Below are positions 1 to 64,000 of a stretch of 64,000 nt of DNA, piece after piece (the stretch's first letter is position 1; each line of letters opens with the position of its first letter). The notes below the pieces were generated by a model. That model was not told the origin of the DNA. It did not search any database and saw only the letters and a list, made by a program, of their open reading frames with translations. The translations under genes and the position numbers were made by a program. The DNA is from an uncultured Verrucomicrobiae bacterium (lineage in GTDB: Bacteria; Chlamydiota; Chlamydiia; Chlamydiales; Rhabdochlamydiaceae), in assembly GCA_963731265.1 (NCBI GenBank), contig CAVSUE010000002.1:64001-128000 (forward strand), in the 5' to 3' direction.

Positions 1-63
1 TCTATTGAAAAGGAGCCTCTGAAAAAACAACCTTTCATTTCTGCCATTTTATATATCAAAGAA

Positions 64-1344
64 ATGATTAGGAAGTTGCTCGACGGCGCTACACAAACCT
101 CCTCAATAACCGATGAATCGAGCAGCAGCTTATTTTCGACAGACTCTCCGGGCCCAACACTCATTTCCATCGATACTCTGCATTTCGGCATATTTTTATA
201 TGAACACGAACGTCTGAAAGAAGAAGGACGTTTTTATCAGACAATCGCTGACCGTCGGGAAGAACTCCGCAGGCAAAAAGAGCATTGGATTCCTTTTGTC
301 GATGCACTAAAGGATAATGACAAAGAATTTTACAACCCGATCGATCAGATGCTCATGGATGGGAAACTCATTCCCAACCCATCCGGCGCAGGCGGCGCCT
401 ATTTTCTTACCAACAGCCAGGGCGAGTCCCGCTTTATTGTCAAACCTGTCGATGAAGATATTTTGTGCGTCAATAACCGGAAAGAATTTGGCTCTATATT
501 TAATGACTACAACCATCGCGTCCGGGAAGGGATCCCTTTATACCGCTCGGCGCAGACGGACGCTTTTTGTTCCGAAATGGCTTCTCTGGCAGGCATTGAA
601 GGGGTCACTCCCAAGGCAACGATGGGGGTTATCGCCAATAAGGGTTTTTACGATTTCACGCAATGGATCGACGGGACCGATCTAGAAAAATTTTTCAACG
701 AAGCCGGCTTCCCCGACAAGGAAAAACTTGCCTCCATTCAAGAGTTCATCCCTGATTCTCAAGACCTGATCGAATTGCTCCATTCTTTTTATCAGAAAGA
801 ACTTTCCGATGAAGAGATCGCTTCCCAATTTGATCAAGCAGACTTTGAAGAAGTCTGCCTCTTCCTTTGGCTCACTTATGATAATGACGGCCATGGAGCC
901 AATTTCCTCAGCTATGTCAAACGGACCGATGAAAACGGAAAAAAGATTTACGGAATTAAAAAAATCGACAACGGACTTTCTTTCCCTGAAAAGAATTCGG
1001 AATATGTCAATATTTTAGCCTGGCTGCCGAACGCCATAGCGCCCCTTTCCAATGAAATTAAAAACAAAATCGCCCATCTCCCCATCGAACAGATTTTAAA
1101 CCGCATGGATGATTTCGAACTCGCCGACTGCAAAGAAGCTTTTAAAGAACGTGTAGAAATCTTAAAAGAATTAGCGCAAAGAGAGGGGATGACGGCGGGA
1201 GAGATCGATCTCCGTTTTTCTATTCTTTCTTATGAAGAAGGAAAGGAGCGAGCCTTAAGCCCCATGACCACTCAAGAAATCCTCGATCTGCTCCATTTTA
1301 AGAACACTGAATCCCTTGCTCCCTTTGAGCACCTGAGGCTCTAG
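64..1344 (+). CDS. Phosphatidylinositol 3/4-kinase-family protein resembling plant type II PI4K-gamma; candidate effector
   Basis: 426-aa ORF with GAGGAYF, FIVKPVDED..NNRK, KLASIQEF, DNDGHGANFL, KIDNGLSFP and WLPNA..PL, matching the motif order of type II PI4K-gamma kinases; Ser/Thr-rich N-terminus. Confidence 0.75.
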   Translation: MIRKLLDGATQTSSITDESSSSLFSTDSPGPTLISIDTLHFGIFLYEHERLKEEGRFYQTIADRREELRRQKEHWIPFVDALKDNDKEFYNPIDQMLMDGKLIPNPSGAGGAYFLTNSQGESRFIVKPVDEDILCVNNRKEFGSIFNDYNHRVREGIPLYRSAQTDAFCSEMASLAGIEGVTPKATMGVIANKGFYDFTQWIDGTDLEKFFNEAGFPDKEKLASIQEFIPDSQDLIELLHSFYQKELSDEEIASQFDQADFEEVCLFLWLTYDNDGHGANFLSYVKRTDENGKKIYGIKKIDNGLSFPEKNSEYVNILAWLPNAIAPLSNEIKNKIAHLPIEQILNRMDDFELADCKEAFKERVEILKELAQREGMTAGEIDLRFSILSYEEGKERALSPMTTQEILDLLHFKNTESLAPFEHLRL

Positions 1345-1455
1345 TGAACCAAGGCCTTAAGGCCTGGGATTAAGTTGGGGCCGAGCTTCGTACTCGGCCC
1401 AACATTGTTTTTGAAATACCCGGCCCTTAAGGGCCGGGTTTCCGCCGGAGGACGG
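1344..1455 (+). repeat. Palindromic repeat family A, copy 1 (first unit of a tandem pair)
   Basis: GTGAA-CCAAGGCCTTAAGGCCTGG...GGCCGAGCTTCGTACTCGGCC...CCCGGCCCTTAAGGGCCGGG...GGAGGACGG; near-identical to five other loci. Confidence 0.95.
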
Positions 1456-1571
1456 GTGAACCAGGCCTTAAGGCCTGGGATTAAGTTGGGGCCGAGCTTC
1501 GTACTCGGCCTAACATTGTTTTTGAAATACCCGGCCCTTAAGGGCCGGGTTTCCGCCGGAGGACGGATGAA
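1456..1571 (+). repeat. Palindromic repeat family A, copy 2 (supplies GGAGG and the ATG at 1567)
   Basis: Direct tandem repeat of 1344-1455, ending GGAGGACGGATGAA. Confidence 0.95.
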
Positions 1572-1896
1572 GAGATTTAATAAAATATTACCGTTATTTA
1601 TCATCCTGAGCGTTCTCGGGACCACTTTTATTTACTCTCACAAGGATCATACGATGAAATTAGTCAATGCTAAATCTGGATTTGTCGTTGTTGAATACCA
1701 AGGCGACAAGACCGTTTTCCACGACCGGATGCTAGAAAAGGAAATGACGATCAGAGGAATCATTATTCCCCCTGCGCTACGTTCTGAATACGGAGGCAAA
1801 GCTAGTGTACGTCTGAACGAAATAGAATTTCAAAAAGCCTTCAAAGAAGTTTACTGCAAACAGGCTCTTAATTCCCCCTCTTTCAAGTGGGAATAA
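1567..1896 (+). CDS. Small exported or membrane-anchored hypothetical protein (109 aa)
   Basis: True start is probably ATG 1567 (MKRFNKILPLFIILSVLG, signal-like); the longer ORF-track start at 1375 lies inside the repeat. Confidence 0.7.
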   Translation: MKRFNKILPLFIILSVLGTTFIYSHKDHTMKLVNAKSGFVVVEYQGDKTVFHDRMLEKEMTIRGIIIPPALRSEYGGKASVRLNEIEFQKAFKEVYCKQALNSPSFKWE

Positions 1897-1924
1897 CCAA
1901 GATCGGGAGGGAAGGCTCCGAATT

Positions 1925-3220
1925 TCACTGCCTATACGCCTTCCGAATCGCTTGCGATTTTTGTGAAGGAGTGGAGCTCTGTCCATTCCGATCGCGAAAA
2001 GCATCCTCTGCCCACTTCAACTCATCGTTTTGAATCGGAGTTGAGTTTTTAAGAATTTCATAGAGCTTGGCGCAGATAATATTTCTCCCACCCTTGGGCA
2101 TTCTTAAGAAGCGCTCCATGGCTTGCTTCACGGAATCTTCGGAACCGCTGTCTAACATGTCCGCAAGTTCTCTAAAAATCTCGCTATGCACAGCTTTAAA
2201 ATCCATGCGCGTGATCCCGTTGCATTCGGTATAGAATAGTTCTGCGTTGGAAGCGACAAGGCTAAAACCCTCTTTTACGTCTCCTTTAAAAGTGGCGATG
2301 CATTTTTTTGTTCCTATATCCCAGGCCTTAATCACACTGGTGTCCCAGGAACGGGAAAAAAGTTTTTGCCATCTACCGTCAATGGCAATAGAGCTGACAT
2401 TCTCTTCCTCTCCCTCGAAAGTCCCTATGAAGTTATTGGTGATTAAATCAATCATCTTGATTTCACGCGATTGACTAGGAATCAAAAAAAGCATGTCTTC
2501 GTAGACAACAATGTTTCCCGAGATTTCCTTTAACCCTTTATCGAGCTTGTTTATATCAAGTGTATCGATGTGGGTTTTTTTGATTAAATCATAGACTTTG
2601 ATTGTTGTGTTATTGGCATAAAAGACTTTCTCACCAGAAATAGCAACAGTGATGACATCAGTGATTTGGTTCTGGATAGTGTCTGTGCAGGTTTCGGTTT
2701 TTATATCCCAGATCTTGATTGGAGCCCCCGAGCAACAAACACAAAGCCTTCTTTCTGCCGCAGAGAGAGCGCGAACAGTGCCTGTATGTCTTAGAAGCGC
2801 AGCAAATAACTTCGTATTGTTTAAATCCACCATCCTGATATATTCACTTTCTTCAAAGTCATAAAAGAGCGTTTCATCGAAAATGGCTAGACTTCTGGCT
2901 TGAATTAAATTACTCGTTTTTTTCCAAATCGTCTTTAAAGAAAAGATCCTGTTCAAGAGGTTCAGTTCTCTTCGAGCTATATCATTGTAAATTTTCTGAA
3001 AATTTTCGCTTTTCTCTGAGAAACGATTAAGTGGAAAGTGGGAGTGAAGCAGATGCTTCCAATTCAAATCGGGACTAACAATTTGATTCCATTGATGGCA
3101 AGTGCAAAGCAAGGTATCGAGAACTTGAGGGTTAGTGTCCGCGGTGATTGTTGTCAGAATTTCGGAAGGCATGCCAAATAAGGGAGAATTTTGCTGAAAG
3201 GGAATACTAGCTATAGCCAT
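1925..3220 (-). CDS. F-box / WD40-repeat protein, candidate host-ubiquitin effector
   Basis: N-terminal F-box-like LFGMPSEILTTI...LLCTCHQWNQIV...WK; WD-like repeats HTGTVRAL, IKIWDIK, IKVYDL, IKAWDIG. Confidence 0.8.
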   Translation of the reverse strand: MAIASIPFQQNSPLFGMPSEILTTITADTNPQVLDTLLCTCHQWNQIVSPDLNWKHLLHSHFPLNRFSEKSENFQKIYNDIARRELNLLNRIFSLKTIWKKTSNLIQARSLAIFDETLFYDFEESEYIRMVDLNNTKLFAALLRHTGTVRALSAAERRLCVCCSGAPIKIWDIKTETCTDTIQNQITDVITVAISGEKVFYANNTTIKVYDLIKKTHIDTLDINKLDKGLKEISGNIVVYEDMLFLIPSQSREIKMIDLITNNFIGTFEGEEENVSSIAIDGRWQKLFSRSWDTSVIKAWDIGTKKCIATFKGDVKEGFSLVASNAELFYTECNGITRMDFKAVHSEIFRELADMLDSGSEDSVKQAMERFLRMPKGGRNIICAKLYEILKNSTPIQNDELKWAEDAFRDRNGQSSTPSQKSQAIRKAYRQ

Positions 3221-3335
3221 ACATTTTTCTTGCTTTTGAGTTTAAATTAAAAAGCATAAAGCATTTTATGGGCGCCCTATTTTTTTAAGACAAGCGCATT
3301 CATTTATCAAAAGAAATTTTTATAGGAGAGTGTCT

Positions 3336-3983
3336 TTATGAAGATGCGATTTTGTGACTCGCAAGCAGATGGATGACTTCCTGATCTGACGTCTGCTCAA
3401 ATTGCTTATAAAATCCCCCCACAGCCTCAAAGAAAACAGGGGACAACAGACAGACCACCTCGTCTACCTCCTTTTGCATCTTGCGCAAAGAATCCGGCGC
3501 TGCGACAGGAACAGCCAGCACAATTTTTTTTGCTCCGGCATCCCTCACCGATTTGATGGCCACCCGCATGCTGGCACCTGTAGCTATGCCGTCATCGACT
3601 AAAATGACAATCTTTCCCTTGATCGAAGGAGCGGATATGCTTCCTCGATAAAGTTCAAGGCGGTCATTAAGAATTTTTCTTTGCCGTCCCACTTCTTTCT
3701 TTAGATGTTCTTGAGAAACACCGAGGACACCGATCAGCTGTTCGTTAAAAATCCCTTCACTATGCTCAGCAATTGCCCCCAAAGCGAGCTCTTCGTTGCC
3801 GGGCGCGCCGATTTTGCGGACAACAACGACATTTAAAGCCGCGCCAAGTCCCGAAGCCACTTCGTGGGCGGTGACAACGCCTCCCCTGGCAAGTCCTAGC
3901 ACAACCACATCCGTTTGACCTTTATACTTGCACAAGCTTGGGACAAGCTGTCTTCCCGCATCTCGCCGGTCTTGAAAAAGCAT
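3336..3983 (-). CDS. Phosphoribosyltransferase-family protein
   Basis: FQDRRDAGRQL, LGLARGGV and the PRPP-binding motif VILVDDGIATGASM. Confidence 0.9.
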   Translation of the reverse strand: MLFQDRRDAGRQLVPSLCKYKGQTDVVVLGLARGGVVTAHEVASGLGAALNVVVVRKIGAPGNEELALGAIAEHSEGIFNEQLIGVLGVSQEHLKKEVGRQRKILNDRLELYRGSISAPSIKGKIVILVDDGIATGASMRVAIKSVRDAGAKKIVLAVPVAAPDSLRKMQKEVDEVVCLLSPVFFEAVGGFYKQFEQTSDQEVIHLLASHKIASS

Positions 3984-3985
3984 TA

Positions 3986-4417
3986 TTATTGTTTCTCTTG
4001 AATCGCTTCATTACGGATAAGCGTACGCAGGTTCACCGCTTTCGGTTTCAAATATTCACGCAAAGCTGTATCGAATTTATCTGCAGAACATTTTTCACCG
4101 CAGGTAAACAAATCTACAAAACAAGATCCATATTCAGGATAAGTATGAATGCTGGCATGGCTTTCGGAAAGCAACAAGACCATTGTCAGTCCATCGGGAG
4201 GAAAGGTCCAGCTGGAAATTTCTAAAACGGTCGCGCCGCTTTTTTCCACTGCACTTTTCATGGCATCAGCGAGTTTGTCCAGTTCAGTCAACGCCTGCAA
4301 ATCGCAATCGCAATAGCTGGCTAAAAAATGTACCCCTTTGAACTGGAAAGCCTCTTCAGCGGCCAGCGATGTGAATAATAAGCAAAATACGATAAATATG
4401 TTACGAAATCGGCTCAT
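3986..4417 (-). CDS. speD: Pyruvoyl-dependent S-adenosylmethionine decarboxylase-family proenzyme with a signal-peptide-like N-terminus
   Basis: Self-cleavage motif LLSESHASIHTYPEYG plus FVDLFTCG; N-terminus MSRFRNIFIVFCLLFTSLAA. Confidence 0.8.
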   Translation of the reverse strand: MSRFRNIFIVFCLLFTSLAAEEAFQFKGVHFLASYCDCDLQALTELDKLADAMKSAVEKSGATVLEISSWTFPPDGLTMVLLLSESHASIHTYPEYGSCFVDLFTCGEKCSADKFDTALREYLKPKAVNLRTLIRNEAIQEKQ

Positions 4418-5274
4418 GTTTCCGCTCTACCTCCTTTTTTCCAGCAAATAAAATACCCGCCTTCATCTTCAGACGGTTTATATAGTTCGCATAAATTCTT
4501 TTTCTGATCCAACATTCCGCGTAGCTCGTCAAAATTCATAGAGATCACTCCGAAATGTTTAGGAAATTCATGCCCTAAAATGAAACCGGAATCTGAACAT
4601 AGAATGACTTTAGCCAATAGCAATTTCTGATAAGACCGGTTAAACTCCGAAAAACTCATATCGGAAATAACAGTGCCGTAAACAACTCCGTTGGGCAGTC
4701 CCTCGGGCGTATAAAATTTAACGTTTCTTATTCCCCACTTCTCCAGGCATTTTTTCGCTAATTCCAATTGTTCGGGAAGGTCGATCATTGTATAGCTCTC
4801 AAAACCGTACGCATCGTAAATCATCTTGCACCAGCTTCCAAGCCCAGCTCCAATTTGAACGAAATGGGTATTTTCACAATTTTCCAGCTTTTCTCTCAAT
4901 TCCCCTGTTAAAGCGATTAAACGCAATGTAGACGGAGAAAAAAGACCCGCCTCGCCATAATAAAATACCCTTGGAGAACCAACCGAATCGACAATGCGGA
5001 ATTGATCAAAATGCGTTTTAAGGTCAGGGGAACATTCAACGATCTTTTGCAGCCAATATTCACCTTCTTCAAACGTAAGATTTTCCCAAAGGAGATTAAA
5101 GAAAGGATCGTGTTTGAATTGCAAGAATTGGCTTTCGTCATGAACAGCTTTCGTTGCGATTTCTGAAAAAACTCGATGATCGTAAATGCATTTCGACCGC
5201 TTGGTGTCATTTTTTTTGCAGCTAGCAACCGTCAATAAGAAAATAATGTAAATTATAGAGCGTAGGATCTGCAC
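4414..5274 (-). CDS. Putative SAM-dependent (sugar O-) methyltransferase, lipoprotein-like
   Basis: FSPSTLR, VQIGAGLG, YTMIDLPEQLEL, ISDMSFSE; lipobox-like LTVASC. Confidence 0.6.
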   Translation of the reverse strand: MQILRSIIYIIFLLTVASCKKNDTKRSKCIYDHRVFSEIATKAVHDESQFLQFKHDPFFNLLWENLTFEEGEYWLQKIVECSPDLKTHFDQFRIVDSVGSPRVFYYGEAGLFSPSTLRLIALTGELREKLENCENTHFVQIGAGLGSWCKMIYDAYGFESYTMIDLPEQLELAKKCLEKWGIRNVKFYTPEGLPNGVVYGTVISDMSFSEFNRSYQKLLLAKVILCSDSGFILGHEFPKHFGVISMNFDELRGMLDQKKNLCELYKPSEDEGGYFICWKKGGRAET

Positions 5275-5416
5275 AAGAGCCTAAGAGGGTCTCATCGTAG
5301 AATTTTAAATTCTCAATAAGAGTATCTTTTATAGGTCATTTTTGGAAAGTCTTTACCACCAACCTTCCAAAAAAAATTCCAAACAGGCAGAATCGAGAGA
5401 GAGTGGGTCAAAACCT

Positions 5417-6250
5417 ATGCGCTTTCTTTTTAGCTTATTCACGTTGGCGGCGGCTTGTTATGGACTCTGGTATCTTACCGACACCAAGCCCCAACTAAAA
5501 AATAAAGTTGAAGAACTCCTAAATACAGGTTCTTTCAATACCCTCGAAATGCGGTATTCGGCAAACCAGATCATGGACGCTAATCGGAAGCAGCTTCTCA
5601 AAGACAACCGTCATAGATATCTTGAACCCTCGATGAAATTTTATCCCTACCTTTTACTCGAGGTCAAATATGCCATTTCCGAGAAAAAAACTCGGGAAGG
5701 GGTGATCCTATGGGACCTCATCGATGGGGAAATGGTGATCGACACGAAACAATGGGAAAAGACTCATGGATTCGGGGATTGCATCAATGCCAACACCGAT
5801 CTCCATGAGTTCAGGATCATCAACACCTTAGCGTATAAAGGGGGAACAGCCGACCGTGAAGCCCTTTCCAAAACGCTGCATGTCGATAATGAAGTTCTCG
5901 ATTCTTGGATCGAAAGCTGTCGCAGAAAAAAACTCATCGTGCAGACAGGCAACCGGTATCGCCTCCATCTCGAGAATCCCAAACTCAAAATCACGCCCGC
6001 CACAAAGCTCGATGAACGTCTCGTGACTAAGCCCCAGCGCAAATCAGAAAAGATCTCTTCCCGCTATTCTCTTTCCCAAATCGAAAAAATCACCCGGGCC
6101 GCATTCGGCAACGAGTTCGCCATCCGCAAAACGACAGATATTTATCTTCCTGTCCATTGCATCGTCGTCCAAAACCCTGACGGCTCCATCCACACTAGTC
6201 ACTGGAACGCCCTGAACGGCAAACGCCTCCAATCGCACAGCGTGGAGTGA
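5417..6250 (+). CDS. Hypothetical protein with an N-terminal membrane anchor
   Basis: Long ORF; likely start ATG 5417 (MRFLFSLFTLAAACYGLWY); the TGA stop overlaps the start of a family A repeat. Confidence 0.75.
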   Translation: MRFLFSLFTLAAACYGLWYLTDTKPQLKNKVEELLNTGSFNTLEMRYSANQIMDANRKQLLKDNRHRYLEPSMKFYPYLLLEVKYAISEKKTREGVILWDLIDGEMVIDTKQWEKTHGFGDCINANTDLHEFRIINTLAYKGGTADREALSKTLHVDNEVLDSWIESCRRKKLIVQTGNRYRLHLENPKLKITPATKLDERLVTKPQRKSEKISSRYSLSQIEKITRAAFGNEFAIRKTTDIYLPVHCIVVQNPDGSIHTSHWNALNGKRLQSHSVE

Positions 6251-6362
6251 ACCCAGCCTTAAGGCCTGGGATTAAGTTGGGGCCGAGCTTCGTACTCGGC
6301 CCAACATTGTTTTTGAAATACCCGGTCCCTAAGGGCCGGGTTTCCGCCGAAAGACGGATGAA
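6247..6362 (+). repeat. Palindromic repeat family A, copy 3
   Basis: GTGAA...AAGACGGATGAA with the same three hairpins. Confidence 0.95.
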
Positions 6363-6434
6363 ATATTTTGAATTTTGCCAAAAAATTCTTCGCGAGTATT
6401 ATGAAACACTTTTCCCAATTTTGGAGGAAATCTT

Positions 6435-6794
6435 ATGGCTCGACGACTAATGATAGGTTTGATGGCTATGGCATGCCTTGTCCATTCTGCAATTTCTTAT
6501 GCTTCTTCAAGTGAAAAATGCTCAGCGGAAATTGTTTCAACCCTTGAAAAAATGTACGTGAATATAGATCAAGTCGAGTGCTCGGACAATAAAATTTATG
6601 TAACGACTGACGATTTTGTTATATTAACTCCAGCTCTATATTGGGATGATAAGGGTTATTATATTTTTCTAGCTGCCGAAAGCGGCAATTGCGCATGGTA
6701 CGAATGGCAATGCAGGAATCCAACTTGCCGTTTCTGTAATTTAAGGGGGGTCGATTGGAAATGCAGAGCATGCACATGGTCTATTTCCCAGTAG
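6435..6794 (+). CDS. Small exported Cys-rich protein with a RanBP2-type zinc-finger-like C-terminus
   Basis: GGAGG RBS upstream; signal peptide; W-x-C-x4-C-x3-N-x7-C-x2-C. Confidence 0.65.
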   Translation: MARRLMIGLMAMACLVHSAISYASSSEKCSAEIVSTLEKMYVNIDQVECSDNKIYVTTDDFVILTPALYWDDKGYYIFLAAESGNCAWYEWQCRNPTCRFCNLRGVDWKCRACTWSISQ

Positions 6795-7654
6795 CTATCC
6801 ATTTTTCAGTCATTTTTTTTTGCACCATTTTGTTCACATCCCCTCAGGATGGATTTGCATTGCTCCCCAAAGAAAGGGCCAAGCAAGTTATTTCAACGAT
6901 CCCTATGAAGGATCGCGAAATTTTAGATAAATTTTTTCGCAATCTGTGCTTCTTCTATGAATTTGCCTATACATTATTTGGAGATAAGCCAATAAGCATT
7001 GAATTCTTTGATTTGGACAAAGAAGAATTATTCCACACCTCTGCAGAGGGATATATGATTTGGTCCAAATATGCCAACCTCTTTCCTTCTCAAAAACACA
7101 TCTTCCTTTTTTATGAAAATAAGGAGCAGGGGTATTGCGAAATTACACTAATCAACAAGGACTCTTTTCGAATAACCACTCAAAATCATCTCATGAAATT
7201 TGCAGAAGTATTTGGCCAAGAAATCAGCCCTGACAAACTCTTAGAGTTGATTGTTGAAAAGCGGTCGTTGCACAATACTCCTATAGGCGATCGTGCTGAT
7301 TTGATTGGGATCTTATTGGGTTACGGAAAAAATAATGCCGAGCTATTCCAAAAAAGAAATGAAATTTTAATGAGGGGAACCGGAATCAGGAAAAAAAGAA
7401 TCAAACCATCTCAGGGATACAAATGCATTGAAGAAGAACTCGATGCTCTCAATGCATGTTTGAAGTCCTTTTCCAGTGAAGGAAGGATCTCTTTAAACTA
7501 TATGCGCCTTCCTGGTTTTGCGGCTGATCCGGAACTAGTAGAAACCAAGCGATTAAGAAAAAAATATATTGACCAGCGAAGACGGATCACACAGCGTTTC
7601 ATTCAAAATGATGTTTTGGAGACTATTATGGAACAGCTATGCGCGGGCGAATAA
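6755..7654 (+). CDS. Hypothetical protein with a hydrophobic N-terminus
   Basis: 299-aa ORF, start uncertain; motifs FAYTLFGDKP and GILLGYGKNNA. Confidence 0.7.
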   Translation: MEMQSMHMVYFPVAIHFSVIFFCTILFTSPQDGFALLPKERAKQVISTIPMKDREILDKFFRNLCFFYEFAYTLFGDKPISIEFFDLDKEELFHTSAEGYMIWSKYANLFPSQKHIFLFYENKEQGYCEITLINKDSFRITTQNHLMKFAEVFGQEISPDKLLELIVEKRSLHNTPIGDRADLIGILLGYGKNNAELFQKRNEILMRGTGIRKKRIKPSQGYKCIEEELDALNACLKSFSSEGRISLNYMRLPGFAADPELVETKRLRKKYIDQRRRITQRFIQNDVLETIMEQLCAGE

Positions 7655-7696
7655 CACAATAGCCGAGGCAAAATCTGCATCGGCTAAAAATTATTG

Positions 7697-7835
7697 CTCT
7701 AAGCTCGACTTTGCAACTTTTTGGGCCCGCCTGCCTCGCCTATTTACTCTCAGCCGTTCGACCCATGGGTCGAACGGCTGAGAGTAAATATTTCGAGGCC
7801 TTCGGGCCCAAAAAGTTACAAAGTCGAGCTAAGAG
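7697..7835. repeat. 139-bp inverted repeat with a perfect 50-bp central palindrome (7741-7790)
   Basis: TATTTACTCTCAGCCGTTCGACCCA|TGGGTCGAACGGCTGAGAGTAAATA plus outer arms AGCTCGACTTTG..TTTTTGGGCCCG / CGGGCCCAAAAA..CAAAGTCGAGCT. Confidence 0.95.
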
Positions 7836-7851
7836 GAAAAAGCATCAGAAC

Positions 7852-8796
7852 TTAATTCGGCTTTTTGTGTCCCCAAATCGAATGTTTGTTAACACCATAG
7901 TAATCTTGCACCTGAGCTGTTGAGACTTCGGGAGCTTTCATAGGCGTAATCTCGACATAACGCAGCCCATGCTCAGCAAGCTGTTCATGCAGCCATTTTT
8001 CTTCCAGATGCCCCTTGCCGCCAAAGATAAGGATTTTTGCGTTTGGGAATACTTTGTGTTTTTCTTCCGTTGTTTTCCATAGCGAGACTGTTCTCAAATG
8101 CCCATCTTCTCTAACGACACTCAATAAATCCACCAATCCATTTAAGGCCATATTCATGTTTGCTATATTGCCGGAGTTGAGCCCTGAAAGATTAATTTGT
8201 TGATAACCTTGAACGATAGATTTTTTCGTTTGTTTGTAGACTTGAGCATCATCCCATCCTGACAGATAATCTTTTGTTCCTGGTTCATTGAGTTTGAGAT
8301 TAGGAGCGAATACATTTTCAATCTCATGTTGGCTGAAAACAATTTTACTGGAGGGATGGGCTTCGCAAAGATAAACATTTTCTGTGCCTTTCAATGCATT
8401 TGCTACCTCTCCTCGAATCAGCGGTTGCAACTCCCTGTCGAGGTGGTTGGTGTCGTCCAAAAGGATCACTTGAGCCTGATCAACAGTGCAATTTCCCTTA
8501 ATTTGAATAATTTTCCCCTCTTCGATCAACGATTTGAGCTTGCCGGTGGGATCGACAATTTTGCTTAGAAGCGCAGCGTCGAAATGGGATGAGTCAATGG
8601 GATAACGGCCCTCTACAACTAATTTCGGCGCATTTTTTTCAAATACAGCGGTAACTGTTCCCTGCTCGTTTAAAGGGATGTTTGCCGCATTCCATGGATT
8701 AGTAAACTTTTCAAATAATGTTTTGCTACTTTCTTCTATTGGGTTTTGACTAAGCTTCAAGACGGGTTTAGTATTAACATTTGCGTTAATTGACAT
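7852..8796 (-). CDS. Hypothetical effector-like protein, possibly Tiki/TraB/EreA/ChaN superfamily
   Basis: 314 aa; VILLDDTNH, YLCEA, GWDD, R-TVSL and ILIFGGKGHL; GGAG RBS and AT-rich upstream region. Confidence 0.6.
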   Translation of the reverse strand: MSINANVNTKPVLKLSQNPIEESSKTLFEKFTNPWNAANIPLNEQGTVTAVFEKNAPKLVVEGRYPIDSSHFDAALLSKIVDPTGKLKSLIEEGKIIQIKGNCTVDQAQVILLDDTNHLDRELQPLIRGEVANALKGTENVYLCEAHPSSKIVFSQHEIENVFAPNLKLNEPGTKDYLSGWDDAQVYKQTKKSIVQGYQQINLSGLNSGNIANMNMALNGLVDLLSVVREDGHLRTVSLWKTTEEKHKVFPNAKILIFGGKGHLEEKWLHEQLAEHGLRYVEITPMKAPEVSTAQVQDYYGVNKHSIWGHKKPN

Positions 8797-8998
8797 AATT
8801 ACTCCTTTTTATTTATTTGTAAAATGGTAATATTAAATTATATACTGCTATTTCATTAAAATAAATCCATAAAAATTGATTTAACCGCTCGCCCTACAAG
8901 CAAAATTCTCATCTTGCTAATATTTAAACATTTACATCAAACCTTGCCCAGAAAAACCCAAGCCGGTAAACTTCCTCTCTTTGTCTTAAACCTTTCTT

Positions 8999-9088
8999 GG
9001 AAAGATGGCTGAGTGGCCGAAGGCACGTCCCTGCTAAGGACGCGTACCCGCTAAACGGGTACCGAGGGTTCAAATCCCTCTCTTTCCG
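8999..9088 (+). tRNA. tRNA-Ser (anticodon GCT)
   Basis: Acceptor stem GGAAAGA/TCTTTCC, D-loop GAGTGGCCGAA, anticodon arm CGTCC-CTGCTAA-GGACG, long variable arm, T-loop GTTCAAATC; CCA not encoded. Confidence 0.97.
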
Positions 9089-9113
9089 AATCCCCTGAAG
9101 CCCTGGATTCTCA

Positions 9114-9284
9114 GAGGATGTCTACAAAGTGAGGGTTCGTCGAGTTTTTGGATTATTTTGGCCGATTTTCGAATTCTTTTTGCAGGGGTAGTATCAACCT
9201 GGTATACTACTCCTGCAAAAAGAATTCGAAAATCGGCTCAAAAGAACCGAAAAATCGACAGAACCTCACTTGGCAGACATCCTC
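9114..9284. mobile_element. MITE-like hairpin element, family B, flanked by TCA direct repeats
   Basis: Termini GAGGATGTCT / AGACATCCTC; nearly full-length imperfect palindrome; TCA at 9111-9113 and 9285-9287; closely similar copy at 49322. Confidence 0.85.
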
Positions 9285-9340
9285 TCAGGGCTTTTTAATC
9301 CGGTTACAATTAAAGTACTCTCAAAATTGCGGGTTTTAAA

Positions 9341-9922
9341 ATGGTTGTTCGTTTTTTTACAAATGCTACGAAAAACATTTTCGAAGGATACGGAAAAATC
9401 ATTACAAATGGGGTTGATGAATCCGATTGTCATCCCGTCCATCTTTCCCATTTCAGGCCTTTCAACCAATGGGAAGAATCAGGATTTTATATCACCGACA
9501 AAAGCAATGGGGATGTGTATTTTAATGATTCTCCAAAAATCAAAAGATTAAAATGTTTGGCGCTCGCTTCGGCCACCCCAATTGTGCATGCCGTAGGCCT
9601 GGTGCTCAACGCTGCCAATCGGATCGCCAAATTAGTGACTTTCTCCCATTTTTGGCACCCGGACAATAACCACGGTTATTCTTTTGAGGCTCGACTTTGC
9701 GCAGCCGGCAAAGACTTGCTCAGAGTGGCCTTTTCCCCGATCATTTATTTAGGATTAGAGCTTTCAGCCGTTTACGGCTTGATTCTTCATAAGGATGGAG
9801 GAAAGCTATACGCGACCTTTGAAAGATGCGCTTATGGCAGATCATTGATTGCGCCGTGCTTTCAGCCTTCTCCTTCATCGCATCTCGGCGGCGGCGATCT
9901 GAACCTGCCGAATCAGTGGTAA
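9341..9922 (+). CDS. Hypothetical membrane-associated protein
   Basis: 193-aa ORF with two hydrophobic segments. Confidence 0.65.
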   Translation: MVVRFFTNATKNIFEGYGKIITNGVDESDCHPVHLSHFRPFNQWEESGFYITDKSNGDVYFNDSPKIKRLKCLALASATPIVHAVGLVLNAANRIAKLVTFSHFWHPDNNHGYSFEARLCAAGKDLLRVAFSPIIYLGLELSAVYGLILHKDGGKLYATFERCAYGRSLIAPCFQPSPSSHLGGGDLNLPNQW

Positions 9923-9981
9923 TTGCTTAAATATCCCAAACTCATAATACTGCAGGGACTTTACTCCCATGCAGGTGTCCC

Positions 9982-11433
9982 ATGCCCGATGAGGCCGTTT
10001 CTAAAGAAAAAATAAAACTCGCCCCCCACTCGAAAGAATCGGAGATGATTGTTCTTGGCTCGATGCTCACCAGCATCAATAGCCTCAACATTGGGGCGGA
10101 TGGCCTTGACGAAAATGACTTTTATTTCACAGAGCATAAAATCATCTTTCAAGCCATGAAAGGCGCTTATCGGAGCGACAAACCTGCCGATGTGCATTTG
10201 ATTGGAGAAGAGCTAAAACGGCAAGACAAGCTCAAGGCCATTGGCGGCATCGGCTATCTGACAACACTTGCCCAATATGCAGGGACTTCAGCGTACATTG
10301 AAGAATATATCGAACTTGTCCGCGATAAATCGATCTTGCGAAGGATGATCAACACGGCCCAAGATATTGAGAGGCAGGCGCTCAATAGTCCAGAAGACGT
10401 GCATGTGCTCCTCGATGACGCTCAAGCAAAATTTTTTCTCATCAGCCAATCCGCGAATTCCAGTGCCGGCGTTTTGATCAAAGATCTTTTATCGGGCATC
10501 AAGTCAGCATCTCAACTGCCTTATCTGAAAGAGCTCCAGGATCGGCAAGAGCGTTTTAAAAAGAAAGGCCCCGAAGATCTTGGGATTACAGGTATTCCTA
10601 CCCATTTTGTGGATTTAGATAAAATGATCAACGGCCTCGGAGCATCGAATCTGATGATCCTGGCCGCGCGACCTGCCATGGGGAAAACGGCTCTTGCGCT
10701 GAATATTGCCGAAAATGTTGCCTTTAAAAACTCCCTTCCCGTTGGCATTTTTTCTTTAGAAATGACCGCCGAACAACTCCTCCATCGAATGATCTGTAGT
10801 CAGTCTGAAGTTGAATCGGATAAAATCCGCACCGGATCGATCAATGGCGTCGAATACCAGCGTATCAACGCCGCCGTGAATGGGATGATGAAAGCCTCAG
10901 TCATCATCGACGATCAGCCAGGGTTGAAAATTACCGATCTCCGCGCACGCGCACGCCGCATGAAAGAAAGCCACAACATTCAACTCCTGATCGTCGATTA
11001 TCTTCAGCTCATCTCCGGGGCTGGCCTCTCGCGCAATGTCGAAAACAGACAGAATGAAATTTCTGAAATTTCCCGCATGATGAAAACACTTGCCCGTGAG
11101 TTGAACCTACCGATCCTCTGTCTTTCCCAACTCTCCCGCAAAGTCGAAGAAAGGCAAGGCCACCGCCCGATGATGAGCGACTTGAGAGAATCGGGCTCAC
11201 TGGAGCAAGATAGCGACATCGTCATTTTCTTGCTCCGGCGAGATTATTATGATCCTTATGATAAGCCAGGCCAATGTGAGTTGATCGTGGCCAAAAACCG
11301 GCATGGAGCTGTGGGAAGCGTCAATTTAACCTATCGGAAAGAAATCGCTCAATTCGCCAACTACTCGCCAATGCATGCAAACTCGAATGCAGCTGCAGAG
11401 AACGATGAAGCTTTCGCTGCTTTTTCTCCTTGA
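9982..11433 (+). CDS. dnaB: Replicative DNA helicase
   Basis: APHSKESE N-terminus, Walker A AARPAMGKT, IVDYLQL, LSQLSR, SDLRESGSLEQD, AKNRHG. Confidence 0.98.
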   Translation: MPDEAVSKEKIKLAPHSKESEMIVLGSMLTSINSLNIGADGLDENDFYFTEHKIIFQAMKGAYRSDKPADVHLIGEELKRQDKLKAIGGIGYLTTLAQYAGTSAYIEEYIELVRDKSILRRMINTAQDIERQALNSPEDVHVLLDDAQAKFFLISQSANSSAGVLIKDLLSGIKSASQLPYLKELQDRQERFKKKGPEDLGITGIPTHFVDLDKMINGLGASNLMILAARPAMGKTALALNIAENVAFKNSLPVGIFSLEMTAEQLLHRMICSQSEVESDKIRTGSINGVEYQRINAAVNGMMKASVIIDDQPGLKITDLRARARRMKESHNIQLLIVDYLQLISGAGLSRNVENRQNEISEISRMMKTLARELNLPILCLSQLSRKVEERQGHRPMMSDLRESGSLEQDSDIVIFLLRRDYYDPYDKPGQCELIVAKNRHGAVGSVNLTYRKEIAQFANYSPMHANSNAAAENDEAFAAFSP

Positions 11434-11591
11434 ATCGTAATCACTATACTGCTGACATTTGAAAGTTGTAGAAAACTTCAATTTGAGCGCTTCAATTTTT
11501 TGTTGAATCACGATGTGTATACTATTTTTTTTCATTGAAAAACTACCCTGAAATAATTTAAAATTTTTGCAAAAATTATTTGAGGCGAATG

Positions 11592-12734
11592 ATGTCAATA
11601 AAGAATTGCGTACATGCTTTCCAAGATTCTATCAGCCTTTTTGAAATGACATTGGGCGATAAAACACCAACGGCTGAGTTCATTATGGAATTTCAAAAAA
11701 ACCAGATCGAATTCTATCAAAAATTAACAACTTTGACCGGCGGCGTCGTCCAAGTTCTTGGAGATACCTACAGTTTATTAAACGCCCAGGTGCTTGGGGA
11801 TATTTGCAATTCTTTAAAGGGCATTATCGAGAGAACAAGAAAAATTGAGTCAAAAATTCTCCACGCATTAGAAGAAAAGAACGATCCATTCCTGGTAAAA
11901 GTTTTGCGCTCGATTGCAAATTCCCTGCGCTACGGGGAAGAAAACAAAGCCCTTGAGGAATTTAAGAGGTGTGTTCCCGATGGTGAAGGAAGCCTTGCCG
12001 GGGAAGTTTTTGGGGCTTTATGGAAAGTAAAGAAGAGGCCTGATTACGGCGATTTTGGAAGATAGTGTTTCTACAATTCGAATCCTGAATGGGTTTCTAC
12101 ACCTTCTCAAAAAGCATTTGCGATCGAATTGGCGATGGTCGGGGTAGTGTGCAAGGCTTTTGAAAAAGGGCAGATTGAAGAGGCTCATGCAGAATTTAAC
12201 GCATTGCCCTATCGTATGAAAGAACCTATTTTCCTTCTTTTAGCGGAAAACGATGTGGAATTAGGAAGAAAGCGCTTTTCGTCTTATGTAGAAACGAAAA
12301 CAAAAATCCAATGCTTAACTGCTTTTCAAAACAAGCTGGAGAAAACCTATTCAGAGGCTTGCGATAGCGATCAGATCAGGATACTTCACCAAGATATGAA
12401 AGCTGTTCTTGAAGGGAGGGAAGAAAATAATCAAAAACCCCACATGGAGATGATGGAACTGTTGAGAACAACCCACTTGACCGCTTTTCAGGCCCTCGCA
12501 ATTTTGCAACAGAAGGTGAATGCTAGCGTAGCCGTAGACCGCATACTCCTGGATCGGAATATTCTCCTTACCTCTATGTTAGATGTCCGCTGCCAGGAAA
12601 TATCCCAATTACAAATAGAAAATCTGCAATTGAAATTGGAATTGAACAAAATACTCAACAAAGAATTTTACTTTAGTGATGTAGATAGTGATGCAGATCA
12701 AGTCGAAGCCGAAGAGGGTTTTTCTTCTTCTTAA
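11592..12734 (+). pseudogene. Truncated paralog of the N-terminal half of the 12852-15221 protein, with one in-frame TAG at 12063-12065
   Basis: ORFs 11580-12065 and 12129-12734 are in the same frame; GGA AGA TAG TGT TTC versus GGA AGA TTG TCT TTC in the paralog. Confidence 0.85.
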
Positions 12735-12851
12735 TTAAAAAGGCTTGCCCAGTCTTTCTCCTTGATTCATGTTATAACTATTTCTTTTTCATAGAAAAAA
12801 TTCCCTTAAATAAGTTAAAATTTTCGAAAAAATTATTTTTTAAGGTGCGTT

Positions 12852-15221
12852 ATGTCAGTAAAAAATTGCATCGTACGTTTTCAAACCTCTCTCTCCAATT
12901 TAGAAATAGGAATGGGCGATAAAAAACCGACGCCTGAGTACATCGAGCAGTTTCAAAAAAATCAAATCGAATTCTATAAACAATTAGCAGCTTTGACAAA
13001 CGAGGACGTCCAGGATCAAGAAGATATCTGCGATTCTTTAAACGACGTTATCGAGAGAATAAGAAAAATTGAGTCAGCATTTCTCCTGAGATTGGAAAAA
13101 AAGAACGGTCTAAACCTGGTAAAAGTTTTGCGCTCGATTGCAAATGCGTTCCGCTGTGGAGAAGAAAAGAAAGCTCTTGAGGAATTTAAGAGCTATGTTC
13201 CCGATGGTCAAGGAAGCTCTGCCGGTGAAGTGTTCGGCGCTCTATGGAAAGTGAAGAAGAGACCAGACTACGGCGATTTTGGAAGATTGTCTTTCTATAA
13301 CTTAAGTCTTCAATGTGTCTCTACTCCTTTTCAAAAAGCCTACGCTGTCGAATTGGCGATGGTCGGGGTTGTGTGCAGGGCTTTTGAAAAAGAGCAAATC
13401 GAACAGGCTCATGCAGAATTTAACGAATTCCCCTATCGCATGAAAGAATCTTTCTTCCGCCTTTTAGGGGAAAATGATGTGGAATTAGGAAGAAAACGGT
13501 TTTTTAGCCTCGAAGGGCATTTTGTAGAAACGAAAACGAAAATCGAAAGCTTAACTACTTATCAAAACAATCTGGAGAAAATCTATTCAAAAGCTTTGGA
13601 AAGCGATCAAATCCGTCTGCTCCAACAAGACTTTAAAGCTGCTCTTGAAGGCAGTGATGAAAAAACCAATCAGCATCTCCATTATGACATGATGGAACTA
13701 TTGAGGACAACGCACTTGACCGCGTTTCGGGCTCTCCGGAACATGCAAGAGAAAATAAAATCTCACATGGCCAATGAAACCAAACTTACAGCTCGCATTG
13801 CTGAGCTTACTTGTGATGTCGATGCTCGCGAACAGCGCATCACGCAATTAACAAAAGAAAATCTGCAGTGGAAATGGGAATCCGACGAAAAACTCAACTC
13901 TTGTAGGAAGATAGAACAAGTCGAAGAAGATTTTGTCCATCTTGAGAAACCGACAACAATGGAACAGTTTGCAGACTTTGCTCATGATAGGTGCCCGGCT
14001 TATAAGATTGACGATGTGAAAAAATTCATTGAGCAAGGTAAATTCCTCGTCGAAAAAATCCAAAATGGAAAGGCGTTTTCCATTCCACCTGAAGAGCGAA
14101 AAAAAGAGATCGCTCCCCTCATGTGGTATATGCTTTATTTTGCCGTGTCAAAAAATCAAGGTTTCAGCCAAGGGACCATTGTGTTCCGAGATCCAGGGCA
14201 TGCGATCTCTAAATTCTTTCTCGAATGCGGAAAGCCTGCCGTTTATCCCAGGCTCTCATCCCACTTCAAGGGGCGGATTCTCCCGACTTTTTTTGAGGGG
14301 GCGGAACAGACAACAACTTATGGGATCGACATTCCCCAAGACAACCAAAACGGGTTGCCCGTAAACAAGCGAACGGTCAATTTCTCCCCCATAGAAACAA
14401 AAGATGGTCTGGATTGGTCTTTTTTGAAGCCTGAGGACTGGGGGCTTGGAGATATGTATCAATTGGTCGGGCATAGCTGGGATTATTTCACATCCCGTTT
14501 TGCGCATCTATCGGGGAATCCAAACGGGCCGGGAGATCGAAAAGAACACATTCTTCCTGAAACCCGCCATGCCTTTGAAGAGATCTATACCGAGGTTGTT
14601 TCTGAAAAGACGATCCCCGATACCGTAAAGAAATTCGGGATCGCAGGCATGAAGGGGGTTTTAGAAGGGATGCTGAATGACCAGGAACTCTCGGAAGAAA
14701 TAAAGGAGAAAATAAATGAATTTCTCGGGGTTCTGCGGGGCAAGTATGATTATCTCAATATACGCAACGGCCATGAGGCGATTCTCGGAAGCTCATTAAT
14801 CCTAGGATCTGAGCCTGAGGCAAAACTCCATGAAAGCATTAACGGCGACTCTCTAGGACAAGAAAAACTGAAAGACGCGCAGATGCGTGTGAAAAATGCA
14901 GCGCACAAAAATGAATTATTGCACGGTTTATCCCTTTTAAATGGGAAACCGGCATTGAACGGTACCGTACAATTTGTTGATGTTTCCAACCTCGACAAGA
15001 ACGCGATTTTTATTCAAATTCTCAAAGAGTGGTTCGAACATCCCCATCATGGATTGTTCATTAACCAAATCCCCTCTGCAGAAACCCATGGTAACAGAGA
15101 TCCGACCCTAACGGAGCTCTTTGAACTGGTGTTTGATAAAGAAACGCTGGCAAAGATCGAAGGCCATATGACCATCAACTATGACAGCAAAACGGCCTTC
15201 GTGTCGGCGCGCTTAATTTAG
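12852..15221 (+). CDS. Large hypothetical effector-like protein (helical repeats, coiled coil, unknown globular C-terminal domain)
   Basis: 789-aa ORF; AAGGTG RBS; N-terminal half duplicated upstream. Confidence 0.8.
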   Translation: MSVKNCIVRFQTSLSNLEIGMGDKKPTPEYIEQFQKNQIEFYKQLAALTNEDVQDQEDICDSLNDVIERIRKIESAFLLRLEKKNGLNLVKVLRSIANAFRCGEEKKALEEFKSYVPDGQGSSAGEVFGALWKVKKRPDYGDFGRLSFYNLSLQCVSTPFQKAYAVELAMVGVVCRAFEKEQIEQAHAEFNEFPYRMKESFFRLLGENDVELGRKRFFSLEGHFVETKTKIESLTTYQNNLEKIYSKALESDQIRLLQQDFKAALEGSDEKTNQHLHYDMMELLRTTHLTAFRALRNMQEKIKSHMANETKLTARIAELTCDVDAREQRITQLTKENLQWKWESDEKLNSCRKIEQVEEDFVHLEKPTTMEQFADFAHDRCPAYKIDDVKKFIEQGKFLVEKIQNGKAFSIPPEERKKEIAPLMWYMLYFAVSKNQGFSQGTIVFRDPGHAISKFFLECGKPAVYPRLSSHFKGRILPTFFEGAEQTTTYGIDIPQDNQNGLPVNKRTVNFSPIETKDGLDWSFLKPEDWGLGDMYQLVGHSWDYFTSRFAHLSGNPNGPGDRKEHILPETRHAFEEIYTEVVSEKTIPDTVKKFGIAGMKGVLEGMLNDQELSEEIKEKINEFLGVLRGKYDYLNIRNGHEAILGSSLILGSEPEAKLHESINGDSLGQEKLKDAQMRVKNAAHKNELLHGLSLLNGKPALNGTVQFVDVSNLDKNAIFIQILKEWFEHPHHGLFINQIPSAETHGNRDPTLTELFELVFDKETLAKIEGHMTINYDSKTAFVSARLI

Positions 15222-15406
15222 ATTTGATTTATTAGATAATTCGCTGTAAACTGTTGCATATCATTTAATTGAAAAATGGTTTTAACATACGCACAAGGGG
15301 CAGGACGCCCGGATGTACTTAAAAGTGAGGGAGTTGGCACGGCACTTTACTTACACCCGCACCCCCCTTTTTTCGTTGAAAATTTGGAAAGGGAGCATTA
15401 TTCTCT

Positions 15407-15493
15407 ATGTCATCAGTTAAGAAAAAACGGCGTGCTAAGATCGCTAAGCACAAAAGAAAAAAACGACGGCGCCGCGATCGGCACAAAAAATAG
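15407..15493 (+). CDS. Small basic protein, AURKAIP1/COX24 (bS22/mS38-like) family
   Basis: Hand-translated MSSVKKKRRAKIAKHKRKKRRRRDRHKK (28 aa); GGGAG upstream; below the ORF-track cutoff. Confidence 0.85.
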   Translation: MSSVKKKRRAKIAKHKRKKRRRRDRHKK

Positions 15494-15523
15494 CCTCCCC
15501 TGAAAAGGTAGGTTTACATCCAA

Positions 15524-15569
15524 GAAAAACCTTTAGAACAACAGCCTGCTGTTGCTTTAAAGGTTTTTC
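15524..15569. terminator. Intrinsic terminator-like hairpin
   Basis: GAAAAACCTTTAGAACAACAGC-CT-GCTGTTGCTTTAAAGGTTTTTC downstream of the small basic gene. Confidence 0.65.
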
Positions 15570-15590
15570 CCATCCAATCTCTCTTTGATC

Positions 15591-17429
15591 ATGTGGACAT
15601 ATCCAGAAGAATTTGACGTCATTGTCGTAGGTGCGGGGCACGCCGGGTGCGAGGCTGCGCATGCTGCTGCGAAAATGGGCGCAAAGACGCTGCTTTTGAC
15701 GATGAATCTCGATACGATTGCGAAGATGAGCTGCAATCCTGCTATCGGAGGCACGGCAAAGGGGCATATCGTCCGGGAAATCGACGCACTTGGCGGAATC
15801 ATGGGCAAGGTGACAGACCTGACCGGCATTCAATTCCGCATGCTCAATGAATCCAAGGGACCTGCTGTATGGTCCCCGCGCGCTCAGGCCGACAAGTTCG
15901 CCTATGCCGCAGCGATGAAGCACCGTTTAGAGCTAACCGCAAATCTCCATATTAAACAGGGCACGACAGAATCTTTGGTTGTCGACAATGAGAAAGTCAT
16001 TGGGATCGAGACCCTGGAAGGGATTGCCTACAGCGGAAAGACCGTCATCGTCTCTTCGGGGACTTTCATGAGAGGTTTGATCCACATCGGACCGACTCAA
16101 TTTGCAGGAGGGAGAGCAGGCGACAAACCCTCCGTGGGTTTATCGGCCCATTTGGAAAAGCTCGGGTTTCGGTTGGGAAGATTGAAGACGGGCACGCCTC
16201 CCCGCATCAATCGGCGCAGTGTCGATTTTTCTCAAATGCAGGAGCAGCGTGGGAACGAAGGCGTTCGATTTTCGTACGATGAACCCGAAGGGCCTGGCCT
16301 TCCTCAAGTTCCTTGCCATATCACTTATACCAACGAAGAAACGAAAAAGGTCGTTCAGGCAAACTTGCACCTTTCCCCCATGTATTCGGGACAAATCAAA
16401 GGCGTCGGCCCTCGCTATTGTCCTTCAATCGAAGACAAAATCGTCCGTTTTGCCGATAAGGAACGGCATCAATTATTCCTAGAGCCTGAAGGTTTAAATA
16501 CCGAAGAGATCTATGTCAATGGGATCTCCTCTTCTCTTCCCTTCGATGTTCAATTAAAGATGCTGCATACGATTGCGGGTTTGGAAAAAGCCGAGGTGAT
16601 GCGGCCTGCTTATGCGATTGAATACGATTACGTCAGAAGTGGACAGCTGTATCCTACATTGGAGACGCATCGGATAGATGGTCTATTCTTTACCGGCCAG
16701 ATCAACGGCACGACAGGCTATGAAGAAGCTGCCGGGCAAGGGCTCATCGCCGGAATTAATGCTGCCTTGAAGGTTGCCGGAAAGCCGCCCTTTATTCTCA
16801 AACGCTCGGAAGCTTATATCGGCGTGATGATCGATGACCTCATTTCCAAAGAACTCGACGAACCTTACCGGATGTTCACGAGCCGCGCGGAACACCGCCT
16901 CCTCCTACGTCAGGACAACGCGGATTTGCGATTGAGGGAATATGGATACCATTTAGGGCTGGTCAATGCCATACGCTATCATCGCTTACTCGAAAAGAAA
17001 AAGAACATCGATCTCGAAATGGCAAAACTTTCAAAAATTTATCTGCAAGTCGAGGGCAAATCCACAACGTTGACCCAGCTACTTTGCCGCCCTGAATTTA
17101 CTTATCAAAGGATTTTGGAAGAATTTCCACAGCACGTCTCCGATTGCGGGCAAGAGACCAATTTTCAAATTGAACTGCATTTGAAATATGCCGGCTACAT
17201 TCAAAGACAAGCGAATGAAGCCGCTAAGTTGGAGACCATCGAACAGTTCTCCATTCCCAATGACTTCAATTTTTTGAAGGTCATAGGGTTGAGCAACGAA
17301 GCCCGCGAAAAACTAGACCGCATGAAACCGATAAATCTCGGGCAAGCTTCCCGCATATCTGGCGTTTCGCCCGCTGATATTACCGTTTTGATGGTTGCAT
17401 TGAAAGGAAAACGTGGTTTAAAGGAATAG
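15591..17429 (+). CDS. mnmG: tRNA uridine-5-carboxymethylaminomethyl(34) synthesis enzyme MnmG (GidA)
   Basis: [63 protein letters not shown]. Confidence 0.98.
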
Positions 17430-17436
17430 GTTATCT

Positions 17437-18366
17437 ATGGCGCAACCACAGCCCAATTCTTTGCCCGTCGCTCTAGTCGTCTCCGCGGACAGGTATAAGA
17501 GCGCATTCTTCAAGCGCTCTCTTAAAGGTTTGTTTCACGTGATCGACGCGTCCGATAATTTCGCTGCGGTGGATTGGCTCAAGAGCGTGCAAGCCTCGAT
17601 CATTATCCTTGATGAAAAAACGCTTTCCAATACATGGCCGCTCATCTCCGAACACATTCGCGCGCTCGCCGGCTACCGGGATGTGCCCATTTTTCTCATC
17701 ACGAATAATCTAAAAAAGAATTTCCTCGTCAAAGCCATGAACTTGGGGATCAGCGATTTTCTTAACGAGCCTTTCGATTCCGATGAAATTTTCCAGCGCA
17801 TCCTCGCCGCCTCGCACTCAAAGCCAGCGACAAAGAAAATTCGTTTAATGACGAAGAAGTTCAAAAAAACTCCTTCCGCGCCCCCTTCGAAACTTTCAGC
17901 GCCTCAACGTTTTGTCATCACGGAAAGCGCCATAAAAAAAATCACTTCGATGCAAGAAAAATATCAGCCGATGTGTTTGGTGCTTCTCGAGGTCGATGAA
18001 TTCAAAAATATAGCCAAAGAGATCGGCTCAGATGGAGAAGGAAAGCTGTTGTCCCATCTGCAAGCTGTGTTAAAAAGCCATCAACGCAATCTCGATAAGA
18101 TTCTCCCTCAAGGTAGCGGACGGTTTTTGATGATCCTACCCCATACTTCCCATCCCGCGGCGGTGACTATCGCAGAGACTCTGCGCAAAGCGATTCACGA
18201 AAAGCCATTTTCATTCAAATCTCATCATTTCTCTTTATTTTTATCTGTTGGAGTTGTCACTCTTGATAAAAACTCTCAGCTCTCGAAAAACGCTTATGAG
18301 CAATTTGGCACAATGCTCAAAAAAGTGGACAAGGCTTTGCAGGCAAAACGGAAAAAATCGGAGTGA
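17437..18366 (+). CDS. Receiver domain plus degenerate GGDEF-domain protein (PleD-like architecture)
   Basis: REC-like IIILDE...VPIFLIT...AMNLGISDFLNEPF; GGDEF-like LVLLEVDEFKNI...GSGRFLMILP...AETLRKAI...LSVGV. Confidence 0.75.
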   Translation: MAQPQPNSLPVALVVSADRYKSAFFKRSLKGLFHVIDASDNFAAVDWLKSVQASIIILDEKTLSNTWPLISEHIRALAGYRDVPIFLITNNLKKNFLVKAMNLGISDFLNEPFDSDEIFQRILAASHSKPATKKIRLMTKKFKKTPSAPPSKLSAPQRFVITESAIKKITSMQEKYQPMCLVLLEVDEFKNIAKEIGSDGEGKLLSHLQAVLKSHQRNLDKILPQGSGRFLMILPHTSHPAAVTIAETLRKAIHEKPFSFKSHHFSLFLSVGVVTLDKNSQLSKNAYEQFGTMLKKVDKALQAKRKKSE

Positions 18367-18370
18367 AAAT

Positions 18371-18736
18371 ATGCGATATGTATTTCTATATTTGATTTGT
18401 GCAGCTTCTGCGCTACCAGCTCAAACGACTACTTCTGGGGACAAAAATGTTCCTGTCATCTCGCCTGACCACCATATAGGTACGCCCTTGCCTAGCTACA
18501 TGATCATCCCACCCGCTGGAAGAGCTGTGGATTTTCAACAGGCTTATGACTTTCTCAGAAAAGAAAAATCCACGGGAAAAGTCTATTTCGAGTTAACCGA
18601 TGGATCGACAATCGGTAATATTATTGAAATGATGGTTATGCCCAATTCCACTTTGATCATTTTCCGCTACAATTCTAATCAGGGAATTAACTTTCAAGTT
18701 GTCAAAATCGAAGACATTGTCAATTTGAGTTATTGA
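18371..18736 (+). CDS. Small exported hypothetical protein
   Basis: Likely start ATG 18371 (MRYVFLYLICAASALPAQ signal peptide). Confidence 0.7.
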   Translation: MRYVFLYLICAASALPAQTTTSGDKNVPVISPDHHIGTPLPSYMIIPPAGRAVDFQQAYDFLRKEKSTGKVYFELTDGSTIGNIIEMMVMPNSTLIIFRYNSNQGINFQVVKIEDIVNLSY

Positions 18737-18738
18737 TT

Positions 18739-19497
18739 ATGTTTTATCTACTTCGATTAAAGTCATATCCGATTTACGAGCAGCTTCTTTTAGAAGAGAG
18801 GCTGCTGCGCTCGGACACGCGCAACTGGTGTTTGATCAATGAGGGGTCTCCCCCCGCGATTGTCATGGGAATTTCAGGAAAAAAAGAAGAGCTCATCGAT
18901 TGCGCAAAAGCAGCTGAAGACAACATCCCTTTGATTAAACGGTTCAGCGGAGGAGGAACGGTCTTCGTCGATGAAAATACCCTTTTCATCACCTTCATTT
19001 GCCAAAAGCAGCTCCACCCTTTTCCCGCTTTCCCCGAGCCGATCATGAAGTGGACGGAACAGATCTATTCAGGGGCACTGCAGCATCCCCATTTTCATTT
19101 AAAGGAAAATGACTTTGTCCTCGAAGATCGAAAATTTGGCGGAAATGCCCAATATATTAAGAAAGACCGGTGGCTGCACCACACCTCTTTTTTGTGGGAT
19201 TATGATCCAAGCAAGATGCAGTATTTGCTCCACCCAAAAAAAACACCTCCCTACCGCGCAGGGCGTCCGCACCATGAATTCCTTTGCCGTTTATCTGAGT
19301 ATTTTTCTGATCAAGAACTATTGATCGAACGGATTGTTCAAGAATTGGAGAAGCGCTTCCCCATCCAGAAACTCTCTTTGCAAGAAGCGCTTACGATTCC
19401 GCATGAATCCACCCGTCAATCTACGTCTTATCAGGCCTTGACCAGCCCGGGATCTAGACCTAAGTTGACTCAAAATTTGGCCAGCAGGCGGGATTGA
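18739..19497 (+). CDS. lplA: Lipoate-protein ligase A family protein
   Basis: IVMGISG, IKRFSGGGTVFVD, RKFGGNAQ, HHTSFLWD. Confidence 0.9.
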   Translation: MFYLLRLKSYPIYEQLLLEERLLRSDTRNWCLINEGSPPAIVMGISGKKEELIDCAKAAEDNIPLIKRFSGGGTVFVDENTLFITFICQKQLHPFPAFPEPIMKWTEQIYSGALQHPHFHLKENDFVLEDRKFGGNAQYIKKDRWLHHTSFLWDYDPSKMQYLLHPKKTPPYRAGRPHHEFLCRLSEYFSDQELLIERIVQELEKRFPIQKLSLQEALTIPHESTRQSTSYQALTSPGSRPKLTQNLASRRD

Positions 19498-19645
19498 AAG
19501 CTGCTGAAAATCGATTCCCGAAGAGGGCTAGTATTGACTAATACAACCCTCTTCGGGGGATTCGATTAGGGCTGCAATAACCTTTCGGCTAGGTGGGACC
19601 GATTCCTAAAAGGCGGGCCTAGAGTCGCGAGGTTTAGCATCCCGG
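19447..19645. repeat. About 200-bp imperfect inverted-repeat element overlapping the lplA 3' end
   Basis: CCGGGATCTAGACCT..GACTC / GAGTC..AGGTTTAGCATCCCGG; inner hairpin CCCGAAGAGGGCTAGTATT-GACT-AATACAACCCTCTTCGGG. Confidence 0.8.
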
Positions 19646-19707
19646 TCCCCTAATGCAAACTTATCGTTAATGAGCACAAGGAAAATTATTTGCCACGATA
19701 AAAATAA

Positions 19708-20478
19708 TTATTTTTTCGAATCGGGAAGTCCGACCATTTCATTGAGCGCCTGTTTTACCACAGTCCGTCCAATCAGGGCAATCGACTCCGTCAGTGGAAT
19801 ATTTTTTGGACAGACAGCGACGCAATTTTGCGCATTGCCGCAGTCAGAAACGCCACCTTCTTCCATCATGGGGCGAAGACGTTCCCCTTCCATCAACTTG
19901 CCGACGGGGTGCGTATTGAAAAGGCGCACTTGAGAAATGGCGGCGGGACCGATAAATTTGGAATGGGAATTGATCTGGGGGCAAGCTTCTATACAGCAGG
20001 CGCAGGTCATGCATGTCGAAAGGACATACATAGCTTCTTGGACCTTCGGGCTGATCTTGGGGCCGAATCCGCGGTCGAGGGCGTCATCGACCTCCACCCA
20101 TGCTTTGATGCGCTTCAAATTTTCAAACATGATATCGCGATTGACAACGAGATCCTTGACTAAAGGAAATTTCGTCATGGGAGCGATGGTGACGGTGTCG
20201 CTCCCCGTGGATTGCAGCATTTGGTGGATCAAAGCTGTACAGCCTTGGCGAGGCCGCCCATTGATCAGCATCGAACACGACCCGCAGACCTCTTCGAGGC
20301 AGCCTTGCTCCCAGGCAACAGGTGTCACTTTTTCTTTTTTACGGTTGATGGGATTTTTTTGGACCTCCATCAACGCTGCGGTGATATTAAAATAAGGCTT
20401 CAGCTCAAGTTCAAATTCTTCCCAATACTGGTTTCCCGGCACTCCGCGGTAGACTTTAAGGATGAACGTTTTATTCAC
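19708..20478 (-). CDS. sdhB: Succinate dehydrogenase iron-sulfur subunit
   Basis: CLEEVCGSC, CMTCACCIEACP, CGNAQNCVAVCP. Confidence 0.97.
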   Translation of the reverse strand: MNKTFILKVYRGVPGNQYWEEFELELKPYFNITAALMEVQKNPINRKKEKVTPVAWEQGCLEEVCGSCSMLINGRPRQGCTALIHQMLQSTGSDTVTIAPMTKFPLVKDLVVNRDIMFENLKRIKAWVEVDDALDRGFGPKISPKVQEAMYVLSTCMTCACCIEACPQINSHSKFIGPAAISQVRLFNTHPVGKLMEGERLRPMMEEGGVSDCGNAQNCVAVCPKNIPLTESIALIGRTVVKQALNEMVGLPDSKK

Positions 20479-20481
20479 TTC

Positions 20482-22371
20482 TCACACCGGTAACTTGATA
20501 TTGGAAGGCAAATTTTCAAAATGGGGAATCACTTTCTTTGCTTTGCTGTAATCGCGAGCCATCGGTTTTAAATAGCGCAAGTCGATTGGCGCGTAGCTGA
20601 TCACAGGCTCGTCCTGATTCGGATCATATGCGGCAATCGTTGTTTTTAGCCAGTTCTTGTCATCGCGTTGCGGGAACTCAGGCTTGTAGTGCGATCCGCG
20701 GAATTCATCGCGGAGTAAAGCTCCCTTAGTCATAACGAGCGCAAGTTCGAGCATGGGGCTAAATTGATTGGCAAACGTATAAGTTTGGTTGACGCGCAAC
20801 CCTCGATCGTCGAGGCTGATGTTTTTATAACGTTCCCGGATCGCTTTGATCACATCCAGTGTGTTTCTCAAATCGGCATTGTTTCTTTTAACAGTGACAT
20901 TTTTGACCATGACATCGGCCAGCTCGTCATGCAGCTTGTGAACGTTTTCTTTGCCGTTTCTCGACATCAAATCGCGCATCAACGCTTCTTCTTGACCCAA
21001 TGCATTGGAGAAAATACGGGAAGGCAGATTCCCATAGCTGGATTTGAGCGTTTCTAAATAACGGGGAACTTCCATCCCTGCGACAAGACCGCCGAAGATG
21101 CAGGAAAGCAAGGAATTAGCGCCGAGTCGGTTTGCTCCATGGTATTGGAATTCGGATTCGCCGACATTGAAACAGCCCGGAATGTTTGTCATTTGCCGGA
21201 ACCGTTGCATCCGGTCTTCGTCTTCCACTGCCGGCCAATCGACCCAGGCCCCACCCATCGAATAGTGGACAGCGGGGAAAATTTTCATGGGGACTTTGTG
21301 AGGATCTTCGCCTGTAAATTTGCGATAGATATCGAGGACTGACTCGATCTTATGTTGAATCTGCCGCGAAAGATGGGAAACATCGAGATAAACTTGCATC
21401 CCCCCTTCCACGCCAAGGCCAAGCTCGCAGATGCGCAAAACTTCCCGGGCGCCGATGTCGCGCGGGACAAGATTTCCAAAAGCGGGATACATTTCCTCAA
21501 GGAAATACCAGGGCTTTCCTGTCGCGCCGCAAGGAATTGTTTTTCCCTCAGGGGTGGTGATCGATTTCGAAGAATCGCCATAAACCCACATCCTTCCCCC
21601 TTCTCCCCGCGAAGATTCGGAAATCAAACGCAATTTGTCTTCGCCTGGAATCGCAGTCGGGTGGATCTGAATGAATTCGCCGTTGGCATATTGCATCCCT
21701 TGCATGTACAGCCGTCCATTGGCAGCCCCTGTACAAAATGTCGAATTGGTCGACTTTTTAAAAATAAGTCCCGGGCCGCCTGTTCCAAACACGACTGCGT
21801 CGGCTTTTAAAACATCGAGTTTTAGACTCGAAAGGTCCATGATGACTATGCCGCGCGCGCAGCCTTCTTCATCCATGACAAGGCGCATGAATTCATGGTT
21901 TTCAAATTTTTCGACTTGGCCTTGCGCTTCATAGCGCCGCACCTGCTCGTCCAAAGAATAAAGGAGCTGCTGTCCCGTCGATGCGCCGCAAAAAGCTGTG
22001 CGATGGTAAAGCGTTCCGCCGAAACGGCGGAAGTCGAGATCCCCTTCAGGTGTGCGGTTGAAAGTGCAGCCGAACCGGTCCAGCATGCGGATGATACCCG
22101 GAGCGGCAAGACACATTTCGACGACAGGGGGTTGGTCAGCGAGAAAATCTCCCCCTTTGATCGTATCGTAAGCATGGATGAGCGGCGAATCGTCTTCATT
22201 CTTTAAATTCATGGCGGCATTGATACCGCCCTGCGCGCAAACGGAGTGCGACCTTTTGACTTTTGTCACCGAGACGATTTTGACATGGCATCCATTTTCA
22301 GCTAATTTCATTGCTGCGGCAAGCCCGGCAAGCCCACCGCCGACCACGATCACTTCTTTTCCCATTTTCAT
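20482..22371 (-). CDS. sdhA: Succinate dehydrogenase flavoprotein subunit (ancestral start probably 22365)
   Basis: VVGGGLAG, RSHSVCAQGGINA, QIHPT, HYSMGG, HGANRLGANSL. Confidence 0.98.
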   Translation of the reverse strand: MKMGKEVIVVGGGLAGLAAAMKLAENGCHVKIVSVTKVKRSHSVCAQGGINAAMNLKNEDDSPLIHAYDTIKGGDFLADQPPVVEMCLAAPGIIRMLDRFGCTFNRTPEGDLDFRRFGGTLYHRTAFCGASTGQQLLYSLDEQVRRYEAQGQVEKFENHEFMRLVMDEEGCARGIVIMDLSSLKLDVLKADAVVFGTGGPGLIFKKSTNSTFCTGAANGRLYMQGMQYANGEFIQIHPTAIPGEDKLRLISESSRGEGGRMWVYGDSSKSITTPEGKTIPCGATGKPWYFLEEMYPAFGNLVPRDIGAREVLRICELGLGVEGGMQVYLDVSHLSRQIQHKIESVLDIYRKFTGEDPHKVPMKIFPAVHYSMGGAWVDWPAVEDEDRMQRFRQMTNIPGCFNVGESEFQYHGANRLGANSLLSCIFGGLVAGMEVPRYLETLKSSYGNLPSRIFSNALGQEEALMRDLMSRNGKENVHKLHDELADVMVKNVTVKRNNADLRNTLDVIKAIRERYKNISLDDRGLRVNQTYTFANQFSPMLELALVMTKGALLRDEFRGSHYKPEFPQRDDKNWLKTTIAAYDPNQDEPVISYAPIDLRYLKPMARDYSKAKKVIPHFENLPSNIKLPV

Positions 22372-22484
22372 CCGTCCTCCGGCGGAAACCCGGCCCTTAA
22401 GGGCCGGGTATTTTCAAAAACAATGTTGGGCCGAGTTCGAAGCTCGGCCCCAACTTAATCCCAGGCCTTAAGGCCTGGGTTCAC
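22367..22484 (-). repeat. Palindromic repeat family A, copy 4, between sdhC and sdhA
   Basis: Reverse complement of the 1456 unit; on the minus strand reads GTGAA...GGAGGACGGATGAA. Confidence 0.95.
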
Positions 22485-22489
22485 TTGGA

Positions 22490-23368
22490 TTATGCCTTTA
22501 AATTTAACCAGTAGGTTCCCCATACAGCGGCCAGCCCCAGGAAAAGCATAATGGCCATGAATACGATGGAAACAGCCACCCATGCCCTCTGGGCGGCCAT
22601 TTTCAATACCCATCCCCAAGTGATCAGGAATGTCCAAAATCCATTGCAGGCATGAAAACAGGCCGCCAGGACAAAAATCGTATAAAGTCCTAGATAAATG
22701 GGATTTTTAAACGTGTTGCGGACCGCAAGGAGCGAAGCCGTTCCGAATTCCTTAGCGACGGCAATCACATGGCCCGAAGAAATTTTTTGTTTTTCCAAGG
22801 CTTCGACTAAATTGTTTGCAACTTTTGCTCTTTCGTTGGCCACAGTTTCTGAATCATATAATTTAACATCCAAGCGGTTAGCAACCGTATCAAGTCCTTC
22901 ATCCCTCGATACTTGGATCAGATAATAAGTCTGGTCCCCCGCGTGCACTTTTGTGGGATAATCGATAAAGCGGAATTTAGCCACGTGAAGGAGGATACAG
23001 ATCAATAAAATCCAGGAAGTGATGCGCTGCCAAGTGTAGGCGCGATTTCGTCCAAGCGGAAGGTGAGGAGTGCTACCATCCGAGCGAGAGCTGTTGAATT
23101 TACTCGTGAATAAGTATTTGACCCCCCAGATCATGTGAATCAAAAAAGGAACCCCGAGCAAAGTCACTTCAATGACTTCCAAATAAGGCAAATTATGGAT
23201 CGCATTCACCATGTCGACAAAGCCTTTTCCATTATCACCCAGCCATAAAGCCGCTTGCGAATTTGTCAGAAGATGTTCGATCAAAAACAAAACGAGCCAA
23301 AGCCCCATCAACGAATGAAGCCTGCGCCAAATAAAAGCCTTAGGAATTGCCGAGGTTGCAACACTCAT
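22490..23368 (-). CDS. sdhC: Succinate dehydrogenase cytochrome b558 subunit
   Basis: RRLHSLMG, FLIEHL, WQRIT, CFHACNG.WTFLITWG; adjacent to sdhA and sdhB. Confidence 0.95.
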   Translation of the reverse strand: MSVATSAIPKAFIWRRLHSLMGLWLVLFLIEHLLTNSQAALWLGDNGKGFVDMVNAIHNLPYLEVIEVTLLGVPFLIHMIWGVKYLFTSKFNSSRSDGSTPHLPLGRNRAYTWQRITSWILLICILLHVAKFRFIDYPTKVHAGDQTYYLIQVSRDEGLDTVANRLDVKLYDSETVANERAKVANNLVEALEKQKISSGHVIAVAKEFGTASLLAVRNTFKNPIYLGLYTIFVLAACFHACNGFWTFLITWGWVLKMAAQRAWVAVSIVFMAIMLFLGLAAVWGTYWLNLKA

Positions 23369-23394
23369 GAAAAAACACCTTTCAGTAAGGAACC

Positions 23395-23553
23395 TAACCG
23401 AATAAAAAGTTTCAGTCGATTTTTCGGTTCTTTTGAGCCGAGTTTCGATTCAAATTGTGGGGGTAATATCACTTTCGAATATGAACCCCACAATTTGAAT
23501 CGAAACTCGGCCAAAAATAATCCAAAAACTCGACGAAAAATTTTATTAGGTTA
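23395..23553. mobile_element. MITE-like hairpin with the family B core (inverted) and different TA-bounded termini
   Basis: Core GTCGATTTTTCGGTTCTTTTGAGCCG...CGGCCAAAAATAATCCAAAAACTCGAC matches the reverse complement of 9146-9259; ends TAACCGAATAAAA / TTTTATTAGGTTA. Confidence 0.85.
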
Positions 23554-23595
23554 TGTTCAACAGCTTTACATTCTTGTAAGAACTGTTTTTACTCT

Positions 23596-24372
23596 TTATG
23601 GAAGTTTTGAAAAAGAAAAAAATCTCGCGGCATTTTCAACAGTCGCAGCCGCGAGTTTGTCGACAGAAATCCCCATCGTCTCAGCGATCGCACGCGCTGT
23701 TTCAGACAGGTACGCAGGCTCATTTAATTGACCACGATGGCTTTGTGGCGCGAGATAGGGAGCATCCGTCTCGATCAGCAGACGATCTAGGGGAACGTAT
23801 TTCGCGACCTCCCTCAACGCTGCAGACTTCTTAAAGGTCACGATGCCACTGATCGATAAATACCATCCCCGGTTCATAACATCACGCGCCTCGTCCAAAT
23901 TTCCTGTGAAACAATGCAGAAGGGCGGGATAACCACGATATTCCTCATCCGCCATAGAAAATAAATCAGCAAAAGCATCCCGGCAATGAAAAATCAAGGG
24001 CAGCTTTGCCTGCCTCGCTAAAGAAAAATACAGCGAAAGGTATTTCTGCTGCTCTTGTCGATTCGAGTGTTCGTAAAAATAGTCGAGACCTGTTTCTCCA
24101 ATCGCAATCAACTTTCCTTCGAGCGCACTCCGCTCCACGAATGGAAAAAAAACAGCGCCTTCTTTTTCCACATCATGAGGCGTCGTTGCCGCCGCATTAA
24201 AGATCCAAGGGGCATCTTGGTGTAGCAAAAGGCCCTCAGCCAAACTTTTTTCATCCGTACAAATGTTGACAATTTTTTCAATCCCGGCCTTTTTCGCCCT
24301 TGCAACCACATCATCCAATACAGGGAGTATTTGTTCAGATGTGAGATGAGCGTGCGTGTCGATCAGCTTCAT
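23596..24372 (-). CDS. tatD: TatD-family hydrolase
   Basis: IDTHAHL, AIGETGLDY, HCRDA, LHCFTG, ETDAPYLAP. Confidence 0.95.
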   Translation of the reverse strand: MKLIDTHAHLTSEQILPVLDDVVARAKKAGIEKIVNICTDEKSLAEGLLLHQDAPWIFNAAATTPHDVEKEGAVFFPFVERSALEGKLIAIGETGLDYFYEHSNRQEQQKYLSLYFSLARQAKLPLIFHCRDAFADLFSMADEEYRGYPALLHCFTGNLDEARDVMNRGWYLSISGIVTFKKSAALREVAKYVPLDRLLIETDAPYLAPQSHRGQLNEPAYLSETARAIAETMGISVDKLAAATVENAARFFSFSKLP

Positions 24373-25921
24373 AAAACTCTGAGTGTGTCTGCGATTTTGC
24401 TAAGTAGGCATGTTCAATGTAAACTCTACCTACAGGGGAGTAAAAAATATTTTTTAAATGCGGCTTTTGTAAATAAGAATACGAAAAAAAATACAAAGGG
24501 GCAATGGGCATTTGTTTAATCAAGAACTGCTCTGCTTGTTCGATCACATCAAGCTTTCGGCTTTCATCCCCCTCTTTTAGATAACGCTCTAATAGCCCAG
24601 AGTATTCTTTATGAGACCACCCTGCAAAATTCTTTCCGCTTTCGGGATTTTTTAGCCTTTCAAGAAGATTCATCGGGTGATTGTATTGGGCGATCCACTG
24701 AGTGAATGAGATCAGATATTCACGTTTAGAAAGGCGATCGTAAAAAATTTTAAATTCAAGAGGTTCAAGATGAATTTTTATGGAAAAAGTCTCTTCCCAG
24801 TCCCTTTTGAGAGATTTGGCGATTTGAAAATTGATCTCCGAGGCCTCAAAGGAAAGTTTCCAAGGCAATTTTTTCACACTTTTCCCAAGTTCTTTGATCC
24901 CTTTCTGGAAATATTTTTGGGCGATTTCCCCGTCCGCATCCGGGAAAAATTCGCTCGTCTTGTTTTTCTTTAAAATCGGGGGCACAAGCCCCGTCGCAAG
25001 TGTAGCATTTGGAAGATAAAGTTTTCGCAAAATTTTTTTTCTATCAACAGCATAGGAGAATGCCGTCCTAAAATTTCGATTGGAAAAAGGGAATTGCTGA
25101 CAGTTAAAAAAACAGAGAGAGACTCCACCAATCGATTGACTTTTCCATTCTTGCTCAAGGGCGGGCAAATGATTGACAGGAAGGGGGGAATAAGGTTCGC
25201 CGACCCAATCTAATTGTCCTGATACAAAAAGATTAAAGGCCTCTTTTGGATCTGGAATGATGCGAATCAGAATCGACTCGAAAAAAATTGAAAAAGCTTG
25301 CTTATAGTGTGGATTTTTTTTGAAAAGGAGCTCCTTCCCGACAATCCATTTCACTAATTGAAATGGACCGCTGCAGGCAAACGCCTCATTTCGAAGAGGG
25401 TCTTCGAAGTGAGAAGGGACAGGAAAAAAGTTACAAAAGCTGATGATCTCTAAAAAATTCGGAATGGGATTTTCCAATTCGATGACGAGTTTGTTAGTTC
25501 CCTCTGCATAGATGCCAACTTTTTCTAGAGGCTTTTCTCCTTTTTTTGCTGCCTGGGCGTTTTTAATCGAATAAAACAAATGGGCGGACAAAGAAGGGAA
25601 ACTAGGGTGTAACACAGCTTTCCAAGAACTGACAAAATCTTGCGCAGTAATGGGCTTTCCATCGCTCCAATAATGTTCTCCAAGATAAAACACATACCGC
25701 TTTTCATCGCGGGAAATTTGAAAAGATTCCGCGATATCGAAAGTGATCTCATGATTTGCTTGCAGCTTCGTGAGGCCTCTAAAAAGCAAGAAGATGGCAG
25801 CCGAGGAAATCGCGTCGCCGCTCTTTCTCGGGTCCAGCGTGGAAGGATCTTTATGAAAGCTGGTTCTAAGACTTTTTTGCATCATTGAAAACCAGAAATT
25901 TGATTCTTGGCAATTTCGCAT
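24335..25921 (-). CDS. OppA-like (family 5) solute-binding protein with no evident signal peptide; start may be 25885
   Basis: DPSTLDPR, LFRGLT, WSDGKPITAQDFV.SW, SGPF.L..W, FRTAFSYAVDR, MPIAPLY. Confidence 0.85.
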   Translation of the reverse strand: MRNCQESNFWFSMMQKSLRTSFHKDPSTLDPRKSGDAISSAAIFLLFRGLTKLQANHEITFDIAESFQISRDEKRYVFYLGEHYWSDGKPITAQDFVSSWKAVLHPSFPSLSAHLFYSIKNAQAAKKGEKPLEKVGIYAEGTNKLVIELENPIPNFLEIISFCNFFPVPSHFEDPLRNEAFACSGPFQLVKWIVGKELLFKKNPHYKQAFSIFFESILIRIIPDPKEAFNLFVSGQLDWVGEPYSPLPVNHLPALEQEWKSQSIGGVSLCFFNCQQFPFSNRNFRTAFSYAVDRKKILRKLYLPNATLATGLVPPILKKNKTSEFFPDADGEIAQKYFQKGIKELGKSVKKLPWKLSFEASEINFQIAKSLKRDWEETFSIKIHLEPLEFKIFYDRLSKREYLISFTQWIAQYNHPMNLLERLKNPESGKNFAGWSHKEYSGLLERYLKEGDESRKLDVIEQAEQFLIKQMPIAPLYFFSYSYLQKPHLKNIFYSPVGRVYIEHAYLAKSQTHSEFYEADRHARSSHI

Positions 25922-25956
25922 ACTTGATGTAAATTTTAAAGAAAAAAGAGTTTTTT

Positions 25957-26847
25957 TTGAGACCTGTCGAAAAAGGAATTTTCATTTCCCTTGCCGCCTA
26001 TGCTTGCTATGCATTTGCGGCCTTTCTTATTAAGACAATCCCTCTATCTTTTCCCCTCATCGTCTTCGCGCGCAATTTCATTGGTTTTTGCTTTTTTTTA
26101 TTTCTTTTTCTAAGAAAAAAAGAACAATTAAAAACAAAACGGCTGCCTTTTCATTTCGTTCGCTCATCGTTGAGCCTTGTCTCGATTTATTTCTCGACAT
26201 ATGGAATTCAACACTTGAATTTAGGCAATGCGATTTTGCTGGAGCAGACCGCCCCTTTCTTTATTCTTGCGATTCTATTTATTTGGCGTGGAGAAAAAAT
26301 TTCTTCCCGAAGTCTTCTTGCTATCTTTGCCGCATTCATTGGAATCGGCTGCATTCTCAGCCCGCATATTGGCGTATGGAACATCTGTGCGATGGCGTCT
26401 TTAGCTGCTGCGCTGTTGATCGCCTTGAGTTACATTTTCATTGAATCGTTAACAAAAACTGAGTCCTCTCTTTGCATTCTATTCTATTTTTTATCCATTT
26501 CTTCTCTTTTAAGTTTTGGACCAGCTCTCAGTTATTGGGGAGAGCTCCATTCCATCCATCATTGGCTGACATTGCTTGGCATTGGTTTTTTCTTTGCCCT
26601 CTTTCAATGGCTCCTCACTCAAGCGCTTACCTTTGCTGGCGCCAATGTCGTTGGAGGCTATACTTTTTTTACCGCCGTTTTCTCAGTTATCTTAGGGTTT
26701 TTTTTCCTCGGAGAAAAGTTATCTTTCGCACAAATCACCGGCAGTCTACTCATCCTTGGCGCCGGATTGTATGTTTTTCATGAGAAAAGGAAAAAAATCA
26801 GGCAAAACAATCCTGAACGTTTTCCTATTGCAGAGGAAGAAAAGTGA
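25957..26847 (+). CDS. EamA/DMT-family transporter
   Basis: About 10 hydrophobic segments in two repeats; ARNFIG, APFF, LGEK..GSLLILGAG. Confidence 0.85.
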   Translation: MRPVEKGIFISLAAYACYAFAAFLIKTIPLSFPLIVFARNFIGFCFFLFLFLRKKEQLKTKRLPFHFVRSSLSLVSIYFSTYGIQHLNLGNAILLEQTAPFFILAILFIWRGEKISSRSLLAIFAAFIGIGCILSPHIGVWNICAMASLAAALLIALSYIFIESLTKTESSLCILFYFLSISSLLSFGPALSYWGELHSIHHWLTLLGIGFFFALFQWLLTQALTFAGANVVGGYTFFTAVFSVILGFFFLGEKLSFAQITGSLLILGAGLYVFHEKRKKIRQNNPERFPIAEEEK

Positions 26848-26859
26848 AACAAAGCTTAT

Positions 26860-27000
26860 GAGTCAAGTTGCAAAACTACACGCCAGCGGAAAATCAAAGA
26901 TTTGGCGACTTTTTATCAAATGCGGAGGGGAAGCGCCTTCACCCGAACAAGGGGCGGCAAAAAGGGGATTTTCCGCGGCGAAGAGCTTTGCAACGGGCTC
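26860..27000. repeat. About 140-bp element with imperfect terminal inverted repeats
   Basis: GAGTCAAGTTGCAAAACTACACGCCAGCGGAAAATC versus the reverse complement of the right end, GAGCCCGTTGCAAAGCTCTTCGCCGCGGAAAATC. Confidence 0.7.
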
Positions 27001-27038
27001 TCAATCAATCGTCGAATCAACAGCGGCTTTGACGCAGC

Positions 27039-27239
27039 TTATTTTCCTTGGCAGGCGCATTTGCCAGTATGGCAAGTGCAGTCCGGATCCTCTACGCTTG
27101 ATTGAGATTGAAATGGAGATTGCTTATCAAGCGGTGTCTTTTTGCTCTTGTCTTTCTCATTTAAAGAGGGAAGCAAGCAATCTGTGTCTTTTTTAAAACT
27201 TTCCATATTCCTCTCCAGTAAAATGGCCAAATTAGACAA
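27039..27239 (-). CDS. Possible small protein with a Cys/His-rich tail (CTCHTGKCAC)
   Basis: Short ORF with GGAGAGG before an internal ATG (MESFKK). Confidence 0.4.
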   Translation of the reverse strand: MSNLAILLERNMESFKKDTDCLLPSLNEKDKSKKTPLDKQSPFQSQSSVEDPDCTCHTGKCACQGK

Positions 27240-27313
27240 ATTCTAACTATTCAGATGATTTAAGGACTACTGGAATCTGAAAGTGATGAGACAAGTGTTG
27301 CTGCAGAAATAAT

Positions 27314-28291
27314 TCACAAAACCTGACGGAGCGCTGTATAATGACTGCGACGAACTTCATGCTCTACCTGCCGCTTAAAAGCTTCTTTCTGACTGACAAC
27401 GGTGACATTGGGAAAACGGCACAACCCTTTTAGAAATGCTTCGTAAGAGACTTCAGGCAGCTCAGGCACTTCTTCGAGCAGAGGATCGAAAATAGGGCTT
27501 ATTTCTTTATAGCAATAGCGGCGGACGAAATCGCGGCCATTGAAGGGACGCGAGAATTCTTCATGGACCAGCTGTTTCCAATCCCGTTCCCAGTGATGCC
27601 CCCACGCGGCAAACTTTTTGAGCAGCTCTTCTTTCGTTCGCACGCCGCTGTAGTGGCGGATCATCGGCTTGTCATCCTTGCCCCGTACTCCATGTCGTTT
27701 TTTATCCGGGAGGCGGTGAAAAAGCCCCATTCTTTCATCTTCGTCCCATAATAATTCAGGGTCCAGAGTTGATTTTTTTACGAGAAGGCTCATGTCATCG
27801 AACGCGAGAGCTTCGAATTTTGCCTCGCGAAAATGCCAAAGACATGCAAATCGATAGCAAGAGTGGCTATCAAAGTCCGCGGTTTGGAGCCAATCGACAA
27901 ATGTTTCTGTCTCGACAATCTCATCGCAATCCAGAAAAAGCAAAAAATCGGTGTCGGTGTAAAAGTAGCTGAGCCGTCTGCCGGTGTTGTGCCACTCATG
28001 GCGCCAATCCGAATGTTCCGGATAATGAGGGGAAAATGCCCGATAGCTTCGCGTCGGATTAAAATGAAAGACGAGGAATTGGCAATGGGGGAAACGGCGA
28101 TAGGCTTCCTCCAAAAGCGCGTAATTTTCCTGGGAGCCATCGAAAAAATGGTCGCAAACCGTGATGACCACATGCTCGCAAAAATCGGAAATGCCCAAAA
28201 TACAGCGGCTTAAAAAACGCCAATCGTTGGAACAAAAACTAATGACACCCGTGATCCGAGGAGATAACATTTTTGTAGGTTGCTCTTGCAT
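27314..28291 (-). CDS. GT-A fold glycosyltransferase (family 2-like)
   Basis: FLLFLDCDEIV DxD motif; HYSGVR..EELLKKF..WGH. Confidence 0.7.
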   Translation of the reverse strand: MQEQPTKMLSPRITGVISFCSNDWRFLSRCILGISDFCEHVVITVCDHFFDGSQENYALLEEAYRRFPHCQFLVFHFNPTRSYRAFSPHYPEHSDWRHEWHNTGRRLSYFYTDTDFLLFLDCDEIVETETFVDWLQTADFDSHSCYRFACLWHFREAKFEALAFDDMSLLVKKSTLDPELLWDEDERMGLFHRLPDKKRHGVRGKDDKPMIRHYSGVRTKEELLKKFAAWGHHWERDWKQLVHEEFSRPFNGRDFVRRYCYKEISPIFDPLLEEVPELPEVSYEAFLKGLCRFPNVTVVSQKEAFKRQVEHEVRRSHYTALRQVL

Positions 28292-28410
28292 TAAGGCTTC
28301 GTCGAATTTTCGGGATTATTGGGACCGCTTTTCGATTCTTTTTGTGAAAGTAGTATCTCTCAGTTGATACAACCCTCGCAAAAAGAACCCAAAAACCTAC
28401 AGAAGCTTAA
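28291..28410. repeat. Degenerate family B element filling the intergenic space between glycosyltransferase genes
   Basis: TTCGTCGA..GGATTATT..CCGCTTTTCGATTCTTTTTG..TAGTAT..CAGTTGATACAACCC..GCAAAAAGAA shared with the 9114 and 49322 copies. Confidence 0.75.
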
Positions 28411-29009
28411 TGCGACCCCAGCCTCTTAGACCTGCGGGAAGCTTGGTAATGTTCGATGATCACCTCATTTTCCGAGATGAAGAGATCATCAAAATCGAAG
28501 ATCTTGGCATATTTGAGAGGCATCGGCAAAAATTGAGCCTCCCCATTTCGATTCAAAACGTCTCGAAGCGCTGTTTGGTCCCCAAATTCTAAATTTCTTT
28601 CTTGGCATTGAAGCGCTTTTTCAGTTTCCTCGGCCCACTGTTCTAAAATAGCCATCCCCGGAGCACTATGTTGGACAAAGATAGTACCTGAGTGAATGCG
28701 CGAAGCATGATCTTTGGGGAGAAATTCGTTGATGCGCACGGAAATGTCGCAACAGGCAAAGTCGGTAAAATCGGGGCGTTGTTTAAAAACAGCATCGGGA
28801 TTAACCCATAAGACCGGACGCTGCCACTGGCGTAGCTTGCCCAAGATAAAGGATGGTTTCAAAGCGCAATTTTTTTCCCAGCTGCCCTCGGATTCCACTC
28901 CAACGATGTCCGCTTGGATTCTATGCCTTCCGCAGGAGTCCATTAAATTGATCACTTCCTTTTCATAAGGAGTTCGGAACGTATAAAATGATACGATAAT
29001 AGCATGCAT
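28407..29009 (-). CDS. Nucleotide-diphospho-sugar transferase-like protein (paralog 1, DxD altered to NPD)
   Basis: SFYT..TPY..E, GSWEKNCALKP.F, LWVNPDAVF, SGTIF, DQ, IEHYQASRR. Confidence 0.75.
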   Translation of the reverse strand: MHAIIVSFYTFRTPYEKEVINLMDSCGRHRIQADIVGVESEGSWEKNCALKPSFILGKLRQWQRPVLWVNPDAVFKQRPDFTDFACCDISVRINEFLPKDHASRIHSGTIFVQHSAPGMAILEQWAEETEKALQCQERNLEFGDQTALRDVLNRNGEAQFLPMPLKYAKIFDFDDLFISENEVIIEHYQASRRSKRLGSH

Positions 29010-29110
29010 ATGGAGTCTATCCCTGGACCTCTGTTAATTGCTTTTCGCGCCTTGTCGTAGTTAATTTAACTATGTACTGGGGCGCCGAATTACTTCCTAA
29101 AGAAAAAATC

Positions 29111-29203
29111 GGGATTAAGTTGGGGCCGAGCTTCGAACTCGGCCCAACATTGTTTTTGAAAATACCCGGTCCTTAAGGACCGGGTTTCCGCCGGAGGACG
29201 GAT
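29111..29203 (+). repeat. Palindromic repeat family A, copy 5 (5'-truncated, compensatory stem change)
   Basis: GGGATTAAGTTGGGGCCGAG...CCCGGTCCTTAAGGACCGGG...GGAGGACGGAT. Confidence 0.93.
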
Positions 29204-29237
29204 CAAAAATCAAATCACCCAATCCCCGGACAGCCTC

Positions 29238-29840
29238 CTAACCCTTCCAATACCTATAACGGCGTGAAGCTTGATCATGTTCAATAACAATGTCTTCAGG
29301 ATTTATTTCTAGGGCATCAATGTCAAAGATCTTGGCATAAGCAATCGGCAATGAAAAAACTTTGACCTCTTCTCCTCGTTCGATCAAATTGATTAGAGAA
29401 ATTTGATCTAATAATTCTAAATTCCCTTTTTTATCGATTTCTTCTTGGCAGTAGGAACACCATTTATTGATGAAATCGATTCCCCGCGGAGTATAATTTA
29501 AAAACAAAGAGCCTGAACAATATTTGAACCTTCTGTCTTTTGAAAATCTCTTCATTTCACGGAAGGCCAAATCGGCATGAAGCATCTGGGAAAAATCAGG
29601 TTTTTTTTTGAAAACAGCATCCACATCGACCCAAAAAATCGGCCGTTTTTTCTCGAGAAGTTTTTTTTGCATGAAAAAAGGTTTGACGGCGCAATTGCGA
29701 TCCCAGGAGCCTACTGCAGGCACCGCTTCGATCTCTGCTTCAATGCCATGATCGCAGCATGAGGCGATCAGCGACCTCGCTTCAAGCTGATAAGGAGAAT
29801 TTTCTGTGTAAAAGCTCACCACGAGAGGAGTTTGAGACAT
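29238..29840 (-). CDS. Nucleotide-diphospho-sugar transferase-like protein (paralog 2)
   Basis: SFYTENSPY, GSWDRNCAVKP, FWVDVDAVF (DxD), DQ, IEHDQASRR. Confidence 0.78.
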   Translation of the reverse strand: MSQTPLVVSFYTENSPYQLEARSLIASCCDHGIEAEIEAVPAVGSWDRNCAVKPFFMQKKLLEKKRPIFWVDVDAVFKKKPDFSQMLHADLAFREMKRFSKDRRFKYCSGSLFLNYTPRGIDFINKWCSYCQEEIDKKGNLELLDQISLINLIERGEEVKVFSLPIAYAKIFDIDALEINPEDIVIEHDQASRRYRYWKG

Positions 29841-29906
29841 CCTTGACTTTTAGCCCCTTTTAAGGTATTCATTGTAATACTGCCTACTTCAACAACCCAC
29901 ACATCC

Positions 29907-30665
29907 ATGAACAATACGATTGTTTTGGCAAATGTCGGAGCCTTCGTCACGGCCTATGGCCAGTCCGACTTCCTTGGTAAAATTATTATCCTAGCCTTGA
30001 TTTCTTTGTCCATCCTTTGCTGGATCATCCTGATTCAAAAGGTCTGGACCACACGCCAGGTTGACCAAATTTCAAAAGCTTTTCGCCGCGCTTATCAACT
30101 CAACAAAGAACGGTTGCTCCACCTCGAGTTGGAAGAACTTCCCAAACCGAGAAACAAATTCGTTCCCCATCCTTACGCAGAAATCTTCCGGGAGTTAAAA
30201 CAGAAGACAGTCGAAATCCTCAATAAAAACCATTATTTTACCGAAAAGCACCCCGGCAAAGGGGATGCTCAAGTCTATCTTTCTCCTGCAGATTTGGAAA
30301 TTGTCGAAACACATGTGTTAACGACGATTTCCGCGCAGACGAAAATTCTCGAAAAAAATCTTTTTATTTTATCCACCATCATCACACTGGCCCCTTTTCT
30401 CGGTCTTTTAGGAACTGTGTGGGGAATTTTGATCACTTTCTCCGAATTGAATTCGGGAGGGATGGCCAGCTCCAATGCAGCTGTGCTCGGCGGCCTATCG
30501 ACTGCTCTTTCGACAACTGTCCTGGGCCTCATCATCGCCATCCCCGCCCTAATCTCTTATAATTACCTCAAAAATGCGACCAAGAACGCCTCTTCGGACA
30601 TGGAAGATTTTTTCTATCAACTCCTCTCTTCCGTCGAGCTGCAATATCGCAAAGCGGATATCTGA
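29907..30665 (+). CDS. tolQ: MotA/TolQ/ExbB proton channel protein
   Basis: LAPFLGLLGTVWGI, ALSTTVLGLIIAIPA; first gene of a tol-pal cluster. Confidence 0.92.
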   Translation: MNNTIVLANVGAFVTAYGQSDFLGKIIILALISLSILCWIILIQKVWTTRQVDQISKAFRRAYQLNKERLLHLELEELPKPRNKFVPHPYAEIFRELKQKTVEILNKNHYFTEKHPGKGDAQVYLSPADLEIVETHVLTTISAQTKILEKNLFILSTIITLAPFLGLLGTVWGILITFSELNSGGMASSNAAVLGGLSTALSTTVLGLIIAIPALISYNYLKNATKNASSDMEDFFYQLLSSVELQYRKADI

Positions 30666-30668
30666 TTT

Positions 30669-31100
30669 ATGCGAAAGTTACGCCTGTCCGCTCTTAAAGA
30701 AGGGGCCTCCGAAGATACGTTGATCAATTTGACGCCGCTTATCGACGTTGTCTTCATCGTTTTGATCATGTTCATCATCATCGCCCCGATGCTTGAATTG
30801 GACCGTGTCCAACTCGCCTCTGCAGCGGAGCGCGACAACAAGGACATGGCAGTCGTTCAAGAAGACAGCCCCGTCGCGATCCATGTCCACGATGATAATT
30901 CGATTTGGATCAACCGCAGGATTGTAACGGAAAAAGATCTCCTCCAGATCTTGAAGGAAGCAAAGCTCTCCTATCCGCATAAAATTCCTCAGCTTTTTCA
31001 GGATAAAAAGGCCCAATTCGGCACTTATCAAACTGTCAAAAATGCCGTCGAGCTGGCAGGCTTCGAACAACTCGATGTGATCCTTCAACCAGGTAAGTAA
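30669..31100 (+). CDS. tolR: ExbD/TolR-family protein
   Basis: INLTPLIDVVFIVLIMFIIIAP. Confidence 0.92.
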   Translation: MRKLRLSALKEGASEDTLINLTPLIDVVFIVLIMFIIIAPMLELDRVQLASAAERDNKDMAVVQEDSPVAIHVHDDNSIWINRRIVTEKDLLQILKEAKLSYPHKIPQLFQDKKAQFGTYQTVKNAVELAGFEQLDVILQPGK

Positions 31101-31267
31101 CCTGAATTTTGAGTTCATTTCATAGCCTCTTCCCGCATCTTTCGGGCGCTTTTTGCAAATCTTGACGCGTCAATAGGTGCCTCCAGCTATTGAACGCGCC
31201 AAAATTTGCAAAAATCACCTCGAAATCTACGGCAATCTACTATAAAATGAACTCAAAACTCAGGTTA
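31098..31267. mobile_element. 170-bp MITE-like hairpin between tolR and tolA, beginning on the tolR stop codon
   Basis: TAACCTGAATTTTGAGTTCATTTCATAG / CTATAAAATGAACTCAAAACTCAGGTTA; inner arms TTTTTGCAAAT..GCGTCAATAG / CTATTGAACGC..ATTTGCAAAAA. Confidence 0.85.
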
Positions 31268-31272
31268 AGTAA

Positions 31273-32091
31273 GTGGCTTGGCTGTCGACGCAATTTCGGA
31301 AGAATCCCCTGCAGAATTTTTTCCTGTCTATCATTATCGCCATCCACATCTTTTTTTTACTGCTCATATTGATTTCCCCTTCTTTTGCTATCCACAAAAA
31401 AGAACACAAACCCTTGATCGTTAAGACAATTGTGCCCAAACTTCCTGCCAAAGCGGCTGTTGTGGAGAAAAAAAGTCCAGGCCCTAAATCTGCAGCCCCC
31501 GCTGCTCAAAAAACGGCGCCCAAAACTCCAGTTCCTGCAAAAAAAGAAACCCCTGCTCCCAAAACAACGGCTCAGAAAAAAAGCCCTTCTGAAAAGAAAG
31601 AGCCCGCAGTCGCCGATAAAAAACTCAGCAAATCGAAACAACCGCCGCCTCCGGTAAAAAAAAATCCTTCCCCGCAAAATCGAGCGAAAATCTCCGATTC
31701 TCTCTTGAAAGAGCTGGAAGACAGCATTGCCAAGATAGAAAAAAATAAGCCTATTTCAAAAGCCATTACTTCTGGCAAAGCTTTAGCTCCTATTCCGTTG
31801 CAAATCGATCTTCTGTCCTCGGATCATGAAGATGCATCCGCCGATTATGCCGATTTGGTTGTCGGCTATCTGCATCAGTCATTAAGTCTTCCCGATTACG
31901 GAGAGGTTAAAATTCAATTGAGCTTGCGCCAAGATGGCTCAGTGAGTAAAGTGATTGTCCTAAAAACCCAAAGTGAAAAAAATAAGCGGTATTTAGAGAG
32001 CAGCCTTCCGAAATTGAATTTTCCCAGGTTTGAAGGAACTTATTCAAACAAAATAGAATGTACGTTTATACTGACATTTTGTAATGAGTAG
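31273..32091 (+). CDS. TolA/TonB-like energy transducer
   Basis: N-terminal TM with SIIIAIH, long Lys/Pro/Ala linker, small C-terminal domain; lies between tolR and tolB. Confidence 0.8.
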   Translation: MAWLSTQFRKNPLQNFFLSIIIAIHIFFLLLILISPSFAIHKKEHKPLIVKTIVPKLPAKAAVVEKKSPGPKSAAPAAQKTAPKTPVPAKKETPAPKTTAQKKSPSEKKEPAVADKKLSKSKQPPPPVKKNPSPQNRAKISDSLLKELEDSIAKIEKNKPISKAITSGKALAPIPLQIDLLSSDHEDASADYADLVVGYLHQSLSLPDYGEVKIQLSLRQDGSVSKVIVLKTQSEKNKRYLESSLPKLNFPRFEGTYSNKIECTFILTFCNE

Positions 32092-33463
32092 TTATATGCA
32101 CCGATGGTTTTTATTTTTTATATTTTTTCTCCCTCCCTTTGCATTTTCTGCTGAAGCAAATCAAAGTCAGGAAATCCGCGTTCAACTGGCGACATCCAGT
32201 CCGCTACAGACGATCTACGTAGGGAAGATTCAATCCCAAGATGCATCGTTCGATGCTTCCTACCTCGCTCAGATCGAAGCCGTTTTAACCTACGATCTCA
32301 ACTATAATGGCTCAACAAAGGTCTCCGCCAAAACCCCAGAAAAAGAGCAGCTGCTCTTTTCCAAAGACACTGCCGCTGCCTTTCACCCCGGCACTTGGAA
32401 AAGTTTCGGCATCCCTTTTGTGGTTCGGTTGCAGATGGCAAACCGGATGTTGGCGATTTGCGCCTTCAACTCTCAAAATGGCTCCCTTAAATCTTTTCCT
32501 GAAGTCTTAATTTCCGGTGATCTGAATAAAGATCGACAACAAATCCATAAAATCGCCGATGCCATCCATAAAGCCTTGTTCAACCAGGAAGGCATCGCAA
32601 ACAGCCGTATCTTATATTCTTATCAAATCAAAAATCCTCGTCCAGATGGTTCCGAATGGGTCTCAGAAATCTGGGAATGCGATTGGGATGGGGCCAATGC
32701 AAGGCAGTTGACGCATGAAGGAAGCTACTCCGTGACGCCGGTTATCGTTCCTCACAGCCAGCGTTTTAGCAATGATCGTTTCTTGTACGTTTCCTATAAA
32801 ATGGGCCAGCCGAAAATTTTCCTGGGATCGCTGAAAGGAGGTGCCGGCAAACGATTGATCGACCTGCGCGGCAATCAATTGCTGCCCGCCATCTCACCTC
32901 AACGCGACAAAATCGCTTTCATTTGCGATGCCGGCGGACGAACGGACCTGTTTATGCAGCCGTTCAATCCTGAAACCGGCGAAGTGGGGAAGCCCGCACA
33001 ACTTTATTCCCATCCCCGTTCGACTCAAGCGTCGCCCACGTTCAGCCCGGACGGATCTAAAATCGCCTTTGTTTCCGATAAGGATAGCGGAATGCGTATC
33101 TATGTGATCCCCGCATCTGCCTCGGAGAAGCGGGCCAATGCAGTCATGATCAGCAAGCAAAATCGAGAAAATTCGTGCCCCTGCTGGTCCCCCGATGGAA
33201 CAAAATTAGCCTATAGTGCTAAAACAAATGGTATACGCCAGATATGGATATATGACTTCGGTTCAGGCGAAGAGTCTCAGCTCACTTCAGGATTAGGAAA
33301 TAAAGAGAATCCTTATTGGGGGCCTGACAGCAAGCATCTTGTTTTTAACTCAACGGATGCTTCAGGTTCAGAACTTTACATCGTCAACTTGAATCAACCT
33401 GAGGCTGTCAAAATTAGTAGAGGACTCGGTAAAAAGCATTATCCGACTTGGGGTCCTCGATAA
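32084..33463 (+). CDS. tolB: Tol-Pal system beta-propeller protein
   Basis: Signal peptide; PD40-like repeats SPTFSPDGSKIAFVS, PCWSPDGTKLAY. Confidence 0.93.
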   Translation: MSSYMHRWFLFFIFFLPPFAFSAEANQSQEIRVQLATSSPLQTIYVGKIQSQDASFDASYLAQIEAVLTYDLNYNGSTKVSAKTPEKEQLLFSKDTAAAFHPGTWKSFGIPFVVRLQMANRMLAICAFNSQNGSLKSFPEVLISGDLNKDRQQIHKIADAIHKALFNQEGIANSRILYSYQIKNPRPDGSEWVSEIWECDWDGANARQLTHEGSYSVTPVIVPHSQRFSNDRFLYVSYKMGQPKIFLGSLKGGAGKRLIDLRGNQLLPAISPQRDKIAFICDAGGRTDLFMQPFNPETGEVGKPAQLYSHPRSTQASPTFSPDGSKIAFVSDKDSGMRIYVIPASASEKRANAVMISKQNRENSCPCWSPDGTKLAYSAKTNGIRQIWIYDFGSGEESQLTSGLGNKENPYWGPDSKHLVFNSTDASGSELYIVNLNQPEAVKISRGLGKKHYPTWGPR

Positions 33464-33486
33464 AAATTGAATGGAGATACAAAAAA

Positions 33487-34158
33487 ATGAAACAGACTAG
33501 AATTCTAATCCCTTTAATCTGCGCCATGGCTTGCTGCCTTCTCACAGGGTGCAAAAAAAATAACGCGGGCGGCGTGTGGGATGACGACACCACAACAGGA
33601 AATTACACAGGCAACGCCACTTCTTTATGGGGTCGCAGCGAAAGTTCGGAAGAAGATTTCTTCGGACCGAACAATGAAGATTTCATTGGCCTCAAAGATG
33701 AAGATTTACGCTCGCAGCTGGCCGACGGCGCCATTCCTCAGCCCAAAAATTCGCCTGGCGAACCAGGCAGCGGCATTCCAGGCCTCGATAGTTTCCACTC
33801 ACCAATGGGCGCCGAAGCGGCGATCTTCAAAAGTGTCTACTTTAACACCGATGATCACATTTTACGCGGCAAAGATTATACGGCGGTCGTCGAACGGATT
33901 GCGGAGTATTTGACATCCCATCGCAACGTTTATCTCTTTATTTCCGGCCACTGCGATGAACGGGGCCCCGAAGCTTACAACCTTTCGCTGGGAGCCAGAC
34001 GCGCCAATTACATCCGCTCTCTGCTCGTGCAAAAAGGAGTTGACCCAGAGCGCCTCCATACCGTTTCCTATGGAAAAGAACGTCCTGTAGATCTAGGCCA
34101 CAGCGCAGATTCATGGTCGAAGAATCGCCGCGGCGAATTCCGAATTTACCAGAAATGA
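33487..34158 (+). CDS. pal: Peptidoglycan-associated lipoprotein (OmpA-like domain)
   Basis: Lipobox LLTGC; GHCDERG..YNLSLGARRA, SYGKERP, NRR. Confidence 0.93.
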   Translation: MKQTRILIPLICAMACCLLTGCKKNNAGGVWDDDTTTGNYTGNATSLWGRSESSEEDFFGPNNEDFIGLKDEDLRSQLADGAIPQPKNSPGEPGSGIPGLDSFHSPMGAEAAIFKSVYFNTDDHILRGKDYTAVVERIAEYLTSHRNVYLFISGHCDERGPEAYNLSLGARRANYIRSLLVQKGVDPERLHTVSYGKERPVDLGHSADSWSKNRRGEFRIYQK

Positions 34159-34167
34159 TAGGCATCG

Positions 34168-34782
34168 ATGCGAAAAATATACCTATTCACAGCAATCTAT
34201 TTTTCCGCTTGTCTCCTTGAGGCAAGGCCTCCATCGGGAATTTATAACAATGCTGAATTGGATGAATTTCGCATCGAACTCGACGATCTTAAGTATGGTC
34301 TCAACGCCATACAAGTCGAAGTGAATCTTCTGGATGAGCGTTCCAAAAAGCAGGATCGCTCCCTGGTCCAGAGCAAAGACTCTGCTCTTTTCTCATCGCA
34401 AGTCCAAGCATTGGAAAAGAAAATTTCGCAACTCGAAAAGACGTTGGAAAAAGCGGCAAATGATCTGCGCAGCTTGAACACAACGACGGCCCAGGCCTTG
34501 AGCAAAATCCAGGAGCTGGAAAAAAATTTTATCTCGCATGAAAAAAGGCTTGACGACGTTGTCAAACTCAAAGGAACGCTTGCAAGCATTTCCCAAGCGA
34601 TCAGCCAAAGATCGCCCGAGGCCCCTAGCTCGACTAAACCGTACCGCGTCAAAGCAGGGGACTCTCTAGAAAAAATCTCCCGCAACAATCATATTTCCGT
34701 CGAAACATTAAAGAAGATCAATCACCTCGCCAGCGATAAAATCGTCGTGGGCCAAGAATTGAGACTGGCTGATGAACCATGA
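34168..34782 (+). CDS. Periplasmic coiled-coil plus LysM protein
   Basis: Signal peptide, heptad coiled coil, C-terminal LysM YRVKAGDSLEKISR...LKKIN...IVVGQEL. Confidence 0.88.
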   Translation: MRKIYLFTAIYFSACLLEARPPSGIYNNAELDEFRIELDDLKYGLNAIQVEVNLLDERSKKQDRSLVQSKDSALFSSQVQALEKKISQLEKTLEKAANDLRSLNTTTAQALSKIQELEKNFISHEKRLDDVVKLKGTLASISQAISQRSPEAPSSTKPYRVKAGDSLEKISRNNHISVETLKKINHLASDKIVVGQELRLADEP

Positions 34783-35608
34783 TCCCCGTTTTGGGTGCAT
34801 AGGAATATTCGATTCGGGGTTTGGCGGCCTCACTGTGATGCGCGCCATCCGAGAGCTCATGCCCTATGAAAATATGATCTACTTCGGAGACACCGCCCGC
34901 CTGCCTTACGGGGGTAAAAGCTCCGAGACAATCCTGCGCTACTCTTTAGAAAATGCCGCTCTCCTGATCTCTGAAGGGATTAAAGCCTTGGTCATCGCTT
35001 GCAACACCTCATGTTCTGCAGCATTGGAACAAGTCCGGGCCGCGTCAGAAATTCCGGTCATCGGCATCACCGAGCAAGGCGTCGAAGAAGTTTTAAGGCT
35101 TTTCCCCAACGGCAAAGTCGCCATACTTGGCACCCGCGCCACCATCACCTCAGGCGTGTTTCAACATCAAATCATGTCTCGCAGCACCTTTTTGGAACTC
35201 TATTCTATTTCTTGCCCTTTGTTTGTCCCGCTTGTTGAAGAAGGATATATCGAACATCCGATGAGCGCGCTGATCGTCCAGGAATATTTGCGCCCTTTAA
35301 AAAATCGCGGCATCAATGGCCTCCTGCTCGGATGCACCCACTATCCCCTCCTGCAATCGATCATCCAAAACGAACTCGGACCAGAAGTCCAATTGATCGA
35401 CCCATCCATTGCTTGCGCGGAAAGAACACGAGCCATCCTCGCAGAAAAAAATCTTCTCAATCCTTCAACCAATCTCCCCCATTACCAGTTTTTTGTTTCC
35501 GATGATCCGGAAAAATTCCGCCTCCTCGGCAAAACATTCCTCAATTATCCCATCGAGCACGTCCAGCAAAAACGCGCCGAACAATTCAAAACCTCCCTTT
35601 TAAATTAA
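34772..35608 (+). CDS. murI: Glutamate racemase
   Basis: IGIFDSGFGGLTV, GDTARLPYG, VIACNT, LLGCTHYP. Confidence 0.96.
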   Translation: MNHDPRFGCIGIFDSGFGGLTVMRAIRELMPYENMIYFGDTARLPYGGKSSETILRYSLENAALLISEGIKALVIACNTSCSAALEQVRAASEIPVIGITEQGVEEVLRLFPNGKVAILGTRATITSGVFQHQIMSRSTFLELYSISCPLFVPLVEEGYIEHPMSALIVQEYLRPLKNRGINGLLLGCTHYPLLQSIIQNELGPEVQLIDPSIACAERTRAILAEKNLLNPSTNLPHYQFFVSDDPEKFRLLGKTFLNYPIEHVQQKRAEQFKTSLLN

Positions 35609-35748
35609 TTGGGGAGTAAGTCTTCAAAAGGCGTCTCCATTCAACGGCAAATTTTTGGATGAATTTTAAGGTGTGTTGCAATAGAATTTCTCCCTGTGAA
35701 ACTCAAAATTTAATCCCGAACACTCCTTAATCAGACCAACGAGGTTTT

Positions 35749-36546
35749 ATGAATTGCCCCCTATTGTCAAAATTAATTGCCTGCCTCCTACTGATTTTCC
35801 CATGCGTGTCCGGCTTTTCAAACGAGGAAAATTTCCTTCTTATCAATGGAGAAACCGATGAAATCGTGCTCGAGCTTGGCCCCCATATTAACAAACGGAT
35901 TAGTCCCTGCTCTTCCTTTAAAATTGCTTTAGCTTTGATGGGATATGATGCAGGAATTCTCAAGGATGAAAAGAACCCCGTCTGGAATTTTCAAGACGGG
36001 TATGATGATTGGCTGGAATCATGGAGAGTTCCGCTGACCCCTGAATCTTGGATGAAATTTTCCTCCGTCTGGTATTCAAAGCTTTTGGCAATACAATTAG
36101 GGATGGGAAAGATGCAAAACTATTTAACCTCATTTGAATATGGAAATCAGAACATATCCGTGGGATTGGCAGAACCCGGAAAAACAACCCATGCTGCATG
36201 GATCAATTCTTCATTAACAATTTCTCCAAAGGAGCAAGTTGATTTCATCCAAAACATGATCCAAGGCAAGCTCTCTGTTTCAAACCACGCCATTAAAATG
36301 ACAAAAGTAATTCTATTTAAAGAGGAATTGGCTGAAGGTTGGAAATTGTTTGGGAAGACAGGATGGAGTGGTTCTGACATTACAAAAGATGGTCAAAGTT
36401 TAGAACATGGCTGGTTTGTTGGATGGATCGAAAAAGATCATCACTTCTACCCTTTCTCCTATCTCATTCGGGACAAAAAAATAAACCTCGATCAAAGAAT
36501 CCCAAGAGTCAAGCAGCTATTGATGGAATCTAAGGCCGTACTATAA
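35749..36546 (+). CDS. Class D (OXA-like) serine beta-lactamase homolog
   Basis: Signal peptide; S-x-x-K (PCSSFK), S-x-V (SSVW), YGN, W..SSL.ISP.EQ, KTG, GWFVGW. Confidence 0.85.
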   Translation: MNCPLLSKLIACLLLIFPCVSGFSNEENFLLINGETDEIVLELGPHINKRISPCSSFKIALALMGYDAGILKDEKNPVWNFQDGYDDWLESWRVPLTPESWMKFSSVWYSKLLAIQLGMGKMQNYLTSFEYGNQNISVGLAEPGKTTHAAWINSSLTISPKEQVDFIQNMIQGKLSVSNHAIKMTKVILFKEELAEGWKLFGKTGWSGSDITKDGQSLEHGWFVGWIEKDHHFYPFSYLIRDKKINLDQRIPRVKQLLMESKAVL

Positions 36547-36548
36547 AC

Positions 36549-37310
36549 ATGTCGATAGGTTGGCAATTTTATCAACCCACAGCTTCTGAGTCCTTTTATC
36601 AATCAGGCGCTTCTGAGTGCCATGAAAAAAAAATAGAGTTTGTTCATATTCCACAACGTCATCGCGAACCATTTCACGATTATGAGAGTCGTACAGAAGA
36701 AGAAATAACAAAGGTTGCTAAATCTCAATTAAAAGTTGCAGAGGCAATTAAAGACGAACTTAGTAAAAATTCTAATTGTTTTATTATCGATGAGGACTCT
36801 TCAGAAGATTTTAATATAGATTCAATTCCTGTTAGGGTATTAAATCTATTGAAAACCGCATTCAATAGCGGCTTGCCCAAGAGCTTCCAAAAGCTATCGC
36901 TTATTCAAAAGAGACTTCTATGCGAATATGGTGCCGCAAGGGTTCTGCTTGTTTCAAAAGAAATTAATGCAATTTATAAATGCATGGAAAAAGAAACAGC
37001 TGCTAAAATTAGGGAGATTTTACATACAAAAAGTCATGCTGTGCTCGAAGCAGAACATAAATTTATAAAGGATGACCGAGAGAAAGAAGTTATAAAACTG
37101 GCTCAAAAAATCATCAGGAGGCAACACCATCATCTGACAAACTTCACTTTTCTCGTGATCTTTGGTGCATCTCATGATTTTAAAGCTCATTGTGATAAAG
37201 AAGGATTTACGCATAGACGAGTTTTAGGAACTGTAAAATGTTATCCACATTATGAGGTTTCACCATATGAGCCCTCAGGAATAGGTGGATTTACCGGGGA
37301 TATATTTTAA
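36549..37310 (+). CDS. Hypothetical AT-rich effector-like protein, possibly Tiki/EreA-like
   Basis: 253 aa; HIPQRH, IIDED, DDREKEV, LVIFGASHDF. Confidence 0.6.
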   Translation: MSIGWQFYQPTASESFYQSGASECHEKKIEFVHIPQRHREPFHDYESRTEEEITKVAKSQLKVAEAIKDELSKNSNCFIIDEDSSEDFNIDSIPVRVLNLLKTAFNSGLPKSFQKLSLIQKRLLCEYGAARVLLVSKEINAIYKCMEKETAAKIREILHTKSHAVLEAEHKFIKDDREKEVIKLAQKIIRRQHHHLTNFTFLVIFGASHDFKAHCDKEGFTHRRVLGTVKCYPHYEVSPYEPSGIGGFTGDIF

Positions 37311-37388
37311 GGCCTAAGACCGTCTTCAACGGACTCGTCGCCCGCAGATCTGAAAAAGTCTTTACACTCAAGTTGAGTATACTGTGAT

Positions 37389-38654
37389 TTAGCCGTGATG
37401 GCGTTCGTCGTAAGCTCTGTGGATGTATAGAAGGCTGAATGCCAAGAAGGCGACCGCTCCTCCAAATAGAAAAAGGGCCTGCTTGTTGATGCCTATTAAT
37501 ACTCCGCCCAGGATAGGGCTTAACATGGCGGCGATTGAGCTCATGGACTGGTTGATGCCCAAAATGCTTCCCTGGATCGAGGGAGGGGCTTTTAAGGAAA
37601 CCGTCGCGAGGCCATTTGTCCAGCAAAGAGAAGCGAAGCAGACTGCAGGAAAAAAAAATGCGAGGAACAGCGCAAGAGAATGGGAAGCGAAGGGGGTAAA
37701 CAAGAGCGCTAAGGAGATGCCAAAAAGACAGACGAGCAATGTCCTTCCCGGGAAAAAAAATTTCGCTAGAATGCGATTGATAAATAGATTGGTCAGTGAC
37801 CAGAGGGCTCCCACTCCCATCAAACAAAATGTGATCTCCTTCACATCCAATTTATAGTCCAAAATGAGAAAAGAGGGGAAAAATTGCATTGAAGCCACCC
37901 ATACAAGCATAAACAAAAAGTTCACTCCATAGATCACCCGCAATTCTTTGGTTTGAAGCCCAACGATAATGTTGTGAAAGCCTCTTAACGGGTTAACTCC
38001 TGGCTTTTTCGCTGAAGGATGCGTTTCATGAAAGAGTAAAATCATACAGATCAGGTTGATATAGGAAAAAATGGCCGTGATCCAAAAAGGGAAACTCGGA
38101 TTGAAGAAAGCATGGATGCCCGGATCGGAAAGAATTCCTCCAAAAGCAATCGCTATAATGAAGCTCAAACCCCCGACAGCGCCGATCTGCCCAAAATTTT
38201 TGGCACGCGTCACATCATCCGGGCTCATATCGGCAATGGCAGCCAAACACAGCGTCAAATTTCCGGCAAAAAAGCCTGTGGCAAACCGGCAGATAAATAC
38301 ACCGACAAGCGAGCCGGTCATAATGCTCAAGGATGTGAAGGTATAGCCTATCGCCATCCCCAAAATCGTCGCATAGAACGCCCTCTTCCGCCCAAATCGA
38401 TCGGAAAACTGGCCAATCAAAGGGGCTCCAAAAAATTGCGCTAACGGAAAAACACCTATCAGCAGGCCTAGTAGGACAGTCCGGTGAAAATAAGACGTCG
38501 TATGAGGGAGAATCGAGCTTGAATTGATGAGCAAAGGGGTAAAAATCGGATAGACGATGGCCAGCCCAAAATTGTCGAGAAAGTAAGTGAGAAGAACAGG
38601 AAAAAGAGAACGTCTTTTTTTCTTTTCCTCAAATATCATTTGACCTGTTCGCAT
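37389..38654 (-). CDS. MFS transporter (TetA/DHA1-like)
   Basis: About 12 TM segments; motif A GQFSDRFGRK; RFATGFFAG. Confidence 0.92.
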   Translation of the reverse strand: MRTGQMIFEEKKKRRSLFPVLLTYFLDNFGLAIVYPIFTPLLINSSSILPHTTSYFHRTVLLGLLIGVFPLAQFFGAPLIGQFSDRFGRKRAFYATILGMAIGYTFTSLSIMTGSLVGVFICRFATGFFAGNLTLCLAAIADMSPDDVTRAKNFGQIGAVGGLSFIIAIAFGGILSDPGIHAFFNPSFPFWITAIFSYINLICMILLFHETHPSAKKPGVNPLRGFHNIIVGLQTKELRVIYGVNFLFMLVWVASMQFFPSFLILDYKLDVKEITFCLMGVGALWSLTNLFINRILAKFFFPGRTLLVCLFGISLALLFTPFASHSLALFLAFFFPAVCFASLCWTNGLATVSLKAPPSIQGSILGINQSMSSIAAMLSPILGGVLIGINKQALFLFGGAVAFLAFSLLYIHRAYDERHHG

Positions 38655-38661
38655 AAAAAAT

Positions 38662-39387
38662 TCAGGCGCTCATTTTTTTTCCGGCTGCAAGAATGGGGGT
38701 TTCTTCGCGGAATCGATAACCCACTCCCCGGACAGTTTCGATCCAATCAAAATGCGGCCCGAGCTTTTTTCGCAGAGAGGCGATATGCACATCGATATTG
38801 CGATCGACGATAAAAGCATCATCATTGTGGATATCATCGAGGAGCTGATTGCGGGTCAACACCTTTCCCCGATTCGTGAGAAGACGCCGGAGAATGCCGA
38901 ATTCGGACAAAGTGATTGTGATGATTTTATCTCCCTTTCTAAGCAAATAGCGGTCGACCTCAAGGGTAAATTCTCCAAAAGAAATGACTTTAGGGGCCTT
39001 TTCCGGTTCTTTGCTACGGCGGAGGACGGCTTTTATCCTGGAAAAGAGGACTTTCGGTGAAAACGGCTTGGCCACATAGTCGTCCGCTCCAAGTTCCAGG
39101 CCAAGCACCATATCGAGCTCCTCTCCCTTCGCCGTCAAAATAATCACGGGAATTGCTCTCAAATCAGGATTGCTTTTGATTTTTCTGCAGACATCAAATC
39201 CATTTTGACCAGGGAGCATGATGTCTAAGATAACGAGATCGGGTTTTTCACGTTCAATCGCCCGATATCCATTGATTCCATCTACTTCGACATGCATTTT
39301 ATAGCCGGAAGCTTCCGCTTGAAGCTTGATCAAGGCAGCAATATCTTCTTCATCCTCGATCAGGAGGATTCTCTTTTTGTGGCTCAT
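38662..39387 (-). CDS. OmpR/PhoB-family response regulator
   Basis: ILLIEDE, LVILDIMLP, LTAKG, GADDYVAKPF, winged-helix IETVRGVGYRF. Confidence 0.95.
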   Translation of the reverse strand: MSHKKRILLIEDEEDIAALIKLQAEASGYKMHVEVDGINGYRAIEREKPDLVILDIMLPGQNGFDVCRKIKSNPDLRAIPVIILTAKGEELDMVLGLELGADDYVAKPFSPKVLFSRIKAVLRRSKEPEKAPKVISFGEFTLEVDRYLLRKGDKIITITLSEFGILRRLLTNRGKVLTRNQLLDDIHNDDAFIVDRNIDVHIASLRKKLGPHFDWIETVRGVGYRFREETPILAAGKKMSA

Positions 39388-39531
39388 TCTGATTACCTCA
39401 AATCTTTAATGATTTTCCTAATTCAACAGTGAAATTAATTTTTTTTCACCTACATTCTTCAAAAATCATGTTTGAGCTTGCTAACCGCGTCCATGAAGTG
39501 TAAAAGAAAAAATTATAATTAGGAGATTTCC

Positions 39532-39978
39532 ATGAAGCAAGCACTCTCCATCCTGGTCCTAGGAACAGTCTTGTGTGCGGCATGTGAGAACAAGGCAGAA
39601 ACTGGCGCCTTGGTCGGCGCTGGCGTGGGCATCGGGGCTGGCGCGCTCATCAGTCCAACACCCGCAGGTGTTTTAATCGGCGGTGCTGTAGGCGCAGTAA
39701 GTGGTGCTGTGATCGGGGCCGCGCTCGATTCTTCCGACCGGAACAACCTGCAGCAAGGATCTCCCCGAACGCTCAGAAAGGTCGATGATGGAGAGCAGCT
39801 TTCGATGTACGACATTGAGAAAATGTCTCACGCGGGAATTACCGATGATAAAATCATCGGCGCGATCAACTCCACCGGAAGCGTCTACCATTTATCATCG
39901 AGCGACGTGCAGGATCTTAAAAATGCTGGCGTTTCCCAACGCGTGATCGATTTCATGCTCCAGACTCCTTACCAATAA
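39532..39978 (+). CDS. Glycine-zipper lipoprotein
   Basis: Lipobox LCAAC; GALVGAGVGIGAGA...GGAVGAVSGAVIG. Confidence 0.8.
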   Translation: MKQALSILVLGTVLCAACENKAETGALVGAGVGIGAGALISPTPAGVLIGGAVGAVSGAVIGAALDSSDRNNLQQGSPRTLRKVDDGEQLSMYDIEKMSHAGITDDKIIGAINSTGSVYHLSSSDVQDLKNAGVSQRVIDFMLQTPYQ

Positions 39979-40023
39979 GCTTTTCCGTTGAGAAAAACAG
40001 ACCGGCAGTTAAAATAGCATCCT

Positions 40024-41085
40024 ATGACCACAACTGAAACCATTCTAAACGAAAATGGATCCCGCCCCCGCTCGCGGCTCGACGAGCAGATGGAACGTTT
40101 ATGCAGCGACGCATTGGAAGATTTTAAACAAGTGACGCGTCAATATGCGTTCTTCCATATTCTCTTCTTCTCAATTGCCGTGTTAGAGCTTGCTGCGTTC
40201 GTCCTCTTTTTTTCTTTCCTGACAAAAACGACAATCTTTGCTTTTTCTCTAGCAGGGCTGCTCCTCACCGGCTTCACTTATTTTGTCCTGTTATTTTACT
40301 TTCAAGCCAAAAAGCCCAATCAGCTTTTTGAAGTCAGGGCCTATTTTCTCGAATCCTCTCGCTCCGTTCTTCCCTTTGAAAAAAATACTCCCGAATACCA
40401 CCTCGCTCTTGCCACCAGCCTGGAAAGGCTTCTCTCTACTTTGCACCGGTTGGAGTATTCCTATTATCAGCTTCCCACTTCTTTCAAGACGCTTTCCCCG
40501 CTCATGCAAAAATTCAGCGCCTGGACGCACTGGAAAGACCTCCACCAAATGAAAGAGCTTCTTCTCTTGATGATAATCAAAGAACAGATCGAACTGATCA
40601 AAATTCAGCCAACGCAGCTCGAAGGACATGCCCATCTCGCCAATTCCTATTTGACCCTTGCCAAACTCTATATGGACCCTCGCAAACTTTATCCCGATGA
40701 AGACCTCTTGTGGATCTCCCCTGAATATTCTTCCTTTGAGATGTTAGAAAAATTCAAGAAAGCTTCCCTGAAGGCCCTCCAGGAATATCAAATACTCGAT
40801 TCCTATGTCCCCAACGACCCCTGGGTCCACGCTCAGCTCGCCCTCATCTACCACAACCTCGATCTCTATCAGGAAGAGATGCGCGCCTATGAGGCGATCC
40901 TCAAGGTCTCTCCCCATGAGCGGGAAGTCCTCTTCCGACTCGGCGTGCTCTATTTCACACATGGCCTAAGCGCGCAAGGCTTGCGCATCTACGAGCAGCT
41001 CAAAAAAAACAACGACGCCAAAGCAGATGAGCTCATCGCCTGCTACGACGCCGCTGTGATGGATGAATACCCTGAGTTTGAATAA
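40024..41085 (+). CDS. Membrane-anchored TPR-containing protein
   Basis: Two N-terminal TM helices; C-terminal TPR-like PNDPWVHAQLA..YH, VLFRLGVLYF. Confidence 0.78.
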   Translation: MTTTETILNENGSRPRSRLDEQMERLCSDALEDFKQVTRQYAFFHILFFSIAVLELAAFVLFFSFLTKTTIFAFSLAGLLLTGFTYFVLLFYFQAKKPNQLFEVRAYFLESSRSVLPFEKNTPEYHLALATSLERLLSTLHRLEYSYYQLPTSFKTLSPLMQKFSAWTHWKDLHQMKELLLLMIIKEQIELIKIQPTQLEGHAHLANSYLTLAKLYMDPRKLYPDEDLLWISPEYSSFEMLEKFKKASLKALQEYQILDSYVPNDPWVHAQLALIYHNLDLYQEEMRAYEAILKVSPHEREVLFRLGVLYFTHGLSAQGLRIYEQLKKNNDAKADELIACYDAAVMDEYPEFE

Positions 41086-41110
41086 GGGAGGGCGGGAAAG
41101 CCCTCCCTTA
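41083..41110. terminator. Hairpin between convergent genes
   Basis: TAAGGGAGGGC-GGGAAA-GCCCTCCCTTA. Confidence 0.7.
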
Positions 41111-41112
41111 AA

Positions 41113-42924
41113 TTAGCCGTTAATAACATCGACGATGGCTTGAACGCGGTAGTGGTTCAACAATGCGCGAGGTACCCCTGCTGGAGGTACGCCATTTGAT
41201 AGTCCCGTGGTAAACACATTTGTCCCCCAAGCTGGATCACTCGAGTGTCCATCTGCCTTCACAGATCCCAAGTGCCCACGGCGGTGCATGATCTCGTAAA
41301 ACCTGCCATACACTTTTTCAGCAATATCGTTTGATATGTTCGACGACGGGTTCACTTGTATATACCATCCGAAATCAGCTGTATTGTCTTCTCTAGCATT
41401 CTGCAAACCCGTTGCTATTGCAATGAGCGTTGCGTGGCCTGACGTAGGAATAGTGATCCTCGGGGGAAGAGCGACAGCGGGAACAGATGCTGCGACAGGG
41501 GCAATAGGTTGTGGTACGACTTGCGGCTGCACAGGTTCAGGAGCTTTTGGCGCAATCTTGTCTTTTTCAGTCTCCAAGATCTGCTTTTGTGCTTCTCTAA
41601 CCCCAGTGAAGAGAACATTCCAATAGGCCACATAATCATTGATTAATTCTTTCATCTGATCGTCTGTAGTGGGGAAGTTGAGATTTGGATTTGTTTTAAA
41701 AGCAGCTAATCGATTTTGCAATTCGGCGTAGCTGCTGTTTGTGAGAACGGAAAGATCGATGACATCAGCCAGTCCCTGTTTATTCAGTGTTGCATCCTTA
41801 GCGACAAATTGGGCTAAAAGCGCAAACTTTTCTGCAAAATTCTGCACATTTTTTTTGTCATCGCTTGAAGATTGTAGACGCAAATTAATAGACTGAATTG
41901 CTGTTGCGAGAGCGGAGAAGCTCCCATTGCTTTTCGTTAAGGTTTCAATCGCCTTGCAGATGCCATCTAGAATCCGAATTTGTTTCGCAGCATCATGGAA
42001 CCGGGCTTGTGATTCACCAAATAATTTACGCGCAGACGCCTCTCGGTTGCTCTTTTCGAATTCAGAAAGACGCCTTTGCACAAGTTCTTTGCTTTTTTGA
42101 AGCTTTTCTTTCTTATCCTGAATCGAAGAAATATGATCTTCTAGTCCGACCTCTAAATTTCTCAGACGTATTGAAATGGATGATATAACACCCCATTTAA
42201 TTTGATTTAAAGACCCCTGAAGGTGGCTGGGAGTATTAATTAACCTTTTAATATCTTTAACCGCATCATTAATGATCCTTTTCGTTTCGTCCCCTAATCC
42301 AGCCTTTTGATTTAACGCCTCGAGATATTGCTCGAAGCCAACAAATGAGTCTATTTCCTCCCAATCCGCATTACATAAGTTGTCCAAAGCTTCTGTTCTA
42401 ATTTCCTTGATAACCTCAATGAGGTCTCGAATGTTTTGTTTTGCAGGATCTTGAGCCTCGATTTTCTGTTGTAATCGAGCAATCCCAGTTTCCAGTTCCA
42501 CTTTAACATTCGGTGCAGGAAGTACAATCGCCTTTGTATCCAAAACGCTTTTCGTATCTTCCAGTTTTTTGATAACTGCAGCGCTGCTGGTCCTTGCGTG
42601 GATCAAATTTAAAAAGCCGCACACGAATGAGACAATGAAGAAGCTTTTTGATTGTACTTTTCCGTCATCAGACAAGAGCAGTGTGCATAAGCCTCTTTCT
42701 TTCAAAGAAGGTACATTTGCAACACCGTTAACCTTCCCGATCACATGATCCAATTCTATCATCAATTCTTTACGTTCAGCTTGAGACATTTTCTTCACGC
42801 GATTCTGTACAGCAATTTTATTCGTCGCGCCATCTGTGGCATCGTTGAATTTAAACATGGGCGACGCAGCAATAGTCTTTACAATTGAACTATTTGTAAC
42901 TTCTGAATTTATAGCCATAACCAT
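41113..42924 (-). CDS. Hypothetical coiled-coil effector-like protein
   Basis: 603 aa; coiled coil, Pro/Ala/Val linker, small C-terminal helical module; GAGG RBS and very AT-rich upstream region. Confidence 0.75.
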   Translation of the reverse strand: MVMAINSEVTNSSIVKTIAASPMFKFNDATDGATNKIAVQNRVKKMSQAERKELMIELDHVIGKVNGVANVPSLKERGLCTLLLSDDGKVQSKSFFIVSFVCGFLNLIHARTSSAAVIKKLEDTKSVLDTKAIVLPAPNVKVELETGIARLQQKIEAQDPAKQNIRDLIEVIKEIRTEALDNLCNADWEEIDSFVGFEQYLEALNQKAGLGDETKRIINDAVKDIKRLINTPSHLQGSLNQIKWGVISSISIRLRNLEVGLEDHISSIQDKKEKLQKSKELVQRRLSEFEKSNREASARKLFGESQARFHDAAKQIRILDGICKAIETLTKSNGSFSALATAIQSINLRLQSSSDDKKNVQNFAEKFALLAQFVAKDATLNKQGLADVIDLSVLTNSSYAELQNRLAAFKTNPNLNFPTTDDQMKELINDYVAYWNVLFTGVREAQKQILETEKDKIAPKAPEPVQPQVVPQPIAPVAASVPAVALPPRITIPTSGHATLIAIATGLQNAREDNTADFGWYIQVNPSSNISNDIAEKVYGRFYEIMHRRGHLGSVKADGHSSDPAWGTNVFTTGLSNGVPPAGVPRALLNHYRVQAIVDVING

Positions 42925-43092
42925 TCCTCAATTTTTTATTCTAGATTATTATAGTTTTAATTATATCAGATAAAATAGTTTAGTTGAATAGAAACGAGGA
43001 AATAAAATTTAATTTAATGTGTAATAAAATTTATAATATATAATTTAATGAAATTTTTTATTATGTATTAAAATTTTAATTAATTGAATTTC

Positions 43093-44016
43093 TTACTGAA
43101 AAAGGATTCTCCAGTCCAAAGTGCCGACTAAAATCCCTACGATGCAAAGCCCATTGGCAAGCCAATTCACCTTTTCTTTATAAAGCCATTGGCCCCAAAG
43201 ATTGCAGGACAAAATGATCACAACAGAAAAGATCGGGAATATCATCGCGTGTTCGAGCCGAGTGGAAACTTCTGTCGACCAAATCATGAAGAAGGTGCCG
43301 ATCCCGTTGGTAAGTCCACCTAAAATGCCATAAGCAACCTCGGATCGATTGGGAAGCCGGCGCTGCGCCGAGATGTAATAAATAATTTGAATGAGGGCAG
43401 CGGCAAAGTAGAGGGATGGCATAAACCATTGACTTGTGGCATCTTGCACATCGAAATTGAGAAATAGGCCATTTTCACCAGGGAAATTAATGAAAAGCGC
43501 CCGCCACTGCATCAGGATAAGGAAAAGCGTATGCAGGAGGAAGGCGCCAACCACAAAGGCGGCCCATCGCATTTTCTTCTCGGAGTTTCTAGCCCCCCAG
43601 CCTGCCCAAAACAGCCCCAGAATGACAAGGAGGGATCCCAAGCCGTTGAAGACAGAATACACATACCCAAATGGAGCGCCGAACAAAAATACCATCAAGA
43701 CCATCGGCATGACCGATGAAGCGTTCAGAGCTGCAAAAGTCAGTCCTGGCGGGCCGCTCTCTAACGATTTTCCCAGGCAAATCATCATTATCGCAAGGAT
43801 AACGCCGCCCGCGATTCCGAAATTGACCATACAGGCGCTCCATTGGTATTCTCCTGTGCGCACAGGATTCAACAAAACGGCCACCAAAAAGACCAACGAG
43901 AGCTGAATCATCAAAAAGGCTTTACTCGATCCTCCGGAATCAATGCTCCTCCGCATACAATAATTTGAAGCGGCCACAAAAAGGGAAGCGAGTACCATCA
44001 ACTGGATGCCCATCAA
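43093..44016 (-). CDS. DMT/EamA-superfamily membrane protein
   Basis: About 10 hydrophobic helices in two repeats. Confidence 0.7.
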   Translation of the reverse strand: MMGIQLMVLASLFVAASNYCMRRSIDSGGSSKAFLMIQLSLVFLVAVLLNPVRTGEYQWSACMVNFGIAGGVILAIMMICLGKSLESGPPGLTFAALNASSVMPMVLMVFLFGAPFGYVYSVFNGLGSLLVILGLFWAGWGARNSEKKMRWAAFVVGAFLLHTLFLILMQWRALFINFPGENGLFLNFDVQDATSQWFMPSLYFAAALIQIIYYISAQRRLPNRSEVAYGILGGLTNGIGTFFMIWSTEVSTRLEHAMIFPIFSVVIILSCNLWGQWLYKEKVNWLANGLCIVGILVGTLDWRILFQ

Positions 44017-44142
44017 AAAAACCTTGCATTTATGGTATCAGAATACCAAGACTGTCAAAAATTTTGAACGAAAAATTGTTGTGACTTTGAACGGAAAAGG
44101 GTATATAAATTTCTAAGAAAAATCGTTTTTAGACAGGTTCAG

Positions 44143-46845
44143 ATGCGAAAACCAATTGCGTTGCTCTTCTCTCTACTCAGTCTGCTTACCAGCCTATCGG
44201 CCAAAATCCCCGATGGGGCCTCTCTAGAAGAGAGTCTTCAACTGCGCAAGATTGCGGAATATTGGAAGGAAAACGACTTTAAAACAGTGAAAATTCAGAT
44301 CAAGGATTTTTTAGGCAAAAATCCAAAAAGCGCTTATGCCGATCAGCTCCATGCCATGCTCGGAGATCTTTACTTTCAGGATAAAAACTATGCAGAGGCA
44401 GCTCTAGCTTATGATCAAATCCAGGGAAAAGAATTCCGCCAAAAAACGCAATTCCGCCATTTACACAGCCTTTACGAAGAAGAAAAATACGATGCGTTCC
44501 TTCCCCTTTCCGATCTGTTTTTAAGCGACCCCAATGCAAAAGCCGATGAGATCAATACGATTCACTTTGAACGGGGTGAGATTTTTTTCACGACCGCTTA
44601 TCGTGAAGAGGATGAGGTTCAAAAAAAAGAGCTGATGAAGTCCGCTCTTGCGGAATACCAGCACGTGATGCAGACAAAATACAGCGATTCGACGTTGCTT
44701 CCTCAAGCACAAATTCTCGCTTTTTTTGGGGAGTACTCAAAAGCTGCTTCTGTGTTTATGCTGCTCTCGCATAAAGACCAAAACAAAAAAGAAGATTACC
44801 TTTTTCAAGCGGCCGCCATGCAGCTTCATTTCGATAAAGGCAAGGCGATCGAAACTTTCGGCGCCATTTGTGAGCTCGGAGGAAAAACCGCTTCAAAAGC
44901 AGCTTTCAATCAATTAAACCTTCTATTCCAGGAAAAACGTTATCAGGATTTCATCCTCGGCTATGAAAAAGCCTCCCCACATTTGTCCCAAGACAAAGCT
45001 CCTGTCATGCAATATTTCCTTGGCAAGTCTCTGTATTTCACTCAGGATTACGCACGGGCAGCCGATCCTCTCCTACAGTGTTTAGCCTCAAAAGCCCTCG
45101 ATCGCGCAGGACAAAAAAGCGCTCTGATTACGCTGATTGCTTGTGCAAGAGAAATGCCTGATCTCGTCTTGTTTGAAAAAGCGCTTACAACCTTAAAAGC
45201 AGAGTTTTCTCAGGACGAAGAAACGACGAATATCCTTCTGATGCACCTTCAGTTTTGCCGCGCTAATAAAGAATGGTCTAAAGCCCGCTCCGACATCCGT
45301 GAAATTCTCGACTTAAGCCCTAGCCATCCTGAAAAAGAGGCTCTGCTTTATGAGTATGCCTTGATTCTCCTGCAAGAAGAAAAATGGCAAGAAAGCGCAT
45401 CAGCTTTCGATTCCTTCGTGAAGGATTTTCCGCAAAGCTCCTACCGCGCGAATGCTCTGCGCCAAATTGTCAATTGCCGCATTGAGGATATCAAAAAAGG
45501 TCCCGTTGAAACAGCGCGTATCAAAAAGCAGCAGCTTCTCAGTGTGCTGAATGAGGTATTAGAAGAGCAAAAAATCTTCTCATCGTCAGAAAAACAAAAA
45601 ATGCGCTACCTCTTAGGAAAAACGCAGTTTGAAATGGGTGAATACGAGGAAGCGATCGGAAATTTGAGCGAATATGTCAAAGATTTCCCCAAAGATCCTA
45701 CCTGCGCCGATGCTTATCTTTTACTGGCCTATGCACACTATAAAGGGGAGCGCGATGACATGCATTTTGCGCTGAATGCGGAAAAAGCTCTTGTTCTAAA
45801 TCCGCACATGCAAGGCGCTGTCGATCTTCATCTGACCTTGTTCAATATGTATCTCGGTTTGGCCGAAAAGGCCTCAGGCGATGAGAAAGCCGAGAGGATT
45901 GAACGCGCAGCCGAACATCTTTTTTTGGGCCTAGACAAGCCTGCAAAAGAACAGAATCAACGCTGGCTTGCGAGCTACTATTTTCAACAGTACAAAAATG
46001 GGAACCCCGCACTGATCGAAAGATCGATCATTGTGCTGGAAAAACTGCTCGAGATCAAAGAAGGGGATTTTTCACTTTCCATCCAGGAACGCTCTTTGGA
46101 AAAAGAAGCGGAAGCATTAAAGTTGGCAGAACTCTACAGAAAAACAGGAAGGCACAAACAGCAAGTCCAGCTGCTCGGTACTCTGGCAAAAACCCATCAG
46201 TCTCATCCAGAACATCCATGGAAATATCAACGCATGACCCAATTCGAACTCGGAAAAGCTTATCTTGGGGCCGGCGAAAAAGATAAGGCCAAACAGAATT
46301 TCGAAGAATTGATCCTCTCCTCTGCTCACAGCTCATCCTATTTCGCTCACGCCGCGACTGTAGAAAAAGCAAAATTGGAGTTTTCTTCCCTGAAAAAAAC
46401 CGACCGGCATGAAGCCTCTGAAGCCGGCCTAGCGATTTGCAATGCGTTGAAAGATGTTTATATTCAACGAAAATTGCATTCAGAACCTCTTCATTTTGAA
46501 GCCGCTCTTTGTTATGCTGAATACAAATCCGCTTTAGCGCCGTTGTCGGAACAGAACGACCGTATGGTTTTTTTGCTCTCCCAGTTGAGAGATAATTATT
46601 TTGCTCCTGGGGATCCCCTGGTCCAACAATATTTTTCCGCTGCCGAACAATTTCCGGACAAAGATCAATTATGCAGGCAGTATCTCGCGTTCATCGATTT
46701 GGAGATCATGCGCCTGCAGGCTCAAAAAACAAACGATGCACAACTTCTTGACAAAACCAAGGAAAAATTGAATCATCTTTTGACGGAAGCGAATGAAGAA
46801 AAATTGAAACAACGCATCACAGAGGCTCTGAACAGACTGTTATGA
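44143..46845 (+). CDS. Large exported TPR-repeat protein
   Basis: Signal peptide; many TPR-like helices (FVKDFPQSSYRANAL, YLLGKTQFEMGEYEEAI). Confidence 0.82.
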   Translation: MRKPIALLFSLLSLLTSLSAKIPDGASLEESLQLRKIAEYWKENDFKTVKIQIKDFLGKNPKSAYADQLHAMLGDLYFQDKNYAEAALAYDQIQGKEFRQKTQFRHLHSLYEEEKYDAFLPLSDLFLSDPNAKADEINTIHFERGEIFFTTAYREEDEVQKKELMKSALAEYQHVMQTKYSDSTLLPQAQILAFFGEYSKAASVFMLLSHKDQNKKEDYLFQAAAMQLHFDKGKAIETFGAICELGGKTASKAAFNQLNLLFQEKRYQDFILGYEKASPHLSQDKAPVMQYFLGKSLYFTQDYARAADPLLQCLASKALDRAGQKSALITLIACAREMPDLVLFEKALTTLKAEFSQDEETTNILLMHLQFCRANKEWSKARSDIREILDLSPSHPEKEALLYEYALILLQEEKWQESASAFDSFVKDFPQSSYRANALRQIVNCRIEDIKKGPVETARIKKQQLLSVLNEVLEEQKIFSSSEKQKMRYLLGKTQFEMGEYEEAIGNLSEYVKDFPKDPTCADAYLLLAYAHYKGERDDMHFALNAEKALVLNPHMQGAVDLHLTLFNMYLGLAEKASGDEKAERIERAAEHLFLGLDKPAKEQNQRWLASYYFQQYKNGNPALIERSIIVLEKLLEIKEGDFSLSIQERSLEKEAEALKLAELYRKTGRHKQQVQLLGTLAKTHQSHPEHPWKYQRMTQFELGKAYLGAGEKDKAKQNFEELILSSAHSSSYFAHAATVEKAKLEFSSLKKTDRHEASEAGLAICNALKDVYIQRKLHSEPLHFEAALCYAEYKSALAPLSEQNDRMVFLLSQLRDNYFAPGDPLVQQYFSAAEQFPDKDQLCRQYLAFIDLEIMRLQAQKTNDAQLLDKTKEKLNHLLTEANEEKLKQRITEALNRLL

Positions 46846-48749
46846 ACGCCATGCCAATTTCTTCGAAATCACGCCTGCTCCTGATGAAATGCATTGCGGT
46901 TTCATTGGCTGTCCATGCGGCAGGTCTCCTTTCATTCTATTTTCATCCTCTTGTTTTGCATAGCCCCTTCCAATCGCTTTTCGGCATCACTGCCGCCACG
47001 CCGACCTTGCTGAAGTCCCGCGAAGAGGATGCCGAATTGCTGCAGGCGAACAACCGCACTCTTAAGGAAGTTTTCGAGAACATCGTTGTCTTTTCTCCCC
47101 ATTTTCAGCAGCCTTATGATCTGATTGAACTTCCCAAAGGGCTTGCTCTGGCCCCCAATGAAGAAGATGGGATGATCGACCCTCCCGGCAACGATTTTTT
47201 TCCCGCCCTTGAAAGATCAAAGCAACAAAACTCCTTCGCTCTACCTATTTCTGAAAAAACTCAGGACCAAAGACAAGAAGACCTTCCCGCTCTGTTTTCT
47301 CCACAAGAAATTGGGGCCCCATTTGCCTCGCAATTGCAAATCGACGCCAATCCCGCAATCGGCGAAATTCCTCTTCCTAGCATTCCCATCGGCGAAGGTA
47401 ACGATGACAATCTTGTCGTCCTCAGTGATTTCTCCTTGGCCGCCTCTTTTGAAACTGACTATTCGCTCAATTTGTCACCTCAGCTCGCATCGCCAAACAG
47501 CCTGAAGATTGGAGAAGACCTCCAACTGAAAGCCGATATTAAATCTCAGGCTGCGCTTGTCGAGGAACGGCATTTAAACCTGGAAAATGAAAAAGTGCGT
47601 TCGACGCTTTTTGTGCCTAAATCCTCCCACCTTTTTACAGAAAAACGGGAACTCGCCGTCTCAAGCCCGCCTCTAGCTTTCGAACACTACAAATTTCCTC
47701 CTCTGGCGACCGCCTCGGAATGGGACAGTCAATTTGATGTCGACATTGTTTTCCTCCCCAATCCTGAAGGCCAAGGCTATATCTTTTCCCTTTCCGTCCA
47801 CCCAGGCGATGAGATCCACAGCCATAGCTTGAAACAAAATCTCTATTTCATCCTCGATCGCTCCAATTCGGTGCAAAAACACCGTTTCGCTGTGTTCAAA
47901 CGCGCTGTCCTGAAAGCCCTTACCAGTATGCAGCACGGCGATGCTTTCAACATTCTGATCATCGATAAAAAGCTCACTGCATTCAGCCCGGAAAATCGCC
48001 CTGTGACTATGAGGAATATTCAGGCTGCGGAGGAGTTTCTCGACAAGCAAGAAGCGGGCGGACTATTTGCTGCTGCCGAGATGTTAGGGTCTCTCGATAA
48101 AATCCTCGCCACGATTCCCGATAACGAAGAAATGCATACAGCTGTTTTGTTGACCGATGGAAAATCGGGAATGAACAACGAGCGCAAACAAAACATGCTG
48201 AAGAAGTGGGTGGAAAAAAATAACGGTAAATTGTCCGTTTATGCCGCGGCCGTTGGTCGCGATAACGATCTATTGACGCTCGACATGTTGACCTCGCTCA
48301 GCGGAGGCAGGCTTCTTTATTCCGATACCCATGCCGCTTTGCCCAGGAAATTAGCCAAACTCGTCCTCGACCTCAAAGATCCTGTCGCAAAAGAGTTGAT
48401 GATTACTGCTCTCCCGCACCATCCCCATTCCCGCATTGAGTTCTATCCAGCAGGCTCCCATCTTCCCTCGCTGTATTCCCACCAGCCATTTGTGCTCATC
48501 GGGCAAATTGACGACCCCTGTTCCTTTGATCTCGTGATTCAGGGGAGAAACCGCGACGAATGGATTTCCATCAATAAAAACGTCTCTTTCGTCAATGGCC
48601 AGAAAGGCACACAGGCCCTCGAATTGCAATGGTCCGGCGCCCAAGCCAATCTATGCTATGCCAAATTTCTCAAAGAGGGGAAAGGCGCGCATCTCAAAGA
48701 GGCGAAAGAAATCCTTAAAAAATCCCGCCGAGAGATCGCGTTCGAATGA
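46842..48749 (+). CDS. Membrane-anchored von Willebrand factor A domain protein
   Basis: N-terminal TM (SLAVH); MIDAS-like FILDRSNSV and VLLTDG. Confidence 0.82.
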   Translation: MNAMPISSKSRLLLMKCIAVSLAVHAAGLLSFYFHPLVLHSPFQSLFGITAATPTLLKSREEDAELLQANNRTLKEVFENIVVFSPHFQQPYDLIELPKGLALAPNEEDGMIDPPGNDFFPALERSKQQNSFALPISEKTQDQRQEDLPALFSPQEIGAPFASQLQIDANPAIGEIPLPSIPIGEGNDDNLVVLSDFSLAASFETDYSLNLSPQLASPNSLKIGEDLQLKADIKSQAALVEERHLNLENEKVRSTLFVPKSSHLFTEKRELAVSSPPLAFEHYKFPPLATASEWDSQFDVDIVFLPNPEGQGYIFSLSVHPGDEIHSHSLKQNLYFILDRSNSVQKHRFAVFKRAVLKALTSMQHGDAFNILIIDKKLTAFSPENRPVTMRNIQAAEEFLDKQEAGGLFAAAEMLGSLDKILATIPDNEEMHTAVLLTDGKSGMNNERKQNMLKKWVEKNNGKLSVYAAAVGRDNDLLTLDMLTSLSGGRLLYSDTHAALPRKLAKLVLDLKDPVAKELMITALPHHPHSRIEFYPAGSHLPSLYSHQPFVLIGQIDDPCSFDLVIQGRNRDEWISINKNVSFVNGQKGTQALELQWSGAQANLCYAKFLKEGKGAHLKEAKEILKKSRREIAFE

Positions 48750-49321
48750 CTTTCCGGATCATTGGCGGCACTTTCCGCAACCATCCTTTGAAGTCCCCTA
48801 AGGGACAACAAACACGTCCAACACTTGCCATCATGCGCAAGGCTGTTTTTGATATTTTGCAAAACCAGGTAGAAAATGCTCATTTGCTCGATCTGTATGC
48901 CGGCACCGGCGCGATGGGGCTTGAAGCCTTGAGCCGAGGAGCGGCGCATGCGACGTTTGTCGAGAAAGATCGCGCGGCCCTGCATTGCCTTCAACAGAAT
49001 ATTGAAACTCTTAAGGTCGATCAGAAATGCACATTGGTGGGATATGATTGTTCTTCCGCTTTAAAGAAATTCGACAAAAAAAAGCTCCGCTTCGATATCG
49101 TCTACGCGGATCCACCTTACGCCGCAGCTTCAAAGCAGCTGGAAGAAATTTTACTCTTCTTTGATACACATGATCTTCTGAGTAAAGGAGGAGTATTATT
49201 CCTTGAAGAGGCTTTTCCACCCACTTTGAAGGCAGACAATTTATCCCTCTCCCAGTTACGCTATGTCGATACCCGCTCTTTTTCACATTCCACCTTGCAC
49301 CAATTCCGACTGTCCAACTAA
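48746..49321 (+). CDS. rsmD: 16S rRNA (guanine966-N2)-methyltransferase
   Basis: RIIGG, TRPT, LDLYAGTGAMGLEALSRGA, DPPY. Confidence 0.95.
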   Translation: MTFRIIGGTFRNHPLKSPKGQQTRPTLAIMRKAVFDILQNQVENAHLLDLYAGTGAMGLEALSRGAAHATFVEKDRAALHCLQQNIETLKVDQKCTLVGYDCSSALKKFDKKKLRFDIVYADPPYAAASKQLEEILLFFDTHDLLSKGGVLFLEEAFPPTLKADNLSLSQLRYVDTRSFSHSTLHQFRLSN

Positions 49322-49485
49322 GAGGATGTCTACAAAGTGAGGGTTCGTCGAGTTTTTTATTTTGGCCGCTTTCGATTCTTTTTGCGGGGGTAGTATACCC
49401 CAGTTGATACAACCCCCCAAAAAGAATCGAAAATCGACTTAAAAACACCGAAAAATCGACAGAACCTCACTTTATACAAATCTTC
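49322..49485. mobile_element. MITE-like hairpin element, family B, flanked by TAA direct repeats (the left TAA is the rsmD stop codon)
   Basis: GAGGATGTCTACAAAGTGAGGGTTCGTCGAG identical to 9114; TAA at 49319-49321 and 49486-49488. Confidence 0.88.
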
Positions 49486-49497
49486 TAAGGTTTATTT

Positions 49498-49977
49498 ATG
49501 AAAAAAGCTCTTTTTCCCGGTACCTTTGATCCTCCGACGCTTGGACATATCGATATCATCAAGCGTTCAGCTTCGATGTGCGATAAGCTCTATGTCGGCA
49601 TTGCAAGCAACGCCTACAAAACCGATGCGCTTTTTCCTGTCGATGAGAAAGTTGCAATGTTAAAGCAAATTTGCAAGGCCTATCCTCACGCGGAAATCGT
49701 TCATTTTTCCTGCCTTGTCGTCGAATTTGCTAAACAGCATCAGATCAATTATCTACTTCGGGGGTTGCGCGCCTTTTCCGATTTTGAATACGAATTCCGC
49801 ATGGCCCTTGCCAATCGCCACTTGAGCGGCATTGAGACAGTTTTCCTCATGGCCGATGAAAGAGTGGCTCATATCAGCTCGACCTTGATCCGAGAATTGG
49901 GCCGATATAAGAGCCGTCTACATGGATTTGTCCCCGCCGAAATCGAAGAACAAGTCTTTTCTAAAGTCTCAAAGTAG
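49498..49977 (+). CDS. coaD: Phosphopantetheine adenylyltransferase
   Basis: FPGTFDPPTLGH, LRGLR..SDFEYE, ISSTLIRE. Confidence 0.96.
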   Translation: MKKALFPGTFDPPTLGHIDIIKRSASMCDKLYVGIASNAYKTDALFPVDEKVAMLKQICKAYPHAEIVHFSCLVVEFAKQHQINYLLRGLRAFSDFEYEFRMALANRHLSGIETVFLMADERVAHISSTLIRELGRYKSRLHGFVPAEIEEQVFSKVSK

Positions 49978-49995
49978 GGCGATCTAAAGTGAATA

Positions 49996-50030
49996 GGAAA
50001 AATTGTCTTTATCAGAAAGACAATTTTTCC
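49996..50030. terminator. Hairpin between convergent genes
   Basis: GGAAAAATTGTCTTT-ATCAG-AAAGACAATTTTTCC. Confidence 0.7.
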
Positions 50031-50065
50031 CGTGTTTGGCTTTTGTACGAAAGACAAACGCCGTG

Positions 50066-52702
50066 TTACGCAGCCTTTTTGCCTTTGTCGAATCGCGATT
50101 CTGTGACATTTCCATGTTCATCAAAACTCTTCTTCACACCGTGAAGTTCATCTTCGAGAAATGCTTGTAAAAGGCGCGGCTTGCCATCATCGTAATATTT
50201 ATTGAATTTCCCGTGCCGTTTGCCTTCCTTATATTCTCCTTCAAAAGTGAGAACGCCTTGTTCGTTCCATTCACGATACAGGCCATGGATGTGATCATTT
50301 TTATAGGGAATGTGTTTGGCCAGCTTTCCATTCTCGTAATAAGTTTTTTCCTCGCCCTCTTTCTGGCCATCGACAAAATGGGCTTCAATGAAGAGCTTTC
50401 CATCAGGAAAATATTGGAGCGACGGTCCGTCGCGTTTATCGCCGTGAAATTCGATCGACATCAATACTTGCCCTTTGGGAGAAAGAATTTTTGCTGTTCC
50501 TTCCCGCAAACCATGTACATAAGGAGTCGAGCCAATTTTGGCTCCGCTTTCATTGTATTCGATCGCTTCGCCTTCTGTCAGATCATTGACAAAATTCACT
50601 TCTAAAGCTTTGACTTTCCCGAAATATTCATGGGAAGGATAAAAAACTTCATGGACACCTTCGCGACGATTGTCCTTGTAATGGAAAATGATTTCTCTTC
50701 CATCCCGCGATTTTTCAAAAAAGCGGCCGTTAAGTTTGCCATTTTCATAAACTGCTTCTTCCAATAGATTGCCCTCTTGGTCCCACATCGCCTTCATGCC
50801 GTGGATCTCTCCTTTATCATAAGCAATGGAACTCTGAAGGGTACCGTTCGGAAAATAAGTCTTTTGTACGCCCTGCAACCTTCCTTCAGAATCATAGATA
50901 AAATGGCGTGCAAGTTGAAGCACCGTTTTCTTTGAGGGAATGGGCAAAGACTCTTTTTCAAGGTCTTGTTTGGAAAAGTAATCTTTATGCTCGCCTATGG
51001 GAAGACCAACATGGAATTTTTTTATCGAAGAAAGGGTCCCTTCTTCAAACCATGTCTTTATTTCTCCATCGAGTTTGTCTTCTTTATAAAATGCGGAAAT
51101 TTTTATTTGTCCATTGGGATAATACTCTTCTGCTTTTCCTTCCCGTTTGCCATTTTCAAAATTGACAACTTCTTTTGATTTATTTTTCTCATACCATAAT
51201 CGGGCAGTACCGGAAGGCTGATCATTCACATACCGGACTTCCATGATCAGTTCATTGGCTTCATTCCATTGTTTATGGACATTCTGCCGCTTGCCTTGCT
51301 CATAGTCCCCTGAAAAAGCCAAAACGCTGTTAGGATGCCATTCTCGTCGAGTTTTATCCAATTTGCCATCGGCGTATGTCTCTTCCAGTTTGAGATTGCC
51401 ACCCTCATACCACTCTTGACAAAGGCCATGTTTAAGCCCATTTTTCAATTCGTAGTGGACCGCCATCTCAGCATTTTCAAACCATTCTTCAAATGAGCCA
51501 TCCCGGATATTGTTATGGTAAAAGGCTCGAACTTTGAGCTGGCCATTACCATGATATTCTTTTTGCTCCCCTTCGAAATTTCCATTATTGTAATTGAATT
51601 CGACCAGTGGATTGCCATTAGGATGCCATTGACGGAAAACGCCATGGCGTTTGTCCCCGATAAAATAATATTCGGCCGTTTTTTTCCCATCTGGGGAAAA
51701 TTCCTGCACGGGGGCCAATAACAATCCTTCTTTATCGAAGGTGGCCAGATAGACTGGATTGCCATTTTCCGCGTTTCGCCAATGTTTGCCGATGGCCACG
51801 CCTTCTTTATATTCCCCTTCGCCAATCACCTTTCCTTCCAAACTGAAAATCTGTTCCTTTCCGTGCTTTTTTCCATTTTTGTATTGAACCTTGTAAGCCT
51901 CCTTTCCATTGGGATGATAACGCAAATGAGCGCCTATAGGCTGCCCCTGATTAAAATCCAATACTTCTAAAATAGAATGATCTTCTGCATAGAAAATAAG
52001 AGCAGGATTCTTCCCATCGGAATGATAGGTCCCATTTTGGTAGCGCATGGTTGCTTTCAGGGCGCCGCTCGGATACCATTCCATAGCAAGTCCATGAGGC
52101 ACACCCTTTTCATAGGGGATTAATGATTCCCGATTTCCTTTAGGATGATATTTGATCAACTCTCCGACGACTTTGCCCTCTTCATAAGAAATCTCTTCTG
52201 CCTTTGATCCATCTTCATAATACGAAATCATCTCTCCATGACGCTCACCTTGTTTGAATGTGCATTGCCCGTGGAGCTTTCCATTCGGAAAATAGATTTT
52301 CATTTCTCCGTGAATGACGCCGTGATCATAAAAAACCGTTTTTTCCAGTTGTCCATTTTGGAAAAAAGCAATGCTCATTCCATGCGGAACAATTGTCGAT
52401 TTCCAATCTATGGCTCCCTTTGAATCTTCAGGCACTACGATCAAATCCATCTCGTTTTGGATTTGGCCGTTAGGATAAAATACGACTTGCTTGACTGGGG
52501 CTTCATTGGCATCGCCGATCTGTTCATAAAACAGAACCCGCTGCGGCTGGCCTGTTTGATGGGTGTCTAAGATTTTTGGACGCCAGTGCGGCTGGCGCTG
52601 CTTAAGGCCAGGAGCGACGGGTTTGATAGGTTCAGACGAAGCCCATCCAAAAGACAAACCAGCAAAGAGCAGAGCTATCGCAATCAGCAATTTCGCACGC
52701 AT
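50066..52702 (-). CDS. Exported MORN-variant (YwqK-like) repeat protein
   Basis: Signal peptide followed by many ~24-aa repeats of type G..k.yy.nG.l.....y.nGk.hG. Confidence 0.88.
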   Translation of the reverse strand: MRAKLLIAIALLFAGLSFGWASSEPIKPVAPGLKQRQPHWRPKILDTHQTGQPQRVLFYEQIGDANEAPVKQVVFYPNGQIQNEMDLIVVPEDSKGAIDWKSTIVPHGMSIAFFQNGQLEKTVFYDHGVIHGEMKIYFPNGKLHGQCTFKQGERHGEMISYYEDGSKAEEISYEEGKVVGELIKYHPKGNRESLIPYEKGVPHGLAMEWYPSGALKATMRYQNGTYHSDGKNPALIFYAEDHSILEVLDFNQGQPIGAHLRYHPNGKEAYKVQYKNGKKHGKEQIFSLEGKVIGEGEYKEGVAIGKHWRNAENGNPVYLATFDKEGLLLAPVQEFSPDGKKTAEYYFIGDKRHGVFRQWHPNGNPLVEFNYNNGNFEGEQKEYHGNGQLKVRAFYHNNIRDGSFEEWFENAEMAVHYELKNGLKHGLCQEWYEGGNLKLEETYADGKLDKTRREWHPNSVLAFSGDYEQGKRQNVHKQWNEANELIMEVRYVNDQPSGTARLWYEKNKSKEVVNFENGKREGKAEEYYPNGQIKISAFYKEDKLDGEIKTWFEEGTLSSIKKFHVGLPIGEHKDYFSKQDLEKESLPIPSKKTVLQLARHFIYDSEGRLQGVQKTYFPNGTLQSSIAYDKGEIHGMKAMWDQEGNLLEEAVYENGKLNGRFFEKSRDGREIIFHYKDNRREGVHEVFYPSHEYFGKVKALEVNFVNDLTEGEAIEYNESGAKIGSTPYVHGLREGTAKILSPKGQVLMSIEFHGDKRDGPSLQYFPDGKLFIEAHFVDGQKEGEEKTYYENGKLAKHIPYKNDHIHGLYREWNEQGVLTFEGEYKEGKRHGKFNKYYDDGKPRLLQAFLEDELHGVKKSFDEHGNVTESRFDKGKKAA

Positions 52703-52969
52703 AGAAATCCTCGTAAAAAGGGTTTTTGACGAATCATACTTAATGTTCCGATATCCGACAAGGAGGGGTTTTTCCTTAAAATTTTTGGCATTCGGAATAA
52801 AAAATCTCCAAGAGCCTTAGAATAAATAACTAAAAGATTTAGCAAATCAACAGTTAATATAAACATAAATTACTAAATCGCAATTACTTAGTTATTTCTT
52901 ATATAACATTGATAAACAAATAAATAATTGGCATAATTGAAATAAAGAATAATACAATTGGAGCATGTA

Positions 52970-54442
52970 ATGGCGAATTCTATATCTACAAGTAATAACC
53001 CTCTTCAAGCCATGGATAACGCTCTCATTTCCTTTGTAAAGCCCTATAGGCAATTCTACTCAAATGGAGAAATATCTTTAGCCTCGGTCCAGCGTGCCTT
53101 TGAGTCTTTCCAAAACGCTTTGAATTTGAATAAGGGCGTCGAAGACAAAGAGAAGGAACTCTACGCATCATTAATCATTGAAAGGGGTCGCTGCAAAGTT
53201 TACAGCGAAGCAATGAAAGACTACTATGAAAACACTACAATAGGTAAGGTCTACCGTTTCTTTGAAGGAATTTGCAAAGACCTGTTCGGCTGGAAAACCT
53301 CCACAGAAGAAGCAAAAGACCTTCTTCAACAATTTAATCAAGCATTAGAGCCCGCTATCAAGAAAGGGGATCAGACAATTGGCAAACTATTTTTCGATAA
53401 AAATTCTATTGAAGAGTTATCCAAAGAAACTTATATGGCACTGGCGCGATATGAAGGAGCTAATAAAAAGAGAACAGCTTTATGGGACATGAGCACGAAT
53501 CAATCAAACAAGAACATTTTTTTGATTTCAAAGCCTGACGGTGATTGTTATCTAACAAATGAATTCTTAGGAAAAGGCGCTAATAAAAAAGTTTATTCAG
53601 GAAAACATGAACCATTTCTTTCCAATGAACAAAAGGGTGCAGGAGATCGTCTCGCAATTGCGATTTATTCTCAAAGCGACGAACAAGAACTTCAAAAAGA
53701 ACTACACCCTCTAGAACAATTAAAAGGTATCGATGGAATTATTAAAGTCCAAGATTCCGTTCTTGCCATCAACAATGATGACAGATCCGTTCCCATTATG
53801 ATTACACAAAAATACATCACGATCGATTCTTATTTAGAACAAGCTTCCTTTAAAGGGACTCCTTTAGAGGAAAATGAAAAAATCGACTTAATAAAAGCTT
53901 TAACGATTATTGTTTTTAAAGTACATGCAATGGGAAAAATTCATCGAGATATCAAAGAACTTAATATTCTTATCGATACAACAAAAAGACCGCCTCAACC
54001 AATCTTGATTGATTTTGAATCCTGCATTGACGTCAATGATAAGAGCCGCCGAAAAAAAGAACGGGCAGGAACAAATGCATATCTTTCGCCAGAATATGCT
54101 TCAGCAATAAAAAAATTAGGCGACGCCACCGACCAAAGGCTGTTCAGTGACGCAACTCAATCGATGGTGAATGCGACAACACCATATGTGGATATTTGGG
54201 CGTTAGGGTTGGTTTTATTCAGAATTTATTATGGAAAATCTTTTCTGAATGAAATTGACAAAAAAATGATGCATATACCTACAGAAAGACTTCCTCCAAT
54301 GATCAGTGAGATTATTCAAGAGAATGTCGACAGGGTCTTTCAGAACAATGCGGAGGGTCCAATTGCCAAGATCATTAAAAACATGCTGGCAGTCGATCCT
54401 GCCCAAAGAAAAATGCCACAAGCCAGCGAATGGCCGCAATAA
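52970..54442 (+). CDS. Eukaryotic-type Ser/Thr protein kinase with WNK-like lysine placement; candidate effector
   Basis: LGKGANKKVY, LAIA (no beta3 Lys), HRDIKELNIL, DFE, GTNAYLSPE, DIWALG, ML..DP..R. Confidence 0.85.
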   Translation: MANSISTSNNPLQAMDNALISFVKPYRQFYSNGEISLASVQRAFESFQNALNLNKGVEDKEKELYASLIIERGRCKVYSEAMKDYYENTTIGKVYRFFEGICKDLFGWKTSTEEAKDLLQQFNQALEPAIKKGDQTIGKLFFDKNSIEELSKETYMALARYEGANKKRTALWDMSTNQSNKNIFLISKPDGDCYLTNEFLGKGANKKVYSGKHEPFLSNEQKGAGDRLAIAIYSQSDEQELQKELHPLEQLKGIDGIIKVQDSVLAINNDDRSVPIMITQKYITIDSYLEQASFKGTPLEENEKIDLIKALTIIVFKVHAMGKIHRDIKELNILIDTTKRPPQPILIDFESCIDVNDKSRRKKERAGTNAYLSPEYASAIKKLGDATDQRLFSDATQSMVNATTPYVDIWALGLVLFRIYYGKSFLNEIDKKMMHIPTERLPPMISEIIQENVDRVFQNNAEGPIAKIIKNMLAVDPAQRKMPQASEWPQ

Positions 54443-54445
54443 AAC

Positions 54446-54476
54446 AGCCTAAGGCTGATATTCCCAGCCTTAGGCT
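54446..54476. terminator. Hairpin between convergent genes
   Basis: AGCCTAAGGCTG-ATATTCC-CAGCCTTAGGCT. Confidence 0.7.
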
Positions 54477-54502
54477 TCACATATTTTGCTTCTAGATACT
54501 TC

Positions 54503-54892
54503 TTAATACGTCATCCAGAAAGCAAGCCAGCACAGGCCAAAGCCCCAAACCAAAGGAATTACACCTTGGATTTTGCACCAGCCTGGCTCTTTCGAGGACC
54601 ACTTCATGAGCATATGCGGCATGAATAGAGCTAATACCCCGCGTAGCAACATGAACCATCCGAGCAATGTCACGAGCAATGGCAAGTTCCAAGCCCACAT
54701 GTTATACGAGTTGATAATCGTAAGACCAAGTAATATGTTGATCGTCCCCCATGTATGATGGACCGCAGGGGTGTTTTTGCAGGATGTGCAGACTTTTGCC
54801 ATGTTTTCATGGTAAAACAGCATCCAAATCCCTAAGATCATCAGCAAAGGGCCGAAAATGCTGGCCAACATCATTGCATTTTGCATTTGCAT
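54503..54892 (-). CDS. Small integral membrane protein (4 TM)
   Basis: Hydrophobic 129-aa ORF with GGAGG RBS. Confidence 0.75.
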   Translation of the reverse strand: MQMQNAMMLASIFGPLLMILGIWMLFYHENMAKVCTSCKNTPAVHHTWGTINILLGLTIINSYNMWAWNLPLLVTLLGWFMLLRGVLALFMPHMLMKWSSKEPGWCKIQGVIPLVWGFGLCWLAFWMTY

Positions 54893-55046
54893 TTTGCCTC
54901 CAAAAAGTTCAATAAGAACAATAACTTCACCTTAAGGATTAAACAAATTATTTGTCAAGCGCGCCGTAACTAAAATCTTTATTCATAATGAAAAATTAGC
55001 AAAGCCTACCCCGAATGGGTTTGTCGCGGCAGGGCAACGTGAGCCC

Positions 55047-55520
55047 TTAACTAGGGCCTTTTTTTTGCTTTTCATAAAGGCCCATCAATTGGGTTTTGTC
55101 GAGAATATGTCCTTGCATGGCTTGCTCGACATCTTTCTTTACGGCCCCCTTTGGGAGGTGGACCAGATCGCAATTTAACGCATAGAGTTTGAAAAAATAG
55201 CGATGTTCTCTATCAGGCGGGCAGGGGCCGATATAACCTAGTCCTCCGTCGGTGTTTTTACCCGGGGTGCCTTCGGGCTGAGAATTTTCTGCAATTTTTG
55301 TGATGGAGGGGGGAATATTAAAAACGATCCAATGGTCGTACATTTTTTCTTTGCGGACAGATTCTGGAACATCGGGATCGTCCATGATTAAAACCAGCGT
55401 TTTGGCATTGCGGGGGACATTGCCGATCAAGAGTTCGGGATTTACATTTTCCCCATCACACGTGTATTTGGACGGAATTTTTCCTCCTTCTGCAAAGGCG
55501 GGGCTTGTCAAGCTCAGCAT
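55047..55520 (-). CDS. YbhB/YbcL-family (PEBP/RKIP-like) protein
   Basis: YTCDGEN.NP, MDDPD, HWIVFNIP, YIGPCPP..HRYFFKLYAL. Confidence 0.93.
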   Translation of the reverse strand: MLSLTSPAFAEGGKIPSKYTCDGENVNPELLIGNVPRNAKTLVLIMDDPDVPESVRKEKMYDHWIVFNIPPSITKIAENSQPEGTPGKNTDGGLGYIGPCPPDREHRYFFKLYALNCDLVHLPKGAVKKDVEQAMQGHILDKTQLMGLYEKQKKGPS

Positions 55521-55591
55521 AAAGGCACCTCATTTTTTTTGGATCATGCAAGAAATTTTAAAAAAAGTATACCACTCCCACTTAGGGTATG

Positions 55592-55707
55592 TGAATTTTG
55601 GCAGCGGATTTTGAGTCCTAGTAGCATTGTCGAGATCGCCGTAAACTTCAGTATGTTAGCAAGATCGAACAAATGCCCTGGGCTCAAAAAACGCTCAACA
55701 AAATTCA
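55592..55707. repeat. About 115-bp imperfect inverted repeat
   Basis: TGAATTTTG..AGCG..TTTTGAGTCC..GCATTG / CAAATGC..GGGCTCAAAA..CGCT..CAAAATTCA. Confidence 0.7.
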
Positions 55708-55767
55708 GCCAGAATTAGCGGGGGATCCTCTCCCAGCGTTTCATAATCCCCTTCGCCATGCCTCGGG

Positions 55768-56292
55768 TTACTTTTTCGCAGGGAGGAGCTGTTTGGATAG
55801 GGTTGGTTTAGAGTAGGCGAAATGAATGAGATGGCCGTATTGCAAATCAACCCATAGTTTTTTGCCCTCCTCTTCCTTGTTTTGAAAGAAAGTAAGAACT
55901 CCTCGGGGCTCTAATCGCCCGGAAAAAAGATCGAAATGCAGCGGAACAATTTTTTTCCCATTGAATTGGATGAGGGCAGCATGGATTTTTTTCTCGGCCT
56001 GATCGAACTTGATGGAAGGCTTAAAGGGCTCATTTGTTGTAAATTTGTAGTGAAGTTTTCCATTCTTCACGTAAAAATCCAGGGTTATATCCGTTTGGTA
56101 GGTCAAAGCTAGCAGCTGGGCTTCCTGCAAACGGATATAGAGTTCGGAGACTTCTCGTTCAAAAACATGGTCGTCAATGAGTTTCTTAATGTGGATCGCT
56201 GAAAAAGATGCGATCAAACTCAAAATCACCAACGCAAGCATGATTTCGAGAAGCGTAAAAGGTTTATTTTTGCCCTTCTTGAAGCTCTTCAC
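55768..56292 (-). CDS. Type II secretion minor pseudopilin
   Basis: Basic leader, then FTLLEIMLALVIL. Confidence 0.8.
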   Translation of the reverse strand: MKSFKKGKNKPFTLLEIMLALVILSLIASFSAIHIKKLIDDHVFEREVSELYIRLQEAQLLALTYQTDITLDFYVKNGKLHYKFTTNEPFKPSIKFDQAEKKIHAALIQFNGKKIVPLHFDLFSGRLEPRGVLTFFQNKEEEGKKLWVDLQYGHLIHFAYSKPTLSKQLLPAKK

Positions 56293-56680
56293 AGTTTATG
56301 CCTAACTTTTCTCTTCTTTTTTGTTCATATGCCCTGAATTTCGGGGAAGACACAATGAAAGTATCGTTGCTACGGCCGTCGATACTTATATCAAAAGGGA
56401 CGCCCCAGCCGTCTTTAAGAAATTGTGCGGGGTTTTTTACGAGGCCGGATTCAGCGAGAACTGTCTCTTTATTTGCTAGAACCTGCTCGATGGGCATTCC
56501 GCGTGCGACTTCAAGCATCAGGATATCGTAAATCTGCTGCTGAGCTTGCTCCGTCTTAAAAGCCTTCCCTTTGTCGAGGCTTCCTTTCATATTGACGCCG
56601 ATGACACTGCCAATCAGGCCGATCAAGACGATCACGATCATGATTTCGAGAAGGGTTAGGGTTCTTTTTTTTCTTCGCAT
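56264..56680 (-). CDS. Type II secretion pseudopilin (GspG-like)
   Basis: Start MRRKKRT-LTLLEIMIVIVLIG with AGGAG RBS; LKDGWG motif. Confidence 0.82.
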   Translation of the reverse strand: MRRKKRTLTLLEIMIVIVLIGLIGSVIGVNMKGSLDKGKAFKTEQAQQQIYDILMLEVARGMPIEQVLANKETVLAESGLVKNPAQFLKDGWGVPFDISIDGRSNDTFIVSSPKFRAYEQKRREKLGINCEELQEGQK

Positions 56681-56693
56681 GGGTTTCTCCTGG

Positions 56694-57881
56694 TTAATTT
56701 GTTGACAACGAGCTGACGTCGGTGAGAGGGAGCAGGATAGATAGAACCACGAGTCCGACAATGGCTCCTAAAGTGATGAGGAGGGCGGGCTGAAGGAATG
56801 TATTGAGTTGTCCGAGATGTTTTTCCATTTCTTCATCATAGATTTCTGCGAGGTTGAAGAAGGCTTCTTCCATTTTTCCCGTCTCTTCTGCCAAAGCAAG
56901 CATCCGGGTCACTAGAGGGGGCAGAATCGGAGATCCTTGAAACGCCGCGCTAATCCTCTCTCCCTGTCCTACCCTTGTTTGCGCTTTTACTATCGCGTCT
57001 TCAATGAGGGGGCTTTTAACGACATTGCGGGAGAGGGAGAGGGCTTCGAGCAAGGGGACACCCCCCGCAAGCAGCATCGAGAGGGCACGGCAAAAACGCA
57101 CGAGGGCGGAATGCAAAAGCAGTGTCTTGATAAAAGGCAGCTTCAACGACAGCTGATAGATCCGCAGTTTGCCAGTGCGATTGCGGACAGCCAAGACGGC
57201 TCCGATGGGCAACGCGAGAAGAGTTACGCTTAAATAAATGACGTTATGATTCACCCAGTTGCTAATGGAAAGAATAGCGGCAGTAATAGGATGAAGGGCT
57301 CTGTCTTCGAAGAGTTCTTTCATGGAAGGGATCACGAAAAATAAAAGACCGCAAACAATGAAAAAGCAAAAGAGGGCGAGAAAAGAAGGATAAGCAAGGG
57401 CAGAGACGAGTTGTTTTTTTAATTTATGCTGGCGTGCAATTAATTCGGCGAGCTGAAGGAAAACAGCCGCGAGATTGCCGCTCTGCTCCGCAACCTGGAC
57501 CATGGAAAGATAAATTTGATTAAAGCTGGCGGGATAGCGCTTTAGCGCGATCGATAAAGACGAACCGGCCTTGAGATGGTCGCACAGATCGAGAAATAGA
57601 GGATGGACCTTATGCCTGCGGTATTTTTCCTCGATAGTAAGCAAACTTTCATAAAGGGGCAAACCTGCCTTGAGGAGCTGGGCGATCTCACGCGTAAACG
57701 ACAGCAAAAGGGTTGGAGGGAGAACAAGCTGATTTTCCTTGCTGACGATCGGGAAAACGGTAGTGACGAGGACCTGCTGCTTGCGAAGGCGGTCTTTAGC
57801 AATGGGAAGAGAGTCGGCATCGATCACACCTTTGATCGTTTTTCCTTCAGGTCCGACTGCTGTATAGCGATAGAGAGCCAT
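56694..57881 (-). CDS. gspF: Type II secretion inner-membrane platform protein
   Basis: LLKAGLPL, AEQSGNL, ALAYP, LAEETG, LQPAL. Confidence 0.95.
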   Translation of the reverse strand: MALYRYTAVGPEGKTIKGVIDADSLPIAKDRLRKQQVLVTTVFPIVSKENQLVLPPTLLLSFTREIAQLLKAGLPLYESLLTIEEKYRRHKVHPLFLDLCDHLKAGSSLSIALKRYPASFNQIYLSMVQVAEQSGNLAAVFLQLAELIARQHKLKKQLVSALAYPSFLALFCFFIVCGLLFFVIPSMKELFEDRALHPITAAILSISNWVNHNVIYLSVTLLALPIGAVLAVRNRTGKLRIYQLSLKLPFIKTLLLHSALVRFCRALSMLLAGGVPLLEALSLSRNVVKSPLIEDAIVKAQTRVGQGERISAAFQGSPILPPLVTRMLALAEETGKMEEAFFNLAEIYDEEMEKHLGQLNTFLQPALLITLGAIVGLVVLSILLPLTDVSSLSTN

Positions 57882-57888
57882 GAATTAC

Positions 57889-59577
57889 CTATAAATCATC
57901 ATAGCCGCGTGTCACACGGAGGACTTCGCTCGAAGCAGTGAGTCCTTGGATCGCCAATAAGGCTCCTTCTTGGCGCAAGCCGGTCATCCCGCCAGCAATA
58001 GCAACTTTCTGTAACTCGAGAGCGTCGGGGCTCACTAACAGCCGCCGTTTTATCGCTGAAGTCACCGGCATTAATTCGTAGATACCATGGCGCCCTTTGA
58101 ATCCGGAACCGAAGCAATGGGAACATCCCTGACCTTTGAATAATTTCCCATCCGCGAGCATATCATAGGTGATTCCTAGCTCTTTTAACTCTTGTTCAGA
58201 AGGGGTATAGCCAATGCGGCAAAGGGGACAAATGAGCCGCACGAGGCGCTGTGCCAGTACGCCGACAACGGAAGATGTCAAGAGGTAGGGCTCGATCCCC
58301 ATGTCGACAAGCCGGGTGAGCGCGGAAGGGGCGTCGTTGGTATGCAGAGTACTCAATACGAGGTGCCCTGTCAAAGAGGCCTGAATGGCGATTTCGGCAG
58401 TTTCTTTATCTCGGATCTCCCCGATCATGATCACATCAGGATCTTGCCGGAGAATATGACGCAAACCGGTGGCAAAGGTGAGGTGAATTTTTGGGTTCAC
58501 GCCGATTTGTGCCATTCCCTGCAGTTTATATTCGACAGGGTCCTCAATGGTCATGATGTTCATTTCTGAATTGTTGATTTCGGACAAGGCGCTGTAAAGC
58601 GTTGTGGTCTTGCCACTTCCGGTAGGGCCGGTAACGAGAACTATTCCTTCGCTCAAATTGATCAATTTCGTCAGAGGTGATAAGGTAGTCACCCGCATGC
58701 CGATGTTATTCAAACCCAATAAGACGTTTCCTTTGTCGAGGATCCGCAAAACAATCCTTTCTCCAAAAACAACGGGGACCGTGCTCACGCGGAAATCGAT
58801 TTGCCGGCCTCCCATGTTAAGCTTGATTCGCCCATCTTGAGGCAAGCGGTGCTCCGCAATATCAAGGCGGGCCATCACTTTGATGCGCGTGATCAGCTGA
58901 GATTGAAATTCTTTCGGAGGGGCGTGCCGTTGTTGAAGAACACCATCGATTCGATAACGGACGTCCAGTCCATTTTCCATTGGCTCGAAATGGATATCGG
59001 AGGCGCCTTGTTGAATTGCTTCTGCAAGCATCACGTTGAGCATGCGGATGACAGGAGAGTCCGCATTTTTTTCCAGCAGATCGTAACCGTCGTCCTCTTT
59101 CGTCTGCGCAGATGCATTTTCCGGCTGCAAGCTGGCGATGTATTCGGAGGCTTCATTTTCTTTTTGATGATAGCACACCTCGATCGCCTCCTCGAGAGCG
59201 GCTTTAGGAGCGATGACTTCGCTGATTTCGCAATGGGTCATGCAGCGCACTTCTTCGAGCGTTTCCAGATCGAACGGATGGGCCATGGCGATCAATAAGA
59301 CACCTTCCTTTTCTTCTAGTGGCAAAAGAAGATGGCTTTTCGCAAAGGAATAGGGAAGAGGAGTGATCTTTTCTTTGACGTATGGAAATTGGGAAAGATC
59401 GTTAAAAAAAGGAATGCGAAACCTCTTGGCAATCTCTTCAGGCGTGCCCCAATTTTTTTGAGGCAATGGCTTGAACGCGGCCTCGGACGCAGAAGCTGGT
59501 TTTGTTTTTCCTTTGAGAATCTTGACCAGTTCTTCGAGCAGTTCCTTGACCTTGGAGGACGCAGCAGACTTAGACAT
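57889..59577 (-). CDS. gspE: Type II secretion ATPase
   Basis: ASDIHFEP, LPQDGR, GPTGSGKTTTLY, LRQDPDVIMIGEIRD, STLHTND, tetracysteine motif; start probably 59577. Confidence 0.97.
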   Translation of the reverse strand: MSKSAASSKVKELLEELVKILKGKTKPASASEAAFKPLPQKNWGTPEEIAKRFRIPFFNDLSQFPYVKEKITPLPYSFAKSHLLLPLEEKEGVLLIAMAHPFDLETLEEVRCMTHCEISEVIAPKAALEEAIEVCYHQKENEASEYIASLQPENASAQTKEDDGYDLLEKNADSPVIRMLNVMLAEAIQQGASDIHFEPMENGLDVRYRIDGVLQQRHAPPKEFQSQLITRIKVMARLDIAEHRLPQDGRIKLNMGGRQIDFRVSTVPVVFGERIVLRILDKGNVLLGLNNIGMRVTTLSPLTKLINLSEGIVLVTGPTGSGKTTTLYSALSEINNSEMNIMTIEDPVEYKLQGMAQIGVNPKIHLTFATGLRHILRQDPDVIMIGEIRDKETAEIAIQASLTGHLVLSTLHTNDAPSALTRLVDMGIEPYLLTSSVVGVLAQRLVRLICPLCRIGYTPSEQELKELGITYDMLADGKLFKGQGCSHCFGSGFKGRHGIYELMPVTSAIKRRLLVSPDALELQKVAIAGGMTGLRQEGALLAIQGLTASSEVLRVTRGYDDL

Positions 59578-62149
59578 TGCTATTACCGAACAAGGATTTG
59601 AAACTGTTTCTAAAGTATTTTTTTCGCTCTTTTTCCTGAGCTTCCACCACGCGCTGCAGGTATTCAGGAATATCCCCGGGCCGTTTTTTGACTTCTTCAT
59701 TGCGGACTGCGATCAGCTGCTCTTCCGGATCGAGAATGATGGTAGGAGTGATGAAGATGAACATTTCCGTATTATTGTTCGTGAGCTTCGTGGAACCAAA
59801 CAGTTTCCCCAACCCTGGGATATCGCCGAGAAAAGGGATCTTATCTTCGTTGTCCTGAGAGGATTTTCGGCGCAAGCCGCCCAGGATGACTGTTTGCCCG
59901 TCCAAAACGCGCACTTCATTTTCGATATGGCGTCGGTCGACCAGTGGGCGGTCATCCTGGTTGTGATGTTTTGTCGTGTCGAATGTGACATTCGTCTGCA
60001 TAGTGACGAACCCCTTCCCATCGCACAGTTCATCATCATAGTCTGGAAGATGCACCGTTGGAGTCACAATGATCGTAATCCCGAATTGCGCTCGGGAAAA
60101 TGATTTTTCAAAGGCTATCGTCCCCTTGCTGGTGTCTACAGGCGCCGCACCATTATTGATCGAGATCTCCTCAACGATGGAGATGGTAGCCGGCGTTTGA
60201 TTGACGGTAATAGTGGAAGGGGCTGCATTGAGCTGGACGTCTTCTTGCGACATTAGAAAGTTCAGCGCGAGGTCATAAGCGGGGAAATGCTTCGACTGCT
60301 TGCCATGGAGCAAATATTCTAGTACCCCTCGTCCAGTTGGCGCAAACTGGGATGTGAATAGGATTCCATTTTTCTTCGACCCCAGTTTCAGCATGTTCAT
60401 GCCATAGCTATTTTCATTTTTGATCCTCTTTTCAAATAGCATCACTTCGATCTGCACCATTTTTTTGGGCACATCCAGCTTGCGGAGCAGATCTTTGATT
60501 TTGGCAAGAGCGTCGCGGCGGACGACCATCAACAAATTTCCGGTCTTGGGGTCGGCAATAAAATGGTCGGACCCTTGTTCGATATCAAGAGATGCCGAGC
60601 TGCCTATCTTTAACGGCGGCGGCGCGACGACGAGCGGCGGCGTCGGAGGAAATCCGTCAGGAGGAGTTTTAAATTGGGGGCCTTGGGTGGCAAGACTGAA
60701 ATCGGTTTCTCTATTGGCCTCGCTGGAGGCCATTAAAAGAGAATTGTAGACTTTTTCCAGCACCTTGGCCAGATCGTCGGGATTGGAATGACGGCATGAG
60801 TACAAATAAACCGTCATTTCCGCAGGGTCATGCAGCTGCTCTTCCGTATCTTTGATGATTTTTTCCGCTCGACAGACAACCTCTTCCTGACCAATCAGAA
60901 TCAGCGCGTTTCCTTGGCCCAGGGAAAAGATGTTCAATCCTTCCTGTTCCGGTTTTCCAAACGGGGGTCGATTTTTTTCCATCGCTTCCCCAAAGAAGGA
61001 TTGTAGGATCTTTTCCATCTCTTTGGCAGCCATTTTGTTGATGGTGATGACGCGGGACATCTTCCCTTGGGCGTTTTCCCAAACCGTGTGATACAGATCC
61101 AGAAGTTTGACCACTTCTTCTTTGTTGGCAACAATCGCAATTTTCGGGCCGATTTGATAGATGAACGTCTGTTTGGCATCGGCAAATTTTTCAAAAAATT
61201 GAAAAGAACTCCTAATTTGCTCAACAGGCGGGTTAAAAACATAAAACATACGCGTATGGTCGGGTATCCATTGCAGCTGTAAAGGAGAAGACGCCATCGC
61301 CTGAATTGCTGACGGATCTTGTTTTAAGATGTAAAGCTGCCTCACATAATTATTGATTTTCTTTACACCGATTCCATTGTGGGAGAGGATGATCTCGAGC
61401 ATCTCGCTCCAAGATTCGCGCGGGATGGGGATATTGGAGTGCATATTTAATTTTAATGCAGCCATCTCGGGAGGGACAATAAAGAGATAATCGAGGGCTC
61501 CGTATTCCATCACAAGCTGGGCCAACGTTGTTTCTTCCTGGTCCCACAACGCATACCCTTCTTCATCTCTCTTCGCTTCATCGATAGCCGCATCGCGCCA
61601 TCGGATTTCTAAAGAATGGATCTGCTCTTTTACAAAATTGACTTGATGGAGAACGCTTTGAAACTCTTCCTCGGCTGAACCACCTTTCGCATAGAGTTCC
61701 CCCGCCTGCCGGTAATAAGTGATGAGCTCTAAGCGAAGAGCTGCCAACTGCTGATTGATCTCCCTAAGCATGATCTCAAAATTTCCAGCGTTTTCGGGAG
61801 ATTTTGTCCCATTCGCTATTTTTTCAGCGATGGTTTGAGAAAAGATGGCAGTAGGCACAAAACATAGTACAGAAGCGATTAGTATATATACCGAAACTGA
61901 ATCAAAAATTGGTTTTTGGCTGCGTTGGCTATGCAGCAACCTTTTTTTCTTCAACTCAACCAGTTCGCGCTCTGCATTGCGCTTCACCGGGAGATCAGAC
62001 GGGAGCCATGCAGTTGGCTCGCTTTTCGGAAAACATGCCGAGACTGAATCTCGAGCCTTGTGCTTGCACAAGAATCGCTCGCCCCAGACAAAAAATTTGC
62101 GCATCCGCCTGGCCAAATTCCCCATTTTTGGTTCCGTTTTGGTATTCAT
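59570..62149 (-). CDS. gspD: Type II secretion secretin with an 86-codon repeat-derived N-terminal insertion
   Basis: LDVPKKMVQIEV, DGQTVILGGL, KIPFLGDIPGLGKLF, FIFITPTI; the ATG overlaps the upstream stop (ATGA). Confidence 0.93.
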   Translation of the reverse strand: MNTKTEPKMGNLARRMRKFFVWGERFLCKHKARDSVSACFPKSEPTAWLPSDLPVKRNAERELVELKKKRLLHSQRSQKPIFDSVSVYILIASVLCFVPTAIFSQTIAEKIANGTKSPENAGNFEIMLREINQQLAALRLELITYYRQAGELYAKGGSAEEEFQSVLHQVNFVKEQIHSLEIRWRDAAIDEAKRDEEGYALWDQEETTLAQLVMEYGALDYLFIVPPEMAALKLNMHSNIPIPRESWSEMLEIILSHNGIGVKKINNYVRQLYILKQDPSAIQAMASSPLQLQWIPDHTRMFYVFNPPVEQIRSSFQFFEKFADAKQTFIYQIGPKIAIVANKEEVVKLLDLYHTVWENAQGKMSRVITINKMAAKEMEKILQSFFGEAMEKNRPPFGKPEQEGLNIFSLGQGNALILIGQEEVVCRAEKIIKDTEEQLHDPAEMTVYLYSCRHSNPDDLAKVLEKVYNSLLMASSEANRETDFSLATQGPQFKTPPDGFPPTPPLVVAPPPLKIGSSASLDIEQGSDHFIADPKTGNLLMVVRRDALAKIKDLLRKLDVPKKMVQIEVMLFEKRIKNENSYGMNMLKLGSKKNGILFTSQFAPTGRGVLEYLLHGKQSKHFPAYDLALNFLMSQEDVQLNAAPSTITVNQTPATISIVEEISINNGAAPVDTSKGTIAFEKSFSRAQFGITIIVTPTVHLPDYDDELCDGKGFVTMQTNVTFDTTKHHNQDDRPLVDRRHIENEVRVLDGQTVILGGLRRKSSQDNEDKIPFLGDIPGLGKLFGSTKLTNNNTEMFIFITPTIILDPEEQLIAVRNEEVKKRPGDIPEYLQRVVEAQEKERKKYFRNSFKSLFGNSNV
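61888..62145. mobile_element. 258-bp MITE-like element inserted in frame in gspD
   Basis: Terminal inverted repeats ATACCGAAACTGAATCAAAAAT / ATTTTTGGTTCCGTTTTGGTAT; length divisible by 3; no stops on the gspD frame. Confidence 0.8.
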
Positions 62150-63441
62150 GCCGCCCTCCGTTCCGAATTGGAGAAAATAGGCTTTCTCTTGCGCGCACCT
62201 TTGCCCTGCCCTTTTTCAACCTCGATAGGCAAGCTCACTGGATTCATGACTGTTCTCGTTTCGTCGAACAAATGTCCTTTGACAACGGTACGGCCCTGTT
62301 CTTTTTCTACTCCGTCAAAAATAAAAAGCTCTCCTTTCAACCGATGATGCAGATATTGTTCAATTTCTTCGCCGCGGCGTAAATTCCTCCAACCCGATGC
62401 CGTTTTGAGCAGCCAATCCCCTTGTTTGAGGACAACCCGCCTTTTTCCAAAAGAGCAGCTGACCTGACTGCTGCTTCGCAACCGGAAGGAGGAAGGCATC
62501 ATCTCCGGCTTTACTTGCATACGACCCTGGTTTTCTATCTCGATCTTAACCTGGGCAGGGGAAAACCCGGTTTCATCCCATATTTCGAGCTCTACAGTAT
62601 TGCCCGAGATCGATTTGACATGGGCAATAGGATGCTCCCGCTTTAACTCCTCAAAAGGGCAAACATGCCATTCTCCATTCTCATAATGCAGGTAATCGGA
62701 AACAGAAATAAAACAGGCATAAGTCGAACCTTCCGCAATTTCCAAAATAGCTTTATTCCGCCAAACTTCATATTCTCTTCCGCCGTATTTCTGGATCAAT
62801 AGGTCGTGCGGAAAAACTCGAGCTGACTTTAACGCCTTTGCAAACGGCTGGCCGGCGGAATGATACCGGGAAGGAGTGGCTCCCTGTTCCGAGATGACAA
62901 ACTGCCCCTTTTCTTCTCCCGCCAAGCCTTCTTTAGAGACGAGCTTTCGGCCCGCCTCGACGAGAACAGCACCATTTTCAAGCAAGATCGGCTTTACCCA
63001 GAGAGAAGTTACCTCTTCCGAAGAATGCAGCCCTTTCCCTTGCTCGCTCTCCTTCAAAAAGATCGCACGTCCATTCGCGACGCTGAACTGTTCTTTCCCA
63101 TTTTTTAATGAGATTAAAATTTTTGCTTCCTTGGAGTCGACGTCGGGGCGGCTGTTGTAAGCCATCAAGATCAGTTCATCTGCAAGGCGCGAGATCCAGC
63201 CCAAAGCATGGCGAGGGTGCAAGGCCAGCCCTCCAGATCCAATGGATTCGTAAGGGAAAAAAGAACGGCCTAATTTTTGGGAGCTGCTTCCAGAAATCAT
63301 CGTTTCTTGGCCTTTAAACGGGTAAAAAAAGAAAAAAAGGGGGAGGGCTACACTCAAAACAATCAAAAAAATTGCCGCACAATAGACAGACTGCTTGAGG
63401 TACCGGTCCATCTGTATGGATGTAGGAGGAAATATCAACAT
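62146..63441 (-). CDS. Membrane-anchored hypothetical protein upstream of gspD
   Basis: Likely start 63441 (GAGG upstream) or 63411; one N-terminal TM; the ORF-track extension to 63630 runs into repeat sequence. Confidence 0.8.
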   Translation of the reverse strand: MLIFPPTSIQMDRYLKQSVYCAAIFLIVLSVALPLFFFFYPFKGQETMISGSSSQKLGRSFFPYESIGSGGLALHPRHALGWISRLADELILMAYNSRPDVDSKEAKILISLKNGKEQFSVANGRAIFLKESEQGKGLHSSEEVTSLWVKPILLENGAVLVEAGRKLVSKEGLAGEEKGQFVISEQGATPSRYHSAGQPFAKALKSARVFPHDLLIQKYGGREYEVWRNKAILEIAEGSTYACFISVSDYLHYENGEWHVCPFEELKREHPIAHVKSISGNTVELEIWDETGFSPAQVKIEIENQGRMQVKPEMMPSSFRLRSSSQVSCSFGKRRVVLKQGDWLLKTASGWRNLRRGEEIEQYLHHRLKGELFIFDGVEKEQGRTVVKGHLFDETRTVMNPVSLPIEVEKGQGKGARKRKPIFSNSERRAA

Positions 63442-63596
63442 GCCTAAGACCTCATTGTCCAGAGAGAAGGAGTTTAGGGCATTTTTAAAAAAAACGAAAG
63501 GTGAATTATAGGAGAGGGGCGGGTAAGCCCGCCCAGAGGGCACGAGGTGTAGCGCGATGCAGCACGCGAACTGGTCGTATACTGAGTGCAAATATG

Positions 63597-63686
63597 AAGT
63601 TGGGGCCGAGTTTCGTACTCGGCCCCACATTGTTTTTGAAAATACCCGGCGCTTAAGGGCCGGGTTTCCGCCAGAGGACGGATGAA
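63597..63686 (+). repeat. Palindromic repeat family A, copy 6 (5'-truncated, diverged)
   Basis: AAGTTGGGGCCGAGTTTCGTACTCGGCCCC...CCCGGCGCTTAAGGGCCGGG...GAGGACGGATGAA. Confidence 0.92.
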
Positions 63687-63795
63687 AATGCCGACTAAGC
63701 CATTGGGCTACTTCTGAATCACGTTCTGTGTTAATCGGCTTGCAAAAAATAAAAAATAAGATTTAAATCACAATTAAGAATCGAGTTGAGGTTTT

Positions 63796-64000
63796 ATGGA
63801 CGATGACAAATCGAAAGAAGGATTATCTGTGAAAGAAATTGAAGCTTTTGCTAAAAAACACCGTTTTGAAGTGTTTTTCTGCCTAGCATTCGTTTTAGCG
63901 TGCTTTTTTACATTTGTCCTTTGGGGACCAGGCTGGTCGATCATCGCCGCTTCGATTGGAGCGATCCTGGGCATCCTGCTCGAGGGAAAAGTGACCCACA
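63796..64000 (+). CDS. Membrane protein, partial (runs off the window end)
   Basis: Hand-translated MDDDKSKEGLSVKEIEAFAKKHRFEVFFCLAFVLACFFTFVLWGPGWSII...; GAGG RBS. Confidence 0.75.
   Translation, partial: MDDDKSKEGLSVKEIEAFAKKHRFEVFFCLAFVLACFFTFVLWGPGWSIIAASIGAILGILLEGKVTH

Follow-up and report, generated by a model that had tools for sequence, protein, structure and literature searches.

The gene for the type II secretion secretin GspD in this chlamydial genome carries, just behind its start codon, a gene-less mini-transposon (MITE) that lengthens the predicted protein by 86 residues and keeps its reading frame open. In the reading that we favor, at a probability of roughly 70%, the MITE inserted in frame near codon 3, translation still begins at the original ATG coupled to the upstream gene, the 86 residues are cut off along with the export leader, and mutations have unblocked the start. 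Comparison across the genome and its relatives established the repeat family, its TA ends, an empty orthologous site, a gain of exactly 258 nt, an open frame across the element, and equal purifying selection on gspD.

The window, meaning the whole 64,000-nt stretch of DNA analyzed here, holds the gene and its start region as follows:

59570..62149, minus strand: gspD, type II secretion secretin, 859 aa with the insert (from Pfam and homolog lengths)
61838..61888, minus strand: hydrophobic and cleavage segment of the original leader, comprising residues 88-104 up to the conserved QTIAEK (from ortholog N-termini)
62146..63441, minus strand: upstream gene with no Pfam match, whose stop codon overlaps the gspD start
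62155..62160, minus strand: Shine-Dalgarno GGAGGG, 5 nt before the gspD ATG and within the end of the upstream gene (common to close orthologs)

The 859-aa ORF is a secretin by Pfam (PF00263, E 7.5e-34, plus PF03958) and is the first gene of a run that continues with an intact gspE, an intact gspF, and a pseudopilin gene. The true start of the upstream gene is probably near 63441 rather than at the listed 63630. As the preliminary description had pointed out, there is an ATGA coupling, in which the ATG at 62149 shares bases with the TGA that closes the upstream ORF at 62146. Its proposal that this ATG is the real start also found support: of nine in-frame candidate starts, it is the one whose Shine-Dalgarno far outranks the others, and the GGAGGG duplex with the genome's own 16S tail is predicted at -10.0 kcal/mol. 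Because GGAGGG doubles as coding sequence of the upstream protein, its conservation is not independent evidence. We assessed signal peptides by hydrophobicity window and by eye; GspD residues 88-104 align with the ortholog leaders before QTIAEK and reach a hydrophobicity window of 3.0, and the cleavage site would lie just before QTIAEK. Judging from these sequences, gspD is likely translated from the original ATG into a protein with a 104-residue leader.

The inserted element has the following parts:

61887..61888: TA copy of the target site, still intact; read on the coding strand, it supplies bases 1 and 2 of the Tyr codon at which the host leader picks up again (from young G013 copies and empty alleles)
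61887..61912, plus strand: terminal inverted repeat at the start-distal end, differing from consensus at 2 of 27 nt
61889..62144: MITE core of 256 nt with TACC...GGTA ends, the long form of a family that also has a 160-nt short form (from a 16-copy genomic alignment with consensus, and nhmmer)
61954..62049: optional 96-nt central module that separates the long from the short form (from the copy alignment)
62120..62146, minus strand: start-proximal terminal inverted repeat, eroded, with 9 changes in 27 nt relative to the genome consensus
62145..62146: second copy of the target site, now TT through decay, immediately downstream of the ATG on the coding strand (from the alignment of genomic copies)

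The inverted repeat that first drew attention to this locus is real; its arms at 61888-61912 and 62121-62145 are 84% complementary over 25 nt, and the 22-mers originally quoted differ at 3 places. The insert is likewise 258 nt long, and no stop interrupts it in the reading frame of the 859-aa ORF at 62149-59570. Its boundaries had been drawn at the right length with the wrong ends: the TA lies at 61887-61888, the core at 61889-62144, and the decayed TA at 62145-62146, where the flank is TA in other long copies and TT in the gspD copy. The 256-nt core plus one duplicated TA makes up the 258 nt gained and the short form adds 162 nt; both forms add multiples of 3. The arms are 26 nt long, the gspD copy folds with a z of -2.5 relative to shuffles, and the consensus reaches -133.6 kcal/mol on the coding strand; there are two terminator-like hairpins, against a shuffle mean of 0.7. 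Nesting had been suggested from a 13-mer at 62038 that resembles the left end. This 13-mer sits in all aligned long copies, where it ends the optional 96-nt module, and two of its matches to the left end stem from substitutions found only in gspD, so it is no evidence of nesting. Pieces of the 96-nt module recur in other repeats, for example at 63546-63575. Searches of the element against Rfam (up to E 1) and against plasmids gave no match, nor did a search for a sigma-70 promoter; a Pfam search of two of its open frames returned no match and no transposase.

We compared 29 related gspD loci, and none has the insert. The 18 congeners account for 16 of these loci: no match came from G004, and G018 was left out. 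These related loci belong to uncultured soil and bog Chlamydiota, one of them labelled Candidatus Rhabdochlamydia. In the proposed comparison of GspD N-termini, the 86-aa extension is thereby missing from all 29. In the closest ortholog, with 96% protein identity, the protein begins with MRYILASFLC behind the same Shine-Dalgarno and stop overlap; the net difference of 258 nt from the empty allele is as originally predicted, and the natural leader is this one and not the predicted MNILIASVLC. Contigs from runs X1, X8, X9, and X15, four of the eight examined, skip 267 nt and add 9, again a net 258, and eleven database relatives of GspD measure 761-785 aa, the nearest at 773 aa, which is 859 minus 86. 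The target was likely the TA of the Tyr codon near position 3 of gspD. Codon changes in gspD number 9 nonsynonymous and 40 synonymous on its own branch; the sister branch has 8 and 40, and a further 51 could be assigned to neither. The gene is constrained equally on both branches, indicating that it is not decaying. No contig bridging both junctions of the filled allele was found in the eight runs examined. In run X22, a 375-nt contig with 94% identity reaches from gspD 27 nt into the element; this falls short of our 31-letter bridging rule and hints, at most, that another strain has the filled allele.

The same element occurs at many other sites. In its own genome, the proposed BLASTN check gave 12 matches at E<=1e-20 including the gspD copy itself, and nhmmer found 10 long copies, again including gspD; four short copies of ~164 nt, two shorter ones, and fragments were recovered by BLASTN and nhmmer. 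The family has matches in 20 of the 41 genomes searched and in 14 of the 18 congeners. In G013, 40 scored copies (from 129 candidates) are 99-100% identical, and TA stands on both flanks in 30 of 30 young copies examined, among which we found no strong target motif beyond TA. These results show that the family is a TA-duplicating, gene-less mini-transposon, in agreement with the TA-type MITE class of PMC2229807, and that it has moved recently. Together with the 29 empty loci, the many genomic copies support the earlier suggestion of a multicopy, coding-compatible selfish element inserted in frame.

An IS630 transposase acting in trans would very probably be what moves the MITE. The sequence evidence for such mobilization is suggestive rather than proof: an intact 1122-nt DDE_3/HTH_33 IS630 element in G016 shares 18-19 of 26 end positions with the family arms, and in G036, where the short form has ~40 matches, one end of an IS630 agrees with the local MITE consensus at 21 of 26. 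IS630 elements in relatives open with TATAC-type ends like those of the family; most other IS630 ends match at only 7-15 of 26. The IS630 of the element's own genome has ends that differ from the family arms and was rejected as the mobilizer, so no cognate transposase was found in this genome. Another candidate, a 935-nt element with family arms in G001, was rejected; it carries only a fragment of another transposase-like ORF.

Coding compatibility is a trait of the whole MITE family. In the long consensus, which derives from eight non-coding copies, 3 of 6 frames are open (the Tyr-codon frame of either strand plus one more), compared with a mean of 0.34 open frames after shuffling (P 0.0015). 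Two sister families, one in G001 and one in G005, are closed in every frame, and their 13 and 12 copies include no fusion. We took a census of 104 elements in 11 genomes, which yielded 22 rows with an open frame across the element and at least 100 residues outside it. Counting as fusions those with an upstream in-frame ATG in the host gene, we found 10 in-frame host-gene fusions at 9 sites: three in the genome studied here (gspD, a 348-aa membrane-anchored protein, and a serpin), one in G003, three in G001, one in G002, and two in G011. Orthologs with empty sites were compared at 4 of the 9 sites. The other 12 rows comprise four with the ATG downstream of the element, which is then 5' untranslated, one with a TTG only, one ambiguous case, three short or antisense ORFs, and three internal insertions in the young G013 burst, which hit an IS630 transposase, an HTH-like ORF, and a 106-aa ORF.

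All 10 fusions lie at most 30 codons from the start, in proteins with a hydrophobic N-terminus; seven precede the hydrophobic core, one splits it, and two follow it. The permissive TA sites of the gspD genome lead one to expect 8.6% in the first 35 codons and 2.5% that are also in hydrophobic-leader proteins, and just 31% of its ORFs have a hydrophobic N-terminus. The leader bias of fusions in this MITE family is real. In G036, 1 of 20 copies precedes a hydrophobic leader, and it does so without an upstream ATG. At the 348-aa gene, two sister genomes each have an in-frame copy at the same TA, and the two copies differ in subfamily and point in opposite directions; with no shared derived change and different subfamilies, inversion was rejected, and either two insertions or a later conversion would account for the pair. 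The preliminary description explained tolerance of the extra peptide by its removal ahead of the signal-peptidase site. The leader bias (10 of 10 older host-gene fusions) agrees with that account, but leader removal is not the sole route. The cytoplasmic priA of the same genome has an in-frame ~98-residue insert of an unrelated family near its start, which shows that a leader is not required for in-frame N-terminal insertion, and in 3 of the 10 fusions the element interrupts or follows the hydrophobic core.

By its sequence, the gspD copy is old. It differs from the consensus at 29 of 260 sites, whereas seven other long copies that align cleanly differ at 1-11. It has no indels, against 9 of 10 non-coding copies with indels; the probability of this is 0.002 if indels scale with substitutions and ~0.2 if they are per-copy assembly errors. 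Within the element codons, 20 changes are nonsynonymous and 2 synonymous, from which we conclude that the extra peptide is free of amino-acid constraint and of any function that would depend on it. Four-fold sites differ by 0.25 between sister genomes and, given this, the 11% divergence of the copy fits neutral decay; accelerated evolution, which we considered, is unneeded. One contig of G003 is 99.5% identical to the genome studied here and six other G003 loci are 79-94% identical; with this mismatch the bin may be mixed, and G003 was therefore not used for dating.

The changes in the gspD copy are predicted to free the original start. Nine of them cluster in the 27 nt adjoining the ATG (P about 0.003; P 0.08 under a more conservative ancestor, against which this arm scores 5 changes). 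The predicted cost of opening the region from -15 to +18 is 9.7 kcal/mol for the gspD copy, compared with 32.6 for a consensus copy and 12-20 for nine empty orthologs, and the cost for a consensus copy falls to 13.7 kcal/mol when it carries just the observed proximal arm. Simulated random decay yields 20+/-5, with 1 of 199 simulations as low as observed; under the more conservative ancestor, 0 of 170 are. Placed in the gspD context, eight other genomic copies cost 15-33 kcal/mol, and the lower cost at the gspD start points in the same direction in 6 of 6 sequence windows. This comparison was chosen after the clustering was seen, assumes equilibrium folding, and is computational. Among five other short-form fusions, the same comparison agrees in 2, is flat in 1, and is opposite in 2, both with perfect arms. 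An eroded arm of the gspD type is absent from all other copies compared. Selection to weaken the whole hairpin was rejected as an explanation; the loss of folding is what 29 random changes should produce (P 0.43).

These data suggest a course of events that we regard, taken as one step, as likely. A fresh copy would have folded both arms into a long helix over codons 2-10 and depressed initiation; re-initiation coupled to the upstream stop would have left enough GspD for survival, and mutations in the start-proximal arm would have been favored afterwards. Somewhat less securely, and yet with the balance in its favor, we propose that Sec recognizes the unchanged hydrophobic core behind the basic extension (net +11) and that the 86 extra residues stay cytoplasmic and are removed with the signal peptide, so that signal peptidase would release an unchanged mature secretin. 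More tentatively, at a little under even odds, the MITE family may have been selected for coding compatibility, with export leaders as a safe harbor and with host point mutations melting only the arm over the ribosome site.

The most serious competitor, to which we give perhaps a minor share of the odds, accepts translation from codon 1 and holds that the copy decayed neutrally: it would be the oldest copy or a member of an extinct subfamily, its freed start would be luck, and the leader bias would reflect tolerance of the N-terminus. The 11% divergence fits this idea on the scale of four-fold sites that are 25% different, and two changes common to both arms suggest an older master. However, the gspD arm is in no other copy compared, and the opening energy lies below that of 198 of 199 and 170 of 170 simulated decays. 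Tolerance of the N-terminus would be in keeping with priA, where an N-terminal in-frame insert has no leader, and with young fusions that persist with perfect arms, but only 31% of ORFs have a hydrophobic N-terminus and 10 of 10 fusions are in such proteins.

We think it doubtful that the element serves as a 5' untranslated spacer, with translation starting at a TTG at codon 66 or 71 and giving a leader of 34-39 residues with a new basic N-region, KKKR. The substitutions T68K and N70R build this basic cluster and open the region, and the cost at codon 71 drops from 22.9 to 6.8 kcal/mol, which leaves this TTG no less accessible than the ATG; the biggest predicted gain, however, is at the original ATG (35.4 to 8.5). 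The Shine-Dalgarno sequences of the TTGs are weak (-3.8 and -4.8, compared with -10.0 at the ATG), and coupling to the upstream stop favors codon 1. The open frame upstream of the TTGs would be inherited from the consensus, which already lacks stops in this frame, and 30% of simulated decays stay stop-free; no indels occur along the gspD copy. Several other copies do sit just before a downstream ATG.

It is improbable that the extension is functional, whether by slowing or redirecting export like an autotransporter signal peptide or through a hairpin that regulates gspD mRNA via RNase III. Extended bacterial leaders with a basic N-domain are described in the available part of PMC2805444, and the GspD leader has a net charge of +11, but the consensus peptide is already at +9. 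In Correia elements, RNase III cuts MITE arms (PMC10969869, as far as that text was available). Synonymous changes are fewer than simulated (P 0.04); on the other side, the extension is missing from all 29 orthologs, the peptide has no Pfam match, and the site in the 348-aa gene holds opposite orientations in sister genomes and hence unrelated peptides. Finally, an assembly artefact or a pseudogene in the making, which might be invoked for an allele whose two junctions were bridged in none of the eight runs, can be given almost no weight in view of 29 private changes with the frame kept, unrelaxed selection on gspD, and intact gspE and gspF.

To our knowledge, most known cases of in-frame repeats in bacterial proteins come from Rickettsia, and the reason for their tolerance has been tested on very few genes. 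Going by the accessible portions of PMC10969869 and PMC2229807, Rickettsia palindromic elements (RPEs) share with our family a gene-less palindromic repeat, an open frame, both intergenic copies and in-frame host-gene fusions, and an intracellular bacterial host. They sit in unrelated, often metabolic genes and, compared by description only, add 105-150 nt, whereas the chlamydial MITE adds 162 and 258 nt, strictly duplicates TA, has IS630-like ends, and leaves surviving fusions clustered at export leaders. RUP of Streptococcus pneumoniae resembles it in its TA target, IS630-like arms, and insertion into IS transposase genes (PMC2229807, in part); two MITE copies lie inside IS630 of G013. RUP is listed there as intergenic and without an open frame, in contrast to the three open frames and lengths in threes of the chlamydial MITE, and its link to IS630-Spn1 rests on a similar likeness of arms and ends (same portion of PMC2229807).

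Repeat fusions that touch signal peptides have already been published: for ERIC/RU-1, YPAL/RU-2, and Correia, the excerpts of PMC2759123 and PMC2229807 describe repeats that supply the hydrophobic signal themselves, mostly in hypothetical ORFs. In gspD, a conserved gene whose orthologs are empty at this site, the MITE is hydrophilic and stands ahead of a leader that was already there, and compensation at the start codon is predicted. The extended signal peptides known from autotransporters likewise have a basic N-terminal extension before a normal Sec signal; in the sections of PMC2805444 at hand, they carry ~25 conserved extra residues, as opposed to 86 unconstrained transposon-derived ones in gspD, the examples measure 53-55 aa, about half of the 104-aa GspD leader, and the signal part of EspP can target alone. 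The gspD element thus behaves like an RPE and has the build of RUP or ERIC; its host being chlamydial, we do not class it as an RPE. In the literature searched, with subscription journals and the original RPE papers outside its scope, we found no report of chlamydial MITEs or of compensatory arm erosion, and the part of PMC9723776 available makes no mention of MITEs, palindromic repeats, or IS630.

The insertion itself is real and well supported, and the signature of a freed start is the part worth testing. This one lineage combines a live burst, old survivors, empty orthologs, and closed-frame sister families as controls. If the more tentative safe-harbor reading is true, the melted arm would be a readable signature of selection on translation initiation, and natural Sec leaders would exceed 100 residues. 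The finding raises the questions of how long an N-region Sec accepts and whether hosts erode one arm of a hairpin element to offset its burden on translation. Annotators should also be aware that, in these chlamydiae, an exported protein with an oddly long N-terminus can owe it to a transposon.

Outside gspD, insertions in genes, and also short relatives of its TA-flanked mini-transposon (MITE), were located in the source genome (G000) as follows.

G000:C1:1303771-1304019 (locus L049), chimeric 249-nt element, in frame, splitting the signal peptide of a serpin
G000:C1 about 517155-517523 (L256), in-frame insert of ~98 residues near the start of priA
G000:C1:1334157-1334240, C1:642739-642760 and C2:268261-268282, related palindromes of very small size, bearing TATACCC-type ends
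G000:C1:899115-899278 (L047, L056), short MITE in a 348-aa gene, directly 3' of ATG-AGC

At the serpin, whose ortholog in the related genome G003 is an empty site, the frame is preserved by one extra TA; the far end of the element supplies new Met codons ahead of the remaining hydrophobic part of the signal peptide. The priA insert belongs to a different repeat family, likewise with TACC...GGTA ends. In G013, the relative with a burst of young MITE copies, one such copy (L106) lies in a TA overlapping the start codon of a leader-peptide gene, where it parts the Shine-Dalgarno from the ATG.

A repeat cluster at 63513-63733 of the window precedes the gene upstream of gspD, and it probably makes the listed ORF of that gene 63 codons too long. 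The cluster, absent from G003 in our comparison with that genome, contains a palindromic repeat 95 nt long (about 63594-63690), whose family has 44 matches in the genome at E<=1e-20, self included, together with a 30-nt piece of the central module of the gspD MITE.

The sole IS630 found in G013 (L138, G013:C5:256309-259719) is broken by two MITE copies, and the adjoining sequence appears to resemble a group II intron end. A 935-nt element in G001 (L182, 604-1539) combines MITE-family arms with part of another transposase-like ORF. The TATACCC-type palindromes are closer in sequence to one end of the intact IS630 of G016.

The family of the 348-aa protein (G000:C1:892000-899300 region, L056, and paralogs) gave no Pfam match; it has up to 12 matches per congener and 8 in G000, often in tandem. 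In G003, too, a short MITE (L107) lies directly 3' of the ATG-AGC of this gene; the two insertions are in opposite orientation and of different subfamilies, and in G013 a third copy lies ~40 nt upstream of the ortholog. This gene is possibly a hot spot or a safe harbour for MITE insertion.
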